Source: Candidatus Woesearchaeota archaeon
GTDB lineage: Archaea; Nanobdellota; Nanobdellia; Woesearchaeales; GCA-2687795
Length of the DNA: 64,000 nt
NCBI GenBank assembly: GCA_002687795.1
Contig: NZBG01000003.1
Span: 24,557-88,556, forward strand
Reading direction: 5' to 3'
Shown here: positions 1 through 64,000 of the stretch, one piece after another
Numbering within the stretch: position 1 is the stretch's first letter
How the letters are laid out: the number at the start of each line of letters is the position of its first letter
Translations under genes and position numbers: made by a program
The notes under the pieces: model-generated
The model's input: the letters and a program-made list of their open reading frames with translations, nothing else
Database searches by the model: none
What the model was told of the DNA's origin: nothing

Positions 1-376
1 TAGGCCATTCATTAAAAACACTATTAATAAACTCAGCCTCTTCATCATCCTTGGAATTAATCCCCAGCAATATAGCAGACCTGTTCAGCAGCATCAGCCT
101 TTTATACAATGCATACAGCCTTTCCTTCTCTTCATCCTCAAAAAACTTGCACTCATGCATGCTTGCAAGCGAAGCAGTATCAGGCTGCAAAGAGCCCTCT
201 ATTATCTCGCAAAAGAAATCTATCTTCTCAATCATCTTCTTCCTTATATCCCTTAACAAGAAATCATCCTTATCAATGCTGCTCAGCTCAAACTCCATAT
301 CCAGCTTTCCAAAAGCCGGCAGACTATACTTTGTTTTCAGATAATTATACTTCCTTTTAAGATGCTCAGCAGCCAT
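1..376 (-). CDS. hypothetical protein, 3'-truncated by window edge
   Basis: Open frame from the ATG at complement 374-376 runs off position 1 with no stop (MAAEHLKRKYNYLKTKYSLPAFGKLDMEFELSSIDKDDFLL...). It is missing from the ORF track because it has no stop. The + strand track ORFs 51-344 and 109-360 are low-complexity shadows of it. Confidence 0.45.
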   Translation of the reverse strand, partial: MAAEHLKRKYNYLKTKYSLPAFGKLDMEFELSSIDKDDFLLRDIRKKMIEKIDFFCEIIEGSLQPDTASLASMHECKFFEDEEKERLYALYKRLMLLNRSAILLGINSKDDEEAEFINSVFNEWP

Positions 377-522
377 TTTTCTATGTTGCGAATAAGGTTT
401 CTATATTAATATCTTTCTATAGAATCATGCTTCTTTACCAAAAAATTTATAATACAAATACACTGTTTTAAAAGCATGCCACCAGAAAACCTGAATTATT
501 TCTCTAAAAAGCTTCATATAAA

Positions 523-1353
523 ATGAAAACCTCAAAACTAAGGATTGACTATCACTTCCATCCAAACCTCCCAAAAAATAATCAAAGAGCATTAAAGAAA
601 TGCAGATATTGGTGGGAAAAACTAAAAGAAAACAATATCCAATGCCTTATCATAACAGAGCATTCCTATAAAAACCCCAGGAGAGCTTTTGAGCTTATGG
701 ACAAAGCCAGGCCGAAAGGCTTTTTCTGTTTCCCTGGAATGGAATATATCACCAAAGAAGGGATTGACATAATTGTTTTCTCTGACACACCCAAAATTTA
801 CGGACTTGATGAACTGAAACCTTTCAGGCTGAAATATAATGATTTGGTTGACTTTGTTTTATCTAAAAAAAATCTTTTTGCGTTTGTTACCCATCCATAT
901 ATATTAGGGACAACTTCTGTAATACGCAACCTCAACAGAAAAGATTACACAAAAGCAGTGAACTTACTAGGCGCTGTTGAGATATCAAACAGCGTCTATG
1001 ATAATCTGGAAATCATTATGAAAAAAATTCCCTTTAACATAATATTCAAACAAAAGCTTGAAAATATTAAAAAGACAAGGGACCTCCCAAAATCAGATTA
1101 CCCTAAAGATATAAAATTCCTTGCAGCTGGAAGCGATGCTACATATACTCAAGAGCTTGGGAACTGTTTTGAAATAGATCTCCCTAAAAAAGAGGTTCCA
1201 TCAAACATTTTCCAATACGTTGCAAAAAATAAGGGGAAAGGAAGAGTATCTGTAAAAGAGAAAAAACTTAACTTACTATTACTGCTCCAAACTGCATCCA
1301 CAGTATTTAATGAATTCTTAATAAAAGTTATCCTAAGAATTAAAGGTGTATAA
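523..1353 (+). CDS. PHP-domain metal-dependent phosphoesterase (putative)
   Basis: N-terminal DYHFHPN and ITEHS motifs are typical of the PHP fold. 276 aa track ORF. Confidence 0.55.
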   Translation: MKTSKLRIDYHFHPNLPKNNQRALKKCRYWWEKLKENNIQCLIITEHSYKNPRRAFELMDKARPKGFFCFPGMEYITKEGIDIIVFSDTPKIYGLDELKPFRLKYNDLVDFVLSKKNLFAFVTHPYILGTTSVIRNLNRKDYTKAVNLLGAVEISNSVYDNLEIIMKKIPFNIIFKQKLENIKKTRDLPKSDYPKDIKFLAAGSDATYTQELGNCFEIDLPKKEVPSNIFQYVAKNKGKGRVSVKEKKLNLLLLLQTASTVFNEFLIKVILRIKGV

Positions 1354-1357
1354 AATA

Positions 1358-1906
1358 TTAACTTTCCTTCCCGCACTTCTCGCACATCAGCACGCTGTCC
1401 TTATTAGTCAGCTCCTCTGAATACTCTCCGCAGGTCTGGCACACTCCCTCTTTCTCCTTTAAATTGCTGATTGGCTTTCTCTCCTCTTCCCTTAGCTCAA
1501 TCTTCTCCACCAGAATATCAAACAGCTGAGGCTCTATCTTCAATATATCATTCAATGTTAGAATACCAACAAGCCTGTTATCATCCATAACCGGGAGATG
1601 CCTCACATCTGTATCCCTCATCAAAATCAATGCCTCAAAGATATCCTTCTCAGGAGAAATCGAAGTTATATTAGTCTCCATAATGTCCTTAATCTGTTTC
1701 TTCAGAGGATTAAGGCCTTCAGCAACCATCTTCCTCACTATATCCTTCTCTGTCATAATGCCGCTTACCTTCTCCTCCTCTTTAATAATAAGGGCTCCAA
1801 CATCATTATCCTTCATTATCTTTGCGCAGGTTTCCAGGCTCTCAGTAGGTCTGACATAAATCACCTTCTCGGTCATTGCATCGCATACTTTATAGCCTGT
1901 TTTCAT
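1358..1906 (-). CDS. CBS-domain pair protein with C-terminal zinc ribbon
   Basis: Two CBS repeats (VGALIIKEE..., HLPVMDDNRLVGILTLNDIL) followed by CQTCG...CEKCG. Confidence 0.75.
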   Translation of the reverse strand: MKTGYKVCDAMTEKVIYVRPTESLETCAKIMKDNDVGALIIKEEEKVSGIMTEKDIVRKMVAEGLNPLKKQIKDIMETNITSISPEKDIFEALILMRDTDVRHLPVMDDNRLVGILTLNDILKIEPQLFDILVEKIELREEERKPISNLKEKEGVCQTCGEYSEELTNKDSVLMCEKCGKES

Positions 1907-1907
1907 G

Positions 1908-3761
1908 TTAGTAATTAACCAAAACCTCTACATCCTTACCAAATACCCTTTTCAGATCCTCAAATATTGGCTCTTTAATGAACACCTTAGGAGGAATCTC
2001 CACCTTTGACAACGCTTTCTCCAGCTCTTCCAGGCTGCTTTTCTCTATTGTGCCAATACTGCCGTTAGGCTTTATCTTAGCCTTTGAAAGCTCTTTTTCC
2101 TCATGGTCTATATCATGGATAATATAAGCCTCATTCCCAAGCAGGATAACCTCTCCAAACCTGTTTCCATGCTTTACCCTTATCCTTGCCTTCTCCAGTT
2201 CCCTTCCTCTCTTTCTCTGCATATACTCGACCAGGAACTTAATAAACTCCCTGCTCTCCTTCTTTACCTTCTCAACCTCTGGCTTAGTAAGCTTCTTCTC
2301 ATCATAATCCTTCTTCCCTTGGATAATATTATTCAGTATCCTTAAAAACTTCACAGGCACTTTACCCTGGGAAATCAGCTCATTCTCAAATATATTTACA
2401 ATCTCTATATCACTCACCTTTTCTATGCCCTCTAACCTTAACACATCCCTTATCATCGTAACTACAGTATCATAAACATGCACCATGCCTTCTTCCTCTT
2501 TAATCCTCTCTATCCTTGAAAACAATTTCTTAATCATCTTAAGATACTTCTCTGCATCGCTCAGCAATTTATCAATCTCCTTGCCAGTTAACTCTTTCCT
2601 CTCCCCATGCTCTATATCCTTCCTTGTATTAATAACAGCTTCCAGTATGTTAAGATACTTTTCCTCGAAAAGCTTCTCCTTCTTGACAAAGATTTCCCTC
2701 ATCAGCTCAGGGGTTTCCTTAGGCGCTGGAGGAGGAATGCCATACAGCATCAGGGCAGCCTGCGAAGGAGTTAAGATTGCATAATAAATATCTTCCATCC
2801 CTATATCTTTAAGCTTGAGATGCACTCTCTTCAGCATCTGCTCCCCGCTTACCATGAACATATCAATCGCTTCATAGCTTGGCTTGATCTTGCCCATCTT
2901 CAGCAACTGTTTCCATGGCATGAAGATTCCCCTGTCATAGAAAGGCACGCCGTCCCTAAGCAAAGTAAAAATAATTGGGTTTGCTTCCTTAAGCGAATCC
3001 CAGAAATCCGTTAATATATACACCTGGATATTCAGCTTATTCTTAACCCCTGTAAGTTCACCGGCCTCTATGCCCATGCCTATAATAATAGCCCTAAGCT
3101 TATCCTTCAGCTCAGCCCTTGTCATCCTCTTAACATCAGTATCATCAATAACAATCCATACATCAATATCAGACGTCTTGGTAGCCCTGCCCTGGACCAA
3201 AGAGCCAGCAAGAACATAGCTCACAATATATTTCTCAAACTTCTTAAGCACCATTGTCTTATGTATCTCAGCTATCTTAATAGCCTGCAACATTCCTGTA
3301 TCATGTATAGGCGCAGACACAGCTATCAGCTGCAATAATTCATGCTTTGCATCATAACAATTCTGCCATAGCTCAGACAGTATAACCACTGAAGGCACAA
3401 TATTCTTATCAATCTTTTCCGCAATACTCTTAATAATTGTGCCGAGCTTATTCCTCAGCTCCTCTTTTGACATCTTTTTAGAATCAGTATCATCCACAAG
3501 AACAAGCACATTTATCTTATCTTTATCCTGCTCTTTTCCTTCTCCCTGCTTCTTAGGTGGCAGTAGCGCGATTCCTGCTATATACTTGCCGAACTTTTCA
3601 TTAACCTTCTTCTTAAAAATATCCAGCTTTCCCTTTATCGCCTTTAGCTTTTTCTGGACATCCTTTGGTATCTTAGAAACATCAATATCTTTCATCCCTT
3701 TTGGGATAACTTCTCCACTGTTGGTATTAGGCTTTTCTTCTTTTAGATAATTCTTCTCCAT
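1908..3761 (-). CDS. protein with two tandem minimal nucleotidyltransferase domains and a helical C-terminal region
   Basis: Two Pol-beta/MNT-like cores: INVLVLVDDTD and GSLVQGRATKTSDIDVWIVIDDTD. The helical tail is HEPN-like in character. Confidence 0.6.
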   Translation of the reverse strand: MEKNYLKEEKPNTNSGEVIPKGMKDIDVSKIPKDVQKKLKAIKGKLDIFKKKVNEKFGKYIAGIALLPPKKQGEGKEQDKDKINVLVLVDDTDSKKMSKEELRNKLGTIIKSIAEKIDKNIVPSVVILSELWQNCYDAKHELLQLIAVSAPIHDTGMLQAIKIAEIHKTMVLKKFEKYIVSYVLAGSLVQGRATKTSDIDVWIVIDDTDVKRMTRAELKDKLRAIIIGMGIEAGELTGVKNKLNIQVYILTDFWDSLKEANPIIFTLLRDGVPFYDRGIFMPWKQLLKMGKIKPSYEAIDMFMVSGEQMLKRVHLKLKDIGMEDIYYAILTPSQAALMLYGIPPPAPKETPELMREIFVKKEKLFEEKYLNILEAVINTRKDIEHGERKELTGKEIDKLLSDAEKYLKMIKKLFSRIERIKEEEGMVHVYDTVVTMIRDVLRLEGIEKVSDIEIVNIFENELISQGKVPVKFLRILNNIIQGKKDYDEKKLTKPEVEKVKKESREFIKFLVEYMQRKRGRELEKARIRVKHGNRFGEVILLGNEAYIIHDIDHEEKELSKAKIKPNGSIGTIEKSSLEELEKALSKVEIPPKVFIKEPIFEDLKRVFGKDVEVLVNY

Positions 3762-3825
3762 TTACAACCCCCAGATAAGGATATTGATTGGGAAAATACT
3801 ATATAAACTCTTCGATTATATGTAT

Positions 3826-4428
3826 TTATTCTTCAGTGAAATCTTCAGGTGTCTCTTTTAAATCTTCTGCTGTCTTAATAAGTCCCCTGTTAACAAGATA
3901 CTCTCTTGTCAGGATCCAGAAAAAAAGCCCAAGGCTCTTTTTCCCTTTATTATTACATGGCACAACAAGATCAATATTATTTGTCTGGTTATTTGTATCG
4001 CACAAAGCAATAACCGGGATACCTATCTTAATAGCATCCTTAACAGCATTCCTATCCGGCCATGAATCTGTTACCAACACCACTTTAGGCTCTATATAAC
4101 TATCCAGATTAGAATTTGTCAGAATCCCTGGAGGATACCTGCCTGCAAACACCTTAACGCCTGTAAGCTTGTTAAACAGCTTAACTGCTTTCCAGCCATT
4201 CTCCCTTCTGCTCACAATCAGGATATCTTCAGGTGCATATTGTGATAAGAACTTAGTGCAAACCCTTATTCTCTCATCTATCTTTTGTAAATTTAATACG
4301 CTCAAACCATCAGGCCTGGTCTTATAAATAAACTGCTCCATATACTTTGTCCTGAACTTAGTGCCTATATGAATCCCTGACTTAAGGTAAGCATCATTCG
4401 GCACCAAAAACTTCTGTTGTTCTTCCAT
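3826..4428 (-). CDS. rps2: 30S ribosomal protein S2 (uS2)
   Basis: LKSGIHIGTKFRTKYMEQFIYKTRPDGLSVLNLQKIDERI and a C-terminal VPCNNKGKKSLGL pattern, as in archaeal uS2. Confidence 0.9.
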   Translation of the reverse strand: MEEQQKFLVPNDAYLKSGIHIGTKFRTKYMEQFIYKTRPDGLSVLNLQKIDERIRVCTKFLSQYAPEDILIVSRRENGWKAVKLFNKLTGVKVFAGRYPPGILTNSNLDSYIEPKVVLVTDSWPDRNAVKDAIKIGIPVIALCDTNNQTNNIDLVVPCNNKGKKSLGLFFWILTREYLVNRGLIKTAEDLKETPEDFTEE

Positions 4429-4610
4429 TTTATTTATTATTATTTTATGCTAACAACAGTTCAAGAAAATGAACTGCAGTTTTTATTGCCTCATGCAGTG
4501 TTGTATAAATAAGGCTTTATACGTTGGCAATAATATAAGGATTGTATATTTGTTTATAAATGTTTTTGTTTATAACAAACTATAAATAATAGCTAATCTT
4601 CCATCAAAAT

Positions 4611-6419
4611 ATGACCAAACCATACATAACTGATACATCTGTTGTAATAGAAAAGCAGGTCACAAAGTTAGTAAAGAAAAAGGAAATCAAAGGAACCCTT
4701 CTTATCCCCAAGGCTGTGATAGCAGAGCTTGAGAACCAGGCAAACAAAGGCCAGGAAACCGGCCTGATAGGATTAGAAGAACTGCAATTCTTACAAAAAT
4801 TAGCAAAAGAAGATGCCATTAAGCTGGAGTTTGTAGGTGACAGGCCCAACATTTTCCAGATAAAGAATGCCAAAACCGGCGGAGAGATAGACGCCTTAAT
4901 AATCAGCCTTGCTTATGACAACGATGCCATCCTGATAACAGCAGACAAGGTCCAGGCAGAGTCTGCCAAAGCCTTTGGCCTTGAAGTTAATTTTATCGAA
5001 ACCAAGCAGCCCAAGGAAAAGCTGGAGATAGAAAGTTTCTTTGACGAGCAGACAATGTCCATCCATATCAAAGAAGACTGCTTAGTTCTGGGAAAAAAAG
5101 GAAAGCCCGGCGACTGGAACCTTGTGCAGGCTAACAAAGAAATCCTCCCGGCCCAGAAAGTGCAGAACATGGCAAAAGAGGTTGTTGAAAAATCAAGGAT
5201 AGACCCAAAAGCATTCATAGAAATCTCAAGGGAAGGCTCTACGGTTGTCCAATACAAAAATTACAGGATTGTGATAACAAAACCTCCGGTCTCTGATGGT
5301 TGGGAAATAACTGTTGTCAAGCCCTTGAAAAGGCTTAATATTGAAGACTATAAGCTCCCTGAACAAATCTCAGAGAGGATCAAAGGAAAAGCAAGAGGAG
5401 TTATCATCGCCGGGGAAACCGGCTCAGGAAAAAGCACATTAGCGCAGGCAGTGGCAGAGTTTTACATGAACGATGGCAATGTTGTAAAAACAGTAGAAAG
5501 CCCCCGTGACCTGCAGCTCCCAGACCAGATAACCCAATACTCAAAAAACTTTACCTCAAGCGAAGAGATCCATGACATACTATTCCTATCAAGGCCGGAC
5601 AACATAATCTTTGACGAAGTAAGAGACACCCCGGACTTCAAGCTATACACCGACTTAAGATTAGCAGGCTCCAATTGTTTAGGAGTGCTCCACTCAGCCT
5701 CTCCCATAGACGCTATCCAGAGGTTTATAGGAAGGATGGATCTTGGCATGATACCTTCTGTCCTTGACACAATACTATTCGTTGAAAAAGGCAACATAAG
5801 CAAAGTCTTAAGCCTTCAGATGGTTGTAAAAGTACCCACAGGCATGACAGAAGCTGACCTTGCAAGGCCTGTTGTTGTGGTAACAGACTATCTAACAAAA
5901 AAGCTGGAATATGAGCTTTACTCTTACGGCGAAGAAACCGTTGTGATACCAGTCAAAGCCCAGACATCCACACCCAGCCAAAAGCTTGCAGCTTCCGCTA
6001 TCCAAAACAGGTTCAGGAAATACTCAGACGAAGCTGAAGTTGATGTTATCAGCGGCAACAAATGCATTGTATATGTACCTGAAAACATGATAGCAAGGAT
6101 CATAGGCAAAGAAGGAAAAACCATAGAAACCATAGAAAAAGAACTGGGCATCAACATAGATATCCAGGAACTAAAGCCGAAGCAAGGCAAAGGAAAAAAT
6201 GAGGTTCAGTTTGAATCAAAGCTATCCAAGAGTGGAGTTAAGCTCTTCCTTGGCGCAAAGATGCAGAACAAAGACGTAGACATCTATATAGGAGATGACT
6301 TCTTACTAACAGCCAAAGCAGGCAAAACCGGCGTTATCAAAGTCCACAAAGGAAACAAGATCGGCAAGATATTAATGGACGCTCTGCAGATGGGTGAGAG
6401 GGTAAGGCTTGAAGGTTAG
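4611..6419 (+). CDS. PIN domain - PilT-like ATPase - KH domain protein
   Basis: N-terminal PIN-like region, Walker A GETGSGKST, and a C-terminal KH-like IIGKEGKTIETIEKELG. This architecture is known from archaeal COG1855-type ATPases. Confidence 0.7.
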   Translation: MTKPYITDTSVVIEKQVTKLVKKKEIKGTLLIPKAVIAELENQANKGQETGLIGLEELQFLQKLAKEDAIKLEFVGDRPNIFQIKNAKTGGEIDALIISLAYDNDAILITADKVQAESAKAFGLEVNFIETKQPKEKLEIESFFDEQTMSIHIKEDCLVLGKKGKPGDWNLVQANKEILPAQKVQNMAKEVVEKSRIDPKAFIEISREGSTVVQYKNYRIVITKPPVSDGWEITVVKPLKRLNIEDYKLPEQISERIKGKARGVIIAGETGSGKSTLAQAVAEFYMNDGNVVKTVESPRDLQLPDQITQYSKNFTSSEEIHDILFLSRPDNIIFDEVRDTPDFKLYTDLRLAGSNCLGVLHSASPIDAIQRFIGRMDLGMIPSVLDTILFVEKGNISKVLSLQMVVKVPTGMTEADLARPVVVVTDYLTKKLEYELYSYGEETVVIPVKAQTSTPSQKLAASAIQNRFRKYSDEAEVDVISGNKCIVYVPENMIARIIGKEGKTIETIEKELGINIDIQELKPKQGKGKNEVQFESKLSKSGVKLFLGAKMQNKDVDIYIGDDFLLTAKAGKTGVIKVHKGNKIGKILMDALQMGERVRLEG

Positions 6420-6462
6420 AAATCGAAACCCTTAAATATAATCCAGGAATTCTTATAGTTTA

Positions 6463-6537
6463 ATGAGAGAAAATATCGCAAAGCTAAACCTGAATAATTC
6501 TTTGTTACTGTTAGCTTTGCTTCTGTTACTGTTATAA
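6463..6537 (+). CDS. 24-codon leucine-rich leader peptide (MRENIAKLNLNNSLLLLALLLLLL)
   Basis: ATG 6463 to TAA 6535-6537. 10 of the last 11 sense codons are Leu (TTG, TTA, CTG, CTT). TATA-like TTAAATATA at 6432-6440 is spaced for a leaderless start. The ORF lies 92 nt upstream of leuA. It is too short for the ORF track. Confidence 0.6.
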   Translation: MRENIAKLNLNNSLLLLALLLLLL

Positions 6538-6564
6538 GCATTCCAATTCTTCTTGGAAATGCTT
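6536..6564 (+). promoter_or_regulatory. hairpin overlapping the leader stop codon (candidate attenuator/terminator stem)
   Basis: AAGCATTCCAA (6536-6546) pairs with TTGGAAATGCTT (6553-6564): 11 bp with a 1-nt bulge and a 6-nt loop. It is followed by U-rich CATTGTTATCACTTGTTTATTCTCT. Confidence 0.5.
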
Positions 6565-6629
6565 CATTGTTATCACTTGTTTATTCTCTAAAACTTTAAA
6601 AAATCTTTAAGGAGGAATAAAAAAATAAA

Positions 6630-8198
6630 ATGAAACAAAATGTGAACGATGGAAACAGGGTTTATGTATTCGATACTACATTAAGAGATGGTGAGCAAAC
6701 AGGTAGTACAAGAATGAATGCAGACGAGAAAATTCAGATTGCAAGACAACTTGAGATTCTTGGAGTTGATGTTATTGAAGCGGGGTTCCCTATTTCATCC
6801 CCGGAAGATTATAAGGCTGTGGAATTAATAGCAGCGGAAATTAAAGATCCAATAATCTGTGGTCTAACACGAGCTATACCTGAAGATATTGAGGTATGCG
6901 GCAGGGCTTTGTCAAAAGCCAAGAAACCAAGAATTCATACAGGAATCGGAGTGTCTGACATACACATAACGGGAAAATTTGGAGACGAGAAATATGGAAC
7001 CACTTTAGATGAAAAAAAAGAGACAATTATAGAGATGGCAGTTTCTGCTGTGGGACTTGCCAGGGAATATACAGACGATGTAGAATTTTATGCAGAAGAT
7101 GCGGGAAGAGCAGATATTAGTTATCTTTTAACGGTAATTGAGCATGCTATAGATGCCGGAGCAACAACAGTAAATATCCCTGATACTACTGGCTATAGTA
7201 TTCCTAAACAATTCGGTGCTTTGATAATGACTGTAAGAGAGTCTGTCCCAAATATAGGCAGAGCAATAATCAGTGTGCATTGCCATAACGACTTAGGGAT
7301 GGCTGTTGCCAATACCCTATCCGGAATAGAAAACGGAGCTCAACAGGCAGATGGAACAATAAATGGAATAGGAGAAAGGGCAGGAAATGCTCCTATAGAA
7401 GAAATAGTTATGGCTTTGAAGACAAGAAAGGACTATTTTAACAAAGAAACTGGAATAAACACCAAAGAGATATACAGAACATGTCGTCTTGTCTCGGGGA
7501 TCACTGTCCCAATATCACCATATAAAGCTGTTAGTGGAGATAATGCGCACAAACATTCTTCAGGAATCCATGTAGATGGTTTTTTAAAAAAAAGAGAAAC
7601 TTATCAAATAATGGACAAGAGTGATGTCGGTTTTCCAGAAGACAGAGAATCTATTACATTAACATCACGTACTGGGAGACATGGATTAGGTCATAGACTT
7701 GAAGAACTTGGTTATGAAGTTAGTCGAGAAGAACTAGAAGAAGTTTATCAAAGGTTCCTAGGAATTGCTGACAGCAAGAAAATAGTAACCGATGGAGATT
7801 TAGAAGCAATTATGGAAGACAGGATTGCTGAACAAGTTCCTGAAGTCTATAAGTTAGATTATGTTCATGCAAGCGGCGGTAGTGAGCATATAATACCCAC
7901 AGCTACTGTGAGGTTAATTAAAGATGGTGAAAAGGAACCGCAAGAGTCTGCTGATTGTGGTGATGGTCCTATAGATGCTGTATATAATACTATAGACGGA
8001 ATAACAGGCATCAAAATCGAACTAGTTGGGTATAACATAAGTGCAGTAACAAAGGGGAAAGATGCTGTTGGGGAAGTTATCGTAAGAATAAGGAATAACG
8101 GCAATGTTGCAAGAGGCAGAGGAAGCAGCACAGATATTATAGAAGCCAGTGCCTTTGCTTATGTTAATGCCTTAAACAGGTTGCTTTACAGTATTTAG
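6630..8198 (+). CDS. leuA: 2-isopropylmalate synthase (bacterial-type LeuA with C-terminal regulatory domain)
   Basis: VYVFDTTLRDGEQ, HCHNDLGMAVANT, GIGERAGNAP and HSSGIHVDG motifs align along the whole length with E. coli LeuA as I recall it. GGAGG at 6611-6615. Confidence 0.85.
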   Translation: MKQNVNDGNRVYVFDTTLRDGEQTGSTRMNADEKIQIARQLEILGVDVIEAGFPISSPEDYKAVELIAAEIKDPIICGLTRAIPEDIEVCGRALSKAKKPRIHTGIGVSDIHITGKFGDEKYGTTLDEKKETIIEMAVSAVGLAREYTDDVEFYAEDAGRADISYLLTVIEHAIDAGATTVNIPDTTGYSIPKQFGALIMTVRESVPNIGRAIISVHCHNDLGMAVANTLSGIENGAQQADGTINGIGERAGNAPIEEIVMALKTRKDYFNKETGINTKEIYRTCRLVSGITVPISPYKAVSGDNAHKHSSGIHVDGFLKKRETYQIMDKSDVGFPEDRESITLTSRTGRHGLGHRLEELGYEVSREELEEVYQRFLGIADSKKIVTDGDLEAIMEDRIAEQVPEVYKLDYVHASGGSEHIIPTATVRLIKDGEKEPQESADCGDGPIDAVYNTIDGITGIKIELVGYNISAVTKGKDAVGEVIVRIRNNGNVARGRGSSTDIIEASAFAYVNALNRLLYSI

Positions 8199-8209
8199 GA
8201 AAAATAATC

Positions 8210-8233
8210 TTTTTTTATTTTTTATTTTTCTTT
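8210..8233 (+). terminator. oligo-T tracts after leuA
   Basis: T7, T6 and T5 runs begin 12 nt after the leuA stop. Archaeal RNAP terminates at oligo-T. Confidence 0.5.
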
Positions 8234-8282
8234 CTGAACCATTTCCACAACCTATTTAAACCACTTATCTTTATATCTGATA

Positions 8283-8930
8283 ATGAAGAAAAGAACTCTG
8301 CCTTACATAATCAGCATAGCCTTAATCATAATATTTCTCAAGATGCTGATTGACGTTCTGAACAATGGCCCAATCACAAACCTTGACACTCTGCTAAACA
8401 CAAAGCTTCAACTGTTATGGAACCCTTTGCTCAACAACATCATGATATTCATAACAAGGATTGCTGACACCATACCCCTAATCATTTTATCAGTTATATT
8501 ACTGGCAATCTTAATATACAAAAAAAGATTATACCATTCCTTACTATTAGCCTCTGCTCTTATCATTGGAGAAATATTCAAGCAAACCATCAAATTCCTT
8601 ATCCAGAGAGCAAGGCCTGAGAACGCCCTTATACATGCAGAGGGATTCAGCTTCCCAAGCGGCCATGCTACCACAGCAATTATTTTCTTTTCTCTGCTCA
8701 TTTATTTCTTTAAAGATAACATAAAAAACAAATTGTTAAAAAACCTCTTCATAGCAGCAAATATAACCCTTATCTTATTGATAGGATTCAGCAGGATTTA
8801 CCTTGGAGTGCACTGGCTAAGCGATGTTATTGCTGGGTTCTGTTTGGGATTATTTTTAGTAATCTTCTTGAGCCTTATATCTGACAGATTAGGTAACCTA
8901 TATAAAGAAAAGAAGCTTACCTTTTCCTGA
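8283..8930 (+). CDS. PAP2-family membrane phosphatase (polyprenyl-diphosphate phosphatase-like)
   Basis: The three PAP2 motifs are present: KxxxxxxRARP, PSGH and SRIYLGVHWLSD. Multiple TM segments. Confidence 0.8.
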   Translation: MKKRTLPYIISIALIIIFLKMLIDVLNNGPITNLDTLLNTKLQLLWNPLLNNIMIFITRIADTIPLIILSVILLAILIYKKRLYHSLLLASALIIGEIFKQTIKFLIQRARPENALIHAEGFSFPSGHATTAIIFFSLLIYFFKDNIKNKLLKNLFIAANITLILLIGFSRIYLGVHWLSDVIAGFCLGLFLVIFLSLISDRLGNLYKEKKLTFS

Positions 8931-11149
8931 TGATAAAAGACTTCACCCCCCGGCTCTACCAGGAAACCATTCTCGCAACATGCACGGAGAAAAATACCTT
9001 AGTTGTGCTTCCCACAGGCATGGGCAAGACTGCAGTATCGCTTCTTCTTGGAATCCACAGGATGACCATTTATCCTGACTCAAAAATCCTTATACTTTCA
9101 CCCACAAAGCCTTTATGCCAGCAGCATGTGGACACTTTCAGGAAACATATGAAGATTGAAAAGGATAAAGTTGTGTTATTCACCGGTTCAGTAAGCCCTG
9201 AAAAGCGCAAAGAGGCATGGATTAATGCTAAGGTTATAGTAGCAACTCCCCAATCTATTGAAAACGATGTTATCAGCAACAGGATTCCCATGGAAAACGT
9301 TTCACTGGTTGTATTTGACGAAGCCCACAGGGCAGTTGGCGATTATGCTTATGTGTTTGTTGCAAAACAGTACAACAAGACATCAAGATGCCCCAAGATA
9401 CTTGCACTGACTGCATCGCCCGGCTCTGACATGGAAAAAATAAAAGAAGTTTGCAAGAACCTTTACATTGAAGAAATAGAAATCAGGACTGATGAAGATC
9501 CTGACGTCAAACCTTACATCAAAGAAATCAGTGTTGACTGGGTGGGAGTTGAGCTACCGCCAGTGTTTAAGGAAGCGCAGAAGTTTTTATCAGCTTTTCT
9601 TAAAGACAGGATGAAGAAGCTTAAGGATTGGGGACTTTTGAAAAGGCAGAATGTGAGCTATGTGAGCAAGAAAGACCTTTTACAGCTTCAAAGCCAGATA
9701 AGGGTTGACGCTATTGCTGAAAGGAATAATTTTACTTTATGGAGAGCGGTTTCTTTACTGGCAGAAGTTATGAAAATATATCATGGGCAGGAGCTGCTTG
9801 AGACTCAGGGAGTGGCTGCATTGCACAAATATCTTGAAAAGCTGCAGTCTGAATCAAGAACCACAAAGACAAAAGCTGTGAAAAATATTGTCCGCGACCT
9901 TAATTTCAGGTCAGCTTTGATTAAAGCTCAAAGGATGAAGGATGAAAAGCTTGAGCATCCTAAGCTTGTTGAGCTTCAGAGGATTGTGGGGAAAGAAACA
10001 AAAGCCAACAAAGACATCAAAATCATTGTATTCAACCAATATAGGGACAATGCACAGGACATTGAAGAAAAGCTTAACAGCATAAAAGATGTCAAGGCAA
10101 AGATCTTTGTTGGCCAGCTCAAGAAAGGAGATACAGGCCTCTCACAAAAAGAGCAGATTGAAAGGCTGGAAAGGTTTAAAGCAGGAGAATTTAATGTTTT
10201 AGTCGCAACCACTGTTGGAGAAGAAGGCCTGGACATTCCTCTGGTTGACATTGTTATCTTCTATGAGCCTGTTCCCTCAGCCATAAGAACCATCCAGAGA
10301 AGGGGAAGAACTGGAAGGCAGGAAAAAGGCAGAGTGATCATCTTATTTACAAAAGGAACAAGAGATGAAAGCTACAAATGGAGTTCTCACCATAAAGAAA
10401 AAAGGATGTACAGGAATCTCCAAAGCCTCAGGGGGAAAGTTGGCTTTTCATTAGATAAAATTCCTGAAAAACCTTTGCAGGAGTTTGTAAAAGATGAAGA
10501 GAAGATCAAGGTTTATGCTGATTATAGAGAGAAAGGTTCAAAGGTGATAAAAGAGCTTGTTGACTCAGGGTTTAATGTAACCCTTTCAAAGCTTGAGGTT
10601 GCTGACTATGTTCTTTCAAAGAGGGTAGGGGTTGAGTTCAAGAAAGTTGAAGATTTTGTGCAATCTATCATTGATGTGAGATTATTGCAGCAGGTTAAAG
10701 ATTTGAAAAGAAACTTTGAGAAGCCTTTAATGGTTATAGAAGGTGTTGAAGATATTTATTCTATAAGGAACGTGCACCCCAACTCTGTAAGAGGCATGCT
10801 TGCCACGATTGCAGTAAGCTATGGCATCCCAGTGCTTTACACCAAAAGCCCAAGAGAGACTGCTGAGCTATTCAGCGTGATTGCCAAAAGAGAAAACTCT
10901 GAAGACAGCAATGAATTCAACCCTCATGGAAGCAGGAAGCCTTTGACATTGAAAGAACAGCAGGAGTATATTGTTTCATCGCTTCCCGGAATAGGACCAA
11001 CCTTAGCAAAACCTCTTCTAAAAAAGTTCGGAACAGTAAAGAAAATCATCAACGCAAAACATGAAAAGCTGGAAAAAGTAGAAAAAATTGGCAAGCAGAA
11101 AGCAAAGCAGATAAAAGATGTTGTTGAAAAGAGTTACGGAGAAATATAA
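8930..11149 (+). CDS. hef: Hef-type helicase-nuclease (SF2 helicase + ERCC4 nuclease + HhH2)
   Basis: PTGMGKT, DEAH, TASPG and QRRGRTGR helicase motifs. C-terminal ERCC4 region (ADYVLSKRVGVEFKK...ERK-like) and LPGIGPTLAKPLLKKFG HhH. Confidence 0.85.
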   Translation: MIKDFTPRLYQETILATCTEKNTLVVLPTGMGKTAVSLLLGIHRMTIYPDSKILILSPTKPLCQQHVDTFRKHMKIEKDKVVLFTGSVSPEKRKEAWINAKVIVATPQSIENDVISNRIPMENVSLVVFDEAHRAVGDYAYVFVAKQYNKTSRCPKILALTASPGSDMEKIKEVCKNLYIEEIEIRTDEDPDVKPYIKEISVDWVGVELPPVFKEAQKFLSAFLKDRMKKLKDWGLLKRQNVSYVSKKDLLQLQSQIRVDAIAERNNFTLWRAVSLLAEVMKIYHGQELLETQGVAALHKYLEKLQSESRTTKTKAVKNIVRDLNFRSALIKAQRMKDEKLEHPKLVELQRIVGKETKANKDIKIIVFNQYRDNAQDIEEKLNSIKDVKAKIFVGQLKKGDTGLSQKEQIERLERFKAGEFNVLVATTVGEEGLDIPLVDIVIFYEPVPSAIRTIQRRGRTGRQEKGRVIILFTKGTRDESYKWSSHHKEKRMYRNLQSLRGKVGFSLDKIPEKPLQEFVKDEEKIKVYADYREKGSKVIKELVDSGFNVTLSKLEVADYVLSKRVGVEFKKVEDFVQSIIDVRLLQQVKDLKRNFEKPLMVIEGVEDIYSIRNVHPNSVRGMLATIAVSYGIPVLYTKSPRETAELFSVIAKRENSEDSNEFNPHGSRKPLTLKEQQEYIVSSLPGIGPTLAKPLLKKFGTVKKIINAKHEKLEKVEKIGKQKAKQIKDVVEKSYGEI

Positions 11150-11152
11150 AAA

Positions 11153-11270
11153 GGTGGGACAGCTTCCCTGGCTTCCCATATAAAATACAGTACAACCAAG
11201 GACGTTGGCCTGTTTAACTTCTGAGATCGAACGAGATCAGGTGGAACCAAGCCACTATGGCCGTCCTCAC
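11153..11270 (-). rRNA. rrf: 5S ribosomal RNA
   Basis: The reverse complement reads GTGAGGACGGCCATAGTGGCTTGGTTCCACCTGATCTCGTTCGATCTCAGAAGTTAAACAGGCCAACGTCCTTGGTTGTACTG...GGGAAGCCAGGGAAGCTGTCCCAC. It has the 5S hallmarks GCCATAG, CCGAxCTCAGAAGTTAA, AGTACTG-like and GGGAA. The terminal helix GTG(A)GGACGGC pairs with GCTGTCCCAC. Confidence 0.9.
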
Positions 11271-11387
11271 TCTTTAATAATCTGATTTGATTTATAAAAC
11301 TAACGGAAATATAAAACCTCAAACAGTTATTACTCAATCACAGTAAAAATAGAACGGCTTAACTACCCTAATATCTTATTCCCTAAT

Positions 11388-12065
11388 ATGCCACAAGAAT
11401 TAACAGACTTAGTCAGGAATTTAGGGATTAGTGAAAAAACATTCGCTGGTGTGAATAAAGTAGGTAAAAGAATAGAAATCACGCCCTATGATGAATCTCA
11501 TGCAGATTTCTTTACTCATTGTTATAGCAGAGATAATGAAAGTCATTTAGGTTATTTTGTAACAAAAGGTTGGTCTCCATCTATTGAAGAGATGGTAGAT
11601 AAGTATGGTGACAAATATAAAGAATCTGCTGAATATTTAAAAGCAAGAGAAGAAAGACACCAAAACACGCTTAATAGAAATTCAAAAGACAGATATTTCT
11701 TCACTATTCTCGAAGAAGGGAGACCAATTGGATATGCTTCTGTTTCTGAGAAAGAAGAAGATGGTCAAAAGGTAGGGAGAGTGTCTGTCATGATAGGATT
11801 CCAAAAAGATTGTAATAAAGAAAGAGGTACTTTAGCGCTCCGTAAAATGCTTGAAATTCTAGCACAGTGTTCTGATTTTGAAGTCTATGATGGAAAGGTA
11901 GAAGAAAGTAATAATCCATCTTTAAAGATGATGAGGAAAGTCTTTGGTAGCGATATTGAGGTAACAAAAGACTTTGAAAATGTATATCAAACACTGGATG
12001 GAAAACCAGAAACTAGCGTAGTCCAAAGACAGTATTTCAAAAGACCACAGGAATTCTTCTTCTAA
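11388..12065 (+). CDS. GNAT-like acetyltransferase (weak call)
   Basis: Central YFFTILEEGRPIGYASV...GRVSVMIGF...RGTLALRKMLEIL resembles GNAT beta4-alpha3. No stronger motif is visible. Confidence 0.35.
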   Translation: MPQELTDLVRNLGISEKTFAGVNKVGKRIEITPYDESHADFFTHCYSRDNESHLGYFVTKGWSPSIEEMVDKYGDKYKESAEYLKAREERHQNTLNRNSKDRYFFTILEEGRPIGYASVSEKEEDGQKVGRVSVMIGFQKDCNKERGTLALRKMLEILAQCSDFEVYDGKVEESNNPSLKMMRKVFGSDIEVTKDFENVYQTLDGKPETSVVQRQYFKRPQEFFF

Positions 12066-12139
12066 GCAGTCTGATTCTTATATTCCACACAAAGAAAAGG
12101 ACAGCTTTTTAAATAAATAAACCTTTTTATTCCATTAAA

Positions 12140-13051
12140 ATGATCAACTACTTCAAAAAAACCGTAAAAGATGCTGAAATCAAAAGAATCGGCAGATTCG
12201 AAAGAGGCTGCTGGATTGAAGTAGTTGACCCCTCAGAAAAAGAAATAGAATACCTTCATAAACACTTTGGGCTGGACAAGCAGAACCTTATCTCTGGCAC
12301 AGACAAGCACGAAGTGCCAAGGGTAGAGGTTGACAACAAAGATATCTATATTATCCTAAAAATAATCTCCCCTGGCGACAAAAAGGACCTGCACACATTC
12401 ATGATAACCATAACAAGCGATTTTATTCTCACTCTATCAAAATACAGGCCGCAATTCATAGAAAGGATATTTGATAGGAAGATTGAATTCATAACAACCC
12501 AGAAGCTGAAATGCCTTCTGAAATTCTTCAGCATGATAAACAAAGACTTTGAGCGCTCAACGTATAGTATTGTAAGATCAGTCAACACAAAAAAAGATTC
12601 AATCATTAACTTAAGCGAGAAGGATATAAACGCATTGCTGGAACAGGAAAGCATACTAAACAACTTTGTATCTTCATATTATTACATAAACCTTCTATAC
12701 AAAAGAATCATAAAAAACGTGAAATTCTTTGAAGAAGACAAAGATATCATAGAAGACTTAATAATCGAGGCTCAACAGGGTCTTGACCTATGCAGGTCTT
12801 CACTAAGGACAATATCCAACATCAGGAACCACTTTGTTGTATTACTATCCAACAAGCTAAACAAAGTGATTACATTGCTGACAATCTTCACAGTCTTCAT
12901 CAGCGTGCCTGCAGCAATATCAGGATTATATGGAATGAACCTGTTACTGCCCCTGCAGAAAAGCCCTTTTGCCTTTTACTACATCACTCTTTTGGTTGTA
13001 GCAATATGGGTTGGGTTTGTTATATACTTTAAGAAAAGGAGAATTCTTTAG
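12140..13051 (+). CDS. corA: CorA-family Mg2+/Co2+ transporter
   Basis: Signature YGMN (LYGMNLLLP) between the two C-terminal TM helices, with a typical cytoplasmic N-domain. Confidence 0.85.
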   Translation: MINYFKKTVKDAEIKRIGRFERGCWIEVVDPSEKEIEYLHKHFGLDKQNLISGTDKHEVPRVEVDNKDIYIILKIISPGDKKDLHTFMITITSDFILTLSKYRPQFIERIFDRKIEFITTQKLKCLLKFFSMINKDFERSTYSIVRSVNTKKDSIINLSEKDINALLEQESILNNFVSSYYYINLLYKRIIKNVKFFEEDKDIIEDLIIEAQQGLDLCRSSLRTISNIRNHFVVLLSNKLNKVITLLTIFTVFISVPAAISGLYGMNLLLPLQKSPFAFYYITLLVVAIWVGFVIYFKKRRIL

Positions 13052-13077
13052 TAAACACAGTCTCTGTTCCTTAAACA

Positions 13078-14049
13078 ATGTACAAGCTCAAACAATCACC
13101 TGAAGATTTCATTGTAAAAGAAATAAGCAACATAGAGGTAACAGGAAAAGGAGACTACAGCTATTTCTTATTAAAGAAAAAGAATTATAACACACTAAGA
13201 GCCATAGAAAACATTGCAAAGTCTCTAAAGATCCCCAGCAAGTTCATAGGCTTTGCAGGCAACAAAGATAAAATCGCAATAACAGAACAGGTTATCTCTA
13301 TCAAAGCAGCAGGCAAAGAAAGAACAGAAAGGCTTCAGTTAAAAGATCTTAACCTAACATTCCTTGGCAAAGGAAACAAGCCTGTTTCATTAGGCGACTT
13401 AACAGGCAATGAATTCATAATAACAGTAAGAAACCTCACCAAGAAAGAAACAGAAAACCTCCAAAATAAAATAAAGAACAAAAAACTCCTCATACCAAAC
13501 TACTTCGGTGAGCAAAGGTTCTCAAAAAACAACAAATCAATCGGAAAACACCTAATCAAAAAAGACTTCAGTAAAGCAATTGAATTAATCCTCAAAAATA
13601 ACTCTGACTACAATCCTGAAATAAACGAACACCTGTCAAAAGCTCAGAATGATTTCATAGGAGCATTAAGAAACATCCCAAAAAAGCTTCTAAAGCTCTA
13701 TGTTCACTCTTATCAATCTTATCTTTGGAATCAAACAGTTGAAGAATACATAAACAAGAACGGCTTAAAAAACATAACCATCCCAATCATCGGCTTTGGA
13801 ACAGAAATCTATGACAAACAAATCAACGAAATCATCTCCAAAATAATAAAAAAAGAAAACATTGATTACAGGGATTTCATAATAAGAGAACTGCCTGAAC
13901 TAAGCGCTGAAGGTCAGGAAAGAAACATGCTCATAGAACTAACTGACTTAAAGATAATCAGCAAAGAAAAAGACAAAATAACATTAAGCTTTTCTCTGCC
14001 AAAAGGATGTTATGCTACTATTGTTATAAAATTTCTAATAATATTGTAA
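13078..14049 (+). CDS. truD: tRNA pseudouridine synthase TruD/Pus7 family
   Basis: SPEDFIVKE near the N-terminus, AGNKDK catalytic Asp motif, and NYFGEQRF. Confidence 0.8.
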   Translation: MYKLKQSPEDFIVKEISNIEVTGKGDYSYFLLKKKNYNTLRAIENIAKSLKIPSKFIGFAGNKDKIAITEQVISIKAAGKERTERLQLKDLNLTFLGKGNKPVSLGDLTGNEFIITVRNLTKKETENLQNKIKNKKLLIPNYFGEQRFSKNNKSIGKHLIKKDFSKAIELILKNNSDYNPEINEHLSKAQNDFIGALRNIPKKLLKLYVHSYQSYLWNQTVEEYINKNGLKNITIPIIGFGTEIYDKQINEIISKIIKKENIDYRDFIIRELPELSAEGQERNMLIELTDLKIISKEKDKITLSFSLPKGCYATIVIKFLIIL

Positions 14050-14171
14050 ATTTTCTCATAATATAATCTCCTTCTTTCCTTGTTTCATTTAAAAACAGCT
14101 CTTATTTTTGCCCTTTTTATTATGAAAAATCTTTTAATTAACTATATAAACCAAAAAGCAACAAAAAAACC

Positions 14172-15518
14172 ATGCAAAGAAAGCTATTTGACACAGACGG
14201 AATAAGAGGAGTTGCTAACCAATACCCTATAGACCCTGAAACCATGGTAAAGATCGGCAAAGCAGCTGCCCATGTATTCAAAAACAGCAAAAAAAGGCAC
14301 ATAATTCTTATAGGAAAAGACACAAGGATCAGCGGCTATGTGATTGAATCCGCATTAACCTCAGGAATATGCTCATTAGGAGTTGATGTTCTTCTTGTAG
14401 GCCCAATGCCTACCCCTGCGATTGCCCATTTGACCAAATCATTTGCAGCAGATGCTGGAATAGTTATCTCAGCCTCACATAACCCTGCAGAAGACAATGG
14501 AATAAAATTCTTCTCAAGCGACGGCTTCAAGCTATCAGACAATAAGGAACTGGAAATAGAGAAATATGTTTTCTCAAAAAAGGTCAACACAGAGCAAATC
14601 AAAGGGGAACTAATAGGCAAGGCATTCAGAATCAATGATGCAAGAGGCCGATATATAGAATTTGCAAAAAACAGCATAAAAAATAATTCATTATCAGGGC
14701 TAAAAGTAATAGTTGACTGCGCAAACGGCGCAACATACCATATTGCAGCCAAAATATTTAAGGAACTAGGAGCAGAAGTTACTGTTCTAAACAACAAGCC
14801 AAACGGATTAAACATCAACCTCAACTGCGGCGCTCTCCATCCAGAGGTTGTAAGAGAAGCAGTATTAAAAGAAAAAGCAGATATTGGAATATCCTTGGAT
14901 GGCGATGGCGATAGGGTAATAATGGCTGATGAAAAAGGCAACATAATCGATGGAGACTCAATAATGGCAATTTGCGGGCTTCATCTTCTGAAAAAGAACA
15001 AGCTTAAAGACAACACAATTGTTGCAACCGGCTACAGCAACCTTGCTCTTGATGAATTAATGAAAAAGAATGGAGGCAAAGTTATAAGAGCCCAAAACGG
15101 CGACAGGTATGTAATAGATGAAATGAGAAAAAACAGCTATGTCCTTGGAGGAGAGCAGTCCGGCCATATTATCTTCATGAACCAGACAACAACAGGAGAC
15201 GGTATCATAGCAGCTCTGCAGGTATTAAACATTATGAAAAAAACAGGAAAACCCTTATCAGAACTGGCAAAATGCCTAAAAAAATATCCTCAGGTCTTGG
15301 TAAACATCAATGTTAAAAAGAAGATTCTCTTTGAAGAGATGGAAGAGGTCAATGAAGAAATAAAAAAAGCTGAAAAAGAGCTAAAAGGAAGATTATTGAT
15401 AAGATACAGCGGCACACAAAACATTGCAAGAATCATGGTAGAAGGCAAAGATAAGAACAAGATTAATAAACTTGCAAATAAGATAGCAGAAAAGATAAAA
15501 AAAGAAATAGGTGTATAA
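14172..15518 (+). CDS. glmM: phosphoglucosamine mutase
   Basis: FDTDGIRG, SASHNP phosphoserine loop, DGDGDR metal loop and GGEQSGH. Confidence 0.85.
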   Translation: MQRKLFDTDGIRGVANQYPIDPETMVKIGKAAAHVFKNSKKRHIILIGKDTRISGYVIESALTSGICSLGVDVLLVGPMPTPAIAHLTKSFAADAGIVISASHNPAEDNGIKFFSSDGFKLSDNKELEIEKYVFSKKVNTEQIKGELIGKAFRINDARGRYIEFAKNSIKNNSLSGLKVIVDCANGATYHIAAKIFKELGAEVTVLNNKPNGLNINLNCGALHPEVVREAVLKEKADIGISLDGDGDRVIMADEKGNIIDGDSIMAICGLHLLKKNKLKDNTIVATGYSNLALDELMKKNGGKVIRAQNGDRYVIDEMRKNSYVLGGEQSGHIIFMNQTTTGDGIIAALQVLNIMKKTGKPLSELAKCLKKYPQVLVNINVKKKILFEEMEEVNEEIKKAEKELKGRLLIRYSGTQNIARIMVEGKDKNKINKLANKIAEKIKKEIGV

Positions 15519-16293
15519 AATGGATTTTATGAAAGTTGCAATCAAAGCTGCAAAAGCAGCAGGTGAAATCATAAAGAAAAGAGATTTAGGGAAAATAAAA
15601 GAAAAAACAATACCTGGCGACCTTGTTACAAAAGCTGATATTGAAGCTAACGATATAATTATAAAGATAATAAAAGAGAACTTCCCTGAGCATAATATAA
15701 TTTCAGAAGAAATACACTTTGATAATATTCCCTCAGGTTATACCTGGGTTATTGACCCAATAGACGGGACACTGCCTTACACTTTAGGCTTTGACTATTC
15801 TGCTGTATCTATCACATTAATGAAAGACCATGTACCTATCGTAACTGTAATCTTTCACCCAATGTTAAATGAGCTCTTTACCGCAGAGAAAGACAAAGGA
15901 GCCTTCATGAACGGAAAAAGAATAAAAGTTAGTAACGAGAACAGGCTCTCGCATAGTACTGGATATTGTTATTTCCTTAAAACCAACAGGAGCAAAGGTA
16001 TTAAGACAATCTTGCTTAAATTAGCTGATAAAGTAAAGTTCTTTTTTGAGACTGGCTGCGGCTGTTGGGATTTCACTAGAATTGCCCAGGGAAGAACAGA
16101 CTGGTTCACTCATGAGTACCATAGTATTTGGGACCTTGTGCCTGGTGTTTTATTAATAACAGAAGCAGGAGGCAAAGCAACAGACCTAGAAGGCAAGCCA
16201 TTAGACCTATCAAAGAAAAAGAATGCCTGTATCCTATCAAATGGAAAAGTCCATGATCAAATTATCAAAGCCATAAAAAAAGGTGATGAATAA
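15511..16293 (+). CDS. inositol monophosphatase / FBPase-family phosphatase
   Basis: ISEE, WVIDPIDGT and a WD-containing C-terminal motif. Overlaps the glmM stop by 8 nt. Confidence 0.75.
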   Translation: MYKMDFMKVAIKAAKAAGEIIKKRDLGKIKEKTIPGDLVTKADIEANDIIIKIIKENFPEHNIISEEIHFDNIPSGYTWVIDPIDGTLPYTLGFDYSAVSITLMKDHVPIVTVIFHPMLNELFTAEKDKGAFMNGKRIKVSNENRLSHSTGYCYFLKTNRSKGIKTILLKLADKVKFFFETGCGCWDFTRIAQGRTDWFTHEYHSIWDLVPGVLLITEAGGKATDLEGKPLDLSKKKNACILSNGKVHDQIIKAIKKGDE

Positions 16294-17480
16294 TGCAAGC
16301 CATAATCCTGGCAGCAGGACTTGGAACAAGAACATACCCTTTAACCCTAACAAGGCCAAAGCCCCTCCTAAAAGTAGCCAATAAAACAATAATAGAACAT
16401 AACCTTGAACAACTAAAAGGCCTGGTAGAAGAAGTAATCATTGTTATAGGGTACAAAGGAGAGATGATAAAAAAGCTTATTGGAAAGAGCTTTAACAAAC
16501 TAAAAATAACCTATGTCCTGCAAAAACAGCAGCTTGGCTCAGGACATGCTTTAGAGCTATGCAAAAACAAGCTCAAAGACAGCTTCATTGTCATGAACGG
16601 AGACGATATCTTCTGCAAAGAGGATATTGAAAGATGCCTTAAGCACAAATATTGTATTCTTGCAAAAAAGGTTGAGAATCCCTATATCTTTGGCATCTTA
16701 AAAGTTAAAGGCAAGTATGTCTTAGAAATCATAGAGAAACCAAAGAAGTACCTCTCTGCCTTGGCTAACACAGGGCTTTACCGACTCGACAAAGACATCT
16801 TTAATATAAAGCTTAAAAAAACTGCAAGGCAGGAATACGAAATTACCGATTATATCAATGAGCTTGCAAAAGAAAACAATGTTAGCTTTATCAAAGCAAA
16901 AGAATACTGGTTTCCTGTTTCTTACCCTTGGAGCCTGTTAAATGCAAACGAGTTCTTCATTAACAAAATTAACAAAAACGAAATAAAAGGCAAAGTTGAA
17001 AGCAATGTTATAATCAAAGATAAAATAATTGTTGGCAAAGGCACAACCATCAAATCAGGCTCATGCATTGAAGGACCTGTTATAATCGGAGAAAACTGCG
17101 AGATTGGCCCTAACTCTTACCTCAGGAAAGGCGCAACCATAGGCAACAACTGCAAAATAGGAAATGCATGCGAAATAAAGAATTCTATTCTCATGGACAA
17201 CACAAAAGTCCCGCACTTAAGTTACGTTGCAGACAGTATTATCGGTGAGAACTGCAACCTGGGTGCAGGAACAATCATTGCCAACCTAAGGCATGACAAA
17301 GAAAACGTCAAATCAAAAGTTAAAAATGAATTGATTGACACAGGAAGAAGAAAGTTTGGAGCTGTTATTGGAGACAATGTCCATACAGGAATCAACACCT
17401 CAATCTACCCTGGCAGAAAGCTCTGGCCAGGCATGAACACAGTCCCTGGAGAGGTTGTCAGGAAAGACATCACAGAATAA
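16293..17480 (+). CDS. glmU: bifunctional sugar-1-phosphate nucleotidyltransferase / acetyltransferase (archaeal GlmU-like)
   Basis: AIILAAGLGTRTYPLTLTRPKPLL NTP-transferase motif plus C-terminal hexapeptide (left-handed beta-helix) repeats. Confidence 0.8.
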   Translation: MQAIILAAGLGTRTYPLTLTRPKPLLKVANKTIIEHNLEQLKGLVEEVIIVIGYKGEMIKKLIGKSFNKLKITYVLQKQQLGSGHALELCKNKLKDSFIVMNGDDIFCKEDIERCLKHKYCILAKKVENPYIFGILKVKGKYVLEIIEKPKKYLSALANTGLYRLDKDIFNIKLKKTARQEYEITDYINELAKENNVSFIKAKEYWFPVSYPWSLLNANEFFINKINKNEIKGKVESNVIIKDKIIVGKGTTIKSGSCIEGPVIIGENCEIGPNSYLRKGATIGNNCKIGNACEIKNSILMDNTKVPHLSYVADSIIGENCNLGAGTIIANLRHDKENVKSKVKNELIDTGRRKFGAVIGDNVHTGINTSIYPGRKLWPGMNTVPGEVVRKDITE

Positions 17481-17481
17481 A

Positions 17482-19251
17482 ATGTGCGGAATAACCGGCT
17501 ACAAAGGAAAAAGGAATGCCTCAGAGATTGTGATCAAAGGCTTAAAGAAGCTTGAATACAGAGGCTATGACAGCTGGGGTATTGCTATCAAAACAGACAA
17601 TCACCTTAATGTCATCAAAAGGATTGGAAAGATTGGCGATGTTTCTTCTAAAGAATTAAAGCTAAAGAAATCAAGCTTTGGAATAGCGCACACAAGATGG
17701 GCAACCACCGGCAAAGTAACCCAGGAAAATGCTCATCCTCACCTTTCAATGGACAACAAAATAGCTGTTGTCCACAACGGCATCATAGAGAATTATCAGG
17801 AGCTAAAGAAATTCTTAACAAAGCAAGGCTTTAAATTCAGATCAGAAACTGACACAGAAGTAATCCCTCAGTTTATCCAATACTTCATGGACAAAGGCAA
17901 CAGCTTTAATGACGCTGTTATCAACACAATAAAAAAGCTGGAAGGAAGGTTTGCAATTGTTGCGATCAACAAAGATTATGACACAATGATAGGAGCAAGA
18001 AGAGGCTCTCCTTTAGTTCTTGGAGTTGGAAAAGATGAATTCTTCCTTGCATCTGATATCCCTGCTTTCCTTGAATACACAAAAGATGTAATATTCCTTG
18101 ACGATAATGAGATTGTATTCATCAACAGTAAGACTGAAATCAGAAACTTCCAGACAAACAAAAAGGTTGAAAAGAAAACTGAAAAGATTGACTGGGATGC
18201 TAAGGAAGCAGAAAAAGGCTCTTTTCCCCACTTTATGCTCAAAGAAATCCTTGAGCAAAAGGAAAGCATTGCAAGAGCAGTTAACCAGGACTTAGACGAA
18301 ATAAAAAGAATAGCAAAACTGATAAATGATGCCTTTGGAGTCTTTATTGTAGGCTGCGGCACCGCTGGCAAGGTATGCCACACTGCAACTTATTTATTCT
18401 CAAGGATAGCAGACAAGCATGTAAACTTCTCCTTTTCATCAGAGTTTCCAAACTACCAACACTTCTTAACAGACAAAACCCTGATGATAGCAGTATCCCA
18501 GAGCGGGGAAACCGCAGATACACTAGAAGCAATCGAAGCAGCAAAGAAAAAAGGTGTCAAAGTTCTCTCAATAGTAAACGTCTATGGCAGCTCAATGACA
18601 AGAATATCTGACTACAATATCTATGTCAAATCAGGCCCTGAGAAATGCGTTGCATCAACAAAGGTAACAACAGGCCAATTAGCAATATTAACAATGTTAG
18701 CTTATGCATGCGCAGGAAAACTGGAAGAAGGCACTAAACTCATAAAACAGACAATAACAGACATCAACAAAACAATAAACGACTCTTACCTTAAAAAGAT
18801 AAAATCATTAGCAGAAAAAATCAGGGACAATGAGAGCATGTACATAATCGGAAGAGGCCTTAACTACCCCATTGCCCTGGAATCTGCAATAAAACTCCAG
18901 GAAGTAAGCTATATCCATGCAGAAGGCTTTGCTGGCGGAGAGCTTAAGCATGGCCCTCTTGCCTTAATTGACAACAAAACACCCTGCATTGCATTAGTTG
19001 CAAACGATGAAACCAAAGCAGACATCCTTAGCAATGCAGAAGAGGTTAAATCAAGAGCTGGCCTTATCATAGGTGTAGCCCCTGAAAACAATCCTGCCTT
19101 TGATTATTGGCTGGAAGTGCCTGATTCAGGTAACTGCTCGCCTATTGTTAATATTATACCAGTACAGCTGTTAGCTTATTATTTATCTACTCTAAAAGGC
19201 ATTGATCCAGATTACCCAAAAAATTTAGCAAAGTGCGTAAGTGTAAAGTGA
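17482..19251 (+). CDS. glmS: glutamine--fructose-6-phosphate aminotransferase
   Basis: The start is reset to MCGITGY because the N-terminal Cys nucleophile must follow Met; the track start at 17455 is an upstream extension. Two SIS domains, ending in KCVSVK. Confidence 0.9.
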   Translation: MCGITGYKGKRNASEIVIKGLKKLEYRGYDSWGIAIKTDNHLNVIKRIGKIGDVSSKELKLKKSSFGIAHTRWATTGKVTQENAHPHLSMDNKIAVVHNGIIENYQELKKFLTKQGFKFRSETDTEVIPQFIQYFMDKGNSFNDAVINTIKKLEGRFAIVAINKDYDTMIGARRGSPLVLGVGKDEFFLASDIPAFLEYTKDVIFLDDNEIVFINSKTEIRNFQTNKKVEKKTEKIDWDAKEAEKGSFPHFMLKEILEQKESIARAVNQDLDEIKRIAKLINDAFGVFIVGCGTAGKVCHTATYLFSRIADKHVNFSFSSEFPNYQHFLTDKTLMIAVSQSGETADTLEAIEAAKKKGVKVLSIVNVYGSSMTRISDYNIYVKSGPEKCVASTKVTTGQLAILTMLAYACAGKLEEGTKLIKQTITDINKTINDSYLKKIKSLAEKIRDNESMYIIGRGLNYPIALESAIKLQEVSYIHAEGFAGGELKHGPLALIDNKTPCIALVANDETKADILSNAEEVKSRAGLIIGVAPENNPAFDYWLEVPDSGNCSPIVNIIPVQLLAYYLSTLKGIDPDYPKNLAKCVSVK

Positions 19252-19275
19252 TGTTCCTATAACATTAAAGATTTT

Positions 19276-19785
19276 CTATTCTTCTATTATTTCCTTTGTT
19301 TTAGAAATAATCTTCTTAGCTAGTTCAAGCTGTTCTTCATAAAGATTATCTTTAAGTGAAAGGCTTGTCCCATATTGATATTGCTCTCTTACTTCAATAG
19401 TTGTTTGTTCTTTGCTTTCTTCTGCATCCAAAGGTGATATCTTATCTATCATTTCTTTTTCAATATCTATCTTTCCATCCTCAATTAGACTGTTAATTAA
19501 TGCAAATGTACATTCCTGATTTCTTGCTTCATAACCAAACTTTGCTGCAATTGCTAATAAACAATGGTACATAGCATAAAAAACTGTACTTGCACTTATA
19601 TCTGAGAAACTGCCTTCTTTCAGATAGATTGTTGCTTTAAGATAATGGTCTGCTTTGTTTATATATTCTCTAGCTTTTTCTTTGCTAGGATTTACTTTAA
19701 CAAGACCTCTATGAGTATCGGAATCTTTTAGCTCTTTTTCAGCCTTTCTTAAACACCATTCAACCTTGTTCTTTGCATGGCTCAT
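19276..19785 (-). CDS. HEPN-domain protein (putative toxin partner)
   Basis: All-helical 169 aa with a HEPN-like core (VFYAMYHCLLAIAAKFGYEARNQ). Sits immediately downstream of the MNT gene with a 4-nt ATGA overlap. No obvious Rx4-6H motif. Confidence 0.6.
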   Translation of the reverse strand: MSHAKNKVEWCLRKAEKELKDSDTHRGLVKVNPSKEKAREYINKADHYLKATIYLKEGSFSDISASTVFYAMYHCLLAIAAKFGYEARNQECTFALINSLIEDGKIDIEKEMIDKISPLDAEESKEQTTIEVREQYQYGTSLSLKDNLYEEQLELAKKIISKTKEIIEE

Positions 19786-20363
19786 TCTTCAACTAAATCA
19801 ATAAGTTTATCTTCTCCAAAAGCCACAATACCTTTTATCGCACTCAATAAAGCTTTATCTTCTCTTTTTATATTTGCTTTAACATCTTCTTTAGATTGGT
19901 ACATTGGATGTAATTTCTTGATATTTACAAGGTTAATATTTTCCACCTCTTTTTTCACCTTTGGAAACCTTTTCTGGCTAGTTATCAACAAAACATCTAT
20001 ATCATTAACTTCTTTTTTTCTTAGTATAGAACCAAACAATACCGCCACATTTGCATTCTTAATCTTCTTGAGTTCATTAATCCATACCTTTACATAACTA
20101 GGTGCTTGTTCAGCCTCTCTTTTTAGCAGAAATCTAATATAATCTTTTACATAATCATTCCTCATATTTAGCTTGTATATCCTTGCTTTTCCAATCTCTT
20201 TGGATTTCAGTATATTTTCTTTCTCCAGCCTCCTAGCTATCTTAAGAGCACCCATTGGGCTGATCCCCAAATGCTTTCCCATGCTTCTAGCATTATATTG
20301 TTTCTCCGGACTCTTGAAAATGCTCAACACAAAGAGCATCTCATTATTGGTTATATCCTTCAT
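19782..20363 (-). CDS. wHTH - minimal nucleotidyltransferase (MNT, putative antitoxin)
   Basis: N-terminal winged helix (GISPMGALKIARRLEKENIL) and an NTase core LFGSILRKKEVNDIDVLL. Confidence 0.7.
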   Translation of the reverse strand: MKDITNNEMLFVLSIFKSPEKQYNARSMGKHLGISPMGALKIARRLEKENILKSKEIGKARIYKLNMRNDYVKDYIRFLLKREAEQAPSYVKVWINELKKIKNANVAVLFGSILRKKEVNDIDVLLITSQKRFPKVKKEVENINLVNIKKLHPMYQSKEDVKANIKREDKALLSAIKGIVAFGEDKLIDLVEE

Positions 20364-20428
20364 TTAAACTCACAGTTTACATATATAAACTCTAAGTTTA
20401 TATGCCTTTCGGTTTTAAGAAGTCAGAA

Positions 20429-20500
20429 CGCCCCTACCGGGATTTGAACCCGGGCCACAACCTCCGCAAGGTTGCATCCTATCCGCTAGACTATAGGGGC
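20429..20500 (-). tRNA. tRNA-Arg (GCG), intronless
   Basis: The reverse complement GCCCCTATAGTCTAGCGGATAGGATGCAACCTTGCGGAGGTTGTGGCCCGGGTTCAAATCCCGGTAGGGGCG folds as a cloverleaf. Anticodon loop is TTGCGGA. CCA is not encoded. Confidence 0.9.
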
Positions 20501-20601
20501 ATGTTGAAGGATAATCCTTATAGATTTATAAGTTATCTTTACCACCCACTGATGATAAATATAGAAAGATTTATAACGGATGAAATAGTACCATTTTCTT
20601 T

Positions 20602-21672
20602 ATGGCAAGCAATATACAGGACTTGGAAGAAAGGGCTAGGAACCTATATGCAAAAGGATTAGATCCAACTACATTATCCAAATTGCAGGAAATTGATGAT
20701 CCTTTAGATAGGCTATATTGTACGCTTTCAGTATTACTCCAATCTCCTGAATCTCAAATAGCTGATGACATAAAAGGACCTTTACAACAAACTGTTTCTG
20801 ATTCATATGAAAAAGCCATTAAGGAAAAAGAGAGTCTAGAGAAAAAAACAATAACCGATAAGTTAACTGGATTATTTAATAGATTACATCTGGAAAATAC
20901 AGTTTGCAATGAATTGTCCAGTGCATATAGGGATGGCAAGAAAAAATTCTCAGTCTTATTATTTGATATTGACTTTTTTAAGAAATTTAATGATACATAT
21001 GGGCACACAGCAGGCGATACTGTTTTAATATCACTTGGGGAAATTGTTGATGGAATAACTAGACAGCATGATATTCCTTGTCGCTATGGTGGTGAAGAGT
21101 TTGTAGTTGTTTTGCCAGAAACAGATTTAGATGGCGCAATAAAATATGGTTATCATCTAAATAAAGAAATTGGAAATACCAATATTACTTTCACTGATGA
21201 AGATGGTAATGAACAATCAAAATCAATAAATATCAGCACTGGTGTTACTGAGATTGATCAGGATGATCCTGTTTGGCTTCTTTATGGTAAAGCAGGAAGG
21301 GATATGATAAGAAATTATATTGGAAGTGGTTCCGATATTGAAGGAGAAGATGCAGCAGATATAATGGAACAATATCTCAGTATTTTCAAAAGAAAAGAAG
21401 AGGATGGTGATCATCCACGTTCCAGAAGAAAGAAACCTACAAAAAAGCTATTGAAAGAACAGCTACAAGATGTAGGTGATTTTGTTAGAAAATGGTTGGT
21501 AGAAAAGAAAAAGGATAATACCTCTGTTCACGAATCAAATCAGCAAATAGCTTTTGATTATATAATTAAAAGGGCTGATAATCTCCTGTATTTTGTAAAG
21601 AAAAGTGGAAGAAATAATATTGGGTATCGTAAGAAAGAAACTAACGAGAATGTTCTTTATAGAAAGGACTAA
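20602..21672 (+). CDS. GGDEF-domain diguanylate cyclase with a ~100-aa insertion
   Basis: LTGLFNR, FDIDFFKKFNDTYGHTAGD, I-site RQHD then IPCRYGGEEF (nearly identical to PleD RAIDLPCRYGGEEF as I recall it), and a terminal ADNLLYFVKKSGRNNIGY. Confidence 0.85.
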   Translation: MASNIQDLEERARNLYAKGLDPTTLSKLQEIDDPLDRLYCTLSVLLQSPESQIADDIKGPLQQTVSDSYEKAIKEKESLEKKTITDKLTGLFNRLHLENTVCNELSSAYRDGKKKFSVLLFDIDFFKKFNDTYGHTAGDTVLISLGEIVDGITRQHDIPCRYGGEEFVVVLPETDLDGAIKYGYHLNKEIGNTNITFTDEDGNEQSKSINISTGVTEIDQDDPVWLLYGKAGRDMIRNYIGSGSDIEGEDAADIMEQYLSIFKRKEEDGDHPRSRRKKPTKKLLKEQLQDVGDFVRKWLVEKKKDNTSVHESNQQIAFDYIIKRADNLLYFVKKSGRNNIGYRKKETNENVLYRKD

Positions 21673-21876
21673 GCATATAAGGCAATGATTCTTTTATGTT
21701 CAAGTAAGGGATATTATTCACAAACCTACCTCTTAACATCCAGTCCAACCTTTTTCTAACTTTACTTTTTTATTACAGAAAGATATTCTCAGAACAGTCG
21801 TTTAATTCTATAAAATAACCTTTAAACAACAACAAACTATAAAAACAAACATATCCTGTTTCTTAAATGGTTTTAA

Positions 21877-23106
21877 ATGTCTGACATAGCTATACTTCCA
21901 ATCAGGGCTAATGATGGCTTTGCCTTAAAGCTTGAAAGAAACTTCAGGGGCCTTAAAGCCCAGAACATAAAAAGGATTGAAGTAATCAACAGAAGGTTCA
22001 GCGATGGTGAATACAATCCTGTAATAATAGAAGAAAACGTTGAAGAAGGAAAGCCTGAAAAGAAATGCAAACACAAGAAGGTTTACCTTGTATGGACAAT
22101 CACCAACCAGATAACCCCAACTGAAAACTTTGCGAGAGTCCTTCTTTTAGCGGATGCAGCATACAGGGAAGGAGCAGAGGAAGTCAATCTTATAATTGCC
22201 TATCACTACTTCAACCGCCAGGACATTGACCCCACCCTGATCTACTCCCTTCAATCAGAAAAAGATGATGAAAAGAAGGAAAAGCAGATAGACAAACTCA
22301 TGAAGATGATTGGCCAGCCATTCAGCCTTAAAGTTCTAATCAACCATTTTTATCATGCAGGAATAAAGAAGGTTATAACCATTGAAGACCACTCTGACAG
22401 GACCCATAATCTATATGAAGAATCTTATAACTCAAAAGATGTTTACTACAACCTTGACCCTACTCCGGTCTATGCTCATTATATCCTGAACATACTGAAA
22501 GAAGACATTGACATTGGAAAGCAAGGGGAGAACCTCATCCTGTTAGGCCCTGACAAAGGCTCCTGGGAAATGCTTGAAAAGATTTACAACCTTCTTGGCC
22601 TAAAGAATGTAAAAAAGGTATTCTTTGACAAAAGCAGAATAAAGGAGAACGATCCTGAGCAGATAAAGTCTGTTATCAAATCAGAGATGAGCGATGTTCC
22701 TGACTTCAAAGACAAGATAATCATAGGCAGGGATGATATTGGCGATACATTAGGCACTTTTACAAAAAGCCTTGAACTTGTTTATGGGCAGAAGCCAAAA
22801 TATATCTTTGGCTTTATCTCCCATCTGATCCTGCCGTATCCCGAGGCTTACTCAAGGATATACAGGAGCAAGCTAAACCTAGTGGGCCTGAACACCCACC
22901 CCAACCTGATATACCAGTCAGAGATCGGCATACCCCAGATAACAATCCTTGACATCACGAAATACTTTGCAGAAGCAATAATCAAATGCGTTGAAAAATC
23001 AAAACCCGTTGAAGAAGTGTTCAGATTCACCAAAGACAACTTAGACGAAGCAGGCCTTCTTTACAAGATACAGAAGAAAGGTGAGCTTGAGAGGTTTTCT
23101 GGATAA
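21877..23106 (+). CDS. divergent ribose-phosphate pyrophosphokinase (PRPP synthetase)-like protein, paralogue 1
   Basis: RRFSDGEY, IIAYHYFNRQD (compare IPYYGYARQDR), EDHS, GPDKG, DKSR and the PRTase loop IIIGRDDIGDTLGT. There is an insertion after the RQD motif. Confidence 0.65.
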   Translation: MSDIAILPIRANDGFALKLERNFRGLKAQNIKRIEVINRRFSDGEYNPVIIEENVEEGKPEKKCKHKKVYLVWTITNQITPTENFARVLLLADAAYREGAEEVNLIIAYHYFNRQDIDPTLIYSLQSEKDDEKKEKQIDKLMKMIGQPFSLKVLINHFYHAGIKKVITIEDHSDRTHNLYEESYNSKDVYYNLDPTPVYAHYILNILKEDIDIGKQGENLILLGPDKGSWEMLEKIYNLLGLKNVKKVFFDKSRIKENDPEQIKSVIKSEMSDVPDFKDKIIIGRDDIGDTLGTFTKSLELVYGQKPKYIFGFISHLILPYPEAYSRIYRSKLNLVGLNTHPNLIYQSEIGIPQITILDITKYFAEAIIKCVEKSKPVEEVFRFTKDNLDEAGLLYKIQKKGELERFSG

Positions 23107-23199
23107 ATATCCTTTGAAATAGTTTTTTGGTTCTATCGGTTAGAATAATTAGGTTGGAGAAGATAAAAGTATAAAAATAAACAGTTTTATGTTTTATGT

Positions 23200-24576
23200 A
23201 TGTCTGATACTTTAGTAGCTCATATCTTAGATAATGACCAACTTGCTATAAAGCTTGGACAAGAGTTCTGGCGCTCTTTTGATATACCTGGTACCAATAG
23301 AGATAGTACTGTTGAGGATTACTTACTGGCTCATCCTTTGCTGATTAATGAACACTTTAAATATGATGAATATAGGCCTATAGTTGACGCTGTGACAAGG
23401 GAAAGCTTGGCTCATCCAGAGCAAGGTAGATGTGAAGGAAAAGTAGTTTACTTAGTATGGGGCATAACAAGCAGAATAAGTCCTCAAGAAGGGGAATCAA
23501 TGATTAGATATGCTGCTGATGCTTTGTACAGAGAAAGGGCCAAAGAGGTTAATTTAATCACTTACCTTTTCAAAGGCAGACAAGACATGGATCCTGCCCT
23601 AAGATTTAATAAAAAAAGATTTAGTGGAAAAAGTCCAGATGAGGTTAAAAAACTAGAGGAAAAGTTAGAGAGTATAAAAGGAGAATCCTTTAGCTTGGAG
23701 GTTATGCTTCAGGGTCTTTTTCAGAGTGGAATCAGAAATATAATAACATTAAACGCACATTCTTATGAGAGCACAAAACGAGTGTTAAGGAGAGTTTTTA
23801 ATTGGTATAAAGTGTTTGGTGAAGAACATGGATTGCCTAATTCTCCAAGTATAGATAAAATATTTTATGATATTGATTCTATGCCAATATTTGCACATTA
23901 TATTAAGTATAATCTGAGTAGGGTTTTGGATTTTGGTGATGAAGGAGAAAATCTTGTTCTTTTATCTCTAGATAAGGGGGATTGGGGAAGAACTGATATG
24001 GTATATGATCTTTTGGGTTTGAAGAATATGTTAGTATTATATCTTGATAAAGATAGAGAAATACCTGATGATCCTAGTAATTTGAGCTGCCTTATTGATC
24101 ATATAAGAACTAAAGATGGTCGTATAGATTGTAAGGATATAGAAGATGTTAGGCAGGTAACTAATATTTCGGGTAAGATCCTTTTGCTGCCAGATGATAT
24201 AATCAACACAGGGGGAACAATTTTCGAGCCGCTTCATCTTTTTAGTGATGGAATGCCTGAATATGTTTTTGCCTTTGCCCCTAATTCAACTCTACCACCA
24301 AGAACAGGTGTATACAAAAAGATTTATGATAACAGAGTAAATATTGTAACATCTGATTCACATCCAAATCTGCAAACTCATAGGGAAAGAGGAGCTACCC
24401 AGATTACAGTATTAAGCTTTGCAAAATATTTTGCAGATATTATAAGAAGTTATGTGAGCAAATCAAGACCATTGCCTTCTTCATTGTTTACGCCTGGAAA
24501 TCTAGAAGAAGTAGGTAATCTTTATGAGATTGTAACAAAAGGGAGAGAATTTGTTCCTTATAGGATTGGAGAGTAG
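23200..24576 (+). CDS. divergent PRPP synthetase-like protein, paralogue 2
   Basis: Collinear with paralogue 1 (VVYLVWGITSRISPQE, ITYLFKGRQDMDP, NAHS, LDKG). Its PRTase loop ILLLPDDIINTGGT is closer to canonical. Confidence 0.65.
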   Translation: MSDTLVAHILDNDQLAIKLGQEFWRSFDIPGTNRDSTVEDYLLAHPLLINEHFKYDEYRPIVDAVTRESLAHPEQGRCEGKVVYLVWGITSRISPQEGESMIRYAADALYRERAKEVNLITYLFKGRQDMDPALRFNKKRFSGKSPDEVKKLEEKLESIKGESFSLEVMLQGLFQSGIRNIITLNAHSYESTKRVLRRVFNWYKVFGEEHGLPNSPSIDKIFYDIDSMPIFAHYIKYNLSRVLDFGDEGENLVLLSLDKGDWGRTDMVYDLLGLKNMLVLYLDKDREIPDDPSNLSCLIDHIRTKDGRIDCKDIEDVRQVTNISGKILLLPDDIINTGGTIFEPLHLFSDGMPEYVFAFAPNSTLPPRTGVYKKIYDNRVNIVTSDSHPNLQTHRERGATQITVLSFAKYFADIIRSYVSKSRPLPSSLFTPGNLEEVGNLYEIVTKGREFVPYRIGE

Positions 24577-24580
24577 TTAT

Positions 24581-26068
24581 TTAACCACCAACCTGCCTCT
24601 TCACATCCTCCCCAACCTTCTTCCCAAGCACAGAAATAAGTTTACTAACGCTCGCCCTCTTAACATCACCTAAATCCTTAATCCCATAAAAATAAAGCTT
24701 TCTCGCCCTTGCCCTTCCGATGCCCTCCAGCCTTACCAAAGGCAACAGCTGCTCCTTAACACCATACTTGAGCCTTAACCTTAACTTAATCAATTCCTTC
24801 ACCGGAGGCCTTGGCTTCATCAGCTTAGCAATCTCCTCAGCTGCATACAAAAGCCAGTCAGCTCTCTCAAGCTTAACTCTTATCTCACCAGGCCTTATCC
24901 CAAACTCCTCCAGCAAAGTTTCCTCATCCTTCTCATTAACCCATTCCTCAAACACCATTGCAGTCTTAACCGCTCTCTGGAAACCATCATAAAAAGGCTC
25001 ATAACAATTAGGCACACTCATCAGCAACTCATCTGAATGCTTTAACAGAACCTTGTCTATCATCTCCTCATCCTTTACCCTAACGCTCAGCAAAGGCCTC
25101 ATCTCCAAGGTGTTAGACAACACCAAAAGCAATGAAAGCGACCTTGTTTCTTCCTTTGCCCTCTTAAGGCATCCAATAACAAAATCAGCAGTATAAGGGT
25201 CAATATAAAGCTCAGCAACCCTCTTCCCAATAATAGAAGCTTTATACTTATTATTCTCCAGATCAAGGGCAGACTGGAAATCCTCTGAGCCTGCGCTGCT
25301 CTCAATAAACCCCCAATCTAAAAGTAAGCCAATCATCTTATGGATTATCACTCTTAGCTTCTCCATATCCCTGAACTGGAACGCCCAGAACGTCTTCTTA
25401 AAAAATCCGATTATCTCTTTCTCGTCCCTGACATAACCTGTAGCTATCAAAGAAAGCAGATAAGTTCTCAAAGCAGGCTCAACCGCCAGCTTAGAATAGA
25501 TATCCTCAGGCTCCCCTGAAATATACAATTCATGGATCTTCTTCTTATGAGATTCATTATTAGCAACAACAATAGCCTCTCCATGCTCATCATAGCCAGG
25601 CCTTCCGGCTCTCCCAGCCATTTGGTAATACTCCAGCACAGGTATCCAGTCCAAACCTCTTCCACCATACCTTCTAAGCTCTTTAATGATTGCCCTGAAA
25701 GCAGGAATATTGATGCCCATGGCAAGCGTTGGCGTGGCGCAAATAACCTTAACAAGCTTATTCCTGAAAGCATTTTCAATCAATTCCTTCTGCTTCCCGA
25801 CAAGCCCAGCATGATGATATGCAATCCCTTTCTTAACGCACTTAGCAAGCCTCTCGCACTGCATAGTAGGCCTTGACAAAGCCTTTAACACCTGCCTTGA
25901 CAAATCCCCCAGCTCTTTACTTGATTCCTTAATCACCTTTGAAATATCCTCAGCAGCCTTCTCTGCCGAACGTTTAGTATTAGCAAACACAAGGCACTGT
26001 TTCTCATGCCTTAAAGTATCCAGAACAAGGTCTATGGCGCCGTCATTTGTTGGTGTAAGGATTTTCAT
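24581..26068 (-). CDS. Hel308/Ski2-like helicase lacking the first RecA domain (RecA2 + winged helix + ratchet + HhH only)
   Basis: Begins MKILTPTNDGAIDLVLDTLRHEKQCLVFANTKRSAEK and carries motifs IV-VI (ATPTLAMGINIPA, QMAGRAGRPG). Walker A and DExH are absent. The track ORF's first 29 codons (to 26155) read through the tRNA-Ile gene and were trimmed. Confidence 0.8.
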   Translation of the reverse strand: MKILTPTNDGAIDLVLDTLRHEKQCLVFANTKRSAEKAAEDISKVIKESSKELGDLSRQVLKALSRPTMQCERLAKCVKKGIAYHHAGLVGKQKELIENAFRNKLVKVICATPTLAMGINIPAFRAIIKELRRYGGRGLDWIPVLEYYQMAGRAGRPGYDEHGEAIVVANNESHKKKIHELYISGEPEDIYSKLAVEPALRTYLLSLIATGYVRDEKEIIGFFKKTFWAFQFRDMEKLRVIIHKMIGLLLDWGFIESSAGSEDFQSALDLENNKYKASIIGKRVAELYIDPYTADFVIGCLKRAKEETRSLSLLLVLSNTLEMRPLLSVRVKDEEMIDKVLLKHSDELLMSVPNCYEPFYDGFQRAVKTAMVFEEWVNEKDEETLLEEFGIRPGEIRVKLERADWLLYAAEEIAKLMKPRPPVKELIKLRLRLKYGVKEQLLPLVRLEGIGRARARKLYFYGIKDLGDVKRASVSKLISVLGKKVGEDVKRQVGG

Positions 26069-26086
26069 GTTAGAGAAGATAAAAAA

Positions 26087-26199
26087 TGGGCCCGCGGAGA
26101 CTTTCAAACCATCAATGGCTTTTGAACTCCGGACCTCACGATCTCTGCGATGCATGACATATATCAGTCGTGCGCACCACCAGACTATGCTACGGGCCC
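26087..26199 (-). tRNA. tRNA-Ile (GAT) with two introns (anticodon loop 19 nt; T-loop 20 nt)
   Basis: Reverse complement: GGGCCCG TA GCAT AGTCTGGTG GTGC G CACGA CTGATA[TATGTCATGCATCGCAGAG]A TCGTG AGGTC CGGAG TTCAAA[AGCCATTGATGGTTTGAAAG]T CTCCG CGGGCCC A. Removing the bracketed segments gives a 74-nt cloverleaf. Confidence 0.85.
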
Positions 26200-26296
26200 A
26201 TAAAAAATAGATTTATATAGCGATTTATATATTTTTTCGTAACATTTATAAATATTCTATCTGTATATAAAACTTAGCTAAAAAAAGAGGTGCCAA

Positions 26297-26830
26297 ATGG
26301 TCAGAGATTATGAGCTTCTGCCTGGAAAAGACATAGCAAGAATAAAGAAGGAATTAGGAGAACTAAAAGGTTCCGGGCTTTCTGCAGAAAAGATTGAAAC
26401 ATTAAACAGAAATCTAGGCGAATTGATAGATATTATAAAGGTTGCCAGCGACCAGATGAAGCTTGAAGAAACTGACCCTTACTCACACAAGCTTGACCAG
26501 GTCATTGAAAAGCTTGACAAGCTGATTTATGAGAATAAAGAGATAGCCGAAGGCATAATTGCAGTTGCAGACCTAGTAAAAAAACCCAAAGAAACCCCTC
26601 ACCATAAACCGCCTATGGGAACGCAGCCTCATCCAATGCCTCCTCCATTAAACCAGCCACCATCTCCTCAAAATCAGCCGCCTGGCCCAATGCCTCCGTT
26701 ACCAGCCCCATTACCTCCAATAACCCCACCGCCAGGTCCTCAGCAAACAGGTCCTGTTCCAATACCACCTTTACAACCTATTGGAAAACCGGAAAAGAAA
26801 CCAAAAAAACTCTTTGGCTTATTCAAATAA
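26297..26830 (+). CDS. hypothetical protein, coiled-coil N-half and proline-rich tail
   Basis: SD-like AGAGGTG lies upstream. The C-terminal 80 aa are about half Pro (PPMGTQPHPMPPPLNQPPSPQNQPPGPMPPLPAPLPPITPPPGP). Confidence 0.5.
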   Translation: MVRDYELLPGKDIARIKKELGELKGSGLSAEKIETLNRNLGELIDIIKVASDQMKLEETDPYSHKLDQVIEKLDKLIYENKEIAEGIIAVADLVKKPKETPHHKPPMGTQPHPMPPPLNQPPSPQNQPPGPMPPLPAPLPPITPPPGPQQTGPVPIPPLQPIGKPEKKPKKLFGLFK

Positions 26831-26833
26831 ACA

Positions 26834-27049
26834 ATGAACAGATTAATTCTTTCGGACAATGAGATTAACCCCATCAAATTAAGATTCTTTTTATCACATC
26901 TCAGAGCCCCAACCGAACCAGAAGCGCCAGTGCCAGCAAAAAAGCTAAGCAAAGTAGATATTAAGAAGCTACGCAAAAGAGTTTCATCCTTAAAGAGGCA
27001 GATTAGCAAGATTAAGAAGAAAAAGAATACAAAAAGAAAGAAAAAATAA
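26834..27049 (+). CDS. hypothetical small basic protein
   Basis: 71 aa with a Lys/Arg-rich tail, starting 3 nt after the previous stop. No recognisable family. Confidence 0.3.
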   Translation: MNRLILSDNEINPIKLRFFLSHLRAPTEPEAPVPAKKLSKVDIKKLRKRVSSLKRQISKIKKKKNTKRKKK

Positions 27050-27090
27050 AAACAGCAACTTTTATAAATCACAATACAACAATATTTCTA

Positions 27091-27435
27091 ATGAAAACAA
27101 AACCACTTCTTCCAAGCTTAAGAGAAAAAAAGAGATACCTGGTGTTCCAGATATTATCAAGATCCCCTCTTAAATCTTCTGAAAGCGTTATCAAAAGCAT
27201 TTACTCGGGATGCCTAAAATTCTTTGGAGAATTAGGGTTTGCAAAAGCAGCCCCAATGTTCCTGAAAGACAAATACAATCCCAAATCACAGAAAGGTATC
27301 ATAAAAATAAACAATAAATATATAAACCACTTAAAGGCTATACTAACACTTGTAAACAAAGTAGACAAGCAGGATGTTATAATAAGCTCATTAGGGGTTT
27401 CAGGTATACTAAAAAAAGCTGAAAAAATAATCTAA
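27091..27435 (+). CDS. RNase P protein component Pop5 (Rnp2)
   Basis: LLPSLREKKRYLVFQI...GELGFAKAAP...GIIKINNKY...LGVSGILKKA is collinear with Pyrococcus Pop5 as I recall it. Confidence 0.85.
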   Translation: MKTKPLLPSLREKKRYLVFQILSRSPLKSSESVIKSIYSGCLKFFGELGFAKAAPMFLKDKYNPKSQKGIIKINNKYINHLKAILTLVNKVDKQDVIISSLGVSGILKKAEKII

Positions 27436-27450
27436 AAAGGTGATTCAAAA

Positions 27451-28188
27451 ATGCAACCAATGCCGCATCAATTAATGGGTTATGACAGGGCCATAACAAT
27501 GTTCAGCCCTGACGGAAGACTGTTACAGGTAGAATATGCTAAAAAGACTGTTAAACAGGGTTCAACCGCAATAGGAATCGTTTGTTCTGATGGTGTCTTA
27601 TTAGTAACTGACAAAAGGATTGTTGACAGCCTGATCATACCGGAATCAGTTGAAAAAACATTCCAGATAGATGAGCATATAGGCGCAAGCGCTTCAGGAA
27701 TCTTATCCGATGCAAGAGTTTTGATAGAAAACGCGCAAAATAAAGCGCAGCAGCATAGGTTAACATATGATTCTGAGATAGATGTTCTTAGCGTTGTTAA
27801 GGCCATCTGCGACCTAAAGCAAATCTGCACCCAAAGCGCAGGGCTAAGGCCTTTTGGTGTTAGCATTCTAATAGCCGGCGTTGACGCTAATGGCCCAAGG
27901 CTGTTTGAAACCGACCCAACAGGAATCTATTTCCAATACAAAGCAAGCGTTATCGGTGAAGGGGAAACAGAGATCGAGGAAATGCTCCACAAGCAATACA
28001 AGGAAACATTAACAATCGAAGACGCCTTAAAAATAATAATCAGGGCTCTTGCCAAGATTCTTGACAAGAACTTTGATGCTGCCAGGATTGATGCAGCTTA
28101 CATAAGAACAAATGAAAGAAAGTTTAAAAAAATCCCAAAGCTCAGTATAGAAAAGCTTCTTAAAGAAGTTAAAAGGCAAAAAAAGTAG
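27451..28188 (+). CDS. psmA: proteasome subunit alpha
   Basis: YDRAITMFSPDGRLLQVEYA signature. Confidence 0.95.
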   Translation: MQPMPHQLMGYDRAITMFSPDGRLLQVEYAKKTVKQGSTAIGIVCSDGVLLVTDKRIVDSLIIPESVEKTFQIDEHIGASASGILSDARVLIENAQNKAQQHRLTYDSEIDVLSVVKAICDLKQICTQSAGLRPFGVSILIAGVDANGPRLFETDPTGIYFQYKASVIGEGETEIEEMLHKQYKETLTIEDALKIIIRALAKILDKNFDAARIDAAYIRTNERKFKKIPKLSIEKLLKEVKRQKK

Positions 28189-28205
28189 AAATCCTCATTT
28201 CCCAA

Positions 28206-28925
28206 ATGGTTGGAACAACATATGATAAGGAAAGAGTTTCTCTTGACACAGCCAAACTTAGAAAAGAAGGGAAGGATTTTGAGGTATGTGTTGATCCTGA
28301 TAAAGCCCTTAGCCTTAAGCATGGGGAAAATATTGATATAAAAGATGTTCTGGTGGCTGAAAAGATATTCTCTGATGCAAAAAAAGGCCTTGAAGCTTCT
28401 GAAAAGGAAATTGAGCAGGTATTTGGCACATCAGACATCTTTGAAGTTGCTGGGATAATAGTAAAAAAGGGAGAAATTCCCTTAACAACCGAGTACAAGA
28501 ACAAGCTAAGAGAACAGAAAAGGAAACAAATCATACAGATTATCCACAGGAACGGCGTTGACCCAAAAACGCATATTCCACATCCTATAGCCAGAATAGA
28601 AAACGCCATAGAAGCTGCAAAGGTGCATATAGATGAGCATAAGCCTGTTCAGGCCCAGGTACAGGATATTCTAAAGAAAATAAGGATAATACTCCCAATT
28701 AGGTTTGAAATTAAGGAAATCGCCGTAAAAATACCAGCCAGTTATGCCCCAAAATCTTACCCAATCCTGAAATCCTTTGGAAGGCTATTAAAAGATGAAT
28801 GGCAAAAAGATGGCAGCCTTGTGGCTGTAATTGAGCTTCCTGGGGGCTTAGAAGAGGACTTTCATCAAAAACTGAACGCATTATGCCACGGTGAAGTGGA
28901 AAGTAAGGTATTAAATACAAAGTAG
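28206..28925 (+). CDS. SBDS-family ribosome maturation protein
   Basis: KEGKDFEVCVDPDKAL FYSH-domain start, and the conserved position after psmA in the archaeal superoperon. Confidence 0.85.
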   Translation: MVGTTYDKERVSLDTAKLRKEGKDFEVCVDPDKALSLKHGENIDIKDVLVAEKIFSDAKKGLEASEKEIEQVFGTSDIFEVAGIIVKKGEIPLTTEYKNKLREQKRKQIIQIIHRNGVDPKTHIPHPIARIENAIEAAKVHIDEHKPVQAQVQDILKKIRIILPIRFEIKEIAVKIPASYAPKSYPILKSFGRLLKDEWQKDGSLVAVIELPGGLEEDFHQKLNALCHGEVESKVLNTK

Positions 28926-29016
28926 AAAGCTTTAAAAAGAGGCAATTTTTCTCTGATTTTTAAAAAGATATATAAAGGGATAAGGATTTCCATACTATAA
29001 GAGAGAAGAAAAGGAA

Positions 29017-29712
29017 ATGAGTTTATTAAAAAAGGATAAGGAAATAGCAGTTCCAGGAGAAGTGTTAACAAAAGGCGAAGAATATTCTGCTGGTCAAGGC
29101 ACTTACAAAGATAAGGATGAAATAGTTGCTTCTAGATTAGGTTTATTTGATGTAAGGGGAAAAATAATCAGTATACTGCCATTATCAGGCAAATATGTTC
29201 CCCTAAGAGGAGATGTTATAATAGGTGAAGTAGTGGATATATCATTCTCAGGATGGAGGGTTGAGACCAATTCAGCCTATTCCGCTATGCTTGGCGTTAA
29301 AGATGCAACATCAGAATTTATAAGCAAAGGAGCTGATCTAACAGAGTTTTATAATTTAGGAGACCATATTGCAACAAAGATCATAAATGTGACTTCTCAA
29401 AAATTGATAGATTTGACTATGAAAGGCCCTGGTCTGAGAAAGCTTATTGGGGGCAGGATAATCAGCGTTAACCCCTATAAAGTGCCAAGGATAATAGGGA
29501 AGATGGGTTCTATGGTCAATCTAATCAAGGACCATACTAAGTGTATAATCACTGTTGGCCAAAATGGGTTAATATGGATTAATGGAGAGCCAAAAAACGA
29601 ATTAATTGCTGTTAATACAATAAGAAAGATTGAAAGAGAAGCCCATACAAGCGGCTTGACTGACAAAATAAAGGAGTATTTAGAAAAATCTTATAAAAAT
29701 GAAAAGGCCTGA
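29017..29712 (+). CDS. rrp4: exosome RNA-binding subunit Rrp4 (S1 + KH)
   Basis: PGEVL..., an S1 domain (GDVIIGEVVDISFSGWRVE) and a KH domain (VPRIIGKMGSMVNLI). Confidence 0.85.
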   Translation: MSLLKKDKEIAVPGEVLTKGEEYSAGQGTYKDKDEIVASRLGLFDVRGKIISILPLSGKYVPLRGDVIIGEVVDISFSGWRVETNSAYSAMLGVKDATSEFISKGADLTEFYNLGDHIATKIINVTSQKLIDLTMKGPGLRKLIGGRIISVNPYKVPRIIGKMGSMVNLIKDHTKCIITVGQNGLIWINGEPKNELIAVNTIRKIEREAHTSGLTDKIKEYLEKSYKNEKA

Positions 29713-30385
29713 TGGAAGAAATGTTGATGAATTAAGGAAGATAGAGGCAAAGGCCGGCATAATCAAGAGAGCTGATGGCTCTGCTTCCTTTAAGATAGGC
29801 AATACTATTGCTTATGCAGCAGTTTACGGCCCAAGGAACCTTTACCCTAGATTTTTGCAAAACCCGGAAAAAGGAATTTTAAGATGCAATTACAATATGA
29901 TGCCTTTTTCAGGCTCTGGCGAAAGGATAAGGCCAGGCTCAAGCAGAAGAAGCAAAGAGATATCTTTGGTTACTGAGAAAGCGCTTCTGCCCGTGATTAA
30001 CCTTGGCGAATTTCCCAATTCAGTTATTGATATTTTTATAGAATTCCCGCAGACAGATGCCGGCTCAAGATGCGCAGGCATTTGCGCTGCGTCAATTGCT
30101 TTAGCAGAAGCAGGTGTGCCAATGAAAGAGCTTGTTGCAGCTGTTGCTGTTGGCATTGTTAATGGTGAAGTAGTAGTTGACTTAAGCAAGGAAGAAGAAG
30201 ATATGGATGGCGCTGTTGATATACCTATTGCCATCACAACAAAATCTAATAATATAAGCCTTCTGCAGATGGACGGGATGATCAAGCAGGAGGACATCAA
30301 AAAAGCCATAGAACTGGGCAAAAAAGCAAGCCAAAAGATATTTGAGCTCCAGAAAAAGGCTATAAAGGATAAATATAACGTCTAA
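29699..30385 (+). CDS. rrp41: exosome catalytic subunit Rrp41 (RNase PH fold)
   Basis: RPDGRNVDELRKIEAKAGIIKRADGSA and TDAGSR motifs. Confidence 0.9.
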   Translation: MKRPDGRNVDELRKIEAKAGIIKRADGSASFKIGNTIAYAAVYGPRNLYPRFLQNPEKGILRCNYNMMPFSGSGERIRPGSSRRSKEISLVTEKALLPVINLGEFPNSVIDIFIEFPQTDAGSRCAGICAASIALAEAGVPMKELVAAVAVGIVNGEVVVDLSKEEEDMDGAVDIPIAITTKSNNISLLQMDGMIKQEDIKKAIELGKKASQKIFELQKKAIKDKYNV

Positions 30386-30389
30386 TAAA

Positions 30390-31160
30390 ATGTATAACAA
30401 CCTAAAACAGCATATAATCAACTGCATTAACCAAAATATCAGGTTTGATGGCAGAAAGAATGATGAGCACAGGAAGATAACAATAGAATATGATATTTCT
30501 AAGAATGCTGAAGGCTCTGCAAGAGTAAAGATAGGAAACACCGAGGTTATAGTTGGAATCAAAACAGAAGTTGGTTCCCCCTATCCTGATACGCCGGATG
30601 AAGGCACCATAATGGTTGGCGCTGAACTATACCCGCTCTCTAACCCTGATTTTGAAGGAGGGCCGCCAAGCACACAGGCTGTTGAATTAGCAAGGGTAAT
30701 TGACAGGGGCATCAGAGAAAGCAAAGCCATTGACTTCAAAAAGCTATGCATCAAAGAAGGGGAAAAGGTCTGGCTTTTATTGATAGATATATGCGTTATA
30801 AATGATGAAGGCAATTTATTTGACGCATCTTCACTTGCTGCATTAGCTGCACTTAAAAATATGCATTTTCCTGAAATTGATGGAGAAAATATAGATTACA
30901 AAAAGAAATCAAAGCAGGGTTTGAAATTAAATGAAGAGCCATTGTCTGTGACAGTCCATAAGATCGGAGGGAATTATATAATTGACCCTTCAAACGAGGA
31001 AGAGGAATTTATAGATGCCAGATTAACTGCGGCAGCCACAGCAGACGGCACAATATGCGCTCTGCAGAAAGGCGGAGATGATGTGCTCACCGAAGAAGAT
31101 GTTGACAATATGATAACCTTAGCAGTAAAAAAGACCAAAGAGCTAAGGAAATATTTATAA
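30390..31160 (+). CDS. rrp42: exosome subunit Rrp42 (RNase PH fold)
   Basis: RFDGRKNDEHRKITIEYDISKNAEGSARVKIGNT, plus its position after rrp41. Confidence 0.85.
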   Translation: MYNNLKQHIINCINQNIRFDGRKNDEHRKITIEYDISKNAEGSARVKIGNTEVIVGIKTEVGSPYPDTPDEGTIMVGAELYPLSNPDFEGGPPSTQAVELARVIDRGIRESKAIDFKKLCIKEGEKVWLLLIDICVINDEGNLFDASSLAALAALKNMHFPEIDGENIDYKKKSKQGLKLNEEPLSVTVHKIGGNYIIDPSNEEEEFIDARLTAAATADGTICALQKGGDDVLTEEDVDNMITLAVKKTKELRKYL

Positions 31161-31184
31161 ACAAACAAGTTCTAAGATATTAAG

Positions 31185-31439
31185 GTGATTCAGTTGCAGG
31201 AAAAAAGCCAGGAAAAAGATTACACAAGGTTTGAAAAAGCAAGGCTTGTTGGAAGCAGAGCTCTGCAGATCAGCATGGGCGCTCCTTTCATGGTAAAGCT
31301 TAGTGAAAAAGACTTAAAGAGAATCAAGTATAACCCTGTTGAGATAGCAAAGATGGAATTTGAGAAAGGCGTTATTCCTATTGATGTTAAAAGGCCTTTC
31401 CCTAAGCCAGGCTCTAAAGAATCTGCTAAGGCAGAATAA
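31185..31439 (+). CDS. rpoK: DNA-directed RNA polymerase subunit K (Rpo6)
   Basis: [21 protein letters not shown] signature. The track start is GTG at 31185; a TTG at 31194 just after AAGGTGAT is an alternative start. Confidence 0.8.
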
Positions 31440-31513
31440 AGATTTCTTTTATTATTAGGCTTTATTAGAAATGATTTCTTATTATAATAATTATTTCTTT
31501 AATCCAATTCTTT

Positions 31514-31542
31514 CAGCTGAAAAGCTGTTTTTACAAAACAGC
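31514..31542 (+). terminator. two overlapping hairpins with a T-run after rpoK
   Basis: CAGCT-gaaa-AGCTG followed by TTTTT. The overlapping GCTGTTTT-tac-AAAACAGC hairpin is mutually exclusive with the first. Confidence 0.4.
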
Positions 31543-31571
31543 CTTACTAATCTTAGGATGATTTAATCAGC

Positions 31572-31593
31572 AAAGAATTTTGTAAAATTCTTT
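31572..31593 (-). terminator. AT-rich palindromic hairpin downstream of the 31650-32060 gene
   Basis: AAAGAATTTTgtAAAATTCTTT is a near-perfect palindrome about 57 nt past the minus-strand stop. Confidence 0.3.
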
Positions 31594-31649
31594 CTCGCCT
31601 AAAAAAAGCAAATAACAGAAGCAGATAATTAAATAAATAAATAAAATAA

Positions 31650-32060
31650 TTACATCTCTACAAACCCGCCTATAATAAGCAATATACCGCCGGCAACAAA
31701 CACAAAGTCAATTACCTGTCCTATTGCAGGCAGCTGGAAGCTTATCACATTAAACTGGTTCAATAAAGGAATCAATCCAATAGCCAAGACCACTAAGCCA
31801 ACAACTGCACTAACAGCCCTGAGCGTATTCTCCATAGCTTCTGCGATTGCATCCACCAAAAGGAAAATTCCTCCTGCAACGCATAATATCCAAATTGCTA
31901 ACATGGGCACTGCCGGGAGTGAAAATCCTATAACACCAAACTTATTCAGCAAAGGAATAGCTCCCAATGCCAAGAAACCAAGACCCAACAGCAAGGAAAT
32001 AATCTTCCTTGGGCCCATCTGAGCCTTTTTATTAAACAGTAAATTAGTCATTAAAATCAC
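31650..32060 (-). CDS. small integral membrane protein with internal two-fold duplication
   Basis: LGAIPLLNKFGVIGFSLPAVP...AGGIFLLVDA repeats as AIGLIPLLNQFNVISFQLPAIG...AGGILLIIGG. Confidence 0.5.
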   Translation of the reverse strand: MILMTNLLFNKKAQMGPRKIISLLLGLGFLALGAIPLLNKFGVIGFSLPAVPMLAIWILCVAGGIFLLVDAIAEAMENTLRAVSAVVGLVVLAIGLIPLLNQFNVISFQLPAIGQVIDFVFVAGGILLIIGGFVEM

Positions 32061-32167
32061 CTCTTGTTTTATGATATCCTTGATTCTAGGGTTTGGTTAT
32101 ATTTAAAGGTTTTCTTTTCTCATTAAATAGAAATCTTTATATTAACCAAAAAAGTATTTAACCTAAA

Positions 32168-33058
32168 ATGCAACTAACATTCTTAGGAACAGCAGCAATG
32201 GTTCCAACAAAAGAAAGAAACCATTCAGGGTTTTTACTAGAGTTCGGAACAGACGGGCTCCTGTTTGACTGCGGTGAAGGCATCCAAAGGCAGATCAAGA
32301 CAGCAGGCATAAAGCTAACCAGAGTAACCAAGATCCTTATAAGCCACTGGCATGGCGACCATGTATTAGGCTTACCAGGTTTAATTCAAACACTGGGCGC
32401 AAGCGAATACAACAAAACACTTGAGATATACGGGCCTATAGGCACCAAAGAAAGGATGAAAAACATGTTCAAAGCCTTTGTCTTTGACAGAAGAACAGAC
32501 ATAAAGATACAGGAAGTAAAAGAAGGCACAATCCTTGAAAACAACAAGTTCTCTTTACAGGCAACAGAATTAGACCACAAGATCAAAACCCTTGGCTTTT
32601 GCTTCACAGAAAAGGACAAAAGAAGGATAGATGTCAAAGCAGTAAAAAAGCTTGGAATCCCTGAAGGCCCTTTGCTCGGCAAACTGCAGGAAAACAAGCC
32701 AATCACATTCAAAGGCAAAAAGATAAACCCTAAAGACACAACATATTTAGAAAAAGGCAAGAAGATAACCTATATTGCAGACACTTTGCCATGCAACAAT
32801 TCCTATAAGCTGGCAAAAGACTCAGACGTATTGATTTGCGAATCCACTTACACATCCAAGCTCTCCAACAAAGCTGAAGAATACTATCATATGACCGCTA
32901 AACAGGCTGCTTTAATAGCAAACAAGGCAGATGTTAAGAAATTAATTCTTACGCATTTCAGTAACAGATACCATAGCACACAGGAGCTTGAAGAAGACGC
33001 AAGGAACGTGTTTGACAACAGCTTTGCTGCTTATGACTTTATGAAGGTTAAGCTGTAA
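32168..33058 (+). CDS. rnz: ribonuclease Z
   Basis: Metallo-beta-lactamase HWHGDHVLGLPGLI motif, with a typical short-form RNase Z length. Confidence 0.9.
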   Translation: MQLTFLGTAAMVPTKERNHSGFLLEFGTDGLLFDCGEGIQRQIKTAGIKLTRVTKILISHWHGDHVLGLPGLIQTLGASEYNKTLEIYGPIGTKERMKNMFKAFVFDRRTDIKIQEVKEGTILENNKFSLQATELDHKIKTLGFCFTEKDKRRIDVKAVKKLGIPEGPLLGKLQENKPITFKGKKINPKDTTYLEKGKKITYIADTLPCNNSYKLAKDSDVLICESTYTSKLSNKAEEYYHMTAKQAALIANKADVKKLILTHFSNRYHSTQELEEDARNVFDNSFAAYDFMKVKL

Positions 33059-33059
33059 A

Positions 33060-33455
33060 ATGTCCTGCAAATCCAAAGGAATAAACGGAGAAAGAGATTT
33101 AGTGCACCAGTTCTGGGGCTTGGGGCTTGCTTGCCACAGGATTGCTGGCTCAGGCTCTACAAAATACCCTTCTCCAGACCTTATAGTAGGAAACAGAATA
33201 AGAAGATTGGCGATTGAGTGTAAACTTACAAAGGATAACAAGAAATACTTCACAAGAGAAGAAATAGAGGCTTTAAAGGAATTCTCCAGAATCTTTGGCG
33301 CAGAGCCCTGGATAGCTGTTAAATTCAAGAGCTCAGACTGGGTTTTCCTTACTTTAGAGGACTTGAACAAGACAAACAGGTCCTATATTGCTGATATTAA
33401 CATGGCAAAGACCAGAGGATTGCTGATAAATGAGCTAATTAGTCAGAATTATTAG
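33060..33455 (+). CDS. hjc: Holliday junction resolvase Hjc
   Basis: GINGERDLV...AGSGS...PDLIVGN...AIECKLT matches the E..D..ExK nuclease core of archaeal Hjc. Confidence 0.85.
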   Translation: MSCKSKGINGERDLVHQFWGLGLACHRIAGSGSTKYPSPDLIVGNRIRRLAIECKLTKDNKKYFTREEIEALKEFSRIFGAEPWIAVKFKSSDWVFLTLEDLNKTNRSYIADINMAKTRGLLINELISQNY

Positions 33456-33490
33456 AAATATTTTTAAATACACATTCTAATTAATCTAAA

Positions 33491-34003
33491 ATGAGGGTCA
33501 CAAGCAAGATTGTTGAGCAAGTAGTAAGCGAAGCATCAGGGGAGGATGTAATCCCCCTAATTAAGTATCTAAAGGATAAAAAGAACATCTCAGAGTTTAA
33601 GATAGCTGAAAAAATCAAGAAAGAGGTAAATGAGACAAGAAACATGTTATACAGGCTCTATGAAGCCAATTTAGTCTCTTTTATAAGGAAGAAAGACAAA
33701 AAAAAGGGCTGGTATATCTATTATTGGACATTCAACCCTAAAAGAATCAAATATTTGTTCTATGACTTAAAAAGGAAAAGGTTAGATAACCTTAAGAGCA
33801 GGCTGGGAAGAGAAGAAAATAACTATTTCTTTATTTGTGAGGATAACTGTATAAGGCTGGATTTTGAGCAGGCCACAGATTTTAACTTTAAATGCCCTGA
33901 ATGTGGTAAATTAGTTAACCAGGAAGATAATGCCCAGAAGATCAAGAAAATTAAAGATGAGATTGAAAAGCTGAAAAAGGAGCTAAAGAAGCGCTCAAAT
34001 TAA
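33491..34003 (+). CDS. tfe: transcription factor E (TFE alpha): winged helix + zinc ribbon
   Basis: N-terminal wH (ISEFKIAEKIKKEVNETRNMLYRLYEANLV), ICEDNC...CPECG. Confidence 0.7.
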   Translation: MRVTSKIVEQVVSEASGEDVIPLIKYLKDKKNISEFKIAEKIKKEVNETRNMLYRLYEANLVSFIRKKDKKKGWYIYYWTFNPKRIKYLFYDLKRKRLDNLKSRLGREENNYFFICEDNCIRLDFEQATDFNFKCPECGKLVNQEDNAQKIKKIKDEIEKLKKELKKRSN

Positions 34004-34912
34004 CTTTATATCCCTGCACATCCAGCCATAATTTCTTTTAACCTCTTCAATAAACACAGAAGGTCTATACACACCAATCTCTGATATAACAGCTGTAACT
34101 AACCCAAGCTCAATCTTTTCAAAGGCATAATTGCATACCTTTACATTCTTTGGAGGGTTGTTCCATATCTCTTTAGCTTTCCCTGGCTCTAAACCCCCAA
34201 AATCAAAAATGCTCTTATAATCAAATCTCCATGAATTGCTACATACAAACACAGGGATATCATATCTGTTAGCCAATTCCGCAACCATCTCTGAGCCGAT
34301 CTTGCTTATAACCTTGTCTGGCGTTATTGCATCTGCCCCTAAGAGCACTATATCAGCCTCTTTGACTGCTAACCTCATTGCAGAATCAACATAATGGGTA
34401 ACAGGCACCCCAAGCTTGTTAAGCTCGCTTGCTGCAACCCTGCCATGAAGCGATGGCCTTGTCTCTGTATTATAAACCTCAAAACTTCTCCCTTTTTGCT
34501 TTGCCTTCTTTAAGATAGCCATTACTGTTGGAGAATAGCAATGCGTAAAAACCACCATCCCGTTCCCTATTTTGTTTGCCCCAATATCAGCTATTTTATT
34601 CTCAACAGTTCGGAAATGGTCTAAAGCATATTTAACATTGGAATAGAATCCCTCTTTCAACTCTTCTGCATCCTTGCCTTCAATGTTCGAAAGAATATAG
34701 CTTAATGTGTTCCTCATTAAAGGCTCTGTTGCTCTGCTCTTAAACAATTCCTGCCTGGTTTTCTCCAGTTCCCTAAGCAGCCTTGTTTTGGTCAGGGCAG
34801 TTGACTTATCAGCGCATTTCTTCAATTCAAGAACAGCAGCCTTAGCAACATTCTCAGCTCCCTGAATCTTAAGTTCTCTCATGTCCCTGATTTTCCTTTT
34901 AACAAGATTCAT
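33995..34912 (-). CDS. eIF-2B alpha/beta/delta-family protein, probable ribose-1,5-bisphosphate isomerase
   Basis: Collinear with Thermococcus R15P isomerase as I recall it (IQGAENVAKAA..., THCYS, ETRP, GADAI). Function within the family was not resolved. Confidence 0.65.
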   Translation of the reverse strand: MNLVKRKIRDMRELKIQGAENVAKAAVLELKKCADKSTALTKTRLLRELEKTRQELFKSRATEPLMRNTLSYILSNIEGKDAEELKEGFYSNVKYALDHFRTVENKIADIGANKIGNGMVVFTHCYSPTVMAILKKAKQKGRSFEVYNTETRPSLHGRVAASELNKLGVPVTHYVDSAMRLAVKEADIVLLGADAITPDKVISKIGSEMVAELANRYDIPVFVCSNSWRFDYKSIFDFGGLEPGKAKEIWNNPPKNVKVCNYAFEKIELGLVTAVISEIGVYRPSVFIEEVKRNYGWMCRDIKLI

Positions 34913-34978
34913 TTTCTGGTCAATATTTTTATTTATATGTAAAAAGAAAAGATAGGAAAAATGAGAAAAAGAAAATCT

Positions 34979-35191
34979 TTATCTCTTCTTTCTTTTCTTA
35001 GCTGATCTTCCTTTTATGGCTCTTTCTATCTTAAGCTCTTCCCTGATTATCCTTTCAGCTATCTTCTCTATATGCAGCTCTATCCTTCCCATTCTTCTTT
35101 CCATAAGCACTAATATCCTCAAAGCATACACAATAGCTGCTAAAGTACCTATTATTATAGAAAGAGTTACCCCTTGAATATCTAATGGCAT
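34979..35191 (-). CDS. hypothetical single-TM protein with basic tail
   Basis: 70 aa with one hydrophobic helix and then KKRKKR. GGAGG lies upstream (complement of cctcc, 35204-35208). Confidence 0.4.
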   Translation of the reverse strand: MPLDIQGVTLSIIIGTLAAIVYALRILVLMERRMGRIELHIEKIAERIIREELKIERAIKGRSAKKRKKR

Positions 35192-35260
35192 TTTATCAAC
35201 CTCCTTTTTTTAACTGGAACCTCTATAAATAAAGTAGTATATAAAGGTTTTGATTTGTAA

Positions 35261-35427
35261 GGCTTCATCCAAAAAAAAGGTTGCCATCAATTATGCGAGC
35301 TTTTATTGATACTAATAATCAAAGCTGGAAGGGGGTAGTCCCTCAAGGGGAACCCAGCTATTCCTGCTAAATAAGCTAAAAGCGAGCCCGATGGCAACCC
35401 GAGCTATGCGAGTTTTTGGGTGAAGCC
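35261..35427 (+). other. ~165-nt nested-helix element (structured ncRNA or MITE-like insertion)
   Basis: GGCTTCATCC (35261-70) pairs with GGGTGAAGCC (35418-27, one G-U). GGTTGCCATC (35279-88) pairs with GATGGCAACC (35390-99). Internal hairpins are TTGAT..ATCAA, AGCTGG..CCAGCT and TCCCTcaaGGGGA. It is flanked by the direct repeat GATTTGTAAGG at 35252-62 and 35428-38. Confidence 0.4.
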
Positions 35428-35545
35428 GATTTGTAAGGATATCTTTATTTAAGTTAAGAAACCCTGTTTTGCAACACTTCCTGCAGGGTAAAAACAAAAA
35501 CTTTAAATATATCACTATAATAATTTTATCTGGAGGGGTTTTAAA

Positions 35546-35974
35546 ATGAAAAGATTTTTCTCTCAAATAAAGGACAAGTTCAAAAGTTATACAGAAGGCG
35601 AGGAAGAGCCAAGCGAAGAAGGGGAAGAAGGCTATGTTGAATTAAATACTGAAGGCGAAGAAGAAATAAAATCTAAAATCATGGTAAGGCCTTTTGTTAT
35701 GAATGATTTTGAGGATATTAGGGAAATCTTAGATTCTTTAAGGGAAGGCTATACCATTGCTCTTATCAATATAAAGCCTTTAAAAGACAAAGATTTAGTA
35801 GAGCTTAAAAGAGCAGTCAATAAATTGAAGAAAACCTGTGACGCTGTTGAAGGCGAGATTGCAGGGTTTGGTGAGGATTACATTGTAGCCACGCCATCCT
35901 TTGCCCGTATCTACAAAAGCAAGGAAAGCAGCGAGATAACTACTGATACTGAAGAAATAACCAAAGAAGAGTAA
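35546..35974 (+). CDS. sepF: SepF-like cell division protein
   Basis: An acidic linker, then VRPFVMNDFEDIREILDSLREGYTIALINIKPL...KRAVNKLKKTCDAVEGEIAGFGEDYIVATP, matching the SepF core pattern. TATA TTTAAATAT and GGAGGGG lie upstream. Confidence 0.7.
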   Translation: MKRFFSQIKDKFKSYTEGEEEPSEEGEEGYVELNTEGEEEIKSKIMVRPFVMNDFEDIREILDSLREGYTIALINIKPLKDKDLVELKRAVNKLKKTCDAVEGEIAGFGEDYIVATPSFARIYKSKESSEITTDTEEITKEE

Positions 35975-36059
35975 TTTTTTATTTCTTTTTATGATTATTA
36001 TAACATATATTATAATTAAACGAAAAGAATAAATACCCTATCCTAAATTCTTATGTTCT

Positions 36060-36581
36060 ATGGAAGATGCCAGCAAATTAGAGAACCAGTTATGCCCTAT
36101 ATGCAAGAAAAAGACTCTTTCTCTAATAGAAGCTCTGAAAGAAGTGCCCTTTTTTGGAAAAGCATACATTTTCTCAATGAACTGCAGCAACTGCAAATAC
36201 CACAAATCTGATATAGAATGCGCTGAAAAAAAGGAGTCGGTTGTTTATAGCATAGAAATTGAATCCAAGGATGATCTAAACATAAGGGTTGTAAAATCAA
36301 GCGAAGCAAAGGTCAAAATACCTCATGTCATGACGATTGATCCCGGTCCAAGCTCTAACGGCTATATAACAAACATAGAAGGCATCCTAAACAGGGTAAA
36401 ATCTGCTATAGAATCAGCAAAAGAGGCTGAGGAAGACCCAGCTGCAAAGAAAAAGGCAAAGAAATTGTTGAAAAAGCTCAACAAGGTTCTATGGGGAGAA
36501 GAAAAGCTCAAGATAATCATAGAAGACAAATCAGGCAATTCTGCTATAATCTCTGATAAGGCTGTGAAGAAGGAATTATAA
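36060..36581 (+). CDS. ZPR1-type zinc finger protein
   Basis: CPICKKK...VPFFGKAYIFSMNCSNCKY followed by the beta-rich ZPR1 A-domain pattern. Confidence 0.65.
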   Translation: MEDASKLENQLCPICKKKTLSLIEALKEVPFFGKAYIFSMNCSNCKYHKSDIECAEKKESVVYSIEIESKDDLNIRVVKSSEAKVKIPHVMTIDPGPSSNGYITNIEGILNRVKSAIESAKEAEEDPAAKKKAKKLLKKLNKVLWGEEKLKIIIEDKSGNSAIISDKAVKKEL

Positions 36582-36625
36582 AAAAGTAAATTTCTTAAAA
36601 GAAAGAATAATCACTAATTATAAAG

Positions 36626-37402
36626 ATGGTAAAGATTGGTATAATCGGTGGCAGTGGACTGGACAATCCGGACATTCTTGAAGACGCAAAAGAAATAGAA
36701 GTTGATACGCCTTATGGAAAACCCTCCTCCTTAAAAACCGGGAAGATAAAAGGTGTTGATGTTGTTCTGATTGCAAGGCATGGAAGAGGACACGAAATAA
36801 CACCCACAAAAGTCAATAACAGGGCTAACATACATGCATTAAAAGAACAGGAATGCACACACATATTAGCAACAACCGCCTGCGGCAGCCTAAGAAAAGA
36901 GATTGATCGCGGCCATTTAGTTGTCTTAGACCAGTTCATCGACTTTACCAGGCATAGGCCTATTACTTTCCATGATACATTCCCCGGAGGCGGAGGAGAG
37001 AATGCAAAGCATACAGCCATGCCCGAGCCCTTTTCAGATGACTTAAGAAAAGCTTTCATTGAGACTGCAAAAGAATTGGGGATAAAGCACCATGAAAAAG
37101 GCACAGTCATCACTATAGAAGGTCCAAGATTCTCTACAAAAGCAGAATCTAATATGTTCAGGGTATGGGGAGCAGATGTGATCAACATGAGCGTTGCTCC
37201 TGAATGTGTATTAGCAAACGAAGCAGGCATACCTTATGCTGCTGTTGCCATGGCTACAGACTATGACAGCTGGGCTGAAGAAGAGGAATCAGTAACATGG
37301 GAAGAAATACTGGGAATATTCAAGCAGAATGTTGAGAAAGTAACAGAATTATTAACAAACACAATCACAAAAATAAAATTAAAAAAAAAGATTCTCTTTT
37401 GA
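36626..37402 (+). CDS. mtnP: S-methyl-5'-thioadenosine phosphorylase
   Basis: [39 protein letters not shown] and GADVINMS motifs. Confidence 0.9.
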
Positions 37403-37408
37403 GAAAGA

Positions 37409-37495
37409 TTATTTCTTCTTCTTTCTTTTAACAGTTTTTTTCTTAGTGGCCTTCTTCTTTGGCTTTGCCTTAGAACCACAACATCCGCATCCCAT
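37409..37495 (-). CDS. 28-aa Cys-cluster polybasic micro-protein (MGCGCCGSKAKPKKKATKKKTVKRKKKK)
   Basis: ATG at complement 37493-37495 is preceded by GAGGTGA 8 nt upstream and TATTTAAAG about 50 nt upstream. Too short for the ORF track. Confidence 0.4.
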   Translation of the reverse strand: MGCGCCGSKAKPKKKATKKKTVKRKKKK

Positions 37496-37561
37496 TTTTG
37501 TTTTCACCTCATTTAATAATAAGCTATCCCTGAACCTATCCTTTAAATACTTTGTCATTCA

Positions 37562-37987
37562 CTAAACCTCTTCCTTAACATTAACAGTACTCACCATCGT
37601 CAGTGTTTTCTTAATATTCTTATTCTTCCTCAACCCAATAATAAAACCATTAAACTCATCAATATCCTTAAACTTCAGCTTCAGCAACAAATCATACTCT
37701 CCTGTTATCCCAAACACTTCCTTGACACAGGAATTGCTGAAAAAAGATTTAGGCAGATCACTCTCTGTAACAACAAACAAAAACACAATAAAATTCTCAT
37801 CAACAGCCTTATTATCCAGCTTAACAGTAAACCTCTCGATAACACCCTCTTTCTTCAGCCTCTGCATCCTCAGATGAACAGTTGAAGGCCTTAACTTAGT
37901 CAGCTTGGCGATATCTCTAATAGATTTCCTGCTATCCTGCTTAAGGACTTTTATTATCTTAAGGTCTTTTTTATCGAGAATAATCCA
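37562..37987 (-). CDS. Lrp/AsnC-family transcriptional regulator (start codon unresolved)
   Basis: The track ORF (101 aa) has only the RAM domain. The same frame continues upstream through a full HTH (ILDKKDLKIIKVLKQDSRKSIRDIAKLTKLRPSTVHLRMQRLKKEG) to a stop at 37988-37990, with no ATG, GTG or TTG in it. Confidence 0.7.
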   Translation of the reverse strand, partial: WIILDKKDLKIIKVLKQDSRKSIRDIAKLTKLRPSTVHLRMQRLKKEGVIERFTVKLDNKAVDENFIVFLFVVTESDLPKSFFSNSCVKEVFGITGEYDLLLKLKFKDIDEFNGFIIGLRKNKNIKKTLTMVSTVNVKEEV

Positions 37988-38105
37988 TTATATGTCCAAT
38001 TATTATTTAAATCTTTCCAATTTGTCCAGTATTTAGGAATAAAAATGGATAAATTAAGGTTTTCTGGCAAAAGAATATATAAATATCAAATATTCACACC
38101 CAATT

Positions 38106-38576
38106 ATGCAAATAACAAAACTAGAAGAAAAGGACATTGAAGAGATATCAAGTTTAGCTTTAGACTTATACAGGAAGTTCGATGCAATGGACGAAGCTGA
38201 TAAGCTGGACGAACCTAACTTTAAAGAGAAGATGATAGAAGAACTCAAAGAATTCATCCAAAAAGATAACAATTTACTACTCACAGCAACAGAAGACGGA
38301 AAGATAATTGGCTATATTAGAGGCATCATCAAGACAAGACACCCGGAATTTAAGATAAAAAAAGAAGGCTACATACAGGAATGCTACATTAATCAGGAAC
38401 ATAGGAATAAAGGGATTGGAAAATCTCTTGCTAAACAAATATTAAAATGGTTCAACGAGAACAGCATAACTTTCATCACAGTCAGCATATACCATTCAGA
38501 TATTGAAGCAAACGATTTCTGGAAAAAGATTGGATTTATTGAATATAATAAGACATTAAAACTAGGGGGAAAATAA
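38106..38576 (+). CDS. GNAT-family N-acetyltransferase
   Basis: [22 protein letters not shown] acetyl-CoA binding motif (Q/RxxGxG/A). Confidence 0.8.
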
Positions 38577-38577
38577 A

Positions 38578-39999
38578 ATGGATGAAACTGAAAATTATAA
38601 GGTAAAAGACATCAATCTCGCAGAATTTGGAAGAAAAGAGATACAAATAGCAGAAAAGGAAATGCCCGGCCTGATGGCAACTAGAGAAAAATACGGACCA
38701 GAAAAGCCATTAAAAGGCGCAAGAATCACAGGCAGTTTGCACATGACAATCCAGACAGCTGTCCTTATAGAAACCCTAACAGAACTAGGAGCTGAAGTCA
38801 GATGGGCTTCCTGCAACATATTCTCAACGCAGGACCATGCAGCAGCAGCCATTGCAAAATCCGGCGTACCAGTATTTGCCTGGAAAGGAGAATCATTAAA
38901 AGATTACTGGTTATGCACAGAGCGTGCTCTTAACTTTGGAGACGGAAAAGGCCCTAACCTTATTGTTGACGACGGTGGAGACGCTACCTTAATGATCCAC
39001 AAAGGCGTTGACATTGAAAAAGACCCCTCTTTACTAGACAAAGATTACAGCAACGAAGGAGAAGACTTCAAAGAATTAATGGCCTGCCTCAAAGAAGAAT
39101 ACAATAAAGACAAAGAAAGATGGCAGAAAGCTGCAAAAGAAGTCAAAGGAGTCTCTGAAGAAACAACAACCGGCGTTCACAGGCTTTACCAGATGATGGA
39201 AGAAGGAAAACTATTATTCCCCGCTATAAACGTCAACGATTCTGTAACAAAATCAAAATTTGATAATGTATATGGTTGCAGGCACTCTTTAGTAGACGGC
39301 ATCAAAAGAGCAATGGATGTTCTCTTATCAGGCAAGACTGCAATGGTATGCGGCTATGGAGATGTTGGAAAAGGTTCAGCAGAATCTTTAAAAAATGAGA
39401 AGGCGAAGGTTATGGTATCTGAGGTTGACCCAATCTGCGCTTTACAGGCATGCATGGCAGGAATTAAGGTATGCACAGTGGAAGATGCCCTGCCGGAAGC
39501 TGATTTATATGTCACAACAACAGGCAACAGGGACATTATAACAGCAGAGCACATGAGCAGGATGAAAGATCAGGCAATTGTCTGTAATATAGGCCACTTT
39601 GACAATGAAATCCAGGTATCAAAACTCGAAAAATGGCCTGGAATAAAAAAAGAAGAAATCAAAGGCAGCGAATGCCCTGTGCACAGATACACCTTTGAAG
39701 ACGGGCATTCGATTTACTTATTAGCAGAAGGAAGGCTGATAAACCTGGGCTGTGCAACAGGCCATCCAAGCTTTGTAATGAGCAACTCATTCACAAACCA
39801 AACACTTGCCCAGATAGACCTCTGGACAAAAGAGCATAAGTTAGGAGTTTCCATGCTCTCAAAAGAGCTGGACGAAGAGGTTGCAAGGCTGCACTTAGAA
39901 AAGCTGGGGGCAAAATTAACCAAATTAACTCCGGAACAAGCAGAATATATAGGAGTTAAGGTTGAAGGCCCTTACAAGCCAGAACATTATAGGTACTAG
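38578..39999 (+). CDS. ahcY: adenosylhomocysteinase
   Basis: [49 protein letters not shown] and HFDNEI signatures. Confidence 0.95.
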
Positions 40000-40033
40000 A
40001 AATTCAGCATCTTAGCAGAAAAGCCCCTGATAT

Positions 40034-40486
40034 TCAGGCTGCTGCCTCTTCTATTTCTTCTTCTTTTTCTAAATTCTTAAGGATATAATCTAATCTTTCA
40101 ATCTTTTTCTCTATCGCTTCGCAATAATCCATCTTGCCTCTTATCTTCTCAAAAATATCCCTGCATAGAAATTTAATACGCTTTTTAATTGTTATATCTC
40201 CTGGCTTAGCACCCAACCTGTTAAGAAGCTTTATTATTTCTCTTATTTTAAGCTCAATTTCTTCATTATCTTTATCTAACTCTTTTTCCTCTTTAAGCAG
40301 TCTCTTTACATTTATCCTGAAATAACCTTTTGTTTTTCCCCTGACCAAATCAAGGTGTTCTTGCTTAAAACTATATCCCTCTAGCCTTTTTGCCCATATT
40401 ACAAAATGCCCTGGATCATCAGTAAGATCAATGCTTCTTGCTAAGCCATCAATAATATCATGGAGTCTTTTTTTTTCTTCATCCAT
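40034..40486 (-). CDS. hypothetical helical protein, likely co-transcribed with the KaiC-like ATPase
   Basis: 150 aa, charged and helical, 17 nt downstream of the ATPase gene. No recognisable family. Confidence 0.45.
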   Translation of the reverse strand: MDEEKKRLHDIIDGLARSIDLTDDPGHFVIWAKRLEGYSFKQEHLDLVRGKTKGYFRINVKRLLKEEKELDKDNEEIELKIREIIKLLNRLGAKPGDITIKKRIKFLCRDIFEKIRGKMDYCEAIEKKIERLDYILKNLEKEEEIEEAAA

Positions 40487-40503
40487 TATCTTAATTTCCT
40501 CCT

Positions 40504-41202
40504 CTAAACCTCAACAACATCATTAGGGTTAATAACAATCCCTTTTTCAGTTATATCAAAACCAAGAACCTTTCTCACATGCTTGGTTCCTCTCATTTTC
40601 ACTACTTCAATAGCCCTTTTCCTTTTCCCCTTTGTTTTAGCATTATACAAAAAAACCATTGAATCAGCCTCAAACTCCAGTTCAGTTGAGATTGCATTCT
40701 CCATATGGACCAATTCATCTTCCGCAGTAAAAACAGCTGTATACCCCCATCTTCTAATCAGTTCAAAGAGCTTTAAGCAAGCCTGTTTTCTTTCATATTC
40801 ATTCTGATATAACAAGGAGAAAGATGAAATAGAATCTATAACAATCCTTTTGCCTTTAACCTTCTCTATCGTCTCATCCAACACTCCCCCGCCCTCTGCA
40901 ACCAGTTCCTTTACCATCTCCGGGGCATACTGCAACAAAACAAACTTACCGCTTTTCTCGAGTTCCTCAAGATCCCAGCCAAATTGCAGCATATTACTGA
41001 TTATCTGATTCCTCTCTTCTTCAAAGGTAATATAAACGCAGTTCTCATTAAATCCTATTATGCCGTTAACCAGAAACTGAATCGCAAACGTGCTCTTGCC
41101 TGTGCCAGCAGGCCCGCACACAAGATTGATGCTTTTTTCTTTAAACCCTCCCTTGACCATCTTATCAAACCCTGGAATGCCAGTTGGAACTCTTTTTATC
41201 AT
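40504..41202 (-). CDS. KaiC/RadA-like single-domain RecA-superfamily ATPase
   Basis: VPTGIPGFDKMVKGGF..., Walker A GPAGTGKST, and Walker B RIVIDSIS. Confidence 0.8.
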   Translation of the reverse strand: MIKRVPTGIPGFDKMVKGGFKEKSINLVCGPAGTGKSTFAIQFLVNGIIGFNENCVYITFEEERNQIISNMLQFGWDLEELEKSGKFVLLQYAPEMVKELVAEGGGVLDETIEKVKGKRIVIDSISSFSLLYQNEYERKQACLKLFELIRRWGYTAVFTAEDELVHMENAISTELEFEADSMVFLYNAKTKGKRKRAIEVVKMRGTKHVRKVLGFDITEKGIVINPNDVVEV

Positions 41203-41280
41203 AATATTTGATAGTTAAAACCCTAATTATTTAAATCTTTTTAGAAAAAATTAAATAGATAGCTAAATTCACTAATCAAA

Positions 41281-42282
41281 ATGGAAGAAGAATTTGATAT
41301 TGAAACCTATGATACGGAAAATATGTACGATGTTCTAAAGAATTTTCCCAAGCAGATGGAAGAGGCCTCTAAACTGGGAAAAGACATTAAAATAAGCGAT
41401 AAGGTCGACAACATAATAATCACCGGCATGGGCGGCTCTGCCTTGCCTGGAGAAATCCTTAAATCCTTCTTTTACTCTACAAGCATACCTATATTTGTAA
41501 ACAAAGGCTATTCTTTGCCTGAATTTACAAACATGAGGTCTTTAGTGTTTGTTATATCCTACTCAGGCAACACTGAAGAAACAATCTATGCTTACAGGAA
41601 TGCCTTAAGAAAAGGAGCCCATATAATTGTTATAGCCTCTGACGGGAAACTGGAAGAGCTGGCCACAAAACAAAGGCAAATACTTATCAAAGTCCCGGAA
41701 GGCATACAGCCAAGATCTGCCTATGCTTATCTGTTCCTACCCATATTAAATGTGTTAATGAACTCAAAGATAATAAGCGATATCTCCGGGGACATAGAAA
41801 AAACCATAAACACCCTGAAAAAGCCTATCTTTGAAGAAAGAGCAAAAGATATAGCCAGGAAGCTGGAAGGAAAAATACCCTTGATATACTCCTCAGACAG
41901 GTTATATGCTATTGCCTATAAATGGAAGATAGATTTTAATGAAAACAGCAAGGTGCATGCATTCTGCAACATGCTCCCTGAGCTGAACCATAATGAAATA
42001 GTTGGCTACACAAATGTTATAGGAGATTACCATGTTATCCTTATAAAAGATGAAGATGACCATATGAGAATCAGGAAAAGGTTTGATATAACCAAAGAGA
42101 TAATAAAAAAGAAAGGAATATCTGTAACAGAGATCATGCTAAGAGGAGGCAGCACCCTCACAAAGATATTCTCTGCGATTTATATCGGCGACTGGGCATC
42201 TTACTACCTTGCATTAAAATATGAAACAGACCCAAGTCCCGTCAAGATTGTTGAAGACCTCAAGAAAAGGTTAAAGCAATAG
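41281..42282 (+). CDS. bifunctional phosphoglucose/phosphomannose isomerase (SIS family)
   Basis: ITGMGGSALPGEIL, ISYSGNTEET, and a C-terminal pattern like the archaeal PGI/PMI family. Confidence 0.75.
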   Translation: MEEEFDIETYDTENMYDVLKNFPKQMEEASKLGKDIKISDKVDNIIITGMGGSALPGEILKSFFYSTSIPIFVNKGYSLPEFTNMRSLVFVISYSGNTEETIYAYRNALRKGAHIIVIASDGKLEELATKQRQILIKVPEGIQPRSAYAYLFLPILNVLMNSKIISDISGDIEKTINTLKKPIFEERAKDIARKLEGKIPLIYSSDRLYAIAYKWKIDFNENSKVHAFCNMLPELNHNEIVGYTNVIGDYHVILIKDEDDHMRIRKRFDITKEIIKKKGISVTEIMLRGGSTLTKIFSAIYIGDWASYYLALKYETDPSPVKIVEDLKKRLKQ

Positions 42283-42305
42283 AATTCTAAAGAAAGAAAA
42301 TAAAA

Positions 42306-42329
42306 TGGGCCCAACGGGACTTTCAAAAC
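42306..42329 (-). pseudogene. isolated tRNA 3'-exon-like fragment with T-loop-intron-like leader
   Basis: The reverse complement reads ...AGTTTTGAAAG|T CCCGT TGGGCCC A. This matches the tRNA-Ile intron/3'-exon junction GGTTTGAAAG|T CTCCG CGGGCCC A. No matching 5' part is nearby. Confidence 0.4.
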
Positions 42330-42421
42330 TGATTTACCTATTAATTTCTCAATCTAATCTCAACACCTCATATTCTCCAAAAACAAAAGATTTAATTATT
42401 ATAAAAAATGAGGCAATATAA

Positions 42422-43165
42422 ATGAAATTAGATATCTCGAAAGTTAATCTAAGTAGATTTGATATTAAAAGAGAATTAACCTTGCCGCAGGAAATGTCAG
42501 AAAAGTTAGCCGAAGATATAGGAATAATGATAGGTGACGGCCATATTGGATCATATATCTTAAAGAAGAAAGAATATCAGATATATGTTTCAGGAAATGC
42601 TTATTTAGACAAAGATTATATATCTAATCATGTCAGAAAATTAAAGAAGGATTTGTATAATCTTGCCTTTCCAGTTTCAGTTGTTGGAAGAAATAAAAGC
42701 GAAATTAGATTAAAGATTTGTTCTAAGGGTTTAGTAGGATTTTATAATAAGATTATTGGCTTACCTGTAAATAAGAAAGAAAATATAGGAATCCCCGATT
42801 GTATATGGGAAAAAAAGAAGTACTTAACCTCATGTTTAAGAGGTATCATTGATACAGATTTCTCATTATGTTTCAAGAAAGTGGAAAAGTACCCAGTGAT
42901 GCATTTAAAAACGTGTAGCATGAGACTAGTACGTGACTGTAAAAAAGCTCTTCAAAAATTAGGGATTAAAGCTAATTCATATTATAACATCTTAGAATAT
43001 CATAAAGTAACTAGAAACAATTTTGTAACTAATTACTTATATATCAACGGAAGGAAGAAATTAAGAAAAGCTGTTGAAGAGATTGGTTTTCATAGTGACC
43101 GTCTAAATGAAAAAATACGGGCCCACAGGGATTCGAACCCTGGACCTAATGAGCGAAGCTTTTGA
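42422..43165 (+). CDS. double-motif LAGLIDADG homing endonuclease-like protein
   Basis: Motif 1 is LAEDIGIMIGDGHIG and motif 2 is LRGIIDTDFSL. The last 16 codons run antisense into the tRNA at 43118-43248. Confidence 0.75.
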   Translation: MKLDISKVNLSRFDIKRELTLPQEMSEKLAEDIGIMIGDGHIGSYILKKKEYQIYVSGNAYLDKDYISNHVRKLKKDLYNLAFPVSVVGRNKSEIRLKICSKGLVGFYNKIIGLPVNKKENIGIPDCIWEKKKYLTSCLRGIIDTDFSLCFKKVEKYPVMHLKTCSMRLVRDCKKALQKLGIKANSYYNILEYHKVTRNNFVTNYLYINGRKKLRKAVEEIGFHSDRLNEKIRAHRDSNPGPNERSF

Positions 43166-43248
43166 CTTCTTTGCTCACTCCATTGCCTATTAAGAGGCAA
43201 TCGCTCTCTCTGGGGCTTATAAGCCTAACCAGGCTGAGCTATGGGCCC
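43118..43248 (-). tRNA. tRNA with at least two non-canonical introns; probable Lys (CTT), anticodon loop atypical
   Basis: Reverse complement: GGGCCCA TA GCTC AGCCTGGT[TAGGCTTATAAGCCCCAGAG]A GAGC G ATTGC CTCTTAA TAG GCAAT [GGAGTGAGCAAAGAAGTCAAAAGCTTCGCTCATT] AGGTC CAGGG TTCGAAT CCCTG TGGGCCC G. CTCTTAA is the standard Lys-CUU loop, but 3 extra nt (TAG) remain unexplained. Confidence 0.65.
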
Positions 43249-43358
43249 ATAACAGAAAGAGAATAAGATTTGTTTAAATATCTTTCTGCCTTTAATCAGA
43301 ATTATTAACTTAGTTTTCCATAGAAAATCTTAAATAAAGAATCTTTTTTATTTCTTCA

Positions 43359-44009
43359 ATGGCAGTAAGATTCGATAAAAAGAGAATATTTGGTAAAGAA
43401 TACTACTATGGACATAAGTTATCAAATTACTTTAATTATGAGAAGACTAATACTTCAAGAGCATTTAAAAGAATAATATCATTTATTGAAGTAGAAGGGC
43501 TCCAAGGAAAATATTTAGATATAGGTTGCGCTTTTGGATTTTTAATAAAGGAAGTTTCTTGTTTTTTTGATGAGGTATATGGCTGTGATATATCAGAATT
43601 TGCAATAAACAAAGCAAAGAATTATGTTCCATATGCTGACTTGAGAATTGTAGATCTTGATGAATCACTACCACATCCAAAGGAATATTTTGACTGTATA
43701 ACCGCAATGGATGTTTTAGAACACACAAAAGATTTCAAAAAGAACTTTGAAAAACTTATTAAAAGGGTAAAAAAAGGAGGGTATTTAATTGTATCTTCTC
43801 CTATCGATGCATGGCCTTATAGGTTTTTTGGATTTTTAGATAATGATAAAACTCATATTTCAGTTTTGAAAGAGAAACAAATAATTGATGTAATTAATAA
43901 AAATAGTATGGAAATAATCAAAAAGAGTTATTTCAGTCCATTTCCTTTGCTTTATAAGATTCCTTTTATCCCTTTTGAGATTGAATTAATTTTAAGAAAA
44001 AGCTTCTAA
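43359..44009 (+). CDS. class I SAM-dependent methyltransferase
   Basis: Motif I YLDIGCAFGFL, with post-I and motif II (DCITAMDVLEH). Confidence 0.8.
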   Translation: MAVRFDKKRIFGKEYYYGHKLSNYFNYEKTNTSRAFKRIISFIEVEGLQGKYLDIGCAFGFLIKEVSCFFDEVYGCDISEFAINKAKNYVPYADLRIVDLDESLPHPKEYFDCITAMDVLEHTKDFKKNFEKLIKRVKKGGYLIVSSPIDAWPYRFFGFLDNDKTHISVLKEKQIIDVINKNSMEIIKKSYFSPFPLLYKIPFIPFEIELILRKSF

Positions 44010-44014
44010 ATAGG

Positions 44015-44302
44015 TTAATCGACTGTAAATAATCTTGAGTCTCGGTTAACATCAAATAAACCAAGTCTAGCCCCGGCATCCAGCCAGCCATGAGCATAAT
44101 TAATAGCAGCAAACGCTGTAACAAAGTCACCCTTCTCCTTAAAGAACAAAGCATCCTTATAATACCTTGAAGCCATATCTAAGAAATCCTCACCTGCCTT
44201 CTCAAAGTCCACTTTGCCCTTCTTAACCAGCTTAACCTTCTTAATAGCTTTTGAAGTAAGCTTAAGATACTTATCAAGCTTTTTATCAGTAATTTTGTCC
44301 AT
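44015..44302 (-). CDS. small conserved archaeal protein (DUF357-like, tentative)
   Basis: YYKDALFFKEKGDFVTAFAAINYAHGWLDAGARLGL resembles the DUF357 pattern as I remember it. Confidence 0.4.
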   Translation of the reverse strand: MDKITDKKLDKYLKLTSKAIKKVKLVKKGKVDFEKAGEDFLDMASRYYKDALFFKEKGDFVTAFAAINYAHGWLDAGARLGLFDVNRDSRLFTVD

Positions 44303-44303
44303 T

Positions 44304-45209
44304 TTATTTATTATTCAATACAATCTTTTTGAACGATTTATTTATATTATCAAACCTTCTCTTAAGCTTTTCTAATTGTTGCTTATAATTTTCAGTTAAG
44401 TTTCCAATAATATATTTTCTTGTGAATATTTTATATTCATTGTTCATCCTAATTAGTCTTTGTTCCAGTCTTCTTAACTTTATATTCAATATTCTTTTTC
44501 TTTTTTTATCAAATTTGCTAAATTCATAATCAATAGTGTCTTTTCTTATTTCACCTCTGAATTTCCTGTACATTTCTACTCGCAGATATTTCCAAATCAG
44601 ATTAAGCCTGCCCTCTTTTATTAATCTTCTTACACTTACCATGATTTCTGTTGATTTAAGAATCTTTAAAGGCCTAAACCTCGATGCTCTCTTAACAAAG
44701 TCATGGTCCTCCGCGAGCTTAACTGATTCATCAAAGCCATTAATTCTCATAAAAAGCCTTTTAGAAACAAATATACAATATCCAGGTGCATGCGGGTCTT
44801 CTGTAAACTGATGAAGCTTAATATAAATATTAGCTAAATCATGCATAATCTTATCTATCAGGAGACTTGATAATGGCTTGGACCCGCAAGTAGCTAAATC
44901 CAAATATTTTTCTTGCATTTCGTGATAGACTTTCTTAAGAAAATCTTCAGGCAGCTTAACATCCGCATCCATAAAAAAAAGAAAATCTCCCTTTGCAGCC
45001 TTGGCTCCCGCATTCCTGCCAGCTCCCGGCAATCCCCCTTTCACAACCTTCGCCCCATACTTTCTGGCAATCTTGGGGGTATTATCTGTTGAGTTAGCAT
45101 CAGCAACAATAATCTCATAATCCTTAAAGCTTTGGTTCTTTATGCTCTCCAACAACCTTGGGAGGCATTTATCCTCATTTAATGCAGGAATTATAATACT
45201 AATTTTCAT
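44304..45209 (-). CDS. family 2 glycosyltransferase
   Basis: ISIIIPALNE..., IIVADANSTDNT, and a DAD (DxD) in FFMDADVKLP. Confidence 0.85.
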   Translation of the reverse strand: MKISIIIPALNEDKCLPRLLESIKNQSFKDYEIIVADANSTDNTPKIARKYGAKVVKGGLPGAGRNAGAKAAKGDFLFFMDADVKLPEDFLKKVYHEMQEKYLDLATCGSKPLSSLLIDKIMHDLANIYIKLHQFTEDPHAPGYCIFVSKRLFMRINGFDESVKLAEDHDFVKRASRFRPLKILKSTEIMVSVRRLIKEGRLNLIWKYLRVEMYRKFRGEIRKDTIDYEFSKFDKKRKRILNIKLRRLEQRLIRMNNEYKIFTRKYIIGNLTENYKQQLEKLKRRFDNINKSFKKIVLNNK

Positions 45210-45310
45210 TTTACTCTATTTTCCTAAAAAGCAATAAGAGATTAAATAGTTTTTGATTTTTGGCTTTGGCAGGATAGAATAATTTATAAATCAATTAATA
45301 AAACTAAAAA

Positions 45311-46471
45311 GTGATGAAAATTAACTGGGCAATTTTTATTTTAATAATATCTGTTCTAATAAATATCGTCTTATTGATTAAGTTTTTCTTGTATAAATAT
45401 ATCACTTACCCAAAAGCTCTTAAATCCCTTAAGAATGAAATATCATTTAAGGTTCATGTCTTTGTTCCATGCAAGGGATGGAACAAAGAATTAGGCGCTT
45501 CATTGGAATCTATTGCAAACCAAAGGTTTCATAACTATAAACTAATCTTTATTACAGAATCTATTAATGACCCTGCTGTGAAAGAGATAGAAAAAATAAG
45601 GAAAAAATATAACCACGCCGCTCATGTTATTGCTGGAAAGAGCTCTAGAAACTGCCAAAAGAATTTTAACCTGCTTAAGGGCATAGAGGAATATCCCAAT
45701 GCAGATGTTTATGTCTTCTGTGACAGCGATATTATTATTGAAGAGAACTGGCTATTTAGATTGGTCAGGCCTTTACAATCAAGAAAAATAACAGTTACCA
45801 CTTCATTTGATTCTTCTACTCACCGAAGAGAAAATTTGTCATTAGTTTTTAAAAAATTTATAGATGCTTATCTTTATTTTCTTTTAATTGCAACAGGCGC
45901 TGTTTGGGGCGGATCTTTTGCTATTAGAAAAGATGACTTTTTTAGGTTAAAAGTCAATAACTCCTGGGAAAAGTTTTGTGTGGACGACGTCTCTCTAACC
46001 AAAATCCTTCTTAAGAAAAGAAAGAGAGGATTCTGTGTTCCAATCTCAATCAGGCATATAAGAGAAAATACAAGCTTAAGCGACTGGGTTACCTGGCTTA
46101 TAAGGCAAATCATGTTTCTCAAATATTATCTAAAGGGTTATTGGATACTTGCTTTAATAAATTTTACAATTATTTTGATTCCTATTTTTATGCTACCAAT
46201 AAATCTTATAATAAGCTTTTTAACCAATCGCTGGACAATTCATCTTACTATATCTGTTATAATGTTTATGTTTTTATATTTGTATTTTGGGATTATATTC
46301 TTAATAAAAAAGGAGAGAATAACAAAAGAGACTTTAGTTTATTTGTATCCTGTATTATTCATAAATTTGTACAGCCTGTATACAACTCTTTTCAATAACA
46401 CTATTAAATGGGCTGGTAAAGAATATACATTAAATTCTAAGGGAACGATTAAAACAATAAAATTTAAATAA
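45311..46471 (+). CDS. membrane-bound GT2/GT21-like glycosyltransferase
   Basis: N-terminal TM, VFVPCKG..., FCDSD (DxD), GGSFAIRK, and several C-terminal TM helices. Confidence 0.65.
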   Translation: MMKINWAIFILIISVLINIVLLIKFFLYKYITYPKALKSLKNEISFKVHVFVPCKGWNKELGASLESIANQRFHNYKLIFITESINDPAVKEIEKIRKKYNHAAHVIAGKSSRNCQKNFNLLKGIEEYPNADVYVFCDSDIIIEENWLFRLVRPLQSRKITVTTSFDSSTHRRENLSLVFKKFIDAYLYFLLIATGAVWGGSFAIRKDDFFRLKVNNSWEKFCVDDVSLTKILLKKRKRGFCVPISIRHIRENTSLSDWVTWLIRQIMFLKYYLKGYWILALINFTIILIPIFMLPINLIISFLTNRWTIHLTISVIMFMFLYLYFGIIFLIKKERITKETLVYLYPVLFINLYSLYTTLFNNTIKWAGKEYTLNSKGTIKTIKFK

Positions 46472-46491
46472 CTTCATTTATCCCTTTTTTT

Positions 46492-47661
46492 ATGCATTCC
46501 AGAACGCCTCTTAAAGCATTGCAGGAAGTAACAAAAACACCTGACATTCTTATTGAAATAATAAAAGGATTGATTAGAAAGCATATCACAGTAAACTATG
46601 ATTATTATTTTATGAAAGGCGAGTCTTCAAAGCTTAAGCAGGTCAGCATTAAGATAACAAACATGTGCAACCTTAGATGCAAGATGTGCGGCCAGTGGGG
46701 CGAGACTGGTTATAATATAAGAAAAGACTCTGAAGAGCTTAAGAAAATTGTGCCATTGGAAACCTATAAGAAACTTATTGATGATGTAAAAAAACTAAAG
46801 CCTTTCTTTTATATCTGGGGGGGTGAGCCCTTTCTTTATCCGGACATAATGCCTTTCTTGAAATACCTTAAGCGCCAAAAGATGATTGCTGCAGTTGTGA
46901 CTAATGGGGTTAAGCTAAAAGAAACAGCAAAGGACCTTGTAGAAATGGGTCTTGATATGCTTATGCTTTCCTTAGACGGGTCAAGAGAAAAGCATGATGA
47001 AATACGGGGAATGCGTGGCTGTTATGATACATTAGTAGAAGGCATTGAAGAAATAAGGAAAGAAAAAGAAAAGCTTGGAAAGAAGAAACCATATATAATG
47101 TTGTTAAGCACAATATCCAGGTATAATGCTGATAATCTGGAAGAAATATTTGAAGAAGCAAAAAATCTCCTTGCTGATGGTCTTATAATTTATTATTCAT
47201 GGTTTACAACCCCTGAAATAGGCATGCAGCACACAAAGATAATGGAAAACAAGCTTGGATGCACCCCTTTTGCATGGAAAGGCTATGTGGGCAGCTCCAG
47301 TAAAGTTAATACTGGTGCTTTGTCTTCAACTGTATCGAGAATAAAGAAAAAGAAATATCCCTTTTTTTATCTTTTCATTCCCTATCTTGCACCGGAAGAT
47401 ATCCCCAAATATTATGAAAGTCCCAAGAATATGTTTGGTTATAATAGATGCGTGTCACCATGGCTTACTGCAGAACTGATGCCAAATGGGAATGTAGCTT
47501 TATGCAGGGACTATCCCGATTACATAATAGGGAATATAACCCAGGATTCTGTTCTTAATATTTTTAACAGTGAAAAAGCCAAAAAGTTCAGGAACGTGCT
47601 CAAAGAAGAGGATGGCTTGTTCCCCATCTGCGCCAGATGCTGCGGGCTTATGGGTTGGTAG
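46492..47661 (+). CDS. radical SAM protein with SPASM-like C-terminal Cys cluster
   Basis: The CNLRCKMC (CxxxCxxC) cluster, GGEPFLYPD, and C-terminal CRDYPD...CARCCG. Confidence 0.8.
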   Translation: MHSRTPLKALQEVTKTPDILIEIIKGLIRKHITVNYDYYFMKGESSKLKQVSIKITNMCNLRCKMCGQWGETGYNIRKDSEELKKIVPLETYKKLIDDVKKLKPFFYIWGGEPFLYPDIMPFLKYLKRQKMIAAVVTNGVKLKETAKDLVEMGLDMLMLSLDGSREKHDEIRGMRGCYDTLVEGIEEIRKEKEKLGKKKPYIMLLSTISRYNADNLEEIFEEAKNLLADGLIIYYSWFTTPEIGMQHTKIMENKLGCTPFAWKGYVGSSSKVNTGALSSTVSRIKKKKYPFFYLFIPYLAPEDIPKYYESPKNMFGYNRCVSPWLTAELMPNGNVALCRDYPDYIIGNITQDSVLNIFNSEKAKKFRNVLKEEDGLFPICARCCGLMGW

Positions 47662-47671
47662 GCTTTTTTTC

Positions 47672-48802
47672 TTAAGATTCTCCAGAGAGAAAGCTTGTTT
47701 TTGCATCAAGATAATCAGCAACCCATAACATCCCCTCATCACAATAATAAAAAGGATTTTGATATGGTGTTCTGTTATTGTTGAACACTTCCAAGAAATT
47801 CCTATATCTATTGATGAGCGGTGTATATTCTCTAAGATACTTTCCTGCTTTCTGCCTGTCAACCTTGCTGACTACATTTATATAACACAATCCTAAATGT
47901 ATCCAGTTTGTGTTGCCTTCATAATTGGGGCTTATAAGTTTTGTAAGGAAGAATTGTTTATCCATTCTAGAAGCCTTTGTATATTTTAATGGAAAAGGCT
48001 TGTCCAATCCTTCTTCTTCTATTTTTCTCATTGAGCTTTTTATCATTACTTTTGATGTAAAGACACCGCAATAATAAGGGAATGTGTTCGCGTCGCCGGC
48101 CATATACTTTTTTCCTGATAAGTCATCCAGGAAATATTCTCCTGTCCAGAAATTATCTCTTATGTTTTTCTTAAAATTATAATTTTTTAAAGAATTATTT
48201 AAGATTCTTATTTTCTTTAAATCATTATCCAGCATAGCAGCCATTATGTTATCATATAAAGCGGATTTTCTCATTGAATGGTCTTTTATAGAAGAAAAAG
48301 CCCTATCCTTTCTCACAAGACCGGTTTCCTTATCTAATACAATATCATAAAATCTGTTTATTTCTTTGTTTAGAAAATCCTTATACTGATCAATTAAATC
48401 CCTGTTTCCTAATAATCTCAGGCTTCTTACTAAAAACGGCAAAGAATCAGGGGAATATGTTGGGAAATCAAAAGGATAATTATAAGGTGTGATAGTGGTT
48501 GTTACTTTGTTATGCCTGGAAAAGACTTTAAGCGCATACCTCAACGTTGAGTAAACCTTTTTCTTGTAGCCTAAATTTAATAAAGACTCTGTGCAAATCC
48601 CAAAGTCTCTTGTCCAGAATTCTCTGAAATGGCCAGTACTTGTCCTGAAATACTTGTTTTTCCAGCAATCCTCTATAATCTGTTTGCCTATCTCCTGGGG
48701 ACTTCCTTTATATCTCTTTATTCCTGAAAGGATTACCCTCAAGCGCCGCTTGAACATCCTCAATCCTTCCGGGATATATATTAATTGAAGCATGACCATC
48801 AA
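47672..48802 (-). CDS. hypothetical protein, possibly six-hairpin glycosidase / debranching-enzyme-like
   Basis: GHFREFWTRDFGICTESLL resembles the (alpha/alpha)6 glycosidase FWxRD motif. The start may instead be Met16 (48757). Confidence 0.35.
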   Translation of the reverse strand: MMVMLQLIYIPEGLRMFKRRLRVILSGIKRYKGSPQEIGKQIIEDCWKNKYFRTSTGHFREFWTRDFGICTESLLNLGYKKKVYSTLRYALKVFSRHNKVTTTITPYNYPFDFPTYSPDSLPFLVRSLRLLGNRDLIDQYKDFLNKEINRFYDIVLDKETGLVRKDRAFSSIKDHSMRKSALYDNIMAAMLDNDLKKIRILNNSLKNYNFKKNIRDNFWTGEYFLDDLSGKKYMAGDANTFPYYCGVFTSKVMIKSSMRKIEEEGLDKPFPLKYTKASRMDKQFFLTKLISPNYEGNTNWIHLGLCYINVVSKVDRQKAGKYLREYTPLINRYRNFLEVFNNNRTPYQNPFYYCDEGMLWVADYLDAKTSFLSGES

Positions 48803-48825
48803 CTATTATGAGTAAATCAATGAAA

Positions 48826-48924
48826 CGAGCCTGATGGGATTCGAACCCACGACCTATTGCTTACTTCTTCTTAACTAAAGTTGAATAGGAGGCAATCGCG
48901 CTATCCAGACTGCGCTACAGGCTC
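48826..48924 (-). tRNA. tRNA-Arg (CCT) with canonical 24-nt anticodon-loop intron
   Basis: Reverse complement: GAGCCTG TA GCGC AGTCTGGATA GCGC G ATTGC CTCCTA[TTCAACTTTAGTTAAGAAGAAGTA]A GCAAT AGGTC GTGGG TTCGAAT CCCAT CAGGCTC G. Confidence 0.9.
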
Positions 48925-49011
48925 ATATAAACAAGTAAAAACAGTTTTTGTTTTTAAGTTTATCTAATCTAAACCAAAACCTTTAATACATAATAGTTCC
49001 TGAATTACCTC

Positions 49012-50265
49012 ATGGACAAATTACTAACAGAAATCCTAAAAACATTAAAACCCTCTAAAGAAGAAGAATCAGCTTTTATTAGTGTAACAAACAATGTTCT
49101 GAAAAGGCTAAACTCCAGCCTAAAAGACGCAAAAGCAATCCTGGGCGGCTCAGGAGCAAAAGATACATGGTTAAAAGGCTCCCATGATGTTGACATATTT
49201 GTCTTATTCAACTACAACAAATTCAAAGAGAACCATCTCTCAACCTCAGACATCCTTGAAAAAGCCTTAAAAAAGAAATTCAAGGCTATCAAAAGAATCC
49301 CTGGCTCAAGGGACTACTTCCAGCTCAAAGAAAAAGGCTATGTGTTCGAAATAGTTCCAATCCTTAACATAAAAAAAGCAGAAGAATCATTAAACATAAC
49401 AGACATAAGCCCATTGCATGTTGACTGGGTAAAGAAACATAAGAAACTTTGCGATGAAATAAGGCTCACAAAATCATTCTGTAAAGCCCAGCGAGTCTAT
49501 GGCGCTGAAAGCTACATAAAAGGATTCTCAGGCTATCTCCTGGAAATCCTTGCCATCCACTACAAATCCTTCCACCAGCTATTAAAAAGCGCAGCAAAAT
49601 GGAAAGAGCATGATGTAATAGACACTGAAAAATACTACAAGAACAGCAAAGAAGCGCTCAACAGCCTCAACAAGTCAAAACTCATATCTCCCTTGATTGT
49701 AATAGATCCTGTCCAGAAAGAAAGGAACGTTGCAGCAGCGCTGGACGGGGAAAAATTTATCCAATTCAAAGAAGCAGCCAGAAAATTCCTAAAAAAACCT
49801 GACGAAAGCTTCTTTATTAAGAAAGAGCTTGACACCAAGAAACTTAAGCAAAAAGCTGGAAAAGATAGATTCATCCTATTAGAAGCAGAATCATCCGGCA
49901 GCAAGGAAGATATCATAGGATGCAAGCTCCTGAAAGTGTTTAACTATATCTGCAGGCAGTTAACAGGAAACGATTTCAAGATAATAAACAATGGCTGGGA
50001 CTTTGACAGGAAAAGCAAAGCCATTCTCTGGTACATAATCGACAAAAAAAAGCTAAGTGATTCAAAAAAAGTAATTGGTCCTCCAGTAAAAAGTAAGTAT
50101 CATGCCAAAAGATTTAAAGAAAAGCACAAAAACGCATTCACTGAAAAGAACAGGCTTTATGCGAATGTTAAAAGAAAGTTCAGAGAGCCTTCTGCCATGA
50201 TAAAAGGCATAATCAGGGAGGAGTATATTAAAGGGCTGGTAAAGAGAATAAAACCCAAACTATAG
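49012..50265 (+). CDS. cca: archaeal class I CCA-adding enzyme
   Basis: LGGSGAKDTWLKGSHDVDIFVLF nucleotidyltransferase motif and typical length. This fits the fact that no tRNA gene here encodes CCA. Confidence 0.85.
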   Translation: MDKLLTEILKTLKPSKEEESAFISVTNNVLKRLNSSLKDAKAILGGSGAKDTWLKGSHDVDIFVLFNYNKFKENHLSTSDILEKALKKKFKAIKRIPGSRDYFQLKEKGYVFEIVPILNIKKAEESLNITDISPLHVDWVKKHKKLCDEIRLTKSFCKAQRVYGAESYIKGFSGYLLEILAIHYKSFHQLLKSAAKWKEHDVIDTEKYYKNSKEALNSLNKSKLISPLIVIDPVQKERNVAAALDGEKFIQFKEAARKFLKKPDESFFIKKELDTKKLKQKAGKDRFILLEAESSGSKEDIIGCKLLKVFNYICRQLTGNDFKIINNGWDFDRKSKAILWYIIDKKKLSDSKKVIGPPVKSKYHAKRFKEKHKNAFTEKNRLYANVKRKFREPSAMIKGIIREEYIKGLVKRIKPKL

Positions 50266-50305
50266 CGAAACCTTTAAAAAAAGAAGCCCTTTTTACAATA
50301 TAAAG

Positions 50306-50503
50306 ATGATAATACCTATCAGATGCTGGAGTTGCGGAAAGCCAATAGCTCATTTATGGGAAGATTTTAAAGAAAGAACAGAGAAAGGGGAAGACAGGAA
50401 AAAGGTATTAGATGAGCTGGGCTTGGAAAGATACTGTTGCAGAGTTATGTTCATGGGCCAGGTTGACCTTATAGACACAGCAGCAAGATTCAAGAAGTTC
50501 TAA
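50306..50503 (+). CDS. rpoN: DNA-directed RNA polymerase subunit N (Rpo10)
   Basis: MIIPIRCWSCGKPIAHLWEDF...RYCCRVM signature. Confidence 0.9.
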   Translation: MIIPIRCWSCGKPIAHLWEDFKERTEKGEDRKKVLDELGLERYCCRVMFMGQVDLIDTAARFKKF

Positions 50504-50504
50504 A

Positions 50505-51629
50505 ATGCCAGAAAAGGTTTCTGTTATTAAATGCAGTTCTTATAACAAAGAAGAAGTTTATAATTCTGTTAAACAGTCTCTGGATAATATAGGCTTTAGA
50601 TTCAAAGAAAACTCTACTGTTCTATTAAAGCCTAACATCCTTTCAAGTACAACGCCTGATAAAGCAGTCACAACTCATCCTAGTATTGTTGAGGCTGTGT
50701 GCAAACTATTGAAAGAGAAAAACTGCAAAGTAATTATCGCAGAAAGCTCAGGATTCTCCGGAACAACAAAAAAAGCATTTGAGGTCTCCGGAATAAAAGA
50801 GGCAGCTGACAGGTATAATGCAGAGCTAATAAACCTTGGCTCCTCAGCTTTAAGAAAAATAGAAAATAAAGAAGGTGTTGTTCTAAAAGAGCTTTACCTG
50901 CCTGAAATCCTGTTCAAAGTAGATATGATAATCAATCTTCCAAAGCTAAAGACGCACTCTCTTATGCTTTACACTGGCGCAGTAAAAAACCTTTTTGGAT
51001 TCATCCCTGGCGGAAGAAAGCAAAAGTATCATTTAGTTGGAAGTACAAAAGAAAAGCTTGCCAAACTGCTTGTTGACATCTACCAGCTTGCCAAGCCAAA
51101 TCTCACAATAATGGATGGTGTTATTGGCTTAGAAGGAAACGGTCCTGGTGTCTCTGGAATACCTATTAAAACAGGCATAATAATGGTATCAGAAAGCTGT
51201 CCTGCATTAGACATAATAGCTTCCGGCATTATAGGCTACAACCCCTTTGAAATTCCAACCAATAAAGAATGTATAGAAAGAGATCTTGTAGACAAAGAAT
51301 CAATCCAGGTAATCGGAGAGTTTGTGAAAGTTAACTATAAAAAACCCTCACCTCAAATCTCAAAAATTCCAAAATTCCTCTCTAACTTGGCATTCAAACA
51401 CTCAATATCTTACCCCAAAATAAACAAAGAGCTATGCAGGAAATGCAGCATCTGTATTAACTCATGCCCTGCAAAAGCATTGCAGATGAAAGGTTACCCT
51501 GTTCTGGACAAATCAAAATGCATCAACTGCTACTGCTGCCATGAGCTCTGCCCTCATAAAGCAATAACCTTAAAGAAATCAGCAGTTATCAGCCTTCTTA
51601 TAAAGATAAAGGATGCTCTGAAGTTATAG
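50505..51629 (+). CDS. DUF362-domain protein with C-terminal 2x[4Fe-4S] ferredoxin domain
   Basis: CRKCSICINSCP and CINCYCCHELCP clusters. The N-terminal region resembles DUF362. Confidence 0.7.
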   Translation: MPEKVSVIKCSSYNKEEVYNSVKQSLDNIGFRFKENSTVLLKPNILSSTTPDKAVTTHPSIVEAVCKLLKEKNCKVIIAESSGFSGTTKKAFEVSGIKEAADRYNAELINLGSSALRKIENKEGVVLKELYLPEILFKVDMIINLPKLKTHSLMLYTGAVKNLFGFIPGGRKQKYHLVGSTKEKLAKLLVDIYQLAKPNLTIMDGVIGLEGNGPGVSGIPIKTGIIMVSESCPALDIIASGIIGYNPFEIPTNKECIERDLVDKESIQVIGEFVKVNYKKPSPQISKIPKFLSNLAFKHSISYPKINKELCRKCSICINSCPAKALQMKGYPVLDKSKCINCYCCHELCPHKAITLKKSAVISLLIKIKDALKL

Positions 51630-51732
51630 ATGGGGACGCGCTAAAATTCTCTTCGAGAATTCACTGGCCCCCATTTTTCTTGGAGATTCTATCTTCTGCT
51701 GAGAATTAAAGTCTTTAAATCAAAAAGAAAAA

Positions 51733-51846
51733 TGGGGACGCTGGGATTCGAACCCAGATCCAGCGGTATCTTCAGGGTCATTGCCTTTCGACTCATATCT
51801 CCAGTTACTGGAGCCGCTTATTCTAGCCAGGTTATACTACGTCCCC
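51733..51846 (-). tRNA. tRNA-Trp (CCA) with 40-nt anticodon-loop intron
   Basis: Reverse complement: GGGGACG ... AGCGG CTCCAG[TAACTGGAGATATGAGTCGAAAGGCAATGACCCTGAAGAT]A CCGCT GGAT CTGGG TTCGAAT CCCAG CGTCCCC A. The intron CTGGAG pairs with the exon CTCCAG. The D-arm is weak. Confidence 0.85.
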
Positions 51847-51927
51847 TTAGACTTAACATAAAAAAGCTTCTTATTTAAATATCTTGTCAAAAACTTTATA
51901 TATTATAACTGATTTCAGTATAAAATA

Positions 51928-52011
51928 ATGATGGTAAAACAAACCAATTTAATATTGAAAGATTCTGTTTCAGATAGTTTTACCTTTAAATTCTTTTATT
52001 TCTTTTGGTAA
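51928..52011 (+). CDS. 27-codon aromatic-rich leader peptide (MMVKQTNLILKDSVSDSFTFKFFYFFW)
   Basis: ATG 51928 to TAA 52009-52011. 8 of the last 10 codons are aromatic: 6 Phe, 1 Tyr and 1 Trp. TATA-like TTTATATATT at 51895-51904 is spaced for a leaderless start. The ORF lies 85 nt upstream of DAHP synthase. Confidence 0.6.
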   Translation: MMVKQTNLILKDSVSDSFTFKFFYFFW

Positions 52012-52036
52012 GTGCATAGGATTTTCCTGAATGCAC
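52012..52036 (+). promoter_or_regulatory. hairpin abutting the leader stop codon (candidate attenuator/terminator stem)
   Basis: GTGCAT (52012-17) pairs with ATGCAC (52031-36), with an inner AGG/CCT pairing. It is followed by CATTATCTCGACTTTTATTCTCTATAAATTTTTT. Confidence 0.45.
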
Positions 52037-52096
52037 CATTATCTCGACTTTTATTCTCTATAAATTTTTTAACAAAAATCCGGAGGACTAGAAAAA

Positions 52097-53176
52097 ATGA
52101 TAATAAAAATGGAAATGGGAACAGATGAAAAGAATATAAAGAGAGTTGAAGCTAAAATAAACGAGCTTGGGTATGAAGTTGGAGAGATACATGGAACAAC
52201 AAGAACAGTGATAGGAATAAAAGGAGATGTTTCAGAACTTAATGAAGACACTTTCATTCCTCTGCCTGGTGTGGAAGAGGTTATAAGGATAAGTAAACCC
52301 TATAAGCTAGCCAGTCTGGAATACAAAACCCTGCTGAATGGAGGAACTCCTGTATACACAAGAGTTAGTGTTGATGGCATTGAAATTGGAGGAGATAAGC
52401 TTGTAATTATGGCTGGTCCTTGCGCAATTGAAACCAAGCAACAAATAATGGATGCAGCAAAGTCCATTGATAGAATCTTCCAAGAACAGGAACATATAGC
52501 CAGGCCTATACTAAGAGGAGGTGCCGATAAGCCAAGAAGCAGCCCATATTCTTTCCAGGGCTTAGGTGAAGAAGGGCTTGAATACCTGGCTGAAGCAGGG
52601 GAAAGATATAAAATGCCAACTGTAACTGAAGTAGTCAGCACAGAAAAGGTTGAACTTGTTAGCAAATATGTAAAGATTCTCCAGGTTGGCGCCAGAAATA
52701 TGGATAACTTCGAACTGTTAAAAAGTATTGGGCAATCTGGGAAACCGGTTTTACTGAAAAGAGGAATGGCTGCAACTGTGGATGATCTACTACAATCTGC
52801 AGAATATATCCTCGATAATGGAAACAGCAATGTTATCTTATGCCTTAGAGGCACAAAATCCTTTGACAGCGGGAAAAACGGACCTTACAGAAACAACCCT
52901 GATGCTGCATATGCCGTGGCTCTAAGAAAACTTACCCCTCTTCCAACTGGATTTGATCCCAGCCATTCGACCGGAGCAAGGTATGCAGTTAAAGGAGTGG
53001 CTATAGGCGCTGTTTCTATGGGAGCTGATTTCCTTTTAGTAGAAGCTCACCCAAATCCAGAAAAGGCACTATGTGATGGGTCTCAAAGCCTGCATATGGA
53101 AGAACTAAGGGAATTAGTTAATGCAGCTAATGATTTCAGAGGCTTATATAATCACCATTTCAATGGAAAAGATTAA
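52097..53176 (+). CDS. 3-deoxy-7-phosphoheptulonate (DAHP) synthase, type I-beta with N-terminal ferredoxin-like regulatory domain
   Basis: LVIMAGPCAIE, RGGADKPRSSPYSFQGLGEEGL, LQVGARNM, LKRG and DPSH motifs. The ~75-aa N-terminal extension is like that of Thermotoga-type enzymes. Confidence 0.85.
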   Translation: MIIKMEMGTDEKNIKRVEAKINELGYEVGEIHGTTRTVIGIKGDVSELNEDTFIPLPGVEEVIRISKPYKLASLEYKTLLNGGTPVYTRVSVDGIEIGGDKLVIMAGPCAIETKQQIMDAAKSIDRIFQEQEHIARPILRGGADKPRSSPYSFQGLGEEGLEYLAEAGERYKMPTVTEVVSTEKVELVSKYVKILQVGARNMDNFELLKSIGQSGKPVLLKRGMAATVDDLLQSAEYILDNGNSNVILCLRGTKSFDSGKNGPYRNNPDAAYAVALRKLTPLPTGFDPSHSTGARYAVKGVAIGAVSMGADFLLVEAHPNPEKALCDGSQSLHMEELRELVNAANDFRGLYNHHFNGKD

Positions 53177-53202
53177 TAACCTCTTTATTTTTTTATTATT
53201 TT

Positions 53203-53871
53203 ATGCAGGATTCCGACCCTCTGCTTGAAGACCTAGAACAACCACCCTGGTGGAAAGGTCCATTGAGATGGATAATGGGCTTATTTCTTGTCCTTATAAT
53301 AATCCTAATGGCAATACCTTATTACTCAATAAAGCTTGACCCAGAGCCAAAATACACCCCAAACACAGATGAAGTCTTATTTGGCACTAAACTGGAAACA
53401 AACAACTCAATAAAACTGGCTGATATAATTCACTTAGGAGCCTTCATAAAGCCAGGAGACCCAGTTATAAAAAGAACAGCTGATAAAATAGTCTCCCTAT
53501 CCTGCAGCCAGGGAAAAATCTGCCATGCAAAAGCCCTCTACTACTTTGTAAGAGACAACATTCAATATGTAAGCGACCCTATTGGCAAAGAATACATTGA
53601 AGACCCAAAAGAGGTCTTAATGACCTCCGCAGCAGACTGTGAAAGTGGCTCTATACTCTTATCATCAATGCTTGAATCAATAGGCATAGACACTCAATTA
53701 GTATTAATCACAGGCCATGCTTACATAAGGATAAAACTCCCTGATGGGCTAAAAAGATACAAGATTGATGACTGGGTTTACCTTGACTGGACATGCAAAA
53801 GCTGCGAATTTGGAGAGATTCCCTGGAAGAATGTAAGAAAGCAGGCAACTTACCTTGAAGTAGGAAACTAA
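53203..53871 (+). CDS. membrane-anchored transglutaminase-like cysteine protease-fold protein
   Basis: One TM, then AADCESGSILLSSMLESIGI...GHAYI...D, consistent with a Cys-His-Asp core. Confidence 0.65.
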   Translation: MQDSDPLLEDLEQPPWWKGPLRWIMGLFLVLIIILMAIPYYSIKLDPEPKYTPNTDEVLFGTKLETNNSIKLADIIHLGAFIKPGDPVIKRTADKIVSLSCSQGKICHAKALYYFVRDNIQYVSDPIGKEYIEDPKEVLMTSAADCESGSILLSSMLESIGIDTQLVLITGHAYIRIKLPDGLKRYKIDDWVYLDWTCKSCEFGEIPWKNVRKQATYLEVGN

Positions 53872-54167
53872 TTTCCACTAATCTCCTCAACAATCTCCTT
53901 CCCTGACTTCTGTATAACTAAATATTCATAGGCTTTATTTAACAATAATACAGCTCTCGGCAAATCATTAACCCTATACGTATTAGAAGACTTCCATTCC
54001 TTACCCTTCTTATACCTTCTCTCAAGCGTGATTGTATAAAAATAGCTCACCTTATCATCCTTAACCCTCTTCCTGTTATTCCATATTGTCAGATATATAG
54101 AGCCGGACCTAAACTTCTTCTCAGGCAGATGCTTACCCTTAATTTCGCTTAAATCTATTTCAGGCAT
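53868..54167 (-). CDS. hypothetical protein, possibly PC4/YdbC-like ssDNA-binding fold
   Basis: The start is reset to MPEIDL, with a TATA about 35 nt upstream. ...ITLERRYKKGKEWKSSNTYRVNDLPRAVLLLNKAYEYL resembles PC4-like proteins. This is a weak call. Confidence 0.3.
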   Translation of the reverse strand: MPEIDLSEIKGKHLPEKKFRSGSIYLTIWNNRKRVKDDKVSYFYTITLERRYKKGKEWKSSNTYRVNDLPRAVLLLNKAYEYLVIQKSGKEIVEEISGN

Positions 54168-54245
54168 TTTCAGGGTTTCCCTTGTTTTCCGGAAATATAT
54201 AATTCTTACGAAAATCTTATATATTATCAGCATTTTTGCTAATAT

Positions 54246-54422
54246 ATGGGAGACAATAAAGTCAGGATGCCCTCCTCAATGGGAGGACTTACAAGATACT
54301 TTGAAGACTATAAAAGCAAGATAACATTCAAGCCAGGGCATATAATAGTGTTGGTGGTAGTGGTAATCGTCGTAATGATAATTCTGCATACGCAGGGGTA
54401 TGCTTTGTTAGGTCTAAGGTGA
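54246..54422 (+). CDS. preprotein translocase subunit Sec61-beta (archaeal SecG)
   Basis: 58 aa: MGDNKVRMPSSMGGLTRYFEDYKSKITFKPGHIIVLVVVVIVVMIILHTQGY.... It matches the SxaGLxRYfxe...kP pattern plus a C-terminal TM. Below the ORF-track size cutoff. Confidence 0.7.
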   Translation: MGDNKVRMPSSMGGLTRYFEDYKSKITFKPGHIIVLVVVVIVVMIILHTQGYALLGLR

Positions 54423-54426
54423 GAAT

Positions 54427-54768
54427 ATGTTTCCAGGAATGAACCCAAGAAAGATGCAGCAGATGATGAAAAGGATGGGCATTGCCCAGGTAGAGGTTCC
54501 TGCTAACGAAGTTATTATCAAACAGGACGACAAAGAGATCGTGATAAGCGACCCTCAGGTCAGCAAGGTTAACATGATGGGCCAGGAAACTTTTCAGGTT
54601 GTGGGAACTATTAATGAAAGAGCTATTTCTACAACACCTGAAATAAACGAAGACGACATAAAAACAGTAATGGAACAGACAGGCGCTGACAAAGAAAAGG
54701 TAAAAGAAGTTCTTGAAGAGACTAAAGGGGATTTGGCTGAGGCTATTATTAAATTAAAAGAAGAATAA
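54427..54768 (+). CDS. nac: nascent polypeptide-associated complex protein (NAC + UBA)
   Basis: NPRKMQQMMKRMGI, a NAC beta-core, and a C-terminal UBA-like EVLEETKGDLAEAIIKL. Confidence 0.85.
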   Translation: MFPGMNPRKMQQMMKRMGIAQVEVPANEVIIKQDDKEIVISDPQVSKVNMMGQETFQVVGTINERAISTTPEINEDDIKTVMEQTGADKEKVKEVLEETKGDLAEAIIKLKEE

Positions 54769-54772
54769 AAAA

Positions 54773-54874
54773 TGGGCCTGACCGGATTTGAACCGGTGAT
54801 CCCCGCCAAGTCAAGGCGATGTCATAGCTTCTAGTTGCAAAGCAAGGCTTTACCAATCACTAGACCACAGGCCC
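54773..54874 (-). tRNA. tRNA-Val (GAC) with ~26-nt D-loop intron
   Basis: Reverse complement: GGGCCTG TG GTCT AGTGATTGGTA[AAAGCCTTGCTTTGCAACTAGAAGCT] TGAC A TCGCC TTGACTT GGCGG GGATC ACCGG TTCAAAT CCGGT CAGGCCC A. U37 is unusual, so the anticodon call is less certain than the gene call. Confidence 0.7.
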
Positions 54875-54943
54875 TTATATGCATGGATAATTGATTTAAT
54901 ATATAAAAATAACGTAATAATTAAATAGAAAAGATAATTCCTT

Positions 54944-55330
54944 ATGATTATGGCAAAGAAAATTATTCCAAATCCTGGAGCTTTACCTTTTTCAAAAGCA
55001 ATTGTTTATGATTCTAAGTATGTGATGGAGCTTTCCGGGCAGGTAGGGCTTAACCCTGAAACAGGTAAATTAGCAGAAGGTATTGAAGAACAAACTAAGG
55101 CTACATTAGAAAATATAAAAGATGTTCTTAAAGAAGTTTCATGGAATCTGTCTAATATCGTTAAGGTAAGGATATTTCTTGCAGACATGAAAGATTATGC
55201 TAAGGTTAATGAAATCTATAGTAAATATTTCACTAAAGATTATCCTGCAAGGGTTGCGCTTGCAGTTAAAGATTTGCCATTAGGCGCATTGATTGAGATT
55301 GAATGCACTGCTGTTGGTGATTCAGCGTAA
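54944..55330 (+). CDS. ridA: RidA/YjgF-family enamine/imine deaminase
   Basis: ...YPARVALAVKDLPLGALIEIECTA C-terminal signature, and GQVG in the N-half. Confidence 0.85.
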   Translation: MIMAKKIIPNPGALPFSKAIVYDSKYVMELSGQVGLNPETGKLAEGIEEQTKATLENIKDVLKEVSWNLSNIVKVRIFLADMKDYAKVNEIYSKYFTKDYPARVALAVKDLPLGALIEIECTAVGDSA

Positions 55331-55362
55331 TTATTATATAATAATAAGTATTTCTTTGCTAT

Positions 55363-55881
55363 ATGAACAAAGACCTCAAGAAATATCTCATAATATCAGG
55401 AATAGCTCTGCTCTTTTTGCTCTTATTCAAAAAGATTATAGTAATCTCACTGCTTGTAATCTCAAGCTTTGTTATCAGTTATATAATAAACGCCTTTGGC
55501 CTAAAAGCAATCGGTCTGGAGCTGGTAACCCTATCAGCAGTCATCACAGGCAAGATATACGGCCCCTTAATGGGCTTTATCATTGCACTGGTATTAATCA
55601 CTTTCCACCTTATAATGTCAGGCTACCTTGATATATACATCCTATGGATCATTCCAAGCTATGCCTTAGTAGGGATCTTAGCAGGACTTTTCTCAGGATT
55701 CAGCATAACCCAGCTAGGCATAGCTCTCACAATATTGCTGAACTTCATTTACTTATTCTTCACCCTCATGTTTGCTGCCGGAAATCTAACCAAACTACTT
55801 CCTTATTCATTAAGCAATGTAATAATCAATATTATACTGTTCTCAACCATAGCTAAGCCTTTGGTTGGTTTTATTAGCTGA
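55363..55881 (+). CDS. hypothetical polytopic membrane protein
   Basis: 172 aa with about 5 hydrophobic helices. Family not recognised. Confidence 0.45.
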   Translation: MNKDLKKYLIISGIALLFLLLFKKIIVISLLVISSFVISYIINAFGLKAIGLELVTLSAVITGKIYGPLMGFIIALVLITFHLIMSGYLDIYILWIIPSYALVGILAGLFSGFSITQLGIALTILLNFIYLFFTLMFAAGNLTKLLPYSLSNVIINIILFSTIAKPLVGFIS

Positions 55882-55926
55882 TAAAAAACAAAACAATTAA
55901 ATAACTAAATTAAACAATCATCCCAA

Positions 55927-56103
55927 ATGAAAACAATGAAAAAAGACCCAATACCAAAAGACTTGTTTAACATCCTTGCATGTCCTATATGCAAAGCTGA
56001 CTTAACTTATAATAAAGACAAAACAGGCTTAGTCTGCGCTAAATGCAAGGCAAAGTATCCTATTAAAGAAGGTATTCCTATTTTGCTGCCTGCTGAAAAA
56101 TAG
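55927..56103 (+). CDS. Trm112-family zinc-ribbon protein
   Basis: 58 aa: ...LFNILACPICKADLTYNKDKTGLVCAKCKAKYPIKEGIPILLP. This is the Trm112/UPF0434 pattern. Below the ORF-track cutoff. Confidence 0.7.
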   Translation: MKTMKKDPIPKDLFNILACPICKADLTYNKDKTGLVCAKCKAKYPIKEGIPILLPAEK

Positions 56104-56117
56104 TGCCTTTTTCTGAC

Positions 56118-56150
56118 CCACTGGTCAATTTAATTTGACCAGTGGTTTTT
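56118..56150 (+). terminator. perfect 11-bp hairpin plus T5 after trm112
   Basis: CCACTGGTCAA (56118-28) pairs with TTGACCAGTGG (56135-45), followed by TTTTT. Confidence 0.5.
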
Positions 56151-56190
56151 GCCTCTACAAGCCCTGTAACCCTAAAATAATACCTTTTAG

Positions 56191-56204
56191 TTGACCACTG
56201 GTCA
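56191..56204. repeat. third copy of the TTGACCAnTGGTCA palindromic motif
   Basis: TTGACCACTGGTCA repeats both arms of the 56118-56145 hairpin. It lies about 25 nt upstream of a TATATAAA box (56227-56234). Confidence 0.5.
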
Positions 56205-56270
56205 CTGGACAGGTCCCCCCGCGAGGTATATAAACTAACTCTTCTTTCTTATTGGTTGAGGTGATTAAAA

Positions 56271-56399
56271 ATGCAAGACCTAAACCTAGGAAATGTGAAT
56301 AACAGGATATTTGGCTTTACAAAGCAGTTTGAAGATATTGACTTCAGAGAAATATCTGTTTATGAAGATGACTTTTTGGTTGGCAACTTAATGGTTTAA
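56271..56399 (+). CDS. 42-aa micro-ORF (MQDLNLGNVNNRIFGFTKQFEDIDFREISVYEDDFLVGNLMV)
   Basis: GAGGTGAT lies 5 nt upstream of the ATG and TATATAAA about 40 nt upstream. No homology recognised. Confidence 0.35.
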   Translation: MQDLNLGNVNNRIFGFTKQFEDIDFREISVYEDDFLVGNLMV

Positions 56400-56426
56400 T
56401 GCTGAATAGCTTCATATCAACCCTCC

Positions 56427-56464
56427 GTAATCTCGGGAGTTTCCTCTTTTGCTCCTGGGATTAC
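56427..56464 (+). ncRNA. 13-bp hairpin with two G-U pairs (plus-strand specific)
   Basis: GTAATCTCGGGAG (56427-39) pairs with CTCCTGGGATTAC (56452-64). The two wobble pairs would be A-C mismatches on the other strand. It sits between the two micro-ORFs. Confidence 0.4.
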
Positions 56465-56502
56465 TTCAAATAAAAAACCAATAAAAATCATGAGGTGATA
56501 AA

Positions 56503-56640
56503 ATGTTTTTAAAAGATTTGTTCAAAAAGAAACTGTTCATGGAATGGGATGATTATATGGAAAAGGTAAAGTTTATCGATGAATTCCTTTTCCAGCAGAA
56601 AGTGAGAAGGGATAATGTTAGGAACCTAGAGGTTACCTAA
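56503..56640 (+). CDS. 45-aa micro-ORF (MFLKDLFKKKLFMEWDDYMEKVKFIDEFLFQQKVRRDNVRNLEVT)
   Basis: GAGGTGAT lies 4 nt upstream of the ATG. The 3' end overlaps the convergent phosphoesterase gene by 15 nt. Confidence 0.35.
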   Translation: MFLKDLFKKKLFMEWDDYMEKVKFIDEFLFQQKVRRDNVRNLEVT

Positions 56641-57327
56641 CCTCCCAAACTTATACACTTTATCCCCAACAACAAACACTTCAAAGCCAGACAAATCCTG
56701 TTTCAGGTAAGGGCTCAACAAGCTCTCTTTAAGGACGTTTGTCCCTTCTGTCACAAGATTGAAAGAAGGCATTACAACAAGGTTTTTAACCTTAAACTTT
56801 CCCTTAAGAAAGCACTTGAAGAGCTCTCTTCTGGCAGCTTCAGTTATTCCAATCGCGGGATGTTCATGGCCAATGATTATAGTATTATAATCTAGCTTCT
56901 TCTCAAATATAGTATGGCCATGAACTATTAATATTTTATTTGTTAGATAATAATCTTTTACTTCAATATTTCTCTTAACCGCAATAGGCCCAATAACTGT
57001 ATCATGGTTCCCCTTTATCAGGACAATCTTCTCACAATGCTCAGCTAAGAAATCAAGCAGCCTCAAAGTAAGCCTCCATTCCTGTTCAGATATTGTCCCA
57101 AACTCATGCTTAATATCGCCATTAACAATAATCAGCTTAGGCTTAACCTTTGCAAGAATCTTCTTCAGCCTCTTAACCAGCTCATCAAACTGAAACCTTG
57201 GCACCAGCAGCCCCTGCTTATTCAAAGCCTCTTCAAAGCCTATATGGGTATCAGCAATAACCAAAGTCCTTTCCTTAGTAAGATACAGCCCCAAATCAAC
57301 TATTTCTATTCCTGGCAAAATGTTCAT
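56626..57327 (-). CDS. calcineurin-like metallophosphoesterase (Mre11/SbcD superfamily)
   Basis: IADTHIG, NGDIKHE, GNHD, VHGH and GHEHP motifs in canonical order. Confidence 0.8.
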   Translation of the reverse strand: MNILPGIEIVDLGLYLTKERTLVIADTHIGFEEALNKQGLLVPRFQFDELVKRLKKILAKVKPKLIIVNGDIKHEFGTISEQEWRLTLRLLDFLAEHCEKIVLIKGNHDTVIGPIAVKRNIEVKDYYLTNKILIVHGHTIFEKKLDYNTIIIGHEHPAIGITEAARRELFKCFLKGKFKVKNLVVMPSFNLVTEGTNVLKESLLSPYLKQDLSGFEVFVVGDKVYKFGRLGNL

Positions 57328-57440
57328 AAAAACAAGAAAATAAAGCGAAATATAAATAGATTGTTCCTCATAAAGCCTAAGTTGACAGTATGCACAAATA
57401 AAACTAAATGTTTATAAATAGCACTAAATACTCATCTATT

Positions 57441-58319
57441 ATGGAAATCAGAAACGTCCAGAGAACAGGGAATATGCACTATGTATACCTCCCCACGCTT
57501 TGGTGCAAGAAATACGATATATCTTCTAAATCCAAGGTTGGCCTTGAAACGATGAACGATGGCAGCCTGAACATATCCTCTTTCATTGTAAAAAGGCAGG
57601 ATAAATCTGTTAACCTGAACGTTCTTGAACATGACCAGGATGTGCTTATTAAGCTTGTTGTAGCATGCTATATCAACCCTACAAGATCCTTTAAGATCAA
57701 GCTGGGCAAGAAAATCAACATTCCTGAGTTTCTTAACCAAAAGGATATAACCAGTGGCCTTGAGTTTGTTGAGGTTGACGGCCTTAACATTACCTATGAA
57801 TCAAGCATGACTATCGACGAGCCTGATTCTTTGCTAAAGACACTGGTAAGAAAAGTAAAGAACCTCTTGGTTGTTATGATAAATGATTATAACATAAAAC
57901 TAATTAATAAATATGAGGAAGAGATTGACAAAAGCAAAACCCTGATTTACAAAGCAACAATCGGCGCGCTGAGTTTCCATGAAAAAAGTAATCTAAAACC
58001 CCTTGAGTTGCATTATATAGCGCTAATCTCAATGAATCTTGAAGAAATAGTTGACCATCTCAGGTTTGTGGACAAAAATGAAAAGGACTTTTTAAACAAT
58101 GTTCTTGGTATTACCAATAAGATCAAGCTTATCTTGGAAAACTTAAACGAATTTGATTACAAGCAGGTCTTAGAGCTCACGAAAGATATATTAAGGCTGG
58201 ACAATATAACAATCAAGGATGTCAGGACATATGACAAGAAAAGGGTTAAAGAGCATCTTGTCAACCTATCAGAGGTGTTGCTTGACTGGTCTGTTACAAA
58301 AGAGCTTGAAAAGACTTAA
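57441..58319 (+). CDS. AbrB/SpoVT-like DNA-binding domain fused to a PhoU-like helical domain (putative regulator)
   Basis: MEIRNVQRTGNMHYVYLPTLWCKKYDI... is a swapped-hairpin-like N-terminus, followed by a long helical region. The track start at 57408 is probably an extension. Confidence 0.5.
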   Translation: MEIRNVQRTGNMHYVYLPTLWCKKYDISSKSKVGLETMNDGSLNISSFIVKRQDKSVNLNVLEHDQDVLIKLVVACYINPTRSFKIKLGKKINIPEFLNQKDITSGLEFVEVDGLNITYESSMTIDEPDSLLKTLVRKVKNLLVVMINDYNIKLINKYEEEIDKSKTLIYKATIGALSFHEKSNLKPLELHYIALISMNLEEIVDHLRFVDKNEKDFLNNVLGITNKIKLILENLNEFDYKQVLELTKDILRLDNITIKDVRTYDKKRVKEHLVNLSEVLLDWSVTKELEKT

Positions 58320-58362
58320 GACAAGAAAAATATTTAAATGAGTTATTTTTATTCTATAAGAA

Positions 58363-59085
58363 ATGAGCGAAACTGAAGAACAAGGACATGGAAAGGTTCC
58401 AAGGCATATAGCTATAATTATGGATGGGAACAGAAGGTTCAGCAGGAAATTAATGCTCAAGCCCTGGAAAGGCCATGAATGGGGCGCTAAAAAGATTGAA
58501 GATGTGTTAAATTGGTGCAAAGAATATAATATCACAGAATTAACATTATACGCTTTCTCTGTTGAAAACTTTAACAGGCCAAAAAAAGAGTTTGACTTCT
58601 TAATGAAGCTATTCAAGGATAATTTTGACAAGCTGAAAGATGATAAAAGAATATATGAAAACGAGATAAGGATTAATATTCTTGGAAGAATATGGATGTT
58701 CCCCAAAGATGTCCAGGAGAAGATGCAGCAAATCATGGAAAAAACAAAAAACCATAAAAAATATACTGTAAACTTTGCAATGGCCTATGGCGGCAGGTCA
58801 GAGGTAGTTGATGCTGCTAAAAAGATAGCTGAGAAAGTAAAAGAAGGCAAGCTTGACATAAACCAGATCAATGAAGACACATTCTCTAAAAACCTGTACT
58901 TTGACCATGAGCCTGACTTGATAATAAGAACAGGCGGAGAAAAACGAACATCTAACTTCCTGGCATGGCAGGGCGCTTACTCTGAATACTTCTTCATTGA
59001 AAAAGTATGGCCGGAGTTTGAAAAAGAAGATTTTGTTATGGCTATTAATGAGTATTCTAAGAGGCAAAGAAGATTTGGTAAATAA
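58363..59085 (+). CDS. uppS: cis-prenyltransferase (undecaprenyl/dolichyl diphosphate synthase)
   Basis: PRHIAIIMDGNRRF, LTLYAFSVENFNRP, RTGGEKRTSNFLAWQ. Confidence 0.9.
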   Translation: MSETEEQGHGKVPRHIAIIMDGNRRFSRKLMLKPWKGHEWGAKKIEDVLNWCKEYNITELTLYAFSVENFNRPKKEFDFLMKLFKDNFDKLKDDKRIYENEIRINILGRIWMFPKDVQEKMQQIMEKTKNHKKYTVNFAMAYGGRSEVVDAAKKIAEKVKEGKLDINQINEDTFSKNLYFDHEPDLIIRTGGEKRTSNFLAWQGAYSEYFFIEKVWPEFEKEDFVMAINEYSKRQRRFGK

Positions 59086-59127
59086 TTGGTAAGTTTTATA
59101 TAATTCTATAACAGTTTTAAGAACTAA

Positions 59128-59721
59128 ATGAACATCGACATTGTTTTTCCCAATGGAAATGAAAAAAGTTTTATTGAACTAGCTGAAAAGCTGGGCTATA
59201 AAGGATTATGCTTTGTATGCAAGTCCAAGGGCTTTAACAGGAACTTCTTTGAAAAGTTAAGCCAAGAGAGTAGGATCAAGCTATCTTTTGCTCTGCTTGC
59301 AAAAGCTGATGAGCTCAGGAAAGCCAAAAAGCTCTCTGAAATTGTATTTGTCAAATCATCCGATAAGGATAGGAATGCAATAGAAAGAAATAAAGACTTT
59401 ATTCTATACGGCTTGGAATCAGGAGCCAGAAGAGACTTCATCCATCACAGAGCAGGCCTAAACCAGGTTATCTCTAAACTAGCTTACAAAAACAATGTAA
59501 AAATAGCATTTTCCTTCTCTGACATCTTAAACTCTGAAGGCGCAGAGAGGGCAAACATCATAGGAAGAATGATGCACAACATAAGGATGTGCAGGAAATA
59601 TAAGGTAAAAACATTCATTGCCTCCTTTGCTGAAGAGCCCTTCCAAATAAGATCAGCCCATGACTTAATGGCCTTCGGCAAAATTCTCGGCATGGATAAG
59701 CCTTCTTTGTTAACAACTTGA
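59128..59721 (+). CDS. RNase P protein component Rpp30 (Rnp3)
   Basis: ERANIIGRMMHNIRMCRKYKVKTFIASFAEEPFQIRSAHDLMAFGKILGM is collinear with Pyrococcus Rpp30 ([29 protein letters not shown]...) as I recall it. Confidence 0.8.
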   Translation: MNIDIVFPNGNEKSFIELAEKLGYKGLCFVCKSKGFNRNFFEKLSQESRIKLSFALLAKADELRKAKKLSEIVFVKSSDKDRNAIERNKDFILYGLESGARRDFIHHRAGLNQVISKLAYKNNVKIAFSFSDILNSEGAERANIIGRMMHNIRMCRKYKVKTFIASFAEEPFQIRSAHDLMAFGKILGMDKPSLLTT

Positions 59722-59765
59722 ATAATACGAAATCTTTTTATTCTAGACTAAAAATACTAAACACT

Positions 59766-60419
59766 ATGAACCTTTTTGCAATCATTCCCGCGCATAACGA
59801 AGGAAAAAACATTGGCAAAGTAATAGACAATGTTAAAGCCCATACCAAAAACATAATCGTAGTAGACGATGGAAGCACTGACAACACCTATAACACAGCC
59901 AAAGAGAAAGGGGTTATTCTTCTAAATCATATTGTCAATATGGGAAAAGGCTCTGCTATGAAGACTGGTTGTGAATACGCTATTAAACATGATGCTAAAC
60001 AAATAATCTTCATTGATGCTGACGGCCAGCATGATCCCTCAGAAATCCCCAGCTTTCTGGAGGCATTAAAGGATGTTGATATTGTCTTTGGCTACAGAAG
60101 AGATTATGAAAACATACCTTTTATCTTAAGGTTTGGTAACTGGTTTATTAATAAATCTGTCAAGTTTTTATACAACCTTGATTTAAAAGACACCCAAAAC
60201 GGCTACAGGGCATTCAACGCAGGAATCTATGAAAAGATAAAATGGAGAGCACTTGACTACAGCGTTGAATCAGAAATCATTGCTAATATTGGCAAGAACC
60301 ATCTTAAATACAGGGAAATACCCATAAAAACAATCTACAGCAGCAAATATAAAGGCACAACTGTTATAGATGGGATAAAGATTGTTATAAACATGATATT
60401 ATGGAAAATAGGAATGTAA
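59766..60419 (+). CDS. family 2 glycosyltransferase, dolichyl-phosphate sugar synthase-like
   Basis: Start reset to MNLFAIIPAHNEG. VVDDGSTDNT, and DADGQHDP (DxD). Confidence 0.8.
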   Translation: MNLFAIIPAHNEGKNIGKVIDNVKAHTKNIIVVDDGSTDNTYNTAKEKGVILLNHIVNMGKGSAMKTGCEYAIKHDAKQIIFIDADGQHDPSEIPSFLEALKDVDIVFGYRRDYENIPFILRFGNWFINKSVKFLYNLDLKDTQNGYRAFNAGIYEKIKWRALDYSVESEIIANIGKNHLKYREIPIKTIYSSKYKGTTVIDGIKIVINMILWKIGM

Positions 60420-60488
60420 AGTATTTTGTATATAACTTCTTCTAAATGACAAACAAACTTTAAATAACTAATCGGGAGTAATTAAAGC

Positions 60489-61667
60489 ATGTTCTCAAAG
60501 AGCCTGGCCTCTTTTGTTAAAGAACAGATAAAAGAGGGACATAATACAGGCAGCATAAAGAAATACCTAAAAAATTATGGGTATCATGAGACTGAAATAG
60601 AGGCAGCAATAAACTCTATCTACCAGAAAAAGGGCTTTGACTATAAAAAAATAGCAATAATAGCTGTTGTGGTTATTGTAATTATCCTTCTGGCTGTTTC
60701 TTTATTTTACCTCTTAAAGCCGGGAAAAAAAGAAACAAAGCCCGAGATGACTTTAAAAGTTGAGCTCACCAAGAAAGAGCTAATGCCTGGTGACACTCTA
60801 AAATTTAATGTTGATATATCAAGTTCAGGCGTAAAGAGGTATATCCTTAACATAGAAAACAGCATTCTCTACAAAAAAAATGTGATCTCAAAAAGCTCAG
60901 AAAAGATTCAATTCTCAAAAAGAAGCCTGACACAACAAAGCCTGGAACTGCATGACAAGCTAAAGCCAGGAGATTATGAGCTTGAAGTCAAAATTTATTA
61001 TGACAATAAGGTAAAAACCGCAACAAGTGCATTTAGGATTAAGGGAGAAACTGCCGAAGAAGAGACAACTCCGGAAGAAGGCCTGGAAAAAGAATGTCCC
61101 TTATCCTGCGATGACAGCAATGACTGCACAGAAGACAGCTGCGGAGAAGAAACAGGCTTTAAATGCTCAAACACCCTAATCATACCCTGTTGCGGCAATA
61201 ATCTCTGCGAAGGGGGGGAAACAGAAAGGAACTGCGAAACAGATTGCAAAAAGGATAAAGAGGTTAAGATAAAAGGGGAAGAGGCCTTTGAAGGCTTAAC
61301 CATCTGGGAGAAGATTCGTGAAATCGGGAACATAAGCATAACAAACCTCAAGTTCTCTGAAGAGTTCTGCAAAGGGGTAAAACAGGAAACATACAAAGAC
61401 CAATGCTTTCTCAATATTGCTGAAGCAAGAAAGGATATCACCTACTGTGAAAATATAATAAACAACAGGACAAATGGTAACTGCTACTTAGCTATTGCCC
61501 AATCAACCAAAGACAGCCAGCTCTGTGCAAAAATCATCATAACCAGAAGAGATTATTGTTATATGTCATTTGTAAAAGAGGAGGATTATAGCGTATGTCC
61601 TAGGCTTAACAACAAATATCTTAGGCAGTCATGCAACACTCTTAGTAATATAAATAGCAAAGAATAA
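60489..61667 (+). CDS. hypothetical single-pass membrane protein with Cys-rich extracellular region
   Basis: A small N-terminal cytoplasmic domain, one TM (IAIIAVVVIVIILLAVSLFYLL), then about 30 Cys in CxxxC/CC patterns. Confidence 0.5.
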   Translation: MFSKSLASFVKEQIKEGHNTGSIKKYLKNYGYHETEIEAAINSIYQKKGFDYKKIAIIAVVVIVIILLAVSLFYLLKPGKKETKPEMTLKVELTKKELMPGDTLKFNVDISSSGVKRYILNIENSILYKKNVISKSSEKIQFSKRSLTQQSLELHDKLKPGDYELEVKIYYDNKVKTATSAFRIKGETAEEETTPEEGLEKECPLSCDDSNDCTEDSCGEETGFKCSNTLIIPCCGNNLCEGGETERNCETDCKKDKEVKIKGEEAFEGLTIWEKIREIGNISITNLKFSEEFCKGVKQETYKDQCFLNIAEARKDITYCENIINNRTNGNCYLAIAQSTKDSQLCAKIIITRRDYCYMSFVKEEDYSVCPRLNNKYLRQSCNTLSNINSKE

Positions 61668-61716
61668 CTGATAATTTGCGAAAAATATATTATAATGAAT
61701 AATTTTCTTATTCTAA

Positions 61717-64000
61717 ATGCAAGAAGAAACCCAAAAAAGACTTAGCCTGATAAGTCTGCTCAAAAAACAGAAAAAAAGAGTTTATTGGATGGCATTAACA
61801 GTTATCATCTGGTTAGGCGTATTTATAAGAACAAGAAACCTTCCCTTATTAAAAGGCAGGTTTCCTCTTGCTCTTGACCCTTACTATTTCCTGAGGATGG
61901 CCAGGCATATTGCAACGGAAGGCTCAGTTATGGCCTGGGACACTATGAGATATGCCCCTATAGGCCAGGACCCAAGCCATGAAGTTGTTATATTACCATA
62001 TATTATCTCTTATATATACAAGATATTAAAAGTATTTATCCCAACTATTACAATTGAACAGGCTGATATCCTTTACCCTGTGATATTCTTCGCATTATCC
62101 ATACCATTATTTTATCTTCTTATTAAACAACTGTTTAACAGAAATATTGCGCTGCTCTCCTGCCTTTTCCTGGTAGTGCTTCCCTCTTATCTATACAGGA
62201 CAATGGCAGGCTTCTCTGACAAAGAGCCCCTTGCTATGTTCCTCATGTTTGCTATATTCTATTTCTATGTAAAATCCTTCAAAGCCAAAGATTTCAAGCT
62301 AAAACTATTCTTTGCGCTGCTTGCCGGCATAAGCAATGGCCTGATGGGCCTCAGTTGGGGGGGTGTTAAGTTTGTGCTCATGATAATAGCCCTCTTTAAT
62401 CTGATACTTTTTGTATTGAATAGGTTCAGGAAGGAAGACTTATATGCATATATAGTATGGTTAACTCCAGCCCTTGTTATGATGTCCATGTTTCTCGGGA
62501 AATATGGCGGGATCAGGGGCGTACTACTCTCCATCAACACAGGACTTCCTATTGCTGTGCTAATGATACTATTATTCAGCAGATTGGTTCAATTCTATCT
62601 CAAAAATAAAAAACCAGTTAATATCCCACTAAATCTTTCCATTATAGCAATACTGATGGTTTTTGCCTTAACAGCAGGCTTTATACTAAAACCTGACTTC
62701 GTAATCGAAAAACTAGACGAAGTAAAGCAGCAGTTCCTGCACCCAATGGGCATCAGCAGGCTGACACTAACAGTTGCTGAGAACAGGCAGCCATACTTTA
62801 CTGACTGGTGGAGCGAATTCAAATATTACTTCTATCTATTTTTCATTGGCTCAATACTACTGTTCTATACAATAATCAAAAACTTCTCTGGAAAAAAGAA
62901 TATCTACAAGTTAACTCTTGCCTACACCATCTTCATAACAGCCTTTATATTCAGCAGAAGATCCCCCAACTCCTACCTGAACGGAGATAACCTTATCTCA
63001 CAGCTGTTATTCTTTGGCTCTCTGATTTGCTTTGTTCTTATCATCCTTGGCATATTTATTTATTCCTTCTACAAAAAAAGAGAATTATACGATAATATCA
63101 GAAGAATAAACAGGGGTTATCTCTTTATCTTTGTATGGTTCCTCATAATGGTTGTCGCTGCAAGAGGCGCAATGAGGCTGTTCTTTGTTTTTGCTCCCAT
63201 TACCACTATCCTTGCCTCTTTCCTTATATTATCTGTCTTTAGATACACAAAATTAGTCAAAGACAAGGTTTACAAGACTCTTTTATACGCGCTTGTATTT
63301 CTTATCTCTCTGCCTATAATCTTTTCCTCAGCTTCCCTAAGCCTGGCGCAGGCAGGCTACACATCACCCTCCTTCAACAACCAATGGCAGGATGCAATGA
63401 GCTGGGTAAAACAAAACACTCAGGAAGATGCTGTCTTTGCGCACTGGTGGGACTATGGCTACTGGGTGCAGGCTGAAGGAAGCAGGGCAACGATTACTGA
63501 TGGCGGTAACTATTATGCCTACTGGAACCATCTCATGGGCAGGCATGTGCTTACTGCAAAATCATACGAAGAAGCCCTAGAATACCTAAAAGTGCATAAC
63601 ACAACCCATCTCCTCATAATCTCTGATGAAATCGGCAAATACACCGCTTACTCAAGCATTGGCAGCGATGAAAACTTTGATGTTTTCTCCTGGATAGGCA
63701 CCTATTCTATGAACAGCAGAGCTACAAAAATAGAAAACAACCTTACAACCTACTTCTTCCAGGGAGGCACTACCCTTGATGAAGACTTTATTTACAATGA
63801 TAAGGTTTACCCTGCAAAGAAAAGTTATATTGCAGGATTCTTTGTTCCTGTTGACGAGACTGATGAGGATGAGATTGAAATAAAGCAGCCAAAAGCTGTT
63901 CTTTACTATAATAGGGAGAGAACAGATGTTCCTGTTGAATGCATCTATGATGAAGATGAAGGAAAAACAATTTTCAACGAATCTGGGCTCAAAGGCTGCC
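61717..64000 (+). CDS. aglB: oligosaccharyltransferase AglB/STT3, 3'-truncated by window edge
   Basis: The frame from ATG 61717 contains LDPYYFLRMAR and the catalytic WWDYGYW motif (63445 onward, in frame). It is missing from the ORF track because no stop falls within the window. Confidence 0.85.
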   Translation, partial: MQEETQKRLSLISLLKKQKKRVYWMALTVIIWLGVFIRTRNLPLLKGRFPLALDPYYFLRMARHIATEGSVMAWDTMRYAPIGQDPSHEVVILPYIISYIYKILKVFIPTITIEQADILYPVIFFALSIPLFYLLIKQLFNRNIALLSCLFLVVLPSYLYRTMAGFSDKEPLAMFLMFAIFYFYVKSFKAKDFKLKLFFALLAGISNGLMGLSWGGVKFVLMIIALFNLILFVLNRFRKEDLYAYIVWLTPALVMMSMFLGKYGGIRGVLLSINTGLPIAVLMILLFSRLVQFYLKNKKPVNIPLNLSIIAILMVFALTAGFILKPDFVIEKLDEVKQQFLHPMGISRLTLTVAENRQPYFTDWWSEFKYYFYLFFIGSILLFYTIIKNFSGKKNIYKLTLAYTIFITAFIFSRRSPNSYLNGDNLISQLLFFGSLICFVLIILGIFIYSFYKKRELYDNIRRINRGYLFIFVWFLIMVVAARGAMRLFFVFAPITTILASFLILSVFRYTKLVKDKVYKTLLYALVFLISLPIIFSSASLSLAQAGYTSPSFNNQWQDAMSWVKQNTQEDAVFAHWWDYGYWVQAEGSRATITDGGNYYAYWNHLMGRHVLTAKSYEEALEYLKVHNTTHLLIISDEIGKYTAYSSIGSDENFDVFSWIGTYSMNSRATKIENNLTTYFFQGGTTLDEDFIYNDKVYPAKKSYIAGFFVPVDETDEDEIEIKQPKAVLYYNRERTDVPVECIYDEDEGKTIFNESGLKGC

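Follow-up and report, generated by a model that had tools for sequence, protein, structure and literature searches.

An 11-nt block shared by the leucine and aromatic leaders of an archaeal genome: possibly a termination tract within an order-wide leader design

Two biosynthetic genes in the 64,000-nt stretch of archaeal DNA analysed here (the window), leuA and a DAHP synthase gene, are preceded by leader regions that carry the same 11-nt block, TTTATTCTCTA. The two loci are members of one leader design, found in dozens of related archaea, and the block is the genome-specific version of the last 11 nt of its U-rich spacer, not an independent or widespread motif. We think that the best reading of the block is as the termination tract of the leader transcript, with a probability of about 0.4. 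The features of the leucine (leu) and aromatic (aro) leaders are collected in Table 1.

Table 1. Features of the leu and aro leaders, in positions of the window
Locus	Feature	Position	Strand	Remarks
leu	TATA box TTAAATATAA of leader promoter P1	6432–6441	+	31 nt before leader ATG, leaderless geometry
leu	Leader ORF uORF1, MRENIAKLNLNNSLLLLALLLLLL*	6463–6537	+	Cognate codons
leu	Hairpin H1	6536–6564	+	Overlaps last 2 nt of uORF1 stop; −9.8 kcal/mol, z = −3.28
leu	CATTG, instance of the CA(U)(U)G motif found behind hairpins order-wide	6565–6569	+	
leu	Possible uORF2, MLHCYHLFIL*	6559–6591	+	Predicted from sequence; starts in H1 3' arm; stop uses last two bases of block
leu	11-nt block TTTATTCTCTA	6580–6590	+	3' end of U-rich post-hairpin zone; +15 to +25 from C of CATTG
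leu	BRE/TATA-like element TAAAAC TTTAAAAA	6589–6602	+	T-run 4 nt after block, 35 nt before leuA ATG
leu	Shine-Dalgarno GGAGG of leuA	6611–6615	+	Predicted to pair with block
leu	leuA, 2-isopropylmalate synthase, bacterial type	6630–8198	+	NF002086 687 bits, TIGR00973 638 bits
aro	BRE/TATA AAAAAC TTTATATA of leader promoter P1	51889–51902	+	33 nt before leader ATG
aro	Leader ORF uORF1, MMVKQTNLILKDSVSDSFTFKFFYFFW*	51928–52011	+	C-terminal end ...FTFKFFYFFW
aro	Hairpin H1	52012–52036	+	Starts one base past stop codon; −9.0 kcal/mol, z = −2.96
aro	CATT, instance of the CA(U)(U) motif behind the hairpin	52037–52040	+	
aro	Possible uORF2, MHHYLDFYSL*	52031–52063	+	10 codons as in leu; block in another frame
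aro	11-nt block TTTATTCTCTA	52050–52060	+	+13 to +23 from C of CATT
aro	BRE/TATA-like element TATAAA TTTTTTAA	52059–52072	+	T-run 4 nt after block, 32 nt before ATG
aro	Shine-Dalgarno GGAGG of DAHP synthase gene	52082–52086	+	
aro	3-Deoxy-7-phosphoheptulonate (DAHP) synthase	52097–53176	+	NF006421 372 bits, cut-off 335

The host is an uncultured marine archaeon and the two leaders are read as amino-acid-sensing control regions. Both copies of the block were confirmed base by base, and they are the only exact ones in the window. The initial annotation had placed the block 15 nt (leu) and 13 nt (aro) behind the hairpin and 39 and 36 nt before the ATG, with GGAGG in between, CATT directly behind each hairpin (6565–6568 in leu) and A or T followed by AA behind the block (AAA in leu, TAA in aro). 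All of this is correct, and the shared geometry of the two leaders is borne out. The ACTT said to precede the block is a different matter: in leu it does so only with an extra G (ACTTG plus block), and the four bases ahead of the aro block are GACT, the last T of the supposed ACTT being already the first T of the block.

The same annotation took the two loci for unrelated, but their leaders are members of a single family and have a common architecture. Among the LeuA loci of the order, 44 of 48 have an L/V-rich uORF and none an aromatic one, while an F/Y/W-rich uORF is found at 35 of 73 DAHP synthase loci and a Leu-rich one at none; cognate uORFs on the opposite strand number at most one. The leu leader promoter scores 2.8–3.3 under the promoter matrix of the genome, above the 99th percentile of control windows. 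In all loci with a called hairpin, this GC-rich structure adjoins the uORF stop, with a gap of −3 to +5 nt (mostly −3 to +4). Behind it comes an order-wide motif, CA(U)(U)G(U)(U), which is predicted to be single-stranded and to which the CATT of the window belongs: at 30 of 54 loci a CANYG is found no more than 14 nt from the hairpin, compared to 2 of 54, 4 of 345 and 16 of 476 in controls. The motif is followed by a spacer of about 24 nt, U-rich and G-poor, and then by an A-rich BRE/TATA-like element, the Shine-Dalgarno (SD) sequence and the structural gene. In a profile of 38 loci anchored on CA, U amounts to about 42% from +5 to +24; beyond this its share drops to 28% and 19%, and that of A increases to 49–56%. 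The block ends at this switch from U to A (about +25 from CA), namely at +25 in leu and +23 in aro. Where the spacer is long, the U-rich zone remains beside the hairpin, 90–200 nt from the SD.

Other roles for the conserved motif were considered and discarded. CANYG is not the start of a second ORF nor an antisense start, a third of the copies being NCG and the antisense triplets including CTG. Pairing of CAUUG with the start codon would fit both loci of the window, but the CAGCG and CAUCG of relatives cannot pair with AUG. Hairpin plus CAYYG was found at no ordinary gene end in this genome, nor in further leaders; the combination is therefore not its general terminator. Rfam, searched with permissive thresholds, matched only a neighbouring tRNA, and a known RNA family is thus rejected.

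The genome-wide search for the 11-mer that had been suggested earlier gave five exact copies in the 925-kb assembly, both strands counted, with about two expected from Markov models of orders 1–4. Three of the five lie in ORF-like sequence and only the leu and aro copies stand 5' of a gene. A scan of positions −58 to −37 at 761 ORF starts found the block without mismatches twice (leuA and DAHP synthase), with one mismatch nowhere and with two mismatches at seven unrelated genes. No regulon motif upstream of co-regulated genes was found at these 761 starts, in an assembly that is only 76% complete. Mere AT-rich promoter background is ruled out by the five copies, two of them in 5' regions, and by the lack of near-copies elsewhere. 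Moreover, TTTATTCTCTA occurs in none of about 70 homologous leaders of the order; the proposal of a discrete conserved element does not survive its absence from every other leader.

Could the match be a coincidence of low-complexity U-rich spacers, neutral or due to chance, or the relic of a duplication or conversion, with selection acting on composition only? We consider this rather unlikely. A run of at least 11 nt is shared by 13 of 577 cross-genome pairs of aro and leu spacers (2.3%), by 4 of them at a similar offset, and a first-order Markov simulation of the spacers gives such runs in 2.8% of pairs, or 0.45% with similar offset; a chance 11-mer match would be met in about 0.5–3% of comparable spacer pairs. 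The initial comparison was also a post hoc test, since many features had been compared, and chance is further favoured by the missing one-mismatch copies at other genes, by the lack of conservation in the nearest orthologue and elsewhere in the order, and by the spacers outside the block, the similarity of which, taken on its own, is not significant (z = 0.7 after the block). On the other hand, the register of the block is identical with respect to the TATA-like run and nearly so to the hairpin, and the runs shared by cross-genome pairs are A-rich, whereas the block is not a repeat of homopolymer type. Local alignment of the whole leu and aro spacers gives z = 4.6–4.9 (p about 0.001), a value equalled by one of the 577 cross-genome pairs, and in six other genomes with both leader types the leaders share only 5–8 nt. 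This last result also rules out a genome-specific shared motif as a general rule. The match between leu and aro exceeds usual chance, not overwhelmingly so.

Similarity is confined to one segment of the leaders: the spacer has z = 4.6, promoter and uORF together have −0.7 and the hairpin has 0.4. Paralogy of the whole leaders is thereby rejected as the source of the 11-mer, because with the other two segments dissimilar only the spacer can be homologous. Common descent of a spacer-promoter module in this lineage, or its concerted evolution, is the best explanation of the identity at 11 of 11 positions. As for relatives, the nearest DAHP synthase orthologue in a large protein collection (56% identity) keeps about 9 of 14 block positions, its leader having a block-like pyrimidine stretch only. 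Contigs encoding the identical protein have an identical leader as well. Both genes and the spacer are absent from a genome of the same genus, and no close relative was found in JGI metagenomes, where the best match has 48% identity. The nearest LeuA proteins (62–66%) are encoded on bacterial-looking contigs with classical terminators.

According to the reading that we prefer, polymerase coming from the leader promoter would stop on the U-rich block, on its own or with FttA/aCPSF1, a termination factor of Archaea. How frequently it does so would depend on where the ribosome stands on the leader ORF: a ribosome that has reached the stop codon would melt the 5' arm of the hairpin, and an earlier stall would leave the hairpin folded. 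Both the ending of transcripts in the block and its gating by the ribosome are inferences, and either state of the ribosome may be the one that gives expression. The termination role suggested in the initial annotation fits the U-rich make-up and the position of the block. Over the first 30 nt past stop codons, this genome (G000) has an excess of pyrimidine runs, which outnumber purine runs there, and hexamers of the TTCTTT type, including TTCTCT, are two to three times commoner in 3' than in 5' flanks; the remaining hexamers of the block speak against that role, being no commoner in 3' flanks. With such 3' flanks, the usual intergenic layout is a stop codon, a pyrimidine-rich tract and a BRE/TATA, and the leaders copy it. 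The aro spacer has UUUU overlapping the start of the block and UUUUUU 5 nt past it; the leu spacer contains UUU runs only. T4 or longer is present in the first 30 nt of only 36% of the spacers of the order, and a pyrimidine run of at least 6 in only 28%. From the first base of the uORF stop to the start of the block there are 41 nt (aro) or 45 nt (leu), which is about the spacing of ribosome and polymerase in a coupled complex.

The genome encodes FttA/aCPSF1 (G000:C5:11829-13706; TIGR03675 840.5 bits, cut-off 580.2). [quoted passage not shown] By calculation, when polymerase is at the 3' part of the block, positions −22/−23 coincide with the conserved CA in both loci. Like the aCPSF1/FttA terminators of Methanococcus maripaludis and Thermococcus kodakarensis (PMC8716108, PMC11616081), the leaders have a U-rich tract that does not require a stem directly before it, and the 22–25 nt from CA to the 3' part of the block compare with the 22–23 nt between the FttA active site and the RNA 3' end. 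Published terminators of this kind are nevertheless those of gene ends and not of 5' leaders, ribosome gating is known for none of them, and neither the stable hairpin nor the CA motif is part of the published signal.

A more specific version of the termination reading, which we regard as distinctly doubtful, is ribosome-gated, factor-dependent attenuation in Archaea, with parts matching the geometry of an FttA/aCPSF1 pre-termination complex. In such a scheme, the block would serve as the U-rich segment for hybrid and pause, cleavage would occur at the conserved single-stranded CA 22–25 nt upstream, and the 3' arm of the hairpin would be the stretch that a second FttA protomer must bind. With the amino acid plentiful, the ribosome at the stop codon would melt the hairpin and expose this stretch, and FttA would cut and terminate; with the ribosome stalled in the codon run, the hairpin would stay folded, FttA could not engage and polymerase would enter the gene. 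A second promoter of leaderless type just past the block might add basal or interfering transcription. Several observations temper the termination reading as a whole. The U-enrichment of the spacers in the order is modest, about 42%, and the leu spacer has no U4, the defining terminator signal in Methanococcus; both count against it, as do the low shares of spacers with T4 or a pyrimidine run and the lack of hairpin plus CAYYG at ordinary gene ends. Applied in its simplest form, the ribosome logic also suits a biosynthetic gene poorly: a stall keeps the hairpin folded, and starvation would then cause termination. This would not follow if the termination factor is blocked by the folded hairpin, or if the promoter of the gene itself matters. 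Finally, the constant spacing of block and TATA-like element, exact to the nucleotide, suits a role at the DNA level just as well.

Such a role would be that of an upstream flank, including the first BRE bases, of a second promoter (P2) from which the structural gene would get a leaderless or near-leaderless mRNA. The flank could be the site of a shared regulator, for instance of Lrp/AsnC type aiding or hindering TBP/TFB, or part of a duplicated promoter module. We think that this, too, is an unlikely explanation. The distance from the end of the block to the TATA-like T-run is exactly 4 nt in both loci, while the distances to hairpin (13 vs 15 nt) and ATG (36 vs 39 nt) differ by 2–3 nt. The post-block sequences score like real promoters: 3.29 in aro, in canonical register (0), at the 90th percentile of real flanks and the 99.6th of controls; and 4.07 in leu, at the 98th percentile of real flanks and above the 99th of controls. 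The strings CTCTATAAAT and CTTTAAAAAAT, called TATA-like in the initial annotation, do sit in these promoter-scoring sequences, but the block itself is not a TATA box; an A-rich BRE and a T/A-rich 8-mer at canonical distance are present immediately 3' of it. In addition, eight Leu leaders from two other families have a perfect TTTATAAA at −31/−32 from the leuA ATG, with a spacer of 23–24 nt that is constant in length and variable in sequence. Matches to TATA peak at −33 to −30 genome-wide, and AsnC/Lrp-type domains are encoded in the genome, one of them in a 141-aa ORF on the − strand at about 37.4–37.8 kb of the window. Against P2, however, the relatives in which it is clearest do not keep the block, and no other gene of the assembly has the block or a one-mismatch copy at that position, so that no regulon is visible. 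The palindrome TTTAT-N5-ATAAA exists in the aro copy only, no general signal is found upstream of BRE in this genome, and the leuA element is in register −4, that is, 4 nt upstream of canonical. Compared to archaeal promoters of leaderless genes, the arrangement is similar in having the A-rich BRE and T/A-rich box behind the block at the typical distance from the ATG, and different in that the block is at −15 to −5 from the TATA start and that both genes have a strong SD, a feature usually missing from the leaderless genes of this genome; SD and TATA at −32 are anti-correlated, 15 genes having both versus 27 expected.

That SD raises another alternative, in which the block may pair with the SD of the structural gene and CAUU with its start codon, masking translation until the helix is opened. 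The mechanism would be a translational attenuation like that of ermC or of the mycobacterial Cys sORF, and it seems improbable to us. The helix predicted is the same in both loci. It consists of UUCUCU:GGAGGA and UUU(U)A:UA(R)AA, where a single base is bulged, has an AU hairpin inside and is closed over the start codon by CAUU(AUC):(GAU)AAUG. The predicted probability of the SD being paired is 0.94–0.98, and the partner strands are alike, GGAGGAaTAaAAAAA and GGAGGAcTAgAAAAA. A leaderless sORF attenuator that masks an SD is documented in mycobacteria (10.1101/834739); there, as in the present leaders, a leaderless sORF has a cognate run, polycysteine in that case, and an SD-masking duplex can be predicted. 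The mycobacterial run senses charged tRNA and controls the downstream gene, and it is the codon run itself that pairs with the SD, which a stalled ribosome frees, as compensatory mutants established (10.1101/834739). Here the predicted partner is the block, beyond a separate hairpin and untouched by the modelled ribosome positions. The structures are weak and no better than shuffled sequence (−9.4 kcal/mol, z = −1.55; −7.3 kcal/mol, z = −0.87), and the pairing does not exceed that of dinucleotide shuffles (p = 0.12 and 0.4; mean over 26 loci 0.58 vs 0.57). In equilibrium folding, SD accessibility is 0.02–0.07 at both loci whether the leader is free, stalled or with the ribosome at the stop, and the mean over 30 loci shows no trend (0.39 stalled, 0.38 at the stop codon). 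The long-spacer loci, where the U-rich zone lies far from the SD, also speak against it. As a selected structure, anti-SD pairing is supported neither by shuffles nor by order-wide statistics nor by modelled ribosome positions.

It is very improbable that the block is the 3' end and stop signal of a 10-codon uORF2 starting at an ATG in the 3' arm of the hairpin. Exactly 10 sense codons are present in both loci, with start codons hidden in the hairpin, a weak AGGA is found upstream in aro, and the nearest orthologue also has an ORF there, MLYIWFFIVKIILLQF*. Yet the block is read in different frames, TTT ATT CTC TAA versus TT TAT TCT CTA TAA, and the peptides therefore differ; most relatives have no start codon at this place, the leu uORF2 is not conserved, and an ORF of about 10 codons is expected after any ATG in AT-rich sequence.

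Leader-peptide control of amino-acid genes is a textbook mechanism of bacteria, and a full-text literature search found no report of it in Archaea. The present leaders resemble the trp, his, leu and pheA attenuators of E. coli and Salmonella in having a short leader ORF before the first gene of the pathway, with a run of cognate codons at its end, and a GC-rich hairpin and a U-rich stretch behind it. Cognate pairing is strict: the leader of leuA has Leu/Val codons, that of DAHP synthase has Phe/Tyr/Trp codons. The differences are considerable: the host is archaeal and the leader mRNA leaderless, and instead of the bacterial set of 1:2, 2:3 and 3:4 hairpins there is one hairpin adjoining the stop codon. 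Only one significant hairpin comes after each uORF (z about −3), and folding with the ribosome at the stall sites or at the stop gave no alternative helix and left the downstream part as it was. A bacterial intrinsic terminator has a U-run right after the stem, where these leaders have CAUUG or CAUUA, with the block 13–15 nt after the hairpin, and bacterial attenuators lack the promoter-like BRE/TATA that is found here between hairpin and gene.

The block matters less than the leader design behind it, which is common to dozens of genomes in an archaeal order and the downstream half of which is unlike any bacterial attenuator, with its stop-adjoining hairpin, CA(U)(U)G, U-rich zone of about 24 nt and promoter-like element. 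A promoter-proximal role for the block would make each locus a unit of tandem promoters, the second of them under the control of a sensor mini-gene in front of it. If transcripts end in the U-rich zone, ribosome-dependent termination in Archaea would become directly testable on small, defined templates, and with it the proposed role of FttA in checking the coupling of transcription and translation. Should the FttA-gated version be true, Archaea would have their first described amino-acid attenuator, which would also be the first one based on a termination factor of CPSF73 type.

The leader before leuA (leu) and the leader before the DAHP synthase (DAHPS) gene (aro) share one layout, formed by a BRE/TATA box, a short upstream ORF (uORF), a hairpin, CATT, the 11-nt block TTTATTCTCTA, an A/T-rich stretch, GGAGG and ATG. 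The initial annotation had reported this identical block in both leaders, and its presence and all the distances given for it are correct; ACTT, said to precede it, is a loose description, for the aro copy only. Both loci belong to an assembly (G000) of 925 kb in 39 contigs, 76% complete and with 38% GC, in which the window spans G000:C3:24557–88556; among the archaeal markers are Hef nuclease, an archaeal CCA-adding enzyme and PINA. Each uORF also contains an internal hairpin between early codons and those that open the regulatory codon run; it might be a pause or 5'-end structure.

Table. Features of the two leader loci and their genomic neighbours (window coordinates unless a contig is named)
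Feature	Position	Strand	Remarks
Leader promoter BRE/TATA box, both loci	31–33 nt 5' of short ORF		leaderless geometry
leu leader ORF, MRENIAKLNLNNSLLLLALLLLLL*	6463–6537		
leu internal uORF hairpin	6478–6487 with 6511–6520		GCAAAGCUAA pairs with UUAGCUUUGC
leu hairpin	6536–6564		begins at/inside uORF stop codon; −9.8 kcal/mol, z ~ −3
Block, leu copy	6580–6590		TTTATTCTCTA
leuA ATG	6630		
LeuA	6630–8198		
AsnC/Lrp-type ligand-binding domain	~37589–37726 (G000:C3:62145–62282)	−	in 141-aa ORF
Intron-containing tRNA gene	51733–51846	−	Rfam tRNA, 42.7 bits; missed by ARAGORN
aro leader ORF, MMVKQTNLILKDSVSDSFTFKFFYFFW*	51928–52011		
aro internal uORF hairpin	51933–51940 with 51977–51984		GGUAAAAC pairs with GUUUUACC
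aro hairpin	52012–52036		begins at/inside uORF stop codon; −9.0 kcal/mol, z ~ −3
Block, aro copy	52050–52060		TTTATTCTCTA
DAHP synthase ATG	52097		
Lysine-type gene row	G000:C6:17000–23500	−	

The whole assembly contains five exact copies of the block on both strands, against ~2 expected, and the three beyond the leaders sit in ORF-like sequence. At −58 to −37 of 761 ORF starts, two copies are perfect, none has one mismatch and seven have two, these last belonging to unrelated genes. Therefore, the block is not AT-rich promoter background, the possibility that had been raised against it, and that scan also rules out a regulon motif. The spacers of homologous leaders in other genomes served as an empirical null, with 577 aro × leu pairs: an exact run of at least 11 nt is common to 13 of these cross-genome pairs, mainly as A-rich runs, and to four at a similar offset (2.8% and 0.45%, respectively, in first-order Markov simulation). 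Alignment of the whole leu and aro spacers gives z = 4.6–4.9 (p ~0.001), a score reached by 1/577 cross pairs. No similarity between the two loci was found in the promoter-plus-uORF segments (z = −0.7) or in the hairpins (z = 0.4), and that lying 3' of the block is alone not significant (z = 0.7). In six other genomes having both leader types, the two have only 5–8 nt in common. The match is real and unusual, yet confined to the G000 genome.

The leaders themselves are widespread. Among 401 genomes searched in this archaeal order, comprising G000 and a sample of 400 others, DAHP synthase is present in 90 and LeuA in 52, and upstream DNA was obtained for 73 and 48 loci, respectively. An F/Y/W-rich uORF precedes 35 of the 73 DAHPS loci and an L/V-rich one 44 of the 48 LeuA loci, with no cross-matches and at most one match on the opposite strand. 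In all loci with a called hairpin, this is GC-rich and abuts the uORF stop codon (gap −3 to +5 nt, mostly −3 to +4). It is followed by the consensus C-A-U(58%)-U(55%)-G(55%)-U(50%)-U(47%), anchored on CA; CANYG lies at most 14 nt from the hairpin in 30/54 loci, and the controls yield 2/54 (a window of these loci), 4/345 and 16/476 (genome flanks). Thus, the CATT noted after each hairpin is the truly conserved piece, as part of an order-wide motif. Counted from the C, positions +5 to +24 of the spacer have ~42% U and little G, and from +25 U drops to 19–28% while A climbs to 49–56%. With its last base at +25 (leu) or +23 (aro), the block thus makes up the 3'-terminal part of that U-rich zone. 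It is absent from every other leader locus examined in the order, and the closest DAHPS orthologue (56% identity, on a JGI contig) has TTATCTTACTTCAA in place of the window's TTATTCTCTATAAA. The initial observation stands, and its interpretation is supported in part. The 11-mer is best regarded as the longest stretch of identity within a spacer-promoter module common to the two G000 loci, rather than as an individual conserved element.

Across amino-acid classes and genomes, leader peptides resemble one another in their N-terminal halves (loci L011 in genome G003, L152 in G129, L153 in G111 and window 6463–6500), with examples in MRENIAKLNLNN (leu, window 6463–6500), MRKSAKTNLNNLA (aromatic, G003, L011), MKAGKRLNLN (leu, G129) and KQTNL (aromatic, window); the leaders look like one family with swapped sensor codons. 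In Leu leaders L157, L167, L173, L175, L177, L178 and L185 (families f119/f135), CUAGUUCU(U) occurs twice, inside the Leu/Val codon run and as the hairpin 5' arm. Because of this duplication the hairpin 3' arm could pair with either copy, which may constitute an alternative structure; the arrangement is lacking in the window's own leaders.

Across the 5' flanks of the whole G000 genome, TATA matches (at least 7 of 8 positions of TTTATAAA) have a sharp maximum at −33 to −30 from ORF starts; just 13% of genes have a Shine-Dalgarno (SD) sequence, and fewer genes than expected (15 versus 27) combine an SD with TATA at −32. Most G000 genes are thus leaderless, and so, for the most part, is translation in this organism. 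leuA and the DAHPS gene are unusual in having both an SD and a canonical TATA. With a promoter matrix built from G000 5' flanks, the element behind the block scores 3.29 at the DAHPS gene, in the canonical register (90th percentile of real flanks, 99.6th of controls), and 4.07 at leuA, in a register 4 nt further upstream (98th percentile), equal to or higher than the leader promoters of both loci (2.3–3.3). The distance from block end to T-run is exactly 4 nt in both loci (TTTATTCTCTA-TAAA-TTTTTTAA and TTTATTCTCTA-AAAC-TTTAAAAA). Moreover, in two other families, eight Leu leaders show an exact TTTATAAA at −31/−32, with 23–24 variable nt after it that include an SD. The matrix scores, the 4-nt register and these eight leaders therefore give real support to the suggested internal promoter, in the sequence adjoining the block and not in the block itself.

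The block is tentatively predicted to be a termination tract of the leader transcript, with a probability of roughly 40%. At G000 gene ends, strand-specific pyrimidine runs lie within the first 30 nt past the stop codon and TTCTTT-type hexamers are 2–3 times enriched; thus, the normal layout is stop, pyrimidine-rich tract and promoter, which the leaders follow. Against a terminator, the leu spacer has no U4 run, such a run occurs in just about a third of the order's spacers, and the composite of hairpin and CAYYG is absent at ordinary G000 gene ends. The block might instead sequester the structural-gene SD, with which RNAfold pairs it in identical register at both loci, CAUU also pairing with the start codon. 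However, the predicted structures are weak (−9.4 and −7.3 kcal/mol, z = −1.55 and −0.87), SD pairing does not exceed dinucleotide shuffles in the window loci or across 26 loci, and modelling a ribosome at the stall sites or stop codon leaves the result unchanged, both for the window loci and across 30 loci. In long-spacer loci, besides, the U-rich zone remains by the hairpin, distant from the SD.

As for how termination could be regulated, a ribosome finishing the leader must melt the hairpin 5' arm because the hairpin abuts the stop codon, whereas one stalled in the codon run, last two codons excepted, would leave it folded, so that a folded hairpin would signal starvation. With a hairpin-dependent terminator, starvation would then silence the biosynthetic gene, the wrong response for such a gene; more likely, termination is hindered by the hairpin, or alternatively the second promoter plays a part. 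The former option agrees with the published geometry of the archaeal termination factor FttA (aCPSF1), which G000 encodes. FttA cleaves RNA 22–23 nt upstream of the 3' end, with U-rich RNA bound at −29 to −36, and is proposed to be a competitor of the coupled ribosome (PMC11616081); aCPSF1 recognises U-tracts (PMC8716108) and prefers single-stranded CA (PMC3553952). When polymerase stands over the 3' portion of the block, the calculated distances put −22/−23 on the conserved CA and −29 to −36 on the hairpin 3' arm in both loci. The full FttA mechanism, with cleavage deduced from these distances, we consider improbable.

Several neighbouring features deserve mention. The tRNA gene, with anticodon CCA (Trp) by eye and C/D-box-like strings (UGAGU...CUGA) in its intron, adjoins, in divergent orientation, the aromatic leader promoter; Trp is the final codon of that leader. 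G000 LeuA has 62–66% identity to proteins on bacterial-looking contigs (loci L202–L204) and at most 48% to any LeuA of its own order; in those contigs GC is 51–56%, promoters are of the TTGACA type, and classical Leu leaders have terminators formed by a hairpin and a U-run. A horizontal origin of leuA is likely, and despite it the gene stands behind an archaeal-style leader. The row on contig C6 is an aminoadipate-type lysine cluster, which may also serve leucine synthesis: a LysW-like small protein (ending EDWGE), a homocitrate/isopropylmalate-synthase-like protein bearing a C-terminal AsnC-type ligand domain, and LeuC-, LeuD- and LeuB-like proteins, in this order, with no leader peptide. Chorismate synthase (PF01264) was not found in the 76%-complete assembly, possibly owing to a gap, and DAHP synthase with its aromatic-sensing leader is present despite this. 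Lying between the leu and aro leaders, the 141-aa ORF may encode a regulator that responds to amino acids.

The functional statements made here on the block and the leaders are predictions, and no description of this archaeal leader design was found in a full-text literature search. We think that the value of the block lies in its surroundings, an archaeal leader design that recurs across the order and joins the conserved motif CA(U)(U)G to a U-rich zone of constant length and an element resembling a promoter.
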